Below are positions 1 to 36,184 of a stretch of 36,184 bases of DNA, piece after piece (position 1 is the first letter of the stretch; each line of letters begins with the position of its first letter). The notes under the pieces were generated by a model, which saw only the letters and a list, made by a program, of their open reading frames with translations, was not told where the DNA came from and did not search any database. The position numbers were made by a program, and so were the translations under genes. This stretch comes from Hyphochytrium catenoides (lineage: Eukaryota > Protista > Hyphochytriomycota). Location of the stretch: assembly GCA_900088475.1 (NCBI GenBank), contig FLMG01000615.1:1-36184 (forward strand). The letters run 5' to 3'.

Positions 1-26
<26 letters not shown>
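1..26. repeat. (TC)n microsatellite, truncated by the window edge
   Basis: Pure TC dinucleotide run. Confidence 0.95.
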
Positions 27-32
<6 letters not shown>

Positions 33-401
33 AAAAAAAGATCGTCGTACCAAGATACCAAGGTCCCATCAGAACCCAGGAGAGCAGCCCCAGCCCCCCT
101 ACCACAGCGTCCTGCCCCATGTTGACCACTGCTTCAAACACTGCTTAAAATCAGGTGCAAGTAACAGGGGTGACCCCTTCACCTCACGCCCTATTTCAAA
201 AGGTCTATCACTTTCAGTAAATAAAGGCTGTAATCAACTCGTTAAATATCCCAGATATCTCTAGTTAGGATTTATGAATCTAGCCTTGTACGGGGCTGTT
301 TATTCTGATTAGCGAATAGACAGATAGACAGAGCTTCAACTCACGGCATTTCCTCTTAAGAATCCGTCGTGGCACTGAGTGACAGCTTTTCGTGAGCTGC
401 C

Positions 402-459
402 GTAAGTGTTCTCTCCATGTCTTCCTTTCCAGACTCACTCTCTCTTCTCTCTCTTCTCT

Positions 460-499
<40 letters not shown>

Positions 500-570
500 T
501 TCTCTCTCTCATATATTCGATCCAAGAGCTCTTCTTCTGGCCTCTTTCTCTCCTTTCACCGTTCCTGCAG
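402..570 (+). other. Probable 5'-UTR intron of the acyltransferase gene, containing a (CT)n tract
   Basis: GTAAGT donor at 402, CT-rich body, CCTGCAG acceptor ending at 570, upstream of the ATG at 726. Confidence 0.5.
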
Positions 571-725
571 CATGAGGGCAGCATCAGGTCACTGACAGAT
601 CGCAGCCACTGGAGTCTCTTGAGTCTTGCTCTCTCTCTCTCCGGATGTTTCTATCTTCCCGTCTTTCATCCTGGTTCTGATGAACTGAGGCCGATTGCTG
701 ATAACAATCATATCCTTTGGATCGG

Positions 726-3437
726 ATGGGGATAAAAGAGCTTCTGCCCAGGCGGAGGCGATCCTGGAGGCCATACTTGGCAGCAGGTTTGTCCAGATCA
801 GACGTCTACTCCGCTTTCTCCTTCTCTCCCTCTCCCGTCTTGTCTCTCTTGCATCATCCTCGACCGTGTCTTCTCAGTTTACCTTTTACTCCTCTCTCTG
901 TAGCTCTCTCTGCCCCCTTTGTCTCTCTGTCTACTCTGGAGTTGACTTGTGCTTGTCTCGCTCTCTACTTGGACTGTCCGCTCTCCGTCTCCTTTCTCAT
1001 TCTTCGCCCTCGGGCTTCATCCTCTAGGTCTCTATCTCTCTTCTTCTCTCTCTGGCTACTCTCTTCCGTCTGACCCCTTTGTCTGTGCAGCGGTGGTCGC
1101 CTATCTCTCCCGACGCCAGCTGCAGTTCCTGTTCTTCATTCTCTATACGTTTTACCTCTGTGGGCCCTACGCCCTCCTGCAGCCTGACCCCATCAAATGG
1201 TGGGTGCAGCACACCCTCTGGTTCTTAGGCATAAGCCTGAGAAAGAAGGGAGATGTCCCCATTGTGAGGGATCGGAAGGTCATCTTCCTCGCCAACCATC
1301 GCTCTTGGGCAGGTCTGATAGCCTTCAAAACCCTCTCTCCTCTCTCTCTCTAATTTCTCTCTCTTTCTGTCTCCCTTTCTATCTCCCTCTCCCTCCCCCT
1401 GTCTGACTCTTTCCCGTTCTCTGCCTCTTCCTTTCAGTTAATGTCCCTCTCTCTTTCCCTCTGAGAGCCTATGCGGTATGTTTCTTGCTCCTCTTTCCAT
1501 GGCTGGCCAGCGATGTGCTCTGCCCTCATTCCTCTTTAGCCTCGGGACCCTTGGCGGCCTCAGTGATTCAATAAGAATTGGCCTCTCACTCTCACGCTGA
1601 TCTTCGTTCTCTCATCTTTGAAGCCATCTTTCGCGCGCTCGTCGCTATCTCTCGTCCTGTTTCCTCTATCGTCTCCGGCCAGTCTCCTTCATTTCTCTCC
1701 GTGATCGTCTGAGCTCGTCTATGATCTGGAAAAAGGGGAAGTTATATCTAACCTTGCTGCTGGGACAGACTTCTTCCTGCACTTCAGAGTCTTCGAGTTT
1801 GAAAATAACATTGTCTCCAGGTACGCGAGGAGTTCTCTTCCATTAAGTCTTGCCGAGGCATTCGCTACCTCTTTCCTCCCCGTTCTCTTGGTTCTTGTCA
1901 GATCACCTCTCACTCCCCTTTATAAAGAACTTCTCTCTTCGTTGTACCAATGAGCCCTGTCATCTAGTGCATGTTCATTTGCTCCATGCTTCACTGCCGG
2001 CTGCTCTGTCGGTCTCCTCCCCACCTCTCTCTCTCTTTCCCATTCTCTACTTCTATCTCTTCTCTGTCTCACTATCAACCATTGTTCTTAAGCTTTTTGC
2101 TCTTCCTCATACTCGAACTCTCAAGACTCTTCTCTTTGTATCTTAATAGCCTCCTAACGCTTTTTCTCTGCCTCAACCACCGCACGGCTCTCGTCTGTCT
2201 TCTATCGTCTGCCGCTTCCTAGAATGGCAATCGCATTCATCTTTCCCTTTATCTACTGGGGAAGTCGAGTCCACAATGCTGCTTGGTTCTTCCAGCGCGG
2301 TCAACACTCTCTCTCTTGGTTCTATGACTGGCTCGACCAGAACTTCAATGACCCTCGCCTTGCGCGGAAGGGGCTGCTGGTGTACCCTGAAGGCCATAGA
2401 AATCTTAACCCAGACCCTCTGCCTCTCAAGTCAGGAATCATCCGGGTACGAGCGGCCAAGCAAAGTTTGAAGTGGAAGCTTCTGTGTCTGTGACGTGTGT
2501 CGATCGATTCTCCCCTCTTCTTCTTTCATACGCTCCTTACTCTTTCTTGTTAGCTAAGAGCTGTAGTCTCTCTTGCCCTCGGTCTCTACATCTGGTCCCC
2601 TAATCAAAGGAACTACTATCTCTCTCCATCGCTCTTATCTCTGCGTCTCTCTCCCTCTCTTTCTTCCGTTGTTCTCTCTATCTCTCTGTCTTACATCGAA
2701 ACTCTTCTCTTACTATAACTGCGTGCCTTGGCTGCCTCGTCTTCCTGACCTGCCATGGCTGCCTCTTCTCCCTGACTTGCCATGACTGCCTCGTCTCCCT
2801 GGCTTTGACCTCTTTTCTCCTAGCGATGTCGGACGTCCCGCTCATTGTTTTTCTTTACCTAGTTCTCCTACTACGCTGCTCATCTTTCGTCTAAGGTCTG
2901 TACGCGCTTGAAAGTCCCCTCTCTGGCTTCTTTCTCTTCTCTCTTTTGACTTGATCTCCTTCAGTATGCGTACGACAGCAAGATCCCGGTTCAAATTGCT
3001 ATCACAAAGGGTAATGAGCACATTATGAATGAGAAGGCTTTGACCGTCCAGACAGGAGTGAAGGTGAGCAAGTACAGGTCCGGGAAGAAAGCCCAGCATT
3101 TTCGGAACAGAGAGAGAGAGAGAGAAAGAGAGCCAAGGCTGGAGAGAGAGCGACAGAAACAGAGAGACACACACAGATAGAGAGAAGAGGAAAGGAGAAA
3201 GAGGAAGAGACAAGAGGCGTAGAAAGCCGAGATAGAAAGGGCCTAGCGTGGCGCGACTGACCATTACCCATCCAACAGGTAGACTATGAGATATTCGAGC
3301 CAATCTACCCGGAGAACCATAGCACACCTGACGACTTCATTAAGGAGGTGCACAATCGGTTTAACGGTGCATTCCATAAAGTTTTCAAGGGTCAGGAGCA
3401 GCCTAAAGTGATGTCAAAGGAACTTTCTAGGCTATAA
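726..3437 (+). CDS. 1-acyl-sn-glycerol-3-phosphate acyltransferase-like (PlsC/LPLAT family), 6 exons, ~271 aa
   Basis: Phase-compatible GT-AG exons 726-786, 1091-1312, 1769-1820, 2223-2445, 2965-3063, 3279-3437. The spliced product has catalytic block I 'NHRSWADFF' (NHxSxxD, split by an intron), block III 'LVYPEGHR', 'LPLKSG...KIPVQI' and an N-terminal hydrophobic segment. Confidence 0.9.
2724..2804. repeat. 27-bp minisatellite, 3 copies, in intron 4 of the acyltransferase
   Basis: Unit ~tgccatggctgcctcgtctccctgact starts at 2724, 2751 and 2778. Confidence 0.85.
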
Positions 3438-3707
3438 GAAAGCCCATTGTTATAACCTTCTCTTTCTCTGGCCCAGCGTCCTGGCCATAGGTCTTGAAGA
3501 GCCTTTATATTATATTATTTTTAACAAATAGCGGAAGGAAAGAACGAGAGCAAGACGGTGCAAGAGAGAGAGACAACTAGATCTGTACAAGGTCTCCCCC
3601 CTAGGCTCTACTAGCCAAAAAGCTCGGTTTTTACAAAGAGAACAGGAAAAATGTAGTTGGGCACTGACGCGGGACTTTCCGCTAAGACCAAAGGTGTCAT
3701 CTGGTCA

Positions 3708-5526
3708 TTAGAGTTGCCATAGTTCCTGCTCCTCTGGCATGCCTTCGTCGTTCAATAAGCAGAAGCTGCAGATCGGACATTTCGTACTCTGCCGCAGCCA
3801 CTGAATACGACATAGAGCGTGCATGGCAAGAGCTTAGATTAGCGATGAAGCGACCTCCCAACCTATGCCTTGGAGGTTGCATCTACTTCTCTCCTTTTCT
3901 TTCCTTCTTTCTCTCTCTCTCTCTCTCTCTCCCTATGTGAAAAGGTTGTTCAAGCGGGCGACGTACCTCATCAATGCAGCTTTTGTGATATTTATGAAGA
4001 CAGAATAAAGCCCGCACCAATTCACCGTCTTCAAAGGCTTGACAGCAGACAGCGCATCTACATTAAGTAGAACGAAAGGCATCATGAGTGGACCAAGTCG
4101 TCAGAAGGGCAAGGCAAGGAAGAAGGGGGATAAAGTCTGTGAGGGAAACGAAGAGAAAATAAGAGAAAGAGAAGTGGTCTAGCGAGTGAAGAACAAAAAA
4201 GAGCGCTTATGTAGAAGAGAGAAGGAAAAATAAGCGTACTCTGTATTCTTGTCTTCGCTGTTCTGACGCTTTTCGTATGGAAAGGTTGGCAGAGAACTGA
4301 TCACGCCGATAGAAAGCCCTCCTTGGTCATTCATCTTCGCCATGTCTCGGCTATTTATCTCTTGAATGCGACGAAGCAACCTCAGCAAGCGCTGGCATTA
4401 GAAGAACGAGAGCGAGTGGGTTAGTGCACTCATATCAGAGGAACCGTATCTTCAAAGAGTCAAGGGAAACATGGCGAGAGGAGAGGTAAAGAGAGGCGAT
4501 GATTTGCCCTACCCTTTCCCTTTGAGGAGTTGGAGAGCCGAGGAAGGAGCTTGTTCTGGGTTCACGGAGGAAGGAAGGGCCCATGTGGTCCATTGACAGA
4601 GAGCGGGGCCTGGGAGGTGGTTGTCTTCTGATATTAGAGGGCCGGACCTCCGGAAGAGCTGTCATTCAAACAAGGAATGCAGTCAAAGATCGAAGAGTGA
4701 CATTAGTTTGCTGCATAACGACAGAGGAAAGGCGAGAAGAACAAAAACCAGCGAAAGAGAGAAAACTATGGGTCTGTAGATGAAGCATAGAGAAGAAGAG
4801 AGAAAGAGAGCCATAGAGAGAGAGAAGGGAAGGTTTCTTCGAACCAGGAGTGAAGAGACACCTGAACTCTGTCAGAGGTGGATGTAACCTTCGAGAAATG
4901 CGATTAAGAGTCAGCTGTATAGCAAAGATATTAGTCCTAGGGAAAGGGAAGGAAGAGGAGAGCAGAGAGGCTAAGATACCTTCAATGATTCCATTGGCCA
5001 CCAGCTCATCAATCTGCTCTTGCCTCTCCTGTTCTTCCGTCTCTAGCTCAGAAAAAGCCAAACGTACCAGCTCCTCTGTCTCAGCCGCATACCACTGGGT
5101 CTCGCGTAGGTTAGGCTCCATTATAGGACATATGATGGGTCTCGGTACAGACTTCGCTAAAGTCTTTGGCAATGGCGGATGGAGAGGTTGCTGGTCTTTC
5201 CTCAGAATGGGACGTTTATTCAGGGCCTGCTTTTGGATCTCTTCTCTTTGCTCAGCGAACTCATCACTTTCAAAGAACATCTGTCGATAAATCTCTGTCG
5301 TTGTCTTCTCATCCTCGGTGAACAACGGGTTCACGGGTTCACGGGTCGGGCCGCGCTGCCAGCACAGGAGACATTAACCCACGTCGACGGGAGGGGAAGC
5401 AAGCAATAAAAGAGAAGGGGTAAAAATGAGAAGAGAGAGTGAGAGAGAGAGACAGAGGAAAAGATGAAGGTTTCTCACCAGAAGCCCGCCCTTAGGATAA
5501 AGCCAGCCAGCCAGCCAACCAGGCAT
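3708..5526 (-). CDS. RING-H2 finger protein (putative E3 ubiquitin ligase), 6 exons
   Basis: Phase-compatible exons 5526-5479, 5355-4980, 4658-4513, 4391-4240, 4057-3967, 3800-3708. The C-terminus reads 'ISSLPTFPY...ECAVCCQAFEDGELVRALFCLHKYHKSCIDEWLRQSTKCPIC', a C3H2C3 RING with the conserved Trp. The RING exons are absent from the ORF track; the 5' exons are less certain. Confidence 0.88.
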
Positions 5527-5802
5527 GTTGCTTGAGACAGTCAAGGTGAGCTTGCCACCAGTTCGAGCGTCAACGTGACCTCCTCCTGAGGTTTAGAATC
5601 CCGATGAATGATCTCTAGAGTCTCTGCTGCTTCTCGCCCAACAGCCTGTGGCGAAGCACACTGTCGATAGAACTTTAACCTGTCTTCGCTAATAATGCTT
5701 CCGATGCATCAACAGAGATCTTCTACTCTACTGTACCAGCCTAGGACGTACTCCGAAAACTCTCAGAAAGGTGGGAGATCGCTGAGTAGAAGACTCTAGG
5801 AA

Positions 5803-6046
5803 GTGTTTCTTTCTCTTTTATGTCTCTCCCTCTCTCTCACTCACACTCTCTCTCTCCGTCCTCTCTCTTTCTCTTTTTCTGTCAGACACACCCTCTCTCT
5901 CACACCTCTACCTATCTCTCTCTCTCTCTCTCTCCCTCTCTCTCTCCCCCTCTCTCTGTCCCTCTCTGTCNNNNNNNNNNNNNNNNNNNNNNNNNNNNNN
6001 NNNNNNNNNNNNNNNNNNNNNNNNNNNNNNNNNNNNNNNNNNNNNN

Positions 6047-6108
<62 letters not shown>

Positions 6109-6120
6109 TCCTCTCTGCCT
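5803..6120. repeat. Compound (CT)n microsatellite surrounding an assembly gap (N 5971-6046)
   Basis: CT/CTGT runs flanking 76 Ns. Confidence 0.95.
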
Positions 6121-6857
6121 CATTTCCCGCCCTTCGTCTTTTGCCGATCAGAAGGGTCGAAAAACAGGAGAGTCAAGCGGCTTATTATCGGAAAGGACTA
6201 GGCTCCTTTTAGTTATATCTGCTTTTCGGGGCGGTTAACGATTGAATCAGAAGAGTGTACGAAAGCGCTCCACTGTCCAAGCATTTCTTAGCATGATCGA
6301 ATCACCGCATCTAGAAGCCCTTTCGCCTAATTTGAACTTTGGCCTCTTGGCCCATAAAGTCTCAGGTAGTACGTTATTCTCCTATAGTACTGGCCCATCC
6401 AATTGATTGTAATGGCGATTACATGAATAGTGGCCCGAAGCAAACCGAGCAACCTCTCTCTTATCCATGATGGAGGCAGAATGGCCCCACCCGCCCTCTA
6501 AGTGCACTCGGATAAAGCAACCCTAATCCTCACCCACCCACCCTCCAGTGCCAGTTCCCAAGTAAGATGATTGTCAAATATGTGAGGATGACCTACTAGA
6601 TCCCGCGATGTCAATAATTCTCACTATCACAAACAAGCGTTTAGGGCTTTGTTCTGCGTGCCCTTTGTAAATTGACTAATGGTATTCCGTGGTGCGTGTG
6701 AAGATGTGAAGATAACGTTTCATTGTCGACAATGCAGAGATTTCGGCAAATTACGTATCGGTATGGGCGCTCTCAACGTTTCGAAAATAAAAAAAAAAGG
6801 GGAAAGAAAGAGAGGAAAAGAGGCAGAAGAAGATTGAAGGGGTAGCAGTAATGAGCT

Positions 6858-8629
6858 ATAGAACCTCTGGCGCAGTCTCTCTCTCTTGATTACCTTGAAA
6901 CCAAGTCCTTTCCGTCAGCTCTCATACCAACATGGAAAAACGTTGAGATTGTGCCTGACCTACTACGAGATGGAACGTGGAAACGTCCTTTGACGGCCAA
7001 TATACCATTCAACAGCTTGCCATAGTGAAGACATCACTGGCAGCTCTAAGACTAAAGCAGGGCGATAGAAGGCGCGAATTAAAGCCGACAAATCCCAACA
7101 CTATACAAGGAAAAATCATGATTTTGAGCTTCACTTCGCTTTGACCGACTTCTCATGGCCAGCGCTTCTAAATTATCACAGTCGGATTCTTAAGGCGGTC
7201 CAAAACAATGTTACAGGGATGACACAGGCGCCTCTAACAGCCCATATTCGAGATACAGGGACGGTGCTTTCTTACTGTGGCCATGACACTAGGGCCCAAG
7301 TGGACAGCACTACTAATGATCGACACGAGAATAACAAGACGATGCTTTGTGGTGATGATGAATCTGTACTTCAGTCTGCAAGTATTCTGTGAATAACAAT
7401 AAAGATTTTGCTACCCCACGGCCCTCAGAAGCTAGAACTAGGGACGATGGATAGGTCTGTTGCCCCACCGGTCCTCAAGCTGTTCTCGTCTGCTGAAGGT
7501 TTCGGTAAGACTAGAGGAAGGCTAATCATCTATGCTCATCATCCGTCTTCAAAAATGATGGTTAATTTGGAACTTACAGGCAACTGGCCCTTGTCCTTAT
7601 AGATTATTGAAAATATTTGCCAAAGAAGTTAGGGAAAGAGCTCTCTTTATGAATGAAGGGGTTGACTTAGCCTAAACAAGGCTCCTTGAAGTACACACAT
7701 TCTGATGGATGACAGTGTGGTTGGACGCTGTTCTGGAATGAAAAAAGAGGAGGATGAGTTTACTATAGATTATAAACTTGAGGCGATATCCATAAGCTAT
7801 TGATTCCAGAAGTATTTTGGGGACTAACTATGCAAAGCTATCAGATGATATGCAAGAAATTGTGAGAAAGCAGAGGGATAAAAAAGCTCTAAATAGTAGA
7901 GCCACCGAGACTGAAGCGAGAGTGATACTACCTCATCGAATAAATAGTTGCCAAGAGATGACTTTGTCACAGAAGAGATTCGGCATTGATGGCCAAGCGG
8001 AAGACATTTAAAGGAAGTCCGAAAGAGGAAAGTCTTTTAGTACAGGCACCAAGTTTCTAAGCGAATTAAGGACAGTCAACGTAGGCCATGAAGTGGATGG
8101 TTCCTTCTTATCATAAGAGATAAAAAAAGTAGAAAAAGAAGAGAAAGATACGAGTCAACAATAATCAACCTTAAAGGAAGGCAGGAAGCTGGTGCCTACT
8201 CGAACGAAGAAAAGCAAGGAGGAAACAGGCTCTTTCATTCCTGACACACATTTGGGCGATACTAATAGTGGCAGTGACTAGGAGCAAGCCAAGCAGTTTG
8301 AGAGCGAAAAAAACATGGTCAGATACCATTATGATGGAGAAAGCAACGCGATGAAATGTTATTAACGGACTTAGTAGGTCGGCAAGTTGACCAGAACAAA
8401 AAGCAGGAAACATTAAAGAGGAACACGTGAGTCATGAGAAGAAATGAAGAAGCCATTTCTGCCTAGGAAGTCTGTCAAAGGGATAAGTGGAGCATTAGGT
8501 TACCAGTTAATAACACCTCAAGACTTTATCGCAAGAAATATACAGAAGAAGAACAACAGGAAGCAAACCTTCTTGATATTGGCCTGGGATGTCACAATAA
8601 CCCATCCTGTGCTTATTGATATAGGGTAG
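6858..8629 (+). pseudogene. Decayed reading frame(s), possible P-loop NTPase remnant
   Basis: ORFs 7141-7392 and 7408-7602 share one frame that stays protein-like from ~7022 to ~7630, broken only by isolated stops; contains 'LFSSAEGFGKTR' (Walker A-like). Further fragments at 7817-8011 and 8444-8629. No family recognised. Confidence 0.3.
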
Positions 8630-8879
8630 TCTTCTCCAGGCAACTTTCCTCGTATATTAGGTGATACTCACCTCCTACGCTGCTGCGGTGGCGTCAGTGG
8701 TGAGCATATTTGAGGGTATTATAGACAGATGTTAGATGTGCAATAATGGTCAGGGTCTGCTATCCTTCTTGAGTAAAATTGGGGCGATACGAACTCCAAC
8801 ATTTGATAGCAGTGAGATTAATAGAGCTGTAGTAGATTGACCGGTGGCAACAGATACATACTTGAGATCACTTATCTAC

Positions 8880-11800
8880 TTATCTGCTCACCTGATCATG
8901 AGGCGTGCCATCCTGCCGCTGCCTCCAGTCTGCCAGCAAATTTTTGCAAGTTTCGCAGTCGCATTCTGCCGATTCCTTGTACCGTTGAGTTCCTCCAGTT
9001 CTACCCCATAATGCATCGTCATTCCGAGGTGCGCGTTGCTCCTCTGGGACTTGACAGGGTGACGACCCCTGGCGGACTTGAACCCCAAAGCGGTGCATGT
9101 CCTTCCACGTCCCAAGAGTAAGGTAGTGCCCACACTTACCGCACCTCCTTGGTAGCTTGGCCTTCCTGGTCCGACGTCTAGGTGCTCTCCTCTGTTCTTC
9201 TGCTGCCGTCTCAGCATCATCTTCAACACGAGGCCTCTTTTGTCCCCCAAGAAGAGCCTGATATTGTGCTTCTCTATTTCCACGAGCCTTCGCTAAAGCT
9301 TCGCCACTAGCTGGGAGATCTCGAATCAACTCTGCAGAACCTCCTGGAGCTTCCTCCCCAGTATCAGGTATGAATAGGTTGCCTTCTTCTCCTTCCTCTA
9401 CGACGAGATACACTGTAGCGTCAGGAAAATCAGGGGCTTCTGTCATGTTTGACGTACTTAGTCCTTTTTGAGCTTCATGGTGTGAGATGGTCCTTGCGAG
9501 AGTTCTCCGGATGTTCTCCCGACTCAAGTACTCAGTGAAGTACGCCTTAAGCAGGCCTGGTGTCTTAGGGTATGTCTCTTTGCCTCTTGCTGCGTCTTGA
9601 TGCAGGGATTGATTCCACCACCTGGCAAACTCCTCGGCGTCTAACCGCACTAGGTTTGGAAGCCGATGTGACTGGCGAGTAGGACGAAAGGACAGAAAGG
9701 AGCCCTCTTTAAGCTTCTCGTCAAACTTTCTCTTTTCATCCTCGGTTCGCACTGGCCTTGGCAAAAGATATACGCCGGTGGGATCTTGGGGAAGATGTTG
9801 GAGCTGAACTCTAACCTCTTGGAACAGAAGATTCTCTTCTCCGATGTGAAAAGGATCCATCACATGGTTGCCTACCCCTCCGGCAACGGGCAAGGCAGGG
9901 CCTGCATTTGGACCTTGTCCTCTGGGGGCATTCACATTTGTGGGATTTATGACATACTCCATATTCTCCTGACTTTCCCTGATGAAAGCTGTCCCTTTCC
10001 AGTCCTGGAATAGCCGATCTGTCGGGCGCTGGTAGAAACCATGGCTCAATATCTGCATTTCTTCTACCATATGGACTTCTGAGAACCCTTGATAGCGTGA
10101 GCTTAGCTTTCCTACCTTGACCATGGCGTTTAGATTCCATCGAAAATCAAACTCTCGAAGACAGAGAATAGCCACCTTGTGGTGCAGCGGTTGCCATCTA
10201 GGAGTCGACGCAAGTGCTTATGATAGCCCTCAAGATCGCTTGTCCCACGGCAGCATCTAAAAGTAGGAATGCCCCTAGAGTCAATGGCCAATCTAATGTA
10301 GAGCTGCACATCTTCGAGGTCGGAGATGCATCCCTGTAGGGCGTGCTCTTTGAGCAAAGCAAACGCCAACCGAGCCTCTTGACTAAAAAGCGGTTTCAGC
10401 GTAGCTGCATCCACAACGTCCTCCATTGCCTATGAGGGGAAAAGGAAAGGATCGTAAGGCACCCAAATTGAAGTACAAGTACGACTAGAAGATCTGAAGA
10501 ATGGCAAGGACTAACCTTCCCTATTTTGTCTAGCCTGCGGTATAGCTGCGGTGGAGGAGGAATGATTCTACGGACACGATCGAGAAAATAGCTGTAGTCT
10601 TCCTTGTACATCTTCTCCACTTCTGCATCAGTTTTCCCTGAACGGATTAGAAGCCTTTTGATAACGTCAATATCCCCTCTGTTAGGGATATAGATTGCAT
10701 CGCGTAGAAGAGCCATGAAGGTGGGTTTTGCGCCGTGTCCACTTGATAGCATTGTCTCAATCCTTTGGAATAAATGCAGGCAATCTTGTTTGACCCGATT
10801 GAAGTCTGCTTGCCCCATGGGCTGCGGAATCACGCCATCGTCCTCGGCTGGCCTAAAGTCCTCTGGCAAATGATCGAGGAACTCTAGCTCGGGGTCTGTC
10901 ATTCGTCCGTGATCTTCGGCTGGTTCATGCGCTGGCTCCTGCACTGGCTCCCCACGCGGCTGGTTTGGATTGGCCTGACCAGGGAAAGCGTCTGGGTTTC
11001 TTCTTTCCGCGTCATGATACTGGTGGCGTAGGACTCGCACTCTAGAGAGAGGCCACATACTAAGATACTTTCTCTTTCAATTTCCTCAACCGTGAGATTT
11101 TGGGCCGCATACAATGGTAGGATGGCGTTAGGGCACCGTGACTTGACTACCTTAGCCAGCACAACCTCCCTTAGCTCAGCTGCAAGATTACGTCTCAATA
11201 TCTCCGGAATGTCGCGGAACCTTCTATTGCCTGGACCTCTTGTACATCTGCCTCGAGAGGTGCCTGGCGGTCGTGGCCTTCGTCAGCTGGTAGGTCGACA
11301 AAGAGCTCTGCATCCGCGACGTGTCGGTTTCCTACAAGATCATAGAGCTGAACAATTTGTCTCTGCTGCTGTATCTCCAGGACCTGTTCGACTGTCAGAG
11401 GAACGACTTCCATGTCTTTCAGCGCCAAATGAAGTGCAAGCCCCGCATACAAGTCAAGGGCTAGCGCCTCCAGCTGCATTTGAGACAACGATCCTTCACT
11501 CCAAGCGCTGCAAATCACCTCCCTTGGCACAATGTAAGAGCAGTGCAATAGCTCTAGAAAGGCTTGTTCTAGGTTATATCCTCGTCGACGGGCGACAGAA
11601 GTGACATCTAGAAGAGATCTCATCTCCATACCGTGGTCAGCCTTTAAATAGTTGGCGTGGCGAGTAAGGTCCAGTCCCACCTTCACCACATCCGGATTCT
11701 CTATGACGGTAATCCTAAGATGCTCTAACAAGTGCGCACTCAACATTGAAAGTCGAATGACCGCAACCCTGTATGCCGAATCCCGATGATTATTGACCGC

Positions 11801-14073
11801 ATTTTCCCCTCCTTGTAAAGAATTGCCGATGAGGAGAGCTATCACTGATACTTTGGGCCTTGAGCCACGAACAACAATGTCCCATTTGACCGTTAGGCCT
11901 ATTGTTATCAGTCGTCGCCGCGACCGTTCTGCGAGTTGATTGCATACTTCATAAACCTGCAGTTCATTGACCAGCTCGGAAGTTGAAGTTAACAGGCCTG
12001 GTGGCAGTTCCACACCGCCTGTTTGAGGTCTGCGATTCCTCTCTGCCTCCTCTCTAACTGCCTGTGGGTCGTCAAAAAAGACTCTGTTCCAGAGCGGGGC
12101 ATCACTGTAACGAAATGTTGTATATTAGTTCTCCTCACGGTCCCGCAATTGACAAAATGTTACCTGCAGCAGTTGTCGACATACACTGCTTGTACAGTCA
12201 TATTCTCTCGGCCCTTCAAGCCCTTCAAGAAAGGCTCATACTCCTCATGGGTCCCCTTGGAAGGAGTCAAGAGGTGATTTAAGACAACTCCGTCTTCATT
12301 CATGACAGTATAGAGTTCTTTCCCGTATTGGGAGCCTCCAAGATACAGCTTCTTCGCAAACTTGAAGTTGCCATCGGCCTTTAGCACCTAAGATAACATG
12401 CTTAAGTTAGCAGCTACTCATTGATACGGATCGTCTGTCCTAGTTACCTTCCCTCCATGTTGCTGTTGTTGCTTCTTTAGGAAGAGTTCCCGACTCTGAA
12501 GGTCCAACTCTGCAACCGTGCTAAGGTAGAAGACACTTGGTAGCTTCCCACAATAGTGCTGAGGATCAGTCCAGTCTTCTGACCACTTAATCGGATTCTG
12601 GGCAAGAGCTCTCGCTCCAAGCATCATGTTATCGTCATCACTTGCCCGACTACAAGCCACTGCAGATGCCCATATAGTGCCGCTTCTGATCCACTTATTC
12701 TTGTAGCGATCGCGCAATACCCTTTGATACGCAGCCACTCCCCCAAGCGATGGGTCTCCCATAAAGAGACGAAGCTCTCTAACGGCATTCAGGTCTATTC
12801 CTGCTCGATAGGTCAGGAGCGCGGGGAAAAGTCTTCTCACATGAAGAGGCAATTGATCAAGAACGCCGGAATCATATCCATTAAAAGTGCGACCCCCACA
12901 TCTTTCACTACTGCACTTGTACCTCCGACAAGTGAGATAGTACCAGTCATCGAGGCCAAAGATGGTCCTCGGGAACTGCAATTGAACGCCAAGAACGAAT
13001 AATGTGAGTGTAGGGACGCAAACCCTCGCTTCGATTAACTCTCATTTGCTCACATACCTTCGCACTCCAGCCCTCGTTGGTCACATGATGGTTGTCTTTA
13101 CAAAACGGACAGGGTGGGACTCCAGATGGAAAGTCCTCTGGAAGAACACATTCCGGCCACCAGAGAAATATCGGCCGTTTGTAGTAGTTGGGAGGATTGA
13201 GTGCTCTGCCTTCAATACCAGGGGCTACGAAGGGATGAGGGGGATCAATGATGAAAAGTTCCCTATCTATTAGGCCCAGCCATTTAGATCTTCGGTCGGG
13301 ATCATTTGCTTGAATTCCTCTCACCTTGGCCATTTTAGCCATCACCCATGGCCCGTTCACGGAGCTTTGAGCCCCTGTAAAGGCATTACGGCGAGTTGCC
13401 TGCTGTCTCTCCCTGCCCCTTTCCCCATGCGGACCAGCCGCACCATCTCTGATCTCACGGTCTCCTCTACCAAGCCTACCACGTCGCTCGCCACCATCCA
13501 TAATATCGCCTATGCGGGCGTCCGCTGCTCCCGCATCATCCTCTTCGTTTCCGTCACCCCAAGGCCCTTCCTCCCTTCCGTTGTCTAGGCATACTTCTCC
13601 GTCATACTCTTCAAGATTATCAGGAGTCCGTCCATTTACTCCGTTCATACCCTCCAGAACCTCTCTATGCAACGCTGGCGGGTTTTGCGCTCCAACATCC
13701 GCAACAGCGACATACGCATCTTCGGGGTTAGCGCCTATTTATGAGCAGGACATGGTGGTAGATGCAGTGATCAGATAGATGATGATGGTGCAACGATGTA
13801 GCATTATCACAAGCTCTTCTCCAGCGATCAAAACAATGCCAGTGGATTTGTGGGATTCTGACCTGGCGGTAAATCCTGCTGCGGGTCTCTATCCGGTCCC
13901 CCATGATGTCCCCTTTGCGGTTGGGGCTGGAAGTCTTCATCGGCGCCAATGATAGCAGCTGCTGCAAGGCCTCTGCGATGCTCTAGCTCTTGGCGCTGGC
14001 GACGGACTGGACACGTGCGCTTATTATGTCCTTGCTGATGGCAGACGCCACAGTGCTGATTCAACCTTGTCAT
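8880..14073 (-). mobile_element. Intron-containing DDE transposase gene (DxxH-type, Mutator/ISL3-like motif order, DUF6729-like Cys domain) with inserted 3'-5' exonuclease-like domain; probably disrupted
   Basis: Phase-compatible GT-AG introns at 13735-13862, 12976-13057, 12388-12447, 12105-12163 and 10430-10515 join the minus-strand ORFs. Motif order: CCHC knuckle 'CGVCHQQGHNKRTC'; Cys domain 'FLWWPE...CPFC...RTIFGLDDWYYLTCRRYKCSSERC...LDQLP'; D1 'VLKADGNFK'; 'LYTVMNEDG'; D2 'YVDNCC'; exonuclease fold; 'QDCLH'; 'RGTSDLEGYHKHL'; C-terminal Cys/His cluster. Frameshift near 10178 and unresolved junctions at 11042-11220. No TIR/TSD found by eye. Confidence 0.8.
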
Positions 14074-16076
14074 CCTCCAGCCACCCTATTTGTAAAGTTA
14101 TCCGTTGAAAGAGAGTAAGCAGAAGGAGCAGGTAAGAGGATGCGATGATGATAGAAGAGTTTGAGATCCTACATCAGTAAGAAAGCAAGCGGACAACGCA
14201 ACAACAGACGATAGAAGAAGCTTTTGCTTGGCTTCGATTGCATTCAATGTCTTGCATCTTCTGACTTTCTTCTTGTTGCCAGGTGAAGAAGCAGTGACAG
14301 TGACAATAAAGTAATCTTTTTTATTAGCCTTTATAAGGCATGCAGCAGTAGCAGCAGCAGCAGTTCAGTAGTGCACCAAATTGTATTCAAGCTCTGCGAA
14401 TGGGCTCTAAAGCCGTCTCTAGATACTGCTCCTCCTTCTGTCATCGGAAAAGCTGGAGAAGGAGAGGGGGAGCAAAGATCTTTCGAACCAGCTGTAGGCT
14501 CATCCAGCATGCTTTATATCCTAGATTTGTCGTGTCATAATTTGGGAGAGTATCCACCTGTATCATTCTGAGTGCCATTTATATAGAATATATACGTAAG
14601 TGTTAGCCCGTCATTTTGTTACCAGTTTCATCAAACATGAATTCCTGGATCTAGTGCACGTAGCTGTACAGGTTCATCTATTGTACTAGGCCAATACCAT
14701 ATCGGCATGCCACTTTGACGTTTGGTAATGACTCAGGCCGTACCGATGAAGCAACTCCCGAGATTTCTGCAGTTTGTCTGCAGTCTGGTCCTGAAAAGTT
14801 TGAAGAGTCACAAGCTTGGTCACAAGACGAAGCTTTGTCCCGATGACAATGGTGCAGGAAGCAGACAACAGACAACCCTGTCCATACAAGCTGATCGGCG
14901 AAGGTCCTGGAGGATAGTAGAATTGTGGGCATTGAAGGAAGGTGCTGGGCACCTTTGAGACCCAGCCTGCTGATAGAGAAGGAGTTTATCTTAAATGCCG
15001 TAGAGCTTCAGGAAGATACTGCCGTGAAGGATCTCCATGCCTTTTTAAAAGAAGGTAGGTGATGGCTAACGCCAAGCGGCAGCAGGGTTCATGCGAACTC
15101 AAAGCTAGCTCATTACTACTGCGCGTACTGAGGTGCCATTAGTGAGTTTGACCACGCCATGAGTCTAATCGTGATACCCTCAATAGCGGACACGTCATAG
15201 AGGATTGAGCTTCTAACTGTAAAGAAGGGCATTTCTCTGTAGTCAGAGTCTACTCTCAGCAATACTCTATTATTTAGTGAAGGGTTGTCTCAATTCTTGG
15301 TATCTACCGTTGCGTCGGTGCAGCCCTAGTCACAGCACCTGGGAGACCTGATGAGGTCGTCAATGGTGCTTGGACGATGTGGGCCACAAGGGCCGAGATG
15401 AGGGGGCTGTAAGAACGTATAGTAACAATTACATCAGCCTAAAGAATGATACTATCAAACTAGAAGAGAGCTGACAAGATAATAAGCCTGTTAGGAGGCA
15501 CTATAAAACGACAGCGCTTGGCAACTATGAGAACGGGCTTTCACCTGAGTTAGCCATCTGCATAGTCCTTGACGGTACAGGTGACCGGCTACCAACGCAA
15601 GTTGACGGACAAGTAACGATAGAAGAAACGTTGAGACCGTGGTTTGAGCTCGAACCTGCCACATGCAGCTCCAAAACGTCTACATAGCACTCAACATCGT
15701 TAGATCCGTCCGAGTGATCTAGATAGAGAAGCGCAAGGAATGTAAACTCAAGAGGGTCATATGTCACATCCAAATGACGTCTCAGCGTCAACCTATTCCC
15801 TGCGTACTTTCTGAAAGGAGGCTGCTGGTGTACAGACCCATACATTATTAGAGATAGAGGCCAATTCATGAGCCAGAAGGCTAAGATCTACATCGCTCAG
15901 AGCGATCGACAGAGGAATAATTTATAGTCATTTCAAATAAATAAAAAAAAGGGTAAACACCCTGACAGCACATAGAGAAGCACTTCCTCTAATGAAGTGT
16001 GGGCTTGGTGACAGTCCCGCTCCCAGCAGCCAGAACTCTACTGCTCCGTTGTGAGAGCCTATCAGCCTGCTGAGAT

Positions 16077-17355
16077 CTAAGGATATTCTATGACGAGCGG
16101 TAGCTTTGGAGGCATGCCAAGTGCTTTAGATAAAGCTTCGTTCTCTTCGGTAAGCCGGATGACCCGATGCAGAGCGTTACGTCTATCTTGCTCCAAATCT
16201 TGCATCTTCTTGGCGCTGTACTCTACGTACTGCTCCATTTCGTCCTGGTACTCCATCGCTCTGAGGAGAAGCTCTTGAGCAAGTTCCAGATCCCTTTGTT
16301 GGGCCTGTACCTGTTCCTCTAGCGCCTGAAGGCGATCCTTGCTCTCATCTGTCATTGTCCCCACACTAACCCCTGTCTCCTTGATAAAAGACGAAGCGCA
16401 GCTATCCGTAAGGTCACTGTCCACGGTCGTAACCGTTGATTCAGAGTCCCGAAAGTCCATACTGCTGGTCTTTTCGCCTTTCTTCTGAAACGATATTCTA
16501 AGTTTGTTCGTCATTCTCTTTAGAGGACCTGAGGGACGCTCCTCACTTGAACGGCGTAGGACGGCCTCTGTCACTCTTCTCTGCACCTCAGCATCTATGC
16601 TAGATTCCAGAGCAGAGAGCTTGGTCTCTGTTGCCTTCTGCTTTTCCTCCCATTCCTTCTCTTTCTCTGCTAACCGCCGTGCCATTTCGTAGTTGATTAT
16701 GCCTTCTATGTCTGTCTGCTTCATCAGGGCTTTTTCTGTTAAAGATCGCTCCACGTTCGATAACTTGGCCTGACAGAGAAAGAAATGACACTGCGTCAGT
16801 CGCTATTGCTGGGAACAAAAACTCGATAACCAAGTGTTGCTTACCTGTAGGTCAAACAGAGCCTTCTCCGCCTCTTCTGAGGCGATGACCATGCCCGACA
16901 TCCGGCCTGTTACTGTCATTCTGCTACTAGGAGAACCTTTCCGCTTTGACTGCCTTGACAAAGGACCGATGTCGTCGTCATCACTGCTTTCCTCATCACT
17001 AGAGGTAGGTCCATCATTGTCCTCATCTACAGTACGACGAAGGCCGACGACAACATGAGTTTAAGCTAAACAATAGCTTTTCTGCGCCAAGATCTCGTCT
17101 TGCACAGCACTTACCGGCCATCATCTTAAGCTTGATCGCATGGTACTGACGCTCTAATCGTCTTTGTTCATCTTCATCGAGGTCATCGCTTGAGGACTGA
17201 ATCTTTTTCATGTGAATAGCCTTGGCAGACTGCACCATTGTCGCCCTCCAATCTCCAGAGTACGAGTGAGAATGTGGTGTCTCGATCATTGACGCCGAGC
17301 GTGACGTCTTGACCGGCGCGCTCGCAGCTGAGCTGCGACGGAGAAGCAAACTCAT
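16077..17355 (-). CDS. Uncharacterised coiled-coil protein, 3 exons
   Basis: Phase-compatible exons 17355-17115, 17026-16845, 16769-16077 with GTAAGT and GTAAGC donors. E/K/Q-rich heptad-like segments ('LQALEEQVQAQQRDLELAQELL') and acidic/Ser-rich linkers. Confidence 0.8.
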
Positions 17356-19759
17356 GCTTCCCTCTTCTATCCAAGAACTCTTCTATTGTCAGAAAACTGA
17401 AGCTTTGTACACAACCATCTACAGTCCAATCTTCATAAATCTTCGAAATGCAGTAACCCCAATGTCTGCCCAATCTGCGGATGGAGCTGAGCTGTGGATG
17501 CCGCCAGCAGTCCGAAGAGTGGAGACTGAGAGTGAGCTCAAGTGCGTGTCTGCGTCTGTAATACAGAGGGTCTAGTGCTTGAGATGTCGACTTTCTCTTC
17601 TATCTCCGGCTATCGGCTGCTGCTGCTGCTGCTACTGCCACTGAACTTTCTCTTCCTCTTATGACCTGGGCTCTTCAGACGCTCTGGCTGTTTGCTGTTG
17701 GAGTCTTCTGCAAATATGTTGGGTCAGGTTTCCCCTGTCCCACAAGGTCTTTACCCGCTGATGTTGAGCCTATCGCTTTGGTCTGCACTGTGTAGCTCGC
17801 TCTTTCCCCTTCCTCACCTACACTCCCTAACTCTGTGTGAAGCGTATGGTGCAGTAATAATACCTCTAGCAAGGAAGGGCTTATGGGCGTTATTATAGTA
17901 GTAATACCTTACTAGATAAATTTAGCAAGTGCAGTGAGTGCCCTCTCTTCCCTAGCTGGGAGAAACACCCAGGGTTCAACTTTACAAATATTTGTTAGAT
18001 AAGGAAGCGCCTTTGCCTCTAAGGGTGAGGGGATATTCCCCTATGGGGCTTAGAGAGTGGCTTTCGTGGCACAATGTTACATGACAGGGCTCTGTACAGC
18101 TGAGGAAGGTGGAAGAAGAGAGAGCGTGTGTGAGAGAAAGAGTCAGATGACATGGCAAGTTTATCATTGAGGCCTTGGGAGGAGAAAGAAAGGGGTCTGG
18201 GTCGTTCTCTCCAAGCTTGTAGGCTGGCTCATCAGATGTGCGAAAGAAGAAAGAGAGAACTTTGGAAAGGGAGAACAGTGAGAACAGTGGGGGAAAAAAA
18301 TGTCTTGTTATCCTGTCATCGCGCTTCCACCAGCCCACTGGCTCTCAGGTGGTTAGGAAAGCGTCGTCGTAGCTTGTGACCCAAAAGGTAGGAGAGAAAG
18401 GGAGGGAGGACAGAGCGAAGTGAAGCGGCGTTTAGAAACATACACAGAGCTGGGCAAGTGGCACTTTCTCACCTATTCTCTCCTCCTCTCTCTCTTTCTT
18501 TCCTCCGCATCTCTCCCGCCACCTGAGAAGAGTCTTATGACACTGCTGGCTATCAGGGTCTTTCTCTTTCTCTCCTCTCAACTCCTAGTTGCTCCTCCTC
18601 ACTTTTGTGTGGTGTGTAGAAACGTATCCTTTCCCGTTTCTTTCCGGCAAGCTCTCTAACGTTTGGCTCTTCTACTCATAGCCTAAGTATTTCTTAGTCC
18701 CGTCCCTTTCTGTCTTAGTCATGAAAAGTTGCTACAATTTCAAATGCAGTTTTACTCAGGAAGACCAGTGTTCAAATATGACGGATGGAGAGAGAGAGCT
18801 AAGCTTCGTCCACACTTTCCGAGGGACGAGAGCGAAGGAAGAGATAGAGAGGCTTGAGACTTTTACAAAGAGTTTGGCAAAGGATGGGCCAAGGTTCTCA
18901 GGTCTGGTTGTCACTAACTCTCACTGTCACTTTCCCTTATGGAGACACTAGGATCTCTGTCTCTCTCTCTCTGGCGTAGCTCTCTCATCCCTTCCCCCTG
19001 ATTGAATATCCTCATTAGAGACTATGTGATGCGACTGGAGCGGACAGAAAATTTGAAGGTTGTGCCTTCTGTGAAAGATTCTTTCGTAGTGTCACGCTCA
19101 ATCGACAAAGGACGAGGAGGAAGGGAACAGCAGCGATGGCCAAACCTACGGATTAGGGACTGACGCTGATGGGCAAAAAATGGCACCCGTACATTAGGAC
19201 AAGGGCTTCTTCAAACCCTGCTAAACTCGAAAGAAAGGGTGTACTTTCGATAAGTAACAGAAGCCAGTCAATGCTTCTTAGGGACATAGCTGATTGTGCC
19301 ATTATTCTCGGCCTCAATGGAGATTAATCCAAGGCTCAGTTCATAAAAACGGAGCCACCTTATAATTTGGAAGATGTGGTGAGGGTGGGAAGAATGGAAG
19401 GAAATTGAGGGCAGGATAGGAAACCTATTTTTCTTTCTCGTAAAATTCGGGTACAAGTAGGTATGCTACCCAGCTGTAGTCGGCCCAAAGCCTGTCTGTA
19501 AACCCAGATCCTATCCAGTGCGTGGGTGGGGGCGTCAGCATTCCTATTCCACCGTCGGAATGGCCCATCCACCCTGTCCATCAATCGCCAGAAACGGACA
19601 TCAAGGGTACAGTTCAAGCCGTTCTAAAAGCCACTTGGAGGGTGTGAAGGAGAGATACTGGTAGATATAACTAGCTAACGCTCTAGCAGATGGCAGATAG
19701 GGTTATTATGCCATTACAGTCATATTTCCCGCCAGGCCACACACGATCCAAATCTGAAA

Positions 19760-20148
19760 CGTCGTCGTCCTCCTCCTTTGATGAACTGATGTCTCCACCA
19801 GTGGATCTCCACTTCTCCACTGACCGATCCGACAGCAGCAGGATGCAGCAACGGATGGCAGTCCAGACTCTTCAACAATGATGCTTGCAGATTGGCCAGC
19901 TCGAGAACACCGTCGTCTTCCTTCTTTGATGCAATGATGTCTCCACTGATCGATCCAAAAGTAAGACGCAGCTACGGATGGCAATCCAGACTCTTCAACA
20001 ATGATGCTTGCAGATTGGCCAGCTCGAGAACGCCGTCGTCTTCCTTCTTTGATGCAATGATGTCTCCACTGATCGATCCAAAAGTAAGACGCAGCAACGG
20101 ATGGCAATCCAGACTCGTCAACTCTGATGCTTGCAGATTGGCCAGCTA
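19760..20148. repeat. 123-bp tandem repeat, ~2.5 near-identical copies plus a diverged upstream partial copy
   Basis: 'gcaatccagactc' at 19981 and 20104; ORFs on both strands show a 41-aa repeat. Confidence 0.92.
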
Positions 20149-22839
20149 GAGTGCTGAGTTCCCCGAGTGCAATCATCTTCATGCAGAATTTTATAAAGTT
20201 TAGTGGATAGGGTAAGCAGAACACTTACGTTGATGTTTACTGAAGAACGTGAACAAACAAGAAGATTGTGGTAAAAGACAACACTGAAGGGGGAAGAGCC
20301 AGGTCATGCTTCGACAGGTTGATCTCTAAGACTGTTATGAGACCAGATGATTGGTGATGCATCTGCGATAAACCTTTCTTTAGTCGTGGTTCCCTCTGCC
20401 CCCAGTTCAGCCTTCATCATAGCTAGAGCATTTTAAGGGCTTACAGTCCCTCCTACAAACAATTCTTCTACGGTTCCTTATTTGGTAATAACTTGCAAAG
20501 GAACCAGACAAAACAACTTACTTACTACTAATCATCGAAGACGGAAGCGAACCAGTTTGCCAAAGAACTAGTAGCTGTCTAATTTTACCGGCACTAACAG
20601 TAATAGATCTGTAATAGGTTAGACTTCACCACTGACAATGGCCTTATTATCGCGCTCGCTACTCGCAGCATCCCTGACATTGATGTCAGTAGTCGTAACA
20701 AGCTTGTTTGCAATCTAGTAGTGCTTCTTGAAGTCTTCAGACAAAACATCAGCTACCTTAGGAACTATGTTCCCTATTCTTACAGCAACATTCCCTCCTT
20801 ACCGAAGCTAAAGCTAAATATTTATTCTTTCTTTACGGTGGCCAACCACGCACTGCTATACTGCCATCTGTAGTCTCAGACTGTTTGAACACCGGATCTG
20901 TTGGAATACTGGATTGCCTTCGGCTAAAAGCTTTTCTTCGTGCGATCGGTGCAATCTCTTATCGCTTTGACGAGTCATCGTTATTGGTCTTCGACAAACT
21001 GGCCGCTATCCTTCTGTTGGTTTGGGTGTTCTGGACCGATGCGGAAGGGTGATCATGCCTTTTCCCATCTGGTAAATGGTAGTTCTTGCATATAGTAGTG
21101 CGTGGTAGTAGTTGGGTGAAAGAAGCAACACCACTTGCGTAGGCCCAGCCTGGCTCAAACCCGATCGGGGGATGTCGTGGATAGATGAACTCCTCTACTA
21201 GTGTCCCTCAAACGCAGATCCCTCCAATATAGTCTGTTGCTTCTCCCTCTCTTTACACTTCCACTCCAGAACGAGAAGGAGCCAACAATACAAATGAATG
21301 GGGGCATATAACGTCTTTCACCGCAGTCCCCAAAGCCACATTAAGTCCTCCAGTTTCTCATTGCCTTTCCCCTTCCTTGACAGGAACGTTACACTCTTTC
21401 ATCTTGCCGCAAGCAAACCTAATGATGAAGGGACCAATTCCGGCCATTCCGAAGGGAAGCTCCAAGTCCAAGCCTTTGTGGCAGCTCCAGTCCTAAAAAA
21501 AAAAAAGACGATTGCTTAACTACTTCGTACTAAAACTCACAGCGCACGTGGAAGTGGATGTATTTCCTAGCCTAGCTAGCGGTCATTTAGTCATTTGGCC
21601 CCGACTGCCGGCCGCCTCGCCAATAGACCTGCTGCTGCCTTGCCGACAAGTCGATGTTGCTTCTCGCCCTCATGTTAGCAAAAGACGGTTAGAGGATAGA
21701 CGCTCGGGCACCACTATGGATGGCATGAACAGAAGCTAGCGTGGAAACTTATAGCTGTTCCGGACCATGCAGCGTAGTAAAAGGGTCCACCAATACCGTC
21801 TTTTACAAAGAGGCTCGTCCTCTACGCTATGACGCATTCCCTCTCCTTCCCATACGCATCCCTGTTCAATATACCTAACCAAGTAAGATGACGTGGCTCA
21901 ACTCTTCTTCCAGAGCGCGATGCGCGATGATCGCGTCTTGCTTCTTCTTGATAGAGTTGTTCCAGGTGAGCTACCACAGGAGGACAACTTTCTTGTTAGA
22001 TCGCTAGAGATAACGGTCAGAACATCAGAACGCAAACTCACGAAACATTTCCGAAAAATATTCCAGGAGGTGAATACTTCACACGAAGGTGGGGTGAAAG
22101 CGCCGATGGGGCGGGTGATCAAACTAGCGCCAAGTCTTACACAATGTATGTAGATGCGGGTGGGCTCATGTGGCAGATAACACCTTCCTGGACATAACTT
22201 TGGGGAGTGGAGTCTAGACCACTCACTCACGTTCTCTTGGCCTTGATAAGTATACATAAATACTAGGATAAGAGGTTTGAAAAAGCTCTGGTTTATATCA
22301 GCAGGTGCGCTACCCCTAAGAAATGTGGTCAAGTGGAACCATCCTGCGTAGTAAGACTCGATGGTACACTTAAGCCCTGTAATACCCATGATGAGTGTAA
22401 TAGTGGTTCAAGTAAGTAGCAGGTGAGTGCCTGATGCAGAAGCGCCAACCGCGGCCCTCGAGCCGCCGACGGTGCTCCCCCAGCTCACAGTTCATCGTTT
22501 CCAATCTCGATTTCTATTTGAAGCTTTATGGAGCTTTGAGAAGAAAAATCAGACAAGCTGCAGAAGTGCTATGGAGCAAGTATAGGCAGTCTACGCGATA
22601 GCGAGAACAAATCTACAGGGAGGGAGCTTGGCACCTAGCGCTCATAAGATCCTCAAAGCGAAGGTGGGTCTGGGAATCGTTAGTTTCCCCTGCAAAGCTC
22701 CATCGAAGGCAATCTGCTTGACGTTACATCGTTTCGTGTCCTTTCAGATCTACACGACTTGCTCCTGTCTACCGAAGCTATTGCTACGACAGCTGACCCA
22801 AACTTGAGCGCACCCTTTACTTACTGAAAGAAGGCAGTC

Positions 22840-24023
22840 ATGAGCAGGGGCAAGTGTAAGGTGAAGGATTGCCCCAAGTGGGCTGTTCAGAAGGGGGTCT
22901 GCACAACGCATGGGGCGAAACTCCGCCGATGTAAGATCGAGGGATGTTTGAAGGTTGCAAAGCAGGGCGGCGTGTGTATTGCCCATGGAGCCAAGGTATT
23001 TGGAACCGCCATGGACTATCTATCATTGAGTACTTGCTCAAACGTCCTTACCGACCTCCTTTACAGGTAAAGACTTGCAACGTCGAGAACTGCAGCAAGA
23101 AGGCTAAAGTAGGAGGAATGTGCGCGGCCCACGGAGCAAGTGCGAAGAAATGCTCCGTGGAGAATTGTCCAAAGACTGCTAGACAAGCTGGAGTCTGCGT
23201 TCAACACGGTGCTCGACCAAGGATGTGCACCGTTCCGGATTGTGAGAAATATGCAAAGCAAGGAGGTCTTTGTGTCACACATGGCGCGAAGATTAAGAGG
23301 GGTAGAACGAAGCGAACAGTGATTATTACGGGAGCCAGTAGCCCTGTTGGCACAGCTGCTGCCGTCCATCTTGCCAAGCAGAGGCACCGTCTCTTCCTCG
23401 TCGATAGAGACAGACTACGCCTTGAAGAGGTTGTCAAGAAGTGCTCAACAATGGGTCTTACAACTGCAGATATTGTATGCGGTATTGGCGATATAACCAT
23501 CCCCTCTGAGGTGCAAAGACTCTGTGATGAAGCTGCCAGAGCTTTTCCCAGACATTACGTTGAAGTGGCTGTCCTCAACGCAGGTGTGACCTCTCTTCCC
23601 CAGAATATTGAAGACGTACCGCCTGAAGAGTTTGACAGACAGTTTCTCCTCAACGTAAAGTCCGTCTTCCTCTTCATGAAGTACCTGGTTCCTGCTATGA
23701 AGTTAGGCAGATATGGACAATTCATTGTAACTAGTACTCCAGACGGCTTTAGCGGGACCCCAGGGGCAGCTGTAAATACCTCAACAAAGTACGCAATAGA
23801 GGGCATGGTATCGGCGTTACGCAGTGAACTGAAGGGTACAGGAGTGAAGGCAGCAGTGGTTAACGCATCACCCGCCAACGTCACTTGGAATGGAATTAAG
23901 GATATGAACCTCTTGCAGCCAGAACGGAACTTCCTGATGGATCCTCGGGTGTTTGCGACAGCCATCTCTACACTTGTCAATCAAGGCTCCATGCTTAACA
24001 TGGACAAGATCACGGTGGAGTGA
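22840..24023 (+). CDS. Five Cx4Cx9Cx2HG (WRKY19-like) zinc-finger repeats fused to a short-chain dehydrogenase/reductase-fold domain, 2 exons, ~370 aa
   Basis: Exons 22840-22995 and 23067-24023 (71-nt GT-AG intron, phase 0). Repeats: CKVKDCPKWAVQKGVCTTHG, CKIEGCLKVAKQGGVCIAHG, CNVENCSKKAKVGGMCAAHG, CSVENCPKTARQAGVCVQHG, CTVPDCEKYAKQGGLCVTHG. SDR hallmarks: 'VIITGAS', 'GDIT', 'VLNAG', 'LNVKS', 'KYAIEGMVSALRSELKGTGVKA'. Confidence 0.9.
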
Positions 24024-24989
24024 AAGCCTTCAGAGCCTGGCTCTGCCTCTCCCGATAGCAAGCCTATCTCTTTCTATCCCGAATGGGCAAGTCCTTACTT
24101 CCACCTTCTTTCTTCCTCCTCTCTCTGCTTTCATTCTCATCGTTCCACGCCGGTTTGTTGGGCGGTGGTTGAAAACTGTATGAGTGCGAGGTCCCGCTTG
24201 TATATCTTTAAGTTCTACTCTGTAATTTATGGCGGGTCAGCTGTGGCAGTCAAGCTGTTGCCGTCTCCACATCTTGAGCTTTTTATATGCATTGTTCTTC
24301 CTCTGAAATCGCATCTTTCCAGTGCAACGCTTACTTAAGCTGCCACTCGCCGACAATCGGTCGGGCCCGCTAGATTATTAGGCAGGAGTGAGTCAGAATA
24401 AGAGATGAACACGCAACATTAGAGTCTGGCAAGCATGTCGCTCTCTCCCGATATTTCATGTCCGCTTGGTAGACAACACGCAGTTGCCAACCAGGGGCGC
24501 TTTGTCTACCATTTTCTGTTTCTTTCTCTCTGTCCCTGATTCCTATCTACCTCCCCACCAGCTTTCCATCATAAAAACGCGCTCAGTCTTTCGCCTACAT
24601 CCTGGTCCCCGTCAGAGAGAAGAGATGATGTAACAGTTCCGCTGTGCCTGTCGGAACGCTTCAGCATACGATGGTCGTCCTTGTACCTGTACCAGAACAG
24701 TGCCTCGGTCGTTACATTTGTTTGGGCACACATAGCCGATGAGCCCAGCAGAAGCTCAGGAACTATTCGGCTCCCATCAGAGCGCATGTTAGATTGATGA
24801 CAGAAGTGCTTGTGAGTGGCCTTTGCTCACCTCTGATGCATCACTTCATGGGCAAACAATTGGTTCGCTGCCTTTAGGTCCTAGAGAGAACTACTTCCTA
24901 GTACTCCAGAGCAAGCTCGAGAGTGTCTATGTGCTCGATGTTGTTTGGCCTTCACCTTTGGTCCTGCATCAGCAGAGTCTTTGACTCCT

Positions 24990-25003
24990 CACTCTTTTCT
25001 TTC

Positions 25004-25034
<31 letters not shown>

Positions 25035-25098
25035 CCTCTCTCCCTCTCTCTCTCTTCCTCTCTTCCTCTCNNNNNNNNNNNNNNNNNNNNNNNNNNNN

Positions 25099-25130
<32 letters not shown>
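24990..25130. repeat. (CT)n microsatellite with assembly gap (N 25071-25098)
   Basis: CT runs flanking 28 Ns. Confidence 0.95.
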
Positions 25131-25132
<2 letters not shown>

Positions 25133-25365
25133 TCTTATGGTCTCAGGCCAATTTCCAGTTCTAAACGTCTAAAACAGAAAAGATCCAGATCCCCCTACCT
25201 GTCATAAAATGATGAACCGAAAGTAATTGTGATGGGGGAAGATCACTGTCCTTCTGAAAGGACAATTTACACACTCCCGAGAATAGGCTGACTTTTGGGT
25301 CTGACTTTCGGTTTTCTCCCTGTCTTTCCTGCCTGTCTCCTCGTACAGATGTCGCTTCGTACAGT

Positions 25366-25380
25366 AGAGAGAGAAAGAGT

Positions 25381-25471
<91 letters not shown>

Positions 25472-25520
25472 GAAAGACAGAGAGACAGAGAGAGAGAGAG
25501 AGAAAGGAAGGAGAGAGATG
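25366..25520. repeat. (GA)n compound microsatellite
   Basis: GA/GAAA/GACA runs. Confidence 0.95.
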
Positions 25521-25854
25521 TCAAGAGAGGAGCTGTTGTACGATAGTCGTCAGCTTCGCATCAGGCGATCGCGGGCTTTACGACTGTCCCGTCCCTCCTG
25601 CTGCCCGCAAAGCTTTGGCGTCAGTCCTTTGTCCTCCCCTGCACCATCCTTCTGAGGGGCGGTTGTGCGCCTTTGACAAGCATCTCTGATAGCAGCCCTT
25701 TTCCACATTTACTCTTTCTCTCTCTTCATTCTCTCCTCCCTCTTCTCCTCCCTCGCTTCCTGTTCTCTGTCTGGTTATGCTTTTACTCACACCTAGTCCT
25801 ATGACCTAGGAGACCTCCCTCTCCCTTTCACTCTGTCTCTCCGTCCATGGGAAG

Positions 25855-28800
25855 ATGTGGACAGAGGATCCTGACGCAGCATCCTTCAGGGATAGGAGGA
25901 GAAGAGCAAGGTCGTCAAGCAGGAAATCTTCCTTGGCTGGCGACGGAGATGTCTCCTCACTTCCTTCTCCCTCTTATGCTTCTCTCTCCTTCACCTCGCC
26001 CTCTCCTCGCAAGGATATCCCTCTAGGAGTTCCGTCCGAACGGTTGACGACTCCTCAGTCTAGCGAGTCACCGATGGCTTCCCCTGATCTCAACCCCATT
26101 TCTTGCCCAAGGTACAGGCGCTCCTTCGCCCTCTTACTGATTGTCATGCTCTCTCTCTTATCTCTGCTGTCTTTCCATCCTCCATCTCGTCCACACACAC
26201 GCTCTCTCTCTCTTTCTTCTCTCTCACTTTCCAGTAGAATGTACCTTCATTATCTCCTTTTTGACCTTTGTCTTTCTCTCTCCCTTTCTCCCTCCGATAT
26301 CTCTTCTTCACCACATTGCTGGGTGAAATAGAAAGTTCTTTACGATTGCTCAGTTAGCATATTCTCTCCTTCTCCTAGCAACTGCGCGTTCTCTTTCTTA
26401 GCAGCGCTAGCCAGAGATCTATCCCGCGATTTGCTCTTTAACTTGCTGTTCATATTGTCTCTGAACTTACAGTTTCTACTTTGCGCACCTCCTCATATCT
26501 CACGCTGTACAGAGTTGACGAACATCTAGAGAAAGAGAAAGTTTCATTTCAGCTGATCTCGGACTTTAAGCCCCCTCAAGCTCTGTCAACAGCTGTACCT
26601 GCACCGTCAGGCTTCTCGCCAGGTGTCTCTCTTTGTACCACCTCCTCTACCTGGCAGATCTCTCTCCCTCTCGCGTGTACTGTTTGCATCTTCTTTCCAT
26701 CTTTAGTTTATTCGCCTCTAGCGGTCCCGGCTAGGGTCAATCTTGCTTCTCTACTATCTTCTTCCTTGTCCTTAGCTTCGACGCTGGTCCTCCTTTCTCT
26801 CCCCTCTCCCGCCTCTCTCTCCTCCCTTTCTCCTATCTCTGTCTAACGATCTAACTGCAATCTACTCTTCGTTCAAAAGCGATGCCTCTCTGGAGGAGAG
26901 ATAGAGAATCAGCATCAAATGCTGCAGAGATTCCCAACCCAGATACACCCAGAAAAGCCAGGAGTTCGGCCATGAGCTCAATCAATCTCTCCTCTCCTTT
27001 GTCCTCCCCTTCTGCTAATCCTCCCTCTATCTTCAAGCTGTCGCTCAAGTCTGAGATAGTCCGCCGACAGGAAGAGACAGTAAAGACGGAGAAGATGGTG
27101 AAGAAAGAGAAAGAAGAGATGAAGCGTCGCCTCTTAGGGTTATTCTCTACTTACTCTGAGAAACCAAGGGACCTCCTGCAAGCCATCTTAGACTTTCAAG
27201 GGCTAGAAGATGAAGAGTTACTGGCCTTTCTTTTAGACAAGACACCTCTTCCTCGGCTTATGATGCCTCTATCTTCGTCCTTCCTTCACAATCTTCTGGC
27301 ACTGCTTGCAGAAGAAAGGAGAGAGTGCGAATGCGACGAAGAAGACTTTCCTCGCCGCCGCAGATTGTATCTGATCTCCCAGCTAGTGAAGAGAACAGTG
27401 AAAGGCAGCGTGGTTGCCAACGTAGAAGTGGGAGATAGCCCCTGCGATAGCACCTCAAGCAGTTACCCGCTCTGGCGTTCACTCTTTGCTACCTTAAGTA
27501 AAGCATCTTGGCAGCTGGATCCTACTCATATCGCGGTCTTCAGTCAGGTGCGCTTCAGAAGATTGTAAAGTCCCTCGCTCGCTTTCCTATTCTCTCGTGT
27601 CCGCTGTATTATCAATAGTGCGCATCCGCTCCTCTTTACCCCTGCCAGGAATCTTTGCTGTCTCTCAGCGGCTATTGCGCTAGAGGCTTACCTGCTTTTG
27701 GGGTTCTGGGTGGTCTCTTTCTTCATAGATAACTCCCACCAACTTTCCTTCTTCTCTGTTGTTTCTCTGTAACTCTATAATCTCTTAACACCTTTCCAGA
27801 TTGCCAGTCACTTTGTTCTCGACTGTGGCATGGGACGGAGTATCCTGGAGTTCCTAGCAGCCGATGCCGAAGAGAGAATGGGGCCTAAAGCCTCAGACCT
27901 ATCACTGAGACTGAGTAATATGCAGATTATGGTAGGAAGAGAGATAAAAAGAACGATGACCCATGCCAAGCTATGACCGTTCAAGATGATCTTCTTCCTA
28001 ACTCTGCTTTTGTTGAACAAGTTGTATGGATCTGTGCGTCAAGAGCTTTATTTCTTCGCCTGTTTGGAGTATAGCTCTCCCCACGTGGTCTCTTCCTTCC
28101 TTTTTCTCCATTTTCACTCTCCTTTTCTCACTCTCTCTCGCCACTCTCTCTTCTCTTGCGCAGGATCCAGAGTCCATTCCGTACACGGATCTCTTCATAA
28201 AGTGTCTTGGTGACGACTCGCTGCATCAGTTCCTTCTCCGTTTGGTTTATTCGGAGCACTCTCAGGAGGCCATCACCGCCCTCCACAGGACCAAGTTGAT
28301 TCCTCTTCTCCTCCACACCCTGTCTTCTGCCCCCTTCTCCTCCCCTGCCACGGAAAACACTGCCCTCATGCTGAGGGAGCTGATGCATGCTCCTTACATC
28401 TCGTTAAGAGGCGATGCTATCTTTGCCTTCGAGGTTAGTGCAAGAAGGCTGCCTCGATGCTCTGTCCTTACTGGGGTGGGCAATGCTCTCTCTCAGTCTA
28501 TGTTCTGACGTATGTCGTTGCTTTAACATCTGATAAACGACTTGTCTCCTACTGGAGCTAAATGTTCTTTGCAATCGTCATAGTTGCATCTTTCCATTTC
28601 TCCATGCTCTTGTCGCTGCATAGATGGGATTGGTTTCCCTCTTCCCTGCCTTGCTGGTATTGACTAGAAGTTGCCCTACATTTCCGCTTGGCCATCTCGA
28701 TAAGGAGACCCTATCTCCTACTTCTCTGCCGCGATGCTCAATTACTTTTTTCTGCTGGCTGCTAGGTGCCACGTCTGAACGTTCATGAGCCAGTCTACCA

Positions 28801-31800
28801 GTCAATCGCGGGATATAAGGACGGTGAGGAAGGCACGAATCATGTGCGGAAGTACAGCAGTAGGAAGGTCCAGCAGCTGGTGGAGGAGCTGCTGGATAAG
28901 CCTCAGTTACTGGAAGAACTCTTCAATAGGGCGGGAGATGAGCTGGAGTATTGGAAGACTGTTAAGCAGGAGAGCGCCATACCTAGAGGTAACTCCCAAC
29001 TCTCTTCCTTCTCGGCACGCCCATGTCTACTTCGGCACACCGGAGCCATTCGGTCACACAAAACGTACCAAATCTCTTTGCAAGCCAAGACAAGCGAACG
29101 TTGCTGTTCTCGTCATGATCATGCCTTTCTAAAGACGCAATGCTTAGTCTTTCTCAACTTATTCCGTCTCCTTGCTTCTGTTTTCAGCGTCGTATCTGCT
29201 GTTCCTCAATGAACTGCTGAAGTACGTACGGAAAGGACCTCAAGAGATGGAGCAGGAAGGAGAAGCCGTTTCGGTACGCTGTGAAGGTGGAGGCTTCACT
29301 TGTCCGGTCCACACCCTAAAAGCTGGAAAGCTACTGCGAGGCAGTTACGGACCGAAGGGCCAGGAGGGATGGTTTGTGCTCAATGCTGTCTCAGGTGCGC
29401 AATCGCTCCTTTCACACACTCTATAAGTGTTTTGTCTCTTATTCGCCTTCCATCTGTCCTAAGCACTCGGCTCCTCTATACTGTCTCCAGTCACTGGTGC
29501 GGGGGCACGTTCTCCTTTTTATTCGTACGATTTTCTGTCCGAAACGGGCATCATGTCCGCCTACCTGTCCAAACCTCTTTCGGATGCACCCTGGAGTGTC
29601 TCATCCTTTCACTCTTAATTTGCTCTTCCTTCTGTACCTTCTCTGGCAGGACTCTTAACAAGAGAGGTGGAAGATGTTGCCTCGATGCACTACTCTGACC
29701 AGAAGATAGAGCGGACCTTTGACCTCAGGGATATGGAGAGAGTACAAGCCTCTTCCTGGCATCCATTCGGCTTTTCCCTGCTCCTCCGCTTTTCTTCCTC
29801 TCACAATGATCAGGATCTTCCAGTCCTTCCTCCCTTGGAGAAAAGTGGAGTTGGGGAGGAGGAAGCGAGTAGAAGGAAACTGGCTATCTCTCTAAGGAGA
29901 AATGGGAGCTCCTCCTCTCAGTGCTATGAACTTCTTCTTGCCGCCGTTTCGGATAAGGAGAGAGAGGAGTGGATGGCCGCCCTGACAGAAGCAATTGAGG
30001 GCCGTGCTGCAGTAGTGCAGAAGCCCTGTACCGTTGATGTGAGGAAGACCGAGGAAAGTGTTAAATTGCTCTCAGCGCTTATGGAGAAGAACGTCGTCAG
30101 GGCTATTCCGCAGCTTTTACCTCAGTTGCAGGTACGGTTGTTCCTTCGTTGTGGAAGGCTTATCAGCTTCAATCTTAACGTCTTTGGTTCACTCTCTCTC
30201 TCCTCTTGTAGGAGAAGAATTTGCCTCGACGCACGCACTTGGCCTATCTCTGTCTAGCTATCAATGGCTTCATAAAGCTCCGCTCTGAGAAAGTAAACGA
30301 GGTCCTACTGCAGCGAGGGGTTTTCTTTTTCTATCTCCGGCTCTTCGAGGCTGTGCCCAAAAGCTCAATAGTACACAGGTTAGTTCAAACACTTGGAATG
30401 ACTTTTTAACATGATATGGTCTAGCAATATCAGCTACCAATACCATGATACGTCTTCAGGTGCCAGTCCTCTGGTCCTTAGGAGATTCTAATTCGCCACA
30501 CCCACTGCTCCGTCGTCATCTGTACTCTCTCTTACAGGCATGTGACGGAGGCCATTCTATCTTTACTTTCTGAGAGCAACGAGACTCCTGCTACCCAGCT
30601 GCTCCTGCTGGAGGACCTTCTAGATAACAATCGACTCTTAGACTTTATCATTGAGGCACATCTAGCTTTTCCGAGAAAAGAGTACAGGGGCTTTATGACA
30701 GACATCGCAAATGCACTTTGCCTGGTGGAGAGGTAAGGTACCTCTCTTTCTGCTTGTTCCGTCTCACATTTAGGCTCTTCGTCTATCCTCTCAGCCAGGC
30801 GGCTAATGACTTCTGGTTCTCTTCTTTCGTTCCTTGTCGATAGCAATCCTGCCCATCCTGCCAATCTCCTTGTAAGGAGACTTATAAGGAGTAATCCACG
30901 CTGGGCGGAGTTTGTTGAAGAGACCCTATACAATGTCAACAACAAGCGATCGGATCTCAGCCACCTTTCGCTACCTTCCACTCCAGATTTTCAGACAGGT
31001 AAGCAGATCTTGGGCTGAGTATGGGCATATGAAAGGAGAACGAGAGCTCTCAAGCATACATAGAGCAACAGAATGTTAAGAGTGTGTGCAGGAGGGAAGA
31101 TCGCAAGGGTGGACATGCCTAATCCTCTACCTGCTTTTTGTCTCTTTCTCTACTTCTCCCTCTGTGTGTCTTGATCTCATTTCAATCCCCCCTAACTTCA
31201 TTGATGCTTTCTGCAGATATCTTGATGCAGATCTTGAGGAATGTCTCTGAGAAAGGGAAGTTGGAAAGCCTCGTTGTTCGAGAGAACGCAGTATTTGGCT
31301 ACCTGTACAAGACAACCGTTTCCAGTGACAAAGCTTCGCTAATATGGAAAGGTCAGCATCGACAATGGTCACGCTTTCTATGTCTAATTCTTTATGTGTT
31401 AATGTCTATGTCTCTATCTACAGTTACCTTTGGCGATACTCTCTTTGTTTTCTTCTTACTCTCTCGGCCGCCACGACACTCTTCAAGACTCTTCTGCTTT
31501 GAGGAGAGCCGTCAAATCCTAAAGATCTATAGGATAACCTTGTATTCACTCTCCCGTCATTGCTTCTGCAGGGATTATAATGGTAATGGACCTCAACAGC
31601 AAGAGACTCTGGTACTTCTATCCGGATGATTTTTTCCATCGTGGTATGCCTATTGGCCTTCCCTCACCTCTCTTTCTCTCTGTCTTTCTTTCTCTCCATT
31701 TCCTCACTCATTTCTTCCTTGGTCATACGCCTTTCTCTTCAGTCCTCGCTCTCTTCTTTTTCTGCTTTTCTCTCTCCCCATCTCCTCCTTTGCTTTATGA

Positions 31801-33330
31801 TGCAGGTCTTCTTGCTGAGGCCATGTGCTCTAAGTTGGACGAGAGCTCTCGTTCTCCTTTCATATGCCAATACTCCTTCTGCTCTCTGGCATCTACCTCT
31901 TTGTCATTCTTGGTTGTCTTGCCCTCTGAAACATTCGCCCTTCTCTCATTCCCGGACAGGATCTAAAGGCAACGAGCATCCGTTCTGGAAGTTCGTGGTC
32001 CCTCGGTCGGTGCATGAGAGGTTCACAAGCGGAAGAGATGAGACCGGAAAGGATGTGGGGCACTTTGGACTAGTTGTTGGCTCAGATACAAAGGAACTCT
32101 TCCTTTCCACCTCTTCCAGAGAGGTAAGCCGGCAGAAGTTCTTAGGATACGAGAGAAAAGAGCGTGACAAAGAGAGCGAGTGCGAGAGAGAGAGAGAGTA
32201 AGGGAGTAAGGAGAGGAAGAGAGGTAGCCTAGATCTTCTGCTCAGAAGCTATGATGGGAGCAGAGGACCGGGGTGATTCATGCTAAACTGAGAGCGACTT
32301 TTAGGGTCGCAGACCTGTTAATGTCAATAGTTAGGGGCGAAACATGATAGATGCGGGCTCTACGCTGTACTGCAAAAACGGCAAAGCCATGAGATCTAAT
32401 TTTATTGTGCGAGCAGCATCGAGAGGTCTGGCTGTCCATCATCAAAGAAGCAGTCGCAATCAACGAGGAAAGCAGGAAGGAGTATCTTTCCCGGCGGGAG
32501 GAGGAAGGAGAAGATAAAGCTCCGGCAAGTTGTCAGCTCTGCGGAGGCAAGTTTTCTCTACTAAGAGGAAGGATTCGGCATCAGTGCCGCCGCTGTGGGA
32601 AAACGATATGTGAAAAGGTGAGAGACAGCATCTTCCAAGCTCAACCGTGGTACATCCCGTTCCTTGTCCTCCTTTAGCATCCTGTCTTCGATATGTGACC
32701 AACGAGTTGGCCTTCTTCCCTCCTGCCTTCCCTTTCGTCCCCTCTCTGTCATTGCCACCCTTAACCTCCTGCTGCCCCTTACAGTGCGGTAACAGGAAGA
32801 AGCCCTTGCCAGAGTTTGGGCTATTTCGGCCGGTCCGGCACTGCTTCCCGTGTTTTGAAGAGACAGGAGGAGAGAGAGGAAGCAGAGAGCCAGTGGCTGC
32901 AGTGCAACAGATTGCTCAGGACGTGCTGACTGTGAGCATTCTTCCTGTCTCTTCCTCCGAGAGTCTGACCGATCTCGGGCTTATTCCTCGACCATCGTCC
33001 ACTGAGGACCTTCACGAACTCTCAGCTAAATCGTCAAAGATACCAAGATCTCGGTCTGCAGAAAGGTTGGCAGAGCTTGGCCTTCTCCCTCGATCTGCCT
33101 CTCGAGAGAAGCTTTCGAAAGGAAGTGGAGGTCGAATGCCAAAGGCCGCCTCTGCCGATAGTCTGAGTGCGATGGACAAGAGAGCAAGAGAAGCCTCTTC
33201 TTCCTCTTCTCTTTCTTCTCGCTCGTCTTCAACGTCTTCCCTGGTGAAACTGTGGATGTCGGAGCAAACCGAAGAAAAGAGAAGCCTTGAGCTGGAGGAG
33301 ATGGCAGGAGTCTACTGGGACGCATCTTGA
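25855..33330 (+). CDS. SAPS (SIT4-associated / PP6 regulatory subunit)-like protein with an internal PH domain, a second PH domain and a FYVE finger, 16 exons
   Basis: Phase-compatible exons 25855-26111, 26513-26622, 26880-27547, 27800-27931, 28164-28433, 28766-28988, 29188-29394, 29650-30131, 30212-30378, 30538-30732, 30844-30998, 31217-31351, 31572-31643, 31960-32123, 32417-32617, 32785-33330. SAPS-like: 'LHQFLLRLV...LIPLLL...ENTALMLRELM', 'LFEAVPKSSIVHRHV', 'RKEYRGFMTDIANAL', 'WAEFVEETL'. PH1: 'LKAGKLLR...WFVL...LAAVSDKEREEWMAAL'. PH2: 'FGYLYK...LWYF...LFLSTSSREHREVWLSII'. FYVE: 'CQLCGGKFSLLRGRIRHQCRRCGKTICEKC...VRHCFPC'. Confidence 0.85.
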
Positions 33331-34547
33331 AGCGGCAGCATCGCCATAGACTAGGCGTAGAGGAGAAGGAGGAGCGTGTAGCTTGTCTCTATGTTCTCTC
33401 TCTCCGATGGACGTCCTTCTTTTGTCGCTACTTTCATGAAGTCCACTTATTTATAACTTATTTATGGTTCTTACAATGAGCTCAATGGCACTTAGTGCTG
33501 ATCTCACTTCTTCCGTGTGTCCTCTATCAATAGAAGTGACCTGCTGCCTAGAAGTAGTTCTACTGAGGCATTGTTGGCAAGCTTCCTTCTTCAGTTTTCA
33601 TCTTTCTGTCTCCTTCCACCTTTTCCATATCAGGAAGGGGCTTGGCTGCCCCAGCCCATGTCTGCGCTGGATCTCGAGTCGAGTTATCTCTTGCCTGCCC
33701 TTGTCTCTACCTATGGTCACTCTCTTTCTCTCGCAGCAAGAAGCTTAAGCCCGGAACTAAAGATTCCTCATGTCGTTCGACTAAGTGCAAGTTGAGTCAA
33801 AAGCCGCATGTTCACCGAGCCTTTTGAGCTCAGTTCCTGTCATGTCAAGCATCGCTTACGGCGTTTACTCTGAAGCCTGACTCTTTGGCGCTCAATGCTG
33901 CTTGCGAAGCTAACTAATCAAGTGCTTGACTCAGGAAGTCTATGTCTCTCCTCCCTCCGTCGTCCTCCTACTTTGTTTTCCACCTCTTCCTTCCGCCTTT
34001 CGCAGCTGATTTTCTCCCTCCCCCCCCCACCGCGCTCTCTCTTTCCATCTCCTTTCTCGTCGACCTTGGCCCTACGTTTTAACTCGCCTTGAGCTTCTGA
34101 TAGTCCTCGTTGTTTCTCTTCATTCGTATCTCCCCCCGGCGTGATCTCAGTGTCCTTACCCTCGATCGGTTGCTCGAGAAGCGATGAACCAAGTCAGTCA
34201 GTCAGTCACTTCCATACCATCCTCAGAAGCAGCAGGTGTTGGTTGACTTGGTGAGGGGAGAGCGAGCGATCATGGCAGCTCGCTGTCATCTCTCCTCCAG
34301 TTGAAGTTTGTGCCTGAGAGAAGCTGGCGTCCTTGCCATCACACAGCATGAAGCACTCTGTCTCTTCCTTCTCCCGTCAGTTTTCTCAACGAAAGACCAA
34401 TATCGCAGGATAGCGGGTAACGGATTTTCTATCCTTACTTATTCCGCCCTGTGGAGGTAATTAGCGGCTTTAATTGCCGTTCCTCCTGATCGTATTCTCC
34501 TTTATGACCCTGTGAAGGATCCTGGCATGGGATCCTGTTTCTTCTGT

Positions 34548-34674
34548 TTCTGTGGGTCTCTCTCTCGCTGTCTCTCTCTTTCTTTCTCTCTTTCTCTCTC
34601 TCTCTGTCTCTCTCTGTCTCTCTTTTCTCTCTCTCTGTCTCTCTGTCTCTCTGTCTCTCTGTCTCTCTGTCTCC

Positions 34675-34720
<46 letters not shown>

Positions 34721-34830
34721 CTCTCTCTTTCACTCTCTCTTTTGCTCTTCCTGTCTGGGTTTCCCAACCACTTTCTTCTGTCAGTCTCTGCGTCTCCACC
34801 ACCTTGCCTCTCTCTCTCTCTGTCTCTGAG
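34548..34830. repeat. Compound (CT)n/(CTCTCTGT)n microsatellite
   Basis: Long CT and CTGT runs upstream of the last gene. Confidence 0.95.
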
Positions 34831-35113
34831 CCTTCCTCTCTCCACCTGCTCATGTCACTCTGACAGCTTCAGCCTCCAGCCTGCGTTGTCACAGACGCGG
34901 CCAGCTGATCTTCCCAACCTTGTTAATTCCCTCCTAGTGCTAAGGTCAGCACTACTAACCGCCAGGTAGATTGCCAGAACTGAAGCTGCTTCTCATTACT
35001 GCGGACGTTCGCTGCCTTCAGCAGCAGCAGCAGCAAGTCAGAGAGGAGAAGCGACTCAGAGAGAGAGGAGAGATAGCAGAGAGGCAGGGGAAGACCTCAA
35101 GAGGAACGGCACG

Positions 35114-36184
35114 ATGGGAGCTCAGCTCAGCACACAACGACAGCTCGTGATCGGAGGTGTCCTCCTCCATCTAGCGGTGATCGCCAAGGGGAAGAGTCCT
35201 CGTATCTCTCTCTTGACAAAGATGTTAGCGCTTCTGCAGGGAGAGCAGCTGTGGAAGGTAGATATCCTGACTTTTCTAGAGTTCTTTCTCCTAGCTCACT
35301 GCTCCCCTGGAGGCGGTGCCGTTTATCTTCTGCTCACTCCTAAATCGTGACGCAACCAATAGACTCTATAGTCGCTAGTCTCTCTGTCTCTGTCGCTTTC
35401 TTTCTTCCCCCGTCAGTAACCTTCTCGCTTCCTACCTTTTTTGCTCACATGTCCCTGCTATGCGCTGCGTCGCTCTCTTCTACTCTTTTTGCTTTTTGGG
35501 CAGGTTGCCTTAGGCGACTTCATAGGCCTCTCAGTTCTCCTGGTCATACTTCGTCACTTCCGATATCTGCGGCGACTGCGGTTGAAAGACTATAAGAACA
35601 TAGTGGGCGGCTTCGCCTTTGAGATAATGAAGGTCATCCCATACACTGCGAAGAAGATAGATGACGAGAATAGGAAGATGGAGAAGCAAATCCAGGACTC
35701 CCTTAAGGTGTGATATCTCTCTCTCTCCTGTTCCCCCTCTCCTCTCTCTCGCTCTCGCTCTCGCTCTCTCTCGCTCGCTCTCTCTCTCTCTCTCTCTACC
35801 GCTTGCTCCCACTCCTTCGCTTTATTTCACTTCTCTTTGTTACTTGCCGCATATTCAATGTCCAAGTTCCATTTAAAAACGATGCTTCCCTCCGTCCTGA
35901 CAATTTGTATGTCGGATGTCCTTATGCTCTGTCATCTCTCGACCCTCATGGTTACTCTCTGTGTCCTTTTCCCTAACCTTTCACCTAACGACACTCTCTT
36001 GCCCTAAGCTTACTAGCTCTGTCGGAACTTTATCTCCTGCTTTTTTTCCTGCTAATCTCTCTCTCTCGGGTTCCTTCAAGCTAACGCTCCACTCCTGACT
36101 TGCCTTATACCGTCCGCCCATCTTCTCACGTCCTTTCCTCCCACGCCCTACTCAGCATGAGCTGTCCAGGAAGCCCTTGTGCAC
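35114..36184 (+). CDS. 5' part of a membrane-anchored protein, possibly sphingosine-1-phosphate lyase-like; runs off the window
   Basis: Exons 35114-35257, 35504-35707 and probably 36156-end, all phase 0. A hydrophobic segment 'FIGLSVLLVIL' followed by 'FEIMKVIPYTAKKIDDENRKMEKQIQDSL' resembles the post-TM helix of S1P lyases. The catalytic domain is not in the window, so the product call is tentative. Confidence 0.5.

Follow-up and report, generated by a model that had tools for sequence, protein, structure and literature searches.

A gene of the protist Hyphochytrium catenoides raises the question of what an exonuclease-like domain does in the catalytic core of a transposase once the residues of its own active site have been substituted. 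The gene occupies positions ~8880-14073 on the minus strand of the window, by which we mean the whole 36,184-nucleotide stretch of DNA analysed (contig FLMG01000615.1, assembly GCA_900088475.1), and is, judged by its motifs, a transposase of the Dada superfamily. Dada transposases are DDE enzymes of RNase-H fold that carry a DxxH motif and are kin of the IS256, MuDR and hAT types. The exons of the window were each searched alone, and the following features were recorded:

13828-14073, minus strand: candidate first exon, with a CCHC knuckle, CGVCHQQGHNKRTC, at 14011-14052; a putative assignment, the paralogues being alike
13055-13354, minus strand: N-terminal exon with the CPFC half of a zinc finger (13100-13111), supported by homology (tblastn of relatives)
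12448-12990, minus strand: exon with a DUF6729 region and the remaining half of the zinc finger (CRRYKCSSERC, 12898-12930)
12447-12388 and 12163-12105, minus strand: canonical GT-AG introns flanking the D1/D2 exon
12165-12387, minus strand: exon with transposase D1 and D2
12373-12375, minus strand: D1 Asp, in KADGNFK
12175-12177, minus strand: D2 Asp, in YVDNCC (12166-12183)
11378-11986, minus strand: WRN/DnaQ-fold exonuclease-like domain (envelope of the family-specific HMM), pentad T-K-H-A-D
11882-11899, minus strand: ExoI motif GLTVKW (consensus G-x-D-x-E-W; Asp to Thr, Glu to Lys)
11657-11683, minus strand: ExoII motif KVGLDLTRH (consensus KVG-x5-D; Asp to His)
11453-11470, minus strand: ExoIII motif EALALD (consensus Y-A-A-x-D; Tyr to Ala, Asp retained)
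11055-11059, minus strand: private 1-nt deletion relative to sister copy C3105 and the family frame, a frameshift between ESILV and WPLS
10513-11058, minus strand: exon with the DxxH motif QDCLH (10774-10788), which opens the alpha-helical insertion domain of the transposase
10181-10426, minus strand: exon with the catalytic Glu motif RCCRGTSDLEGYH, the Glu lying in DLEGYH at 10229-10231
10178-10182, minus strand: private 1-nt deletion (ACCACC to ACCAC), a frameshift 16 codons past the catalytic Glu
8880-10175, minus strand: C-terminal transposase region, open over 431 codons, out of frame with the upstream exon
9054-9143, minus strand: C-terminal Cys/His cluster (CGKC...H...C) inside the preceding region
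6744-8879, minus strand: non-coding 3' part of the repeated unit, 87.5% identical to contig C3105

The residues of the DDE triad (D1, D2 and Glu) align to near-invariant columns of the family, and QDCLH aligns to its invariant D621/H624 columns. The N-terminal zinc finger, made up of CPFC and of the C-x4-C in CRRYKCSSERC, compares with the family consensus CPxC...RYxCxxC, the spacing of its second Cys pair deviating from it; the C-terminal zinc cluster falls downstream of a frameshift. The superfamily motifs of Dada-1_LB and Dada-2_LB from Laccaria bicolor and of Dada-1_ES from Ectocarpus siliculosus (PMC3706591) are those of the window: D1, D2 (VDNCC), DxxH, RGT(N/S)xxE-G-x-H and the N- and C-terminal zinc clusters are common to all of them. 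In a comparison made at the level of motifs, VDNCC, RC-x-RGTN-x-x-E and the SDPxG...PLYY block occur in Dataset S1 of PMC3706591. The motifs of its Figure S1 and Dataset S1 agree with the family consensus (VVGxDxEW, KVGxxxxxD, YAAxDA, VDNCC and RGTNxxE), and the exonuclease rows of Figure S1 agree with a 50-sequence consensus of relatives. The DUF6729 region of the 12448-12990 exon is matched by Pfam PF20499 (E 7.1e-10) and by tblastn of relatives, and a literature search on 'DUF6729' returned no paper; the candidate first exon contains no Pfam domain. The introns, at 59-60 nt and with CTAAC-like branch sites, have a fungus-like look. Identity with KDZ or CACTA transposases found no support in Pfam and was rejected, the motifs fitting Dada.

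The surroundings of the gene were searched for the traits of a Dada insertion. The window contains no tRNA genes and no Rfam families at the gathering score, and no insertion into a multicopy small-RNA gene (tRNA, U1, U6 or 5S) was found in it. Such targeting does not define all Dada elements, because it has been shown only for families with definable termini (PMC3706591). Terminal inverted repeats were sought in the window and none was convincing; no target-site duplication was found. One boundary of shared DNA could be mapped, at ~6744, from a single partial sister copy, C3105. The shared similarity stops there, and this point may be one end of the element.

A sequence-only reading had placed a DnaQ/WRN-type block at 11415-11910, between YVDNCC and QDCLH and hence between the second Asp and the DxxH of a DDE transposase. 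Both flanking motifs had been located correctly, and the block lies inside the 11378-11986 envelope: it is a real WRN-like 3'-5' exonuclease-type domain within a Dada-type transposase. Pfam PF01612 (DNA_pol_A_exo1) detects it at 16.8 bits (E 0.0062), below the gathering score of 23.6, and the WRN exonuclease 2e6l of the PDB at E 0.0016. Despite this sub-threshold score the homology is secure, because an HMM specific to the family and derived from five intact homologues (three paralogues of the same genome, P0001 and P0002) gives 43.7 bits (E 1.8e-13), and because PF01612 matches paralogues of the same genome at E 1e-13 to 1e-16. The AlphaFold2 model of the domain (pLDDT 89, pTM 0.82), which leans on an alignment of mostly intact homologues, has the WRN exonuclease 2fbx as its best Foldseek match (E 2.9e-11; TM 0.62-0.77), followed by EXD2, Nibbler and RNase D.

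The fold is thus that of the WRN exonuclease (2fbx, 2fbt, 2e6l), to which intact family members are 34-36% identical (Z 27.5). However, the WRN exonuclease is fused to a RecQ helicase, whereas the domain in the window is embedded in a transposase, and it has neither the Asp nor the Glu of ExoI, nor the Asp of ExoII, nor the Tyr of ExoIII. According to hmmalign, these residues are replaced by Thr (11891-11893), Lys (11885-11887), His (11657-11659) and Ala (11465-11467), respectively, and the ExoIII Asp is retained (11453-11455), exactly as had been read from the letters alone. Going by these residue states, the domain belongs to the DEDDy family by homology but does not merit the label of an active exonuclease.

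Where the insert lies in the transposase core was tested on P0033, an unspliced relative, instead of the window protein. In its AlphaFold2 model (pLDDT 78), residues 422-601 resemble the WRN exonuclease (Z 27.5, rmsd 1.4, 36% identity) and residues 118-811 resemble the IS256-family ISCth4 transposase 6xg8 (Z 12.6, 333 residues aligned), the latter match covering both flanks of the exonuclease; the PFV intasome 4bac is matched with a Z of 9.7. With the full-length relative, Foldseek gave exonuclease matches only, and the transposase fold was seen only with an exhaustive VIA search. The exonuclease insert follows the strand and helix carrying the second Asp and precedes the alpha-helical insertion domain initiated by DxxH.

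This architecture is already known, because Kojima and Jurka reported in 2013 that Dada elements carry a DEDDy exonuclease between their second Asp and DxxH (PMC3706591); in those elements, as in the window, the domain sits at the same site and the gene has multiple introns. The earlier suggestion of a capture by a single element did not survive: the domain goes back to the ancestor of a large branch of the Dada family, and it is intact in other paralogues of the same genome. Among the best 150 relatives from a search of 1.84 billion proteins, 125 of the 156 exonuclease domains read D-E-D-Y-D, and ~90% of the relatives covered in full have an intact site. Among 50 full-length relatives, no variation occurs at the ExoI Glu, at the ExoIII Tyr and Asp, at D2 or at DxxH. 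Over hundreds of relatives, conservation of the DEDDy residues is about equal to that of the transposase DDE triad. The exonuclease is, on this pattern of conservation, a standard and presumably active module of a large branch of the superfamily. In the site table, 71 relatives read DD / DEDYD / DH / EH, the window DD / TKHAD / DH / EH and the paralogue C2358 DD / AQLFN / DH / EH. What is unusual here is a lineage that has lost the exonuclease catalytic residues and kept the fold: compared with the exonuclease-bearing Dada elements of PMC3706591, it lacks three to five of the five DEDDy positions, and no small-RNA-gene target or termini were found for it.

As a decay confined to the window copy would leave its relatives intact, the state of these relatives matters. 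The closest paralogues have dead exonuclease sites too, so the substitutions are not the decay of this copy alone; C236, C949 and C1406, in the same genome, all read D-E-D-Y-D. Four loci with dead exonuclease sites, the window (C1563), C4255, C2358 and C272, form one monophyletic clade (support 0.983), and all transposase catalytic sites recovered for it, in the window and C2358, are intact. C2358 has an uninterrupted frame of 1134 codons that runs through the dead domain, and matches the exonuclease block of the window by tblastn at E 1.6e-15. A word-based protein search with the 1134-aa frame gave no match, and one with the C236 frame gave two Logan proteins only; the downstream frame of C236 has no domain in Pfam.

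The substitutions might nevertheless be neutral degeneration of dead copies, the block being functionless in all of them. Such plain decay agrees with the two frameshifts of the window and with the deletions, rearrangement and stops of C3105, and several copies lie on contigs so short that their integrity cannot be judged. The branches of the dead-site clade are also longer (2.1-2.6, against a family median of 1.8), and no module of it evolves faster or is less conserved than the exonuclease block, at 28% identity where the other exons have 43-61%; constraint is therefore relaxed relative to the intact lineages. However, the losses are common to loci that differ at 47-72% of block residues and whose synonymous sites are saturated, and the block is still alignable, open and foldable. 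The frame of C2358 is uninterrupted. In addition, both the window and C2358 have preserved the DDE, DxxH and Glu-His sites of the transposase, which uniform decay would have hit as well. Within the clade, pS is 0.77-0.85, i.e., saturated, and pN is 0.35-0.52; these are raw values, as NG86, LWL85 and YN00 gave no dN/dS, and because of this saturation constraint is argued qualitatively only. Saturated pS with lower pN points to a retained, probably non-catalytic module rather than to the decay of one copy, and we regard plain decay as unlikely.

Retention had in fact been claimed from the outset. It holds for the lineage, whose fold and coding capacity were kept across saturated divergence, but not for the window copy, which is probably dead because of its two private 1-nt frameshifts. 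C3105, a second copy of the same element at another locus with 2.1 kb of shared non-coding flank, has decayed further. The window copy is probably young and recently dead, and the locus is to be annotated as a probably dead copy of a Dada transposon rather than as a new kind of system.

These loci, or at least C2358, might instead be domesticated host genes in which the inactive fold serves as a nucleic-acid- or partner-binding module. C2358 occurs at the DNA level as a single copy with an intact long frame, the window locus shows no detected terminal repeats or small-RNA-gene targets, and dDada, a domesticated Dada-U6 gene of cyprinoid fish (PMC8869645), is a precedent for a Dada derivative retained after loss of catalytic residues. 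Two structural neighbours of the family model, EXD1 (5fiq, Z 19.0) and Egalitarian (9rvy, Z 16.1), have likewise kept the DnaQ fold with substituted catalytic residues. These two are free-standing host proteins of RNA pathways, and no specific sequence relationship between them and the window domain was found. However, dDada lost the Asp residues of the transposase, whereas here DDE, DxxH and Glu-His are all kept and it is the sites of the embedded exonuclease that are lost. A decayed second copy elsewhere with a shared 2.1-kb flank is transposon-like, and the four divergent lineages coexist in one genome beside lineages with an intact exonuclease. Domestication is, in our view, rather improbable.

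We therefore favour a Dada-transposase lineage in which the dead exonuclease fold is probably kept as a non-catalytic structural or DNA-binding part and not as a nuclease. In most members of the exonuclease-bearing branch the exonuclease is catalytically intact, and is presumed by Kojima and Jurka to trim the 3' DNA ends made in transposition (their inference; PMC3706591). In the dead-site lineage, the metal-binding ExoI Glu and the ExoII Asp would have been lost early, and the other catalytic residues would then have been lost stepwise. The fold of the domain and the recovered transposase sites of the window and C2358 were kept through these losses, and we infer from this that the domain survives as a non-catalytic part. 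Such lineages suggest that, beside catalysis, the domain serves in structure or in DNA binding.

It had also been proposed that the module protects DNA ends or interferes with host silencing, the dead exonuclease binding small RNAs or DNA ends against host defence. The argument is one of analogy, as inactive DEDDy folds such as EXD1 act in small-RNA pathways and the fold is similar. However, the domain lies within the transposase core, and its ancestral module is intact in most full-coverage relatives, so that a role in transposition chemistry itself is indicated, and a role in counter-silencing or in shielding DNA ends from host defence would be very unlikely. A further reading, to which we give only a small chance, is that the dead-exonuclease Dada elements are functional transposases that use the former nuclease as a DNA-end-holding or assembly module, or that borrow exonuclease activity in trans from the intact Dada lineages of the same genome. 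Loss of the exonuclease site is recurrent, having occurred in the H. catenoides lineage and in Amanita phalloides; if this last reading were true, recurrent loss would mark a repeatable change of transposition mechanism.

With lineages whose nuclease is dead but whose fold and transposase sites persist, nature has in effect run a separation-of-function experiment, and one genome offers matched active and dead pairs for biochemical comparison. Dada is not the only eukaryotic DDE superfamily to have recruited a DnaQ-fold exonuclease, as KolobokD transposons encode one of the DEDDh type (PMC9587614). The KolobokD exonuclease is TREX/ERI1-like, belongs to another superfamily and is listed as an accessory protein, whereas that of Dada is an insert inside the catalytic core.

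On the minus strand of the window, a series of open frames with short gaps between them extends from ~8880 to 14073, and the exonuclease-like block lies inside the frame at 11195-12103. In searches run exon by exon, the Pfam model PF01612 (DNA_pol_A_exo1) matched this block at E 0.0062 (16.8 bits, under the gathering score of 23.6), and comparison with solved structures returned WRN exonuclease at E 0.0016. On the equivalent block of three paralogues of the same genome, C236, C949 and C1406, PF01612 gave E values of 1.6e-16, 7.4e-16 and 5e-13, respectively. A family HMM built from these paralogues and two database relatives (P0001 and P0002) scored the window block at 43.7 bits (E 1.8e-13, envelope 11378-11986). 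An AlphaFold2 model of window positions 11342-12013 (minus strand) had a pLDDT of 89 and a pTM of 0.82, and its top Foldseek matches were WRN exonuclease structures (2fbx, E 2.9e-11; 2e6l, TM 0.65/0.77), followed by EXD2, Nibbler, RNase D and RRP6. The model and its WRN matches argue that the predicted DnaQ/WRN fold of the block is real. Alignment with hmmalign placed T, K, H, A and D at the DEDDy positions. The sequence-only reading, which had proposed a WRN-type domain with substituted catalytic residues and anticipated a DNA_pol_A_exo1/WRN_exo match, was thus borne out on each of these points.

The host gene was assigned from the adjacent frames. A neighbouring frame carries DUF6729 (Pfam, E 7.1e-10), others carry the motifs KADGNFK, YVDNCC, QDCLH and RCCRGTSDLEGYH, and Cys clusters are present at both ends of the gene. 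The Dada superfamily was defined by Kojima and Jurka in 2013 by a DDE triad, a DxxH motif placed after the second Asp and many introns (PMC3706591). The exonuclease rows of its Figure S1 (LVVGLDTEW, ILKVGRN...D, QYAALDAWASL) and the strings of its Dataset S1 (VDNCC, RC-x-RGTN-x-x-E) agree with the consensus of our 50-sequence family alignment; the exonuclease-in-transposase architecture flagged from the sequence was thus already published (PMC3706591).

The position of the exonuclease in the transposase fold was examined on an unspliced relative, P0033, as a stand-in for the window protein. Its AlphaFold2 model has a pLDDT of 78, with most of the core above 90. Residues 422-601 superpose with mouse WRN exonuclease (Z 27.5, rmsd 1.4 A, 36% identity), and residues 118-811 with the IS256-family ISCth4 transposase (6xg8; Z 12.6, 333 residues aligned), a match that extends across both flanks of the exonuclease insert; the retroviral intasome subunit 4bac gave Z 9.7.

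Secondary-structure map of the P0033 model
D334: first strand
D400: directly after the fourth strand
422-605: exonuclease
621-624: DxxH, at the start of an all-helical region
E770: on the helix that follows

In this model the exonuclease falls between the second Asp and DxxH, where the insertion had been read in the window, and the predicted layout is the usual one for DDE transposases with an insertion domain.

Searching 1.84 billion representative proteins with a profile of C236, P0001 and P0002 yielded 9,478 matches at E <= 1e-3, of which 274 had E <= 1e-30; named relatives include proteins of Phascolomyces articulosus, Amanita phalloides and Pyropia yezoensis. Among the best 150 of the 9,478, nearly all contain the exonuclease domain and ~90 also the C-terminal core (DxxH and catalytic Glu). 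D-E-D-Y-D is present in 125 of the 156 exonuclease domains of these best 150, the remaining 31 being mostly just truncated. In 50 full-length relatives, D2, ExoI Glu, ExoIII Tyr and Asp, and the DxxH Asp and His are invariant, while conservation is 90% or more at D1, ExoI Asp, ExoII Asp and the catalytic Glu. Conservation of the nuclease sites thus roughly equals that of the transposase sites, an argument for the nuclease being an integral functional component of exonuclease-bearing Dada transposases. In one relative, P0006 (3352 aa), three complete Dada units follow one another in tandem, all with exonuclease domain and C-terminal core; the protein probably results from a gene model that joins tandem insertions, such as have been reported for some Dada families (PMC3706591).

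Within this genome, the family falls into two groups, with intact or dead exonuclease sites.

Exonuclease residues in the order ExoI Asp, ExoI Glu, ExoII Asp, ExoIII Tyr, ExoIII Asp
C236, C949, C1406: intact, D-E-D-Y-D
window (C1563): dead, T-K-H-A-D
C4255: dead, ?-?-H-Y-D (truncated by contig)
C2358: dead, A-Q-L-F-N
C272: dead, D-K-L-?-? (contig end)

The four dead-site loci form one clade (support 0.983) in an exonuclease-domain tree of 146 sequences, with branches exceeding the family median length. ExoI Glu and ExoII Asp are absent from every member covering these positions and the other three residues vary, a pattern consistent with inactivation early on and later drift at positions without further importance. 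The most complete dead-site paralogue, C2358 (L006, 2969-8444), has a 1134-codon frame at 5040-8444 and is single-copy at the DNA level. On C236 (L007), the Dada gene with intact exonuclease has a 417-codon open frame (1639-2889, minus strand) downstream of it, in which Pfam gave no domain at E <= 0.01. Amanita phalloides P0031 (KAK2467285.1) is an independent case of exonuclease-site loss, in which two tandem exonuclease-like domains both read G-E-S-H-N and D1, D2 and DxxH are preserved; that the domains lie in tandem may be an artefact of gene modelling.

Between dead-site loci, pN is 0.35-0.52 in the exonuclease block versus 0.34-0.38 in the DUF6729 and Glu-motif exons, with pS at 0.77-0.85; as synonymous sites are saturated, constraint was judged from raw pS and pN, formal dN/dS being not computable. 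Of the modules of the protein, the exonuclease block is conserved least in this lineage (28% identity versus 43-61% for other exons), as it is, by a smaller margin, in the intact lineage. Nevertheless, the window and C2358 blocks still detect each other by tblastn (E 1.6e-15), the C2358 frame passes through the block and the window fold is confidently predicted, all of which point to retention. From these observations and the pN relative to saturated pS, we conclude that the fold is probably under purifying selection, somewhat relaxed, for a non-catalytic role.

The best-supported reading is that an ancestral Dada module was inactivated once and retained non-catalytically. The block would derive from an ancestrally active exonuclease, whose intact form was suggested by its describers to trim 3' ends in transposition (PMC3706591); after a single inactivation in the dead-site lineage, the domain would have persisted in a structural or DNA-binding capacity within an otherwise catalytically intact transposase. 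The transposase sites are indeed intact in the window and C2358 (DD / DH / EH). That C2358 is a domesticated host gene is possible but disfavoured, because of these DDE sites and because the window element has a transposon-like second copy. For the earlier proposal of a counter-silencing module, the analysis gave no supporting observation.

The second copy lies on contig C3105 (L011, 698-5033) and corresponds to window 6744-11467 at 88-97% identity; it carries deletions and stop codons of its own and has one segment inverted. Relative to C3105, the window has private 1-nt deletions at ~11057 and at ~10180, the latter 16 codons past the catalytic Glu; at both sites the frame is kept in C3105 and the wider family. 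Unless these deletions are assembly errors, the window copy of the element was recently inactivated. Plain decay of the exonuclease block is consistent with this copy but not with the dead-site clade; the claim of a retained module accordingly holds for the clade and fails for the window copy, with its two frameshifts.

Window introns
12447-12388, minus strand: canonical GT-AG
12163-12105, minus strand: canonical GT-AG

Both introns are 59-60 nt long, with GTAAC 5' sites and CTAAC-like branch motifs, a very short, fungus-like style. The DNA common to the window and C3105 takes in 2.1 kb of non-coding sequence beyond the 3' end of the gene. The similarity breaks off abruptly at window ~6744 (AAATTACGTATCGG...), past which the two contigs have unrelated flanks; this position may represent one end of the element. 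Searches of the window for inverted termini, tRNA genes and Rfam families revealed none. Just upstream of the gene, ~250 bases (14503-14760) match contigs C4401 and C806 at 78-79% and could represent an unrelated short repeat or else belong to the 5' region of the element. Low-complexity purine/pyrimidine-rich repeats occur at window 434-510, 5800-6120, 24980-25530 and 34550-34830, and another ends contig C3105 (L011, 5068-5455).

Follow-up and report, generated by a model that had tools for sequence, protein, structure and literature searches.

A protist gene that joins a five-unit Zf_WRKY19 finger array to a catalytically degenerate classical SDR domain

The gene and its finger array

The window, by which we mean the whole stretch of 36,184 nucleotides that was analysed, has the character of eukaryotic DNA, with a GC content of about 49%, short GT..AG introns and CT/AG microsatellites. 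A gene with two predicted exons lies on the forward strand at 22840-24023, and its spliced translation is a product of 370 aa. The features of the gene outside the SDR domain are listed here in the order of their coordinates.

22840..22995, forward strand: exon 1, with the ATG and fingers 1-2, aa 1-52 (open reading frame, spliced translation; Zf_WRKY19 E 4e-14)
22855..22914, forward strand: finger 1, aa 6-25, CKVKDCPKWAVQKGVCTTHG (pattern match, alignment)
22930..22989, forward strand: finger 2, aa 31-50 (pattern match, alignment)
22996..23066, forward strand: predicted intron of 71 nt, GT..AG, phase 0, at the boundary of fingers 2 and 3 (from the sequence alone)
23067..24023, forward strand: exon 2, with fingers 3-5, the basic linker, the entire SDR domain and the TGA (single open frame; Pfam Zf_WRKY19 x3 and adh_short)
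23076..23135, forward strand: finger 3, aa 56-75 (pattern match, alignment; array 61% identical in Skeletonema marinoi P0099)
23151..23210, forward strand: finger 4, aa 81-100 (pattern match, alignment)
23226..23285, forward strand: finger 5, aa 106-125 (pattern match, alignment)
23286..23315, forward strand: basic linker AKIKRGRTKR, aa 126-135, NLS-like (sequence)

Exon 1 is 156 nt long, and an in-frame TGA (22825-22827) lies 15 nt 5' of the ATG at 22840. The predicted splice from 22995 to 23067 restores the 25-aa period of the fingers (HGAK/VKTC, with the slash at the junction), and the coding frame then stays unbroken over 1113 nt up to the TGA stop codon at 24021-24023. Fingers 3-5, the linker KIKRGRTKR and the complete SDR domain share one uninterrupted frame at 23067-24020, so the fusion holds whether or not the intron is predicted correctly. 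The earliest Met downstream of the fingers is M181, which is already inside the SDR domain; the SDR domain therefore cannot be made separately. The fusion of fingers and SDR is real at the level of the reading frame. An artefact of the gene model was considered and ruled out, because fingers 3-5 and the SDR domain lie in one frame with no internal start before M181. An earlier note on this DNA had described the open reading frame as intact, and had argued from three fingers and the SDR domain in one exon that the fusion is no artefact, and on both points we agree with it. The gene was not found in any run on record as RNA. One run that was tentatively typed as 'RNA?', which is a guess, carries a 206-nt contig of the gene. 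A scan for bacterial promoters and terminators gave nothing above shuffled sequences; such bacterial models do not apply to a eukaryote.

The array comprises five C-x4-C-x9-C-x2-HG units, which start at aa 6, 31, 56, 81 and 106 and thus keep a period of exactly 25 residues. Pfam assigned them to Zf_WRKY19 (PF24906) by one match of 81.3 bits over three units and a second of 52.5 bits over two units, against a cut-off of 27. In aa 1-133 there are exactly 15 Cys and 5 His, a count fitting five CCCH sites, and we infer five CCCH-type modules that would bind zinc. The same segment is strongly basic, with 29 Lys and Arg against 6 Asp and Glu and a net charge of about +23, and the basic linker that follows may function as a nuclear localisation signal. 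At the protein level the five units are 40-60% identical to one another, and a DNA repeat search found no DNA-level repeats across them, which together indicate that the units are old duplicates and not the product of a recent expansion. The earlier note had correctly read the five repeats, their WRKY19-like type and the linker KIKRGRTKR that joins them to the SDR domain. The name 'WRKY19' denotes here the finger type only. The WRKY DNA-binding domain (WRKYGQK with a C2H2/C2HC finger, PF03106) had no match in the protein at E <= 1.

A structural model of the fingers alone reached a pLDDT of 86 and had neither a Foldseek match at E <= 0.001 nor a match with Z >= 2 in the wide VIA-align search. 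Foldseek rows for C2H2 arrays had E >= 2 and TM <= 0.32 and are not meaningful. The fingers have no recognisable relative among solved structures.

Diatom and oomycete proteins, including those of Skeletonema marinoi and Thraustotheca clavata, were the best finger matches. The Skeletonema marinoi match is 61% identical over three units and carries the UniRef name 'WRKY transcription factor 19'. The Zf_WRKY19 arrays of these groups (Skeletonema marinoi P0099 and P0104, Thraustotheca clavata P0116) have in common with the window protein a 25-residue unit, CS.EGC.N.A..GGVC..HGAK; they are 40-61% identical to the window fingers and run in tandem from 2 to at least 11 units. The invariant C, C, C, H and G of the unit are common to 43 arrays from other organisms. 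Zf_WRKY19 is carried by all of the related arrays (103/103), which mostly consist of fingers alone. The rare partners are a Tudor domain of the PTM/DIR17 type (4), Homeobox_KN (2), HSF, Myb, RRM, UCH, PARP, PDZ, the helicase-associated HA domain and one AIF-type pyridine-nucleotide oxidoreductase. Partner domains of this kind would fit a role in the nucleus, on nucleic acid or on chromatin. From the partners and the charge of the array, the fingers may bind nucleic acid and the window protein may be a regulator, as the earlier note had proposed. No functionally characterised member of Zf_WRKY19 was found in searchable papers.

A classical SDR domain with altered functional positions

The C-terminal part of the protein is a complete SDR domain, as the earlier note had proposed. 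The adh_short family (PF00106) matched aa 125-310 of the open reading frame with 99.6 bits against a cut-off of 26.6. The AF2 model has a mean pLDDT of 90, a pTM of 0.78 and seven strands in the expected order, and Foldseek aligned it with solved classical SDRs at TMt 0.75-0.94 and E ~1e-17. We compared the functional positions of the domain with those of 241 SDR homologues, of which 123 came from word and exhaustive searches and 118 from a profile search. The domain and its altered positions are the following, with the counts among these homologues in brackets.

23316..24020, forward strand: classical SDR-fold domain, catalytically degenerate, aa 136-370 (adh_short, AF2, Foldseek)
23328..23351, forward strand: cofactor loop TGASSPVG, aa 140-147, with P145 for the second Gly of TGxxxGxG (Gly 231/241, Pro 0/241)
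23736..23738, forward strand: T276 at the position of the catalytic Ser (Ser 231/241)
23775..23789, forward strand: N-T-S-T-K for YxxxK, with N289 and K293 (Tyr 239/241, Lys 241/241)
23865..23882, forward strand: A319-S320...V324 for PGxxxT (Pro 232/241, Thr 207/241)

From the catalytic tetrad Asn-Ser-Tyr-Lys, N248 and K293 are kept, and Ser and Tyr are replaced by T276 and N289. In the solved structure of Brucella FabG (6b9u), N289 aligns to the catalytic Tyr. The NAG motif of β4 (223-225) is kept, as are T140-G141, G147, D194 and the fold core, and the PG motif after β6 became A319-S320 with V324 at the downstream Thr. The earlier note had already pointed to the lost catalytic Tyr, to the loop TGASSPVG and to the remaining NAG and Lys, all of which the comparison bears out. 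The replacements of Ser by T276, of PG by A319-S320 and of Thr by V324 were absent from it. The SDR domain lacks residues needed for canonical SDR hydride transfer and is predicted to be inactive in this reaction.

The 16 closest SDRs, some of which are named YdfG by their source and which include a lycophyte and a colpodellid protein, are 33-40% identical to the domain. TGASSGxG is found in 16/16 of them, and 14-15/16 have retained each of three further residues, namely the catalytic Ser, the YxxxK Tyr and the NPG Pro. These YdfG-like classical SDRs (P0117, P0137, Diphasiastrum KAJ7541718.1, Alphamonas edax EP00386_P007579) have the same fold and length and share with the window SDR the motifs TGASS, GD(V/I), NAG, the tetrad Asn, GQ(I/F)(I/V)VTS, the Lys of YxxxK, LR.EL and GTGVKA. 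They stand alone at about 235-265 aa without fingers, and P0185 is 313 aa long with an N-terminal extension. Against this clade, the window SDR is set apart by P145, T276, N289, A319-S320, V324, a diverged lid and the β2 Asp. The earlier note had listed this Asp as retained. LVDRD is indeed present, but D165 is a change with respect to the closest relatives, since β2 ends here in Asp-Arg and in most of the 16 relatives in Gly-Arg of the NADP type. The kept K293, N248, NAG and D194 together with the NAD-type Asp of β2 could still allow some binding of a dinucleotide by its adenosine half.

We also examined which parts of the domain have been preserved. Forty columns show conservation in 14 or more of the 16 closest relatives; the window SDR keeps 30 of these and has changes in 10, among them G145P, S276T, Y289N and P319A. 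In a per-element comparison, the core strands and the helices αE and αF are the best-kept elements, with identities to the clade of 0.39-0.65. Divergence is greatest in the substrate lid (aa 320-344), with an identity to the clade of 0.07 against a conservation of 0.38 inside the clade, and the lid is also the only stretch of low confidence in the AF2 model.

Selection on the gene and the search for the fusion elsewhere

Two samples of organism A (strains X1 and X2) have the whole gene in their DNA runs, and runs labelled as organisms B and C contain 206-225-nt pieces of the SDR part with about 98% identity. Among the X1, X2, B and C runs we counted 13 distinct coding differences, and 13/13 are synonymous changes at third positions, for which the neutral probability is 1.6e-7 with the mix of transitions and transversions taken into account. 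For the SDR part alone, 11/11 differences are synonymous (P = 2.6e-6). The partial copies of B and C have synonymous differences only, over the parts that they cover. Strain X2 has three synonymous changes within the codons of TGASSPVG, and P145 is unchanged. Two alleles within a strain differ at 5/71 positions of the intron and at 11/165 positions just 3' of the stop codon. The gene is under purifying selection, including its degenerate motifs, and is not decaying. Neutral evolution of the SDR part, which would have undermined the proposal of the earlier note, is contradicted by the SDR differences. A sequencing error at the Asn codon was also considered and ruled out, because the same codon context occurs in independent runs of two strains with synonymous differences only.

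To find the fusion elsewhere, we searched exon 2 exhaustively with phmmer against 1.84 billion representative proteins, which gave 30,708 matches. Among the best 150 of these, 125 were finger arrays, the other 25 were plain SDRs, and a protein with both domains was absent; the arrays occur alone or with other domains, and an SDR accompanies 0/125 of them among these best 150 matches. An orthologue of the fusion would have outscored every listed match by a wide margin. A profile search with the alignment of the SDR clade likewise contained no fusion in the best 120 of its 5806 matches, none of which was closer than 38% identity. When exon 2 was used in a word-index homology search, the matches were all ordinary SDRs with identities of at most 34%. 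With the finger region the same type of search raised 2 candidates and no matches, a blank that is an effect of the word index and not a sign of absence. In the ESM Atlas, neither the feature search nor the fold search went beyond clusters of plain SDRs, and a query of linker and SDR against JGI/TARA metagenome contigs found 15 loci with generic SDRs of 23-37% identity, none of them an orthologue. The collections searched do not contain the protein itself, and neither the finger domain nor the fusion of finger and SDR was found described in searchable papers. The author of the earlier note did not recognise this architecture as described, and the best-scoring matches and the searchable papers gave the same answer.

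The combination of finger and SDR is new, although each half comes from a known family and pseudo-SDRs as such are established. The gene is lineage-restricted, a singleton in a stramenopile-type protist. Three aspects make it new: the domain combination is absent from the best-scoring matches of every search; a classical SDR, and not one of the NmrA type, has lost catalytic and cofactor motifs together and is still under purifying selection; and this pseudo-SDR shares its polypeptide with fingers of a functionally uncharacterised type, one that diatoms and oomycetes have in abundance.

A proposed pseudoenzyme scaffold and its alternatives

The losses in the SDR domain fall on the chemistry (Tyr, Ser), on the seat of the nicotinamide (PG, Thr) and on the contact with the pyrophosphate (Gly to Pro). 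The helices αE and αF are those through which SDR folds usually dimerise or tetramerise. The combination of these losses with a kept core, kept oligomerisation helices and purifying selection suggests a pseudoenzyme that has been retained for its shape. We consider that there is about an even chance that the lineage-restricted pseudo-SDR is a scaffold for the basic finger array. As such, it would dimerise or tetramerise through αE and αF and would bring two or four finger arrays into one assembly, or dock the arrays onto a partner. Targeting, probably to nucleic acid or chromatin inside the nucleus, would be the task of the finger array.

SDR scaffolds without an enzymatic role, some of them acting as redox sensors, have been documented (PMC2792337). 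One member of the fold, CSP41, is a chloroplast RNA-binding protein without the classical active-site residues and is an example of the scaffold in nucleic-acid biology (PMC2792337). The RNA contact of CSP41 is made by its SDR fold, whereas in the window protein the basic finger array is the likelier nucleic-acid binder.

The earlier note had put forward a sensor of cofactor or metabolite. In this one-component NAD(H) or metabolite sensor the dead SDR would still take up a dinucleotide or similar ligand, and its occupancy would alter the binding of the fingers. We consider this unlikely. Its models are NmrA, HSCARG and CtBP, which act in trans, and it could draw on the published precedent for redox sensors on SDR scaffolds (PMC2792337), on the purifying selection of the SDR part and on the kept K293, N248, N223-A-G, D194 and T140-G141...G147 with the acidic D165 at the end of β2. 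In the oomycete Thraustotheca clavata, moreover, protein P0116 combines Zf_WRKY19 fingers with an AIF-like NAD/FAD oxidoreductase. However, the Gly that permits the approach of the pyrophosphate to helix αB is Pro here, a residue found at this position in 0/241 homologues, and the nicotinamide-holding PG and Thr were lost along with the Tyr. Known SDR-fold sensors retain an intact glycine-rich motif (PMC2792337). NmrA, NMRAL1 (HSCARG), CC3/TIP30 and MAT2B are likewise regulatory proteins with an SDR-type Rossmann fold and no classical active site (PMC2792337). These non-enzymatic NAD(P)(H) sensors belong to the atypical or extended NmrA-like branch, keep dinucleotide binding, have their partners in trans and lack zinc fingers, in contrast to the window protein with a classical SDR, a damaged glycine loop and fingers fused in cis. 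The pattern of the NmrA type is a lost Tyr with an intact glycine motif, and the window SDR departs from it by P145 and by the additional loss of PG and Thr. In Pfam, the NmrA family (PF05368) had no match to the window protein at E <= 1. The sensing proposed in the earlier note is thus weakened by the replaced pyrophosphate Gly, by the loss of PG, Thr and Tyr and by a lid that is the most diverged segment. With the nicotinamide and pyrophosphate sites eroded and the lid diverged, a scaffold fits better than an NmrA-like sensor.

Another possibility is that the protein tethers an active enzyme. The pseudo-SDR would then form a heteromer with an intact SDR paralogue and bring this enzyme to the targets of the fingers, after the models of PhBS α/β, BbsCD and HSD17B8-CBR4. 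Heterotetrameric SDRs with an inactive structural subunit, such as PhBS-β and BbsCD, have been documented (PMC13418739), and petunia benzaldehyde synthase β, BbsC/BbsD and HSD17B8 in KAR are classical SDRs with substituted tetrad or cofactor residues that serve as structural subunits (PMC13418739). The interface helices αE and αF are relatively well kept in the window protein, and eukaryotes have an intact YdfG-like SDR clade that is 35-40% identical to it. This identity also counts against such a partnership, because the nearest intact SDR found is only that close, and there is no sign of a partner from a recent duplication. The inactive subunits of the known heteromers are unfused and have a known active paralogue, whereas the finger fusion of the window protein has no counterpart among them. 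Recruitment of an intact paralogue is in our judgement quite unlikely.

A further explanation is a self-contained, ligand-gated regulator that binds nucleic acid. Here the remodelled SDR pocket would bind a metabolite other than NAD(P)(H), and its occupancy, or an oligomerisation driven by the ligand, would switch the five-finger array. The pocket as remodelled would comprise the Pro in the glycine loop, an Asn-Thr-Lys centre and a new lid. We regard such a switch as doubtful and decidedly a long shot. If it were true, it would be the first functional handle on the large Zf_WRKY19 family of stramenopiles.

It is very unlikely that the domain is an enzyme with a non-canonical chemistry, in which T276, K293, the neighbouring Y294 or another residue catalyses, or in which the reaction is independent of the cofactor, as in halohydrin dehalogenases. 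Thr can stand in for Ser in some SDRs, the Lys and Asn of the tetrad are kept and the domain is under purifying selection. Nevertheless, five conserved functional positions were lost at once, and Y294 is no compensating novelty, since most close relatives likewise have an aromatic residue or His at position 294. The SDR fold also supports cofactor-free lyases (PMC2792337), but the halohydrin dehalogenases keep Tyr and Ser and have Arg for Lys, which is the opposite pattern (PMC2792337). An accidental young fusion without function, either a decaying gene or a coincidence at the level of annotation, is most improbable of all: the gene is a singleton with an orthologue in none of the collections searched and was not found in runs on record as RNA, but all 13 coding differences across strains and related organisms are synonymous, the frame is intact over its 1113 nt, and 30 of the 40 clade-conserved columns are kept at 35-40% identity, which is not the outcome of neutral decay.

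The reach of this finding is limited, because the gene is a singleton in one poorly studied lineage. If the gene is expressed, the protein would offer a compact system for finding out what Zf_WRKY19 fingers bind and for what purpose a classical SDR fold persists when its chemistry has been lost.

Allelic variation along the gene in organism A

The gene under study encodes a five-finger Zf_WRKY19 array joined to a degenerate SDR domain. We compared it with strain X2, one of the two DNA samples of organism A (a coded label) that contain the whole gene. Only six positions in the 1113 nt of the coding sequence distinguish strain X2 from the window, all six of them synonymous, and the 140 nt preceding the ATG carry two differences, at 22791 and 22798. 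The assemblies from both organism A DNA runs resolve the following segments along the gene:

22962-23079, around the intron: two allelic contigs, with 6 differences in 118 nt
23080-24029, the intervening stretch with exon 2: one contig, with a depth of approximately the sum of both allelic contigs
24030-24194, directly 3' of the stop codon: two allelic contigs, with 11 differences and one indel in 165 nt

Exon 2 assembled into one contig whose depth is close to that of the two alleles together, so its approximately 950 nt carry no allelic differences, synonymous ones included. Purifying selection alone does not account for the absence of synonymous heterozygosity in exon 2. A possible explanation is loss of heterozygosity or gene conversion across this exon.

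Downstream repeats and partial 31-mer matches in soil metagenomes

Long microsatellites of CT and AG dinucleotides, with about 30, 17 and 77 copies, occupy 25003-25132 and 25366-25518, roughly 1 kb past the 3' end of the gene. The two CT arrays are separated by an assembly gap, which the ORF translations show as a string of X.

Soil and rhizosphere metagenome runs (X4-X6 and X8) contain 9-14% of the sampled 31-mers of the interval 22700-24200, which hints that soil is the habitat of the source organism or a close relative.

Partner domains of Zf_WRKY19 arrays

Among the 103 finger-array proteins in alignment A2, which was built from an exhaustive phmmer search with exon 2, the majority have no other domain. 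In a few, the fingers are combined with Tudor (PTM/DIR17), Homeobox_KN, HSF, Myb, RRM, UCH, PARP, PDZ, HA and beta-helix domains, and weak matches to CxC6, the KDZ-transposase cysteine cluster, also occur in 16 of these proteins. The 1272-residue protein P0116 (OQS07080.1) of the oomycete Thraustotheca clavata, annotated as 'apoptosis-inducing factor 1', combines an AIF-type oxidoreductase (Pyr_redox_2 and AIF_C, residues 322-703) with at least nine Zf_WRKY19 fingers. P0116 represents a second instance of Zf_WRKY19 fingers fused to a predicted dinucleotide-binding oxidoreductase fold. In the sequences compared, the Zf_WRKY19 array behaves as a promiscuous module.

Follow-up and report, generated by a model that had tools for sequence, protein, structure and literature searches.

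SAPS proteins are helical scaffolds that bind the PP6/Sit4 protein phosphatase and direct it. We know of no SAPS protein with a lipid-binding domain, and what is known of how PP6/Sit4 reaches its substrates comes mainly from SAPS and ankyrin subunits, none of which is known to have membrane-binding parts. A locus on contig FLMG01000615.1 of Hyphochytrium catenoides raises the question whether a SAPS scaffold has been combined with lipid readers in a single protein. A sequence-only reading of the whole analyzed stretch of 36,184 nt (the window) had proposed a SAPS-like scaffold that is split by a PH domain and extended by a second PH domain and a FYVE finger. Here, the locus was analyzed exon by exon, and at the level of these exon-wise tools the predicted order SAPS-like, inserted PH, SAPS-like, PH and FYVE holds.

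Gene structure and reading frame

On the + strand, a gene spanning 26882-33330 could be assembled from 12 GT-AG exons with an unbroken frame. As had been claimed, the splice phases are consistent, and this applies to every junction of the 12-exon model. The spliced coding sequence is 3414 nt long (1137 codons and a stop) and the gene contains no Ns. Translation starts at the ATG at 26882, which is preceded by an in-frame stop just 5' of it, and the gene is flanked by 0.5-2.8 kb of CT-rich, non-coding DNA; its introns are CT-rich as well. The limits first given for the gene (28164-32870) were too short, since 28164 is the acceptor of exon 2. The exons are as follows.

Exon 1, 26882..27547, + strand: start codon (MPLW...), Ser/Pro/Lys-rich extension of ~75 residues, then N-terminal SAPS-like helices
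Probable extra exon 1b, 27800..27931, + strand: 44 codons, ...SILEFLAADAEE..., phase 0/0
Exon 2, 28164..28433, + strand: N-terminal part of the SAPS-like core, with a Pfam SAPS match
Exon 3, 28766..28988, + strand: helical; assigned to the central SAPS-like region
Exon 4, 29188..29394, + strand: final helix of the SAPS-like stretch that precedes PH1, followed by the first PH1 strands; splice sites read directly
Exon 5, 29650..30131, + strand: remainder of PH1 (to ~29997), then helices re-entering the SAPS-like domain
Exon 6, 30212..30378, + strand: SAPS-like helices after the PH1 insert; acceptor and donor strong
Exon 7, 30538..30732, + strand: C-terminal SAPS-like part (...YRGFMTDIANAL...), with a Pfam SAPS match
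Exon 8, 30844..30998, + strand: end of the SAPS-like domain (NPRWAEFVEETL); its donor joins the PH-FYVE part
Exon 9, 31217..31351, + strand: linker and start of PH2 (AVFGYLYKTT)
Possible micro-exon 9b, 31572..31643, + strand: 24 codons, 72 nt, ...SKRLWYFYPDDFFHR; phase 1/1 kept
Exon 10, 31960..32123, + strand: middle of PH2 (...GHFGLVVGSDTKELFLSTSS)
Exon 11, 32414..32617, + strand: C-terminal helix of PH2 (EVWLSIIKEAV), acidic linker, first half of the FYVE finger (CQLC...RHQCRRCG...CEK)
Exon 12, 32785..33330, + strand: second half of the FYVE finger (C...VRHCFPC), Ser-rich tail, stop codon

The donor of exon 1 (CAG|GTGCGC) fits the acceptor at 28164 in phase, and the MPLW of this exon resembles what we take to be the usual MFW(K/R) start of SAPS proteins. 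No exon of the gene has a higher coding score than exon 3 (0.554), whose splice sites are consistent in phase, and exon 10 has consistent phases and a strong donor (GAG|GTAAGC). At the acceptor of exon 11 there is a NAGNAG choice between 32414 and 32417. The Ser-rich tail of exon 12 contains four copies of the motif (I/L/M)P(R/K)xxSxxxL.

Exon 1b is probably part of the gene. A pyrimidine tract and an AG acceptor precede it and a GT donor follows it, it keeps the frame, and its codon-usage score of 0.351 lies in the top 1.3% of intron windows, with negative scores in the other two frames. Its inclusion would divide an intron of 616 nt into introns of 252 and 232 nt; the mean intron length in Hyphochytrium is 208 nt (PMC5795050). 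The micro-exon 9b is a possible part of the gene that would supply strands beta2-beta3 of PH2. It has AG and GT bounds with modest splice scores, and its coding score is not significant, being equalled by 16% of intron windows.

Domains were assigned by scanning each exon separately against 24,736 Pfam families, with cut-offs of 25.6 bits for SAPS (PF04499), 25.1 bits for PH (PF00169) and 27.8 bits for FYVE (PF01363). No Pfam match was obtained with exons 1b, 3, 9 or 10.

The FYVE finger is clear and its lipid pocket is non-canonical

The FYVE finger that had been claimed downstream of the second PH domain was borne out. Exon 11, which encodes its first half, by itself matched PF01363 with 30.2-32.2 bits, above the cut-off, and a genome-wide scan placed the domain at 32510-32629 with 33 bits, while the second half on exon 12 alone gave no Pfam match. 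All eight zinc cysteines are present in four CxxC pairs (CQLC, CRRC, CEK|C and CFPC), the third of which is restored by the phase-0 junction between exons 11 and 12. In an alignment with FYVE domains from Vps27, WDFY3 and EEA1, the turret loop of this finger is longer by two residues.

The canonical set of PI3P-binding motifs (WxxD, R(R/K)HHCR and RVC) is not complete in this finger. Neither a Trp nor a WxxD precedes the first cysteine, the basic motif reads RGRIRHQCR, in which RHQCR replaces RHHCR with a Gln for the second His, and VRHC is found where RVC is expected. In FYVE domains, the pocket for PI3P is formed in part by the WxxD and by the second His of R+HHCR. The WxxD and HHCR motifs are present in three other FYVE genes of the genome (L006, L008 and L010). 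Binding of PI3P by this finger is therefore uncertain as judged from its motifs; it may recognise a lipid other than PI3P, or may bind only together with the PH domains.

FYVE domains are abundant in this lineage. The genome-wide scan identified 40 or more FYVE places here, and 272 FYVE proteins are described for Phytophthora sojae (PMC8233823). In a lineage so rich in FYVE fusions, a new FYVE combination is less surprising.

PH domains

A complete PH domain had been described at ~29310-30000. Exon 5, which holds about three quarters of this domain (PH1), matched PF00169 at 29652-30020 with 21.4 bits (E 3.6e-4, profile positions 17-104 of 105), just below the cut-off, and its ten best named Atlas clusters were all PH families. 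The exon contains a loop of ~40 residues and the C-terminal helix EREEWMAALTEAIEG, in which the conserved Trp is found within EREEWMAAL. The first strands lie in exon 4 (LKAGKLLRGS...GWFVLNAVS) and are assigned by pattern, and exon 4 alone had no Pfam match.

The second domain, PH2, claimed at ~31280-32460, is divided among three or four short exons. It has the pattern of a PH domain, with GYLYK in the first strand and a conserved Trp in the C-terminal helix (EVWLSIIKEA), but no PH profile matched any of its exons in the exon-wise Pfam scan.

The helical region weakly resembles SAPS on both sides of PH1

For exon 2 (28164-28433) the sole Pfam match was SAPS (profile positions 24-91, 14.2 bits, E 0.02), and SAPS was also the sole match of exon 7 (30539-30730; profile positions 348-409, 12.6 bits, E 0.065). 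The expected split SAPS signal was thus recovered in part: the two matches flank PH1 in profile order, but each is below threshold, and a simple sum of the two exon-wise scores is 26.8 bits compared with the cut-off of 25.6. No other exon matched SAPS in the exon-wise Pfam scan. PH1 is located in the middle of the helical domain, between SAPS profile positions ~91 and ~348. Since SAPS-matching parts lie on both sides of it, the gene would be a SAPS variant and not a typical member with a continuous helical domain.

A canonical SAPS gene is present elsewhere in the same genome (50.9 bits). In a BLASTP comparison, exon 8 matched the corresponding exon of this canonical gene with an E value of 0.001 (SNPRW..FVEETL and SDPKW..FVKTTL, respectively). 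Exon 6, which had no Pfam match, resembles the PRLG...LDLFF stretch of the canonical gene by eye, and BLASTP found nothing for it; the other exon pairs gave nothing or noise, both by BLASTP and by Smith-Waterman alignment with shuffled sequences. When scanned singly, most exons of the canonical gene itself scored only 14 bits or had no match, which indicates that exon-wise scanning is insensitive. As judged by profile scores, the SAPS part described here is nevertheless far more divergent than the canonical gene, since the equivalent profile stretch scored 12.6 bits here and 53 bits there. The presence of a canonical gene suggests that the PP6 system presumably exists in this organism and that the gene studied here would be an extra, specialised paralogue.

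This divergence also bears on function. It is conceivable, if rather unlikely, that the helical part derives from SAPS and has lost PP6 binding, so that the protein would be an endomembrane adaptor or tether with an ARM-like scaffold for other partners. The drop in profile score, a pairwise similarity to the canonical paralogue at noise level, Atlas features of exon 1 that comprise generic HEAT/ARM-type helical clusters only, and the canonical SAPS gene already in the genome all fit such a loss. However, the remnants fall in conserved SAPS blocks, namely profile positions 24-91 and 348-409 and the W..FV block of exon 8, and the survival of these blocks suggests constraint on the function of the family.

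One gene or two adjacent genes

The connection between the SAPS-like part and the PH-FYVE part depends on the junction between exons 8 and 9. The donor of exon 8 at 30998 (CAG|GTAAGC), which was held out of training, is among the best 0.11% of all GT sites of the window. An in-frame stop (31016-31018) follows six codons later, and a donor of this strength in the final few codons of a gene would be expected by chance in ~2 of 1000 cases. The acceptor of exon 9 at 31217 (TTTCTGCAG|) is compatible with it in phase; when held out, it ranked no higher than the top 10% of AG sites. The 218-nt spacer between the two exons has non-coding scores in all three frames, and an in-frame ATG is found at 31204, 13 nt 5' of the acceptor.

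These features could alternatively be explained by two adjacent genes. The first would end at 31016-31018 and encode the SAPS-like part together with its PH insert, and the second would start at ATG 31204 and encode a small PH-FYVE protein of the Phafin kind. The stop shortly after the proposed donor and the modest rank of the acceptor agree with this arrangement, and the ATG would place the start of PH2 ~27 residues into the protein, which is normal for a small PH-FYVE protein. We nevertheless consider it improbable, as it would leave an intergenic spacer of only 185 nt, compared with 0.5-2.8 kb of non-coding DNA at the real flanks, and as the phases match across the 30998/31217 junction. That so strong a donor lies only six codons ahead of the stop that would end the SAPS part speaks for a single gene; the case for a single transcript is one of splice-signal statistics.

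Relatives and the origin of the helical region

An exhaustive search of 1.84 billion representative proteins with exon 5 gave no matches at E <= 0.001. In a word search with exon 1, none of 634 candidates scored; the visible range of this search comprised proteins of 122-388 residues, so full-length kin fall outside it. A metagenome scan with exon 2 gave 393 pattern matches, none of which was confirmed. Records of the source genome itself were possibly omitted from the searched collections, which makes a missing self-match uninformative. With no relative found in these searches, conservation cannot back the gene model. Within the genome, exons 1, 2 and 7 each matched only themselves and thus have no paralogues there. 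No paper or database entry was found that describes SAPS combined with PH or FYVE, in agreement with the initial impression that the architecture had not been described.

The SAPS assignment itself was weighed against chance. The per-family p-values of the matches are ~8e-7 for exon 2 and ~3e-6 for exon 7, and given that both exons have the same one of 24,736 families as their sole match, in the right order, it is unlikely from these scores that the two matches together arose by chance. That the region is a generic helical-repeat protein with PH and FYVE domains, unrelated to SAPS, is very improbable: both matches are sub-threshold, no further exon matches SAPS, weak profile matches are drawn by helical repeats, and a phmmer search of PDB sequences with exon 2, exon 7 and one canonical SAPS exon found no SAPS structure for a fold test, but ~194 non-PH residues separate the matches, about right for the 254 intervening profile positions, a second match given the first has a chance of ~3e-6 per exon, and exon 8 independently matches the equivalent block of the canonical gene.

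Discussion

Taken together, the locus may well be one gene of 12 to 14 exons that encodes a protein of ~1140-1205 residues, a very divergent SAPS member with a PH insert and a PH-FYVE module that would dock PP6 on lipids; we put this reading forward tentatively. The SAPS part would hold the PP6 catalytic subunit, and the PH-FYVE module would dock the complex on a phosphoinositide-rich endomembrane, with help from its FSLL turret loop, which is hydrophobic, and from the basic residues beside this loop, so that the docked phosphatase would act on local substrates. As for the inserted PH domain, it would either contact a membrane or a protein at a second site or act as a switch that sets the scaffold in response to lipid. 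The targeting of PP6 to endosomal or phagosomal membranes, as first proposed from the sequence, now has to be stated more weakly because of the divergence of the SAPS part, the non-canonical FYVE pocket, a single transcript deduced from splice statistics and the richness of the lineage in FYVE proteins. More doubtful is the further claim that this would be the first SAPS subunit with built-in lipid readers, placing PP6 on an endosomal or vacuolar membrane with a PH switch, as an invention of hyphochytrids or of a narrow group of stramenopiles.

With the SAPS subunits Sap4/155/185/190 of yeast and PPP6R1-3 of human, the gene shares weak, colinear N- and C-terminal profile matches, and with the canonical SAPS gene of its own genome the W..FV block. 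It differs from SAPS subunits by the PH domain inside the helical domain, the PH-FYVE module, the repeat-bearing tail and the stronger divergence.

The C-terminal module, in which PH2 is recognized by pattern, has the order of Phafin (PLEKHF1-2). These are PI3P-binding endosomal and lysosomal proteins in which a PH domain is directly followed by a FYVE domain. The distance of ~38 residues between the Trp of the PH2 helix and the first zinc cysteine is presumably close to the spacing in Phafin. In contrast to Phafin, the module is here the tail of a ~1140-residue protein and its FYVE finger lacks WxxD and carries RHQCR.

SARA (ZFYVE9) binds PP1c and recruits PP1 via a short docking motif. By analogy, the same logic would apply here, with a FYVE protein placing a Ser/Thr phosphatase on the endosomal membrane, but the phosphatase would be a different one, PP6, and the lipid readers would be joined to its entire regulatory scaffold. 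A further parallel is PP4 regulatory subunit 3 (SMEK/Psy2), a scaffold subunit that regulates a PP2A-like phosphatase. In this subunit, too, ARM-type helical repeats occur together with a domain of the PH superfold. That PH-like domain (EVH1/RanBD-type) is N-terminal and binds peptide motifs, whereas the present gene has its PH domain within the helical part and matches the SAPS family, not SMK-1.

The weight of the finding is limited by the obscurity of the organism and by the free shuffling of FYVE domains in its lineage. If true, a SAPS scaffold fused to PH and FYVE domains would provide a case from nature in which PP6 is targeted to lipids directly, and would offer a simple handle on the role of PP6 at endomembranes, for example near TOR signalling, autophagy or vesicle coats.

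Gene model

A chain of 12 exons was assembled on the forward strand of this eukaryotic window, from ATG 26882 to the stop codon at 33328-33330 (26882-27547, 28164-28433, 28766-28988, 29188-29394, 29650-30131, 30212-30378, 30538-30732, 30844-30998, 31217-31351, 31960-32123, 32414-32617 and 32785-33330). The spliced chain comprises 3414 nt (1137 codons), contains no Ns, is preceded immediately by an in-frame stop and is interrupted by short, C/T-rich GT-AG introns. The sequence-only reading was largely right, though the gene is longer than it proposed: the splice phases are consistent at every junction as claimed, while the start at 28164 is the acceptor of exon 2, and exon 1 had been missed. 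Pfam searches were performed on single exons, one by one, against 24,736 families.

Features of the gene
27800-27931, forward strand: probable extra exon, frame kept, codon-usage score in the top 1.3% of intron windows
28164-28433, forward strand: exon 2, SAPS match, profile 24-91, 14.2 bits, E 0.02
29650-30131, forward strand: exon 5, inserted PH domain (PH1), profile 17-104 of 105, 21.4 bits, E 3.6e-4, below the cut-off of 25.1
30538-30732, forward strand: exon 7, SAPS match, profile 348-409, 12.6 bits, E 0.065
31572-31643, forward strand: possible extra exon, frame kept
32414-32617, forward strand: exon 11, FYVE finger, 30.2-32.2 bits, above the cut-off of 27.8

The probable extra exon divides a 616-nt intron into two ordinary-sized introns, and the other two frames of this segment have negative codon-usage scores. 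The possible one encodes SKRLWYFYPDD, which would match strand two of a PH domain; the coding score of this exon falls short of significance. Purines predominate in the intron that separates exon 10 from exon 11 (32124-32413; pyrimidine fraction 0.35, compared with 0.52-0.75 in every other intron of the gene), and this intron ends in a weak NAGNAG acceptor (32414/32417). On the same strand, 0.5 kb upstream of the gene, an open frame of 158 codons from ATG (25855-26331) is Ser/Pro/Arg-rich and matches no family tested; it is a small gene of its own or else spurious. Further upstream, near 25050-25080, the assembly has a gap of Ns.

A proposed divergent SAPS scaffold

SAPS is the sole Pfam match of exon 2 and of exon 7, on either side of PH1. 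The two matches are colinear with the profile, with ~194 residues of non-PH sequence between them compared with 254 profile positions, and their simple sum of 26.8 bits just exceeds the cut-off of 25.6. The proposed split SAPS-like region around a PH domain was thus recovered exon-wise in the right order, each match being weak. For calibration, the canonical SAPS (PP6 regulatory) gene of H. catenoides was scanned in the same way and gave 53 bits for one exon, 14 bits for another and nothing elsewhere, which indicates that exon-wise scanning is insensitive. This many-exon gene (locus G000:C8:6500-16499, at about 3350-7300 of the locus) carries the usual N-terminal LL..DD.TLE.LLEED block and GYMGHLHRIA. 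The gene studied here is far more divergent. Its exon 8 aligned with the equivalent canonical block (SNPRW..FVEETL and SDPKW..FVKTTL; BLASTP E 0.001), and the remaining pairwise tests of its exons against the canonical gene were at noise level. A scaffold of SAPS origin no longer able to bind PP6 is a possible, if doubtful, alternative to a divergent scaffold that holds the phosphatase.

PH domains

PH1 begins in the last part of exon 4 (LKAGKLLRGS...GWFVLNAVS) and runs on into exon 5 as far as about 29997, with a ~40-residue loop and the terminal helix EREEWMAALTEAIEG. The ten best named Atlas clusters for exon 5 were all PH families, which together with the Pfam match supports the PH domain proposed between the SAPS-like parts. 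A putative second PH domain (PH2, exons 9 to 11) could be read by sequence, from GYLYK, GHFGLVV...ELFLSTSS and a Trp-bearing helix, EVWLSIIKEAV, and received no profile support in the exon-wise scan.

FYVE finger and Ser-rich tail

The FYVE finger predicted after these parts was confirmed. It has its full set of four CxxC pairs; the phase-0 splice joining exon 11 to exon 12 rebuilds the third (CEK/C), which supports this junction. The first half aligns with the FYVE domains of Vps27, WDFY3 and EEA1; compared with these, the turret loop has two additional residues and keeps the hydrophobic FSLL. The finger has a FYVE fold, but since WxxD is absent ahead of the first cysteine, the basic motif is RGRIRHQCR, with Gln replacing the second His, and RHC stands in place of RVC, PI3P binding cannot be assumed, and this non-canonical pocket weakens any PI3P claim. 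WxxD and HHCR motifs are present in three other FYVE genes of this genome (L006, L008 and L010). Another FYVE gene, L007 (G000:C1556:4364-7483), likewise departs from RHHCR, with RRHQCR, and lacks a Trp ahead of the first cysteine; it may form a small subfamily of variant fingers with the gene described here. A genome-wide scan found at least 40 FYVE-encoding places, and 272 FYVE proteins are reported for Phytophthora sojae (PMC8233823), which suggests that new FYVE combinations are common in the lineage.

The exon 12 tail is Ser-rich, and in it the motif (I/L/M)P(R/K)xxSxxxL occurs four times, resembling a series of basophilic-kinase or 14-3-3-type sites. The copies (IPRPSSTEDL, IPRSRSAERL, LPRSASREKL and MPKAASADSL) are spaced apart within 32930-33190, two of them preceded by (D/E)LGL.

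Gene continuity and ancestry

The region could conceivably hold two genes, a SAPS-like one and then a small PH-FYVE one, because the exon 8 frame meets a stop at 31016-31018, six codons past the proposed donor, and an in-frame ATG occurs at 31204, 13 nt ahead of the acceptor of exon 9. However, a donor model was trained on the remaining introns of the gene, and among the window's 1847 GT sites it placed donor 30998 (CAG/GTAAGC) in the top 0.11%; a donor as strong would be expected in a gene's last codons about 2 times in 1000. Moreover, the 218-nt spacer scored as non-coding in all three frames, and two genes would lie a mere 185 nt apart, compared with real flanks of 0.5-2.8 kb of CT-rich non-coding DNA. 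Acceptor 31217 is of moderate strength (top 10% of AG sites). Two genes are therefore unlikely, and 26882-33330 is most probably a single gene. Even alongside a long fused transcript, an internal promoter could make ATG 31204 the start of a short PH-FYVE isoform. Least probable is that the protein, despite matching one family twice, has no true SAPS ancestry: the matches are weak, but with per-family p-values of about 8e-7 and 3e-6 their coincidence is very unlikely by chance.

Relatives and proposed working

The gene is single-copy in the genome. No relative of exon 5 was found at E ≤ 0.001 among 1.84 billion representative proteins, none of 634 candidates scored in a word search with exon 1 limited to proteins of 122-388 residues, and exon 2 had no match in metagenome contigs. 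These searches indicate only that exons 1, 2 and 5 have no close relative in the collections searched; they could have overlooked a full-length oomycete orthologue whose exons have diverged, since the only length-independent search used the fast-evolving PH1 exon. A full-text literature search found no paper joining SAPS with PH or FYVE, in agreement with the earlier impression that the architecture had not been described.

In the likeliest working, the divergent SAPS scaffold would hold the PP6 catalytic subunit, and the C-terminal PH-FYVE module would anchor the complex to a phosphoinositide-rich endomembrane. PH1 might provide a second contact or link lipid binding to scaffold shape, and the tail motifs, resembling basophilic kinase sites, could regulate the protein. 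A role of this putative SAPS-PH-FYVE protein as an endomembrane PP6 scaffold is plausible.
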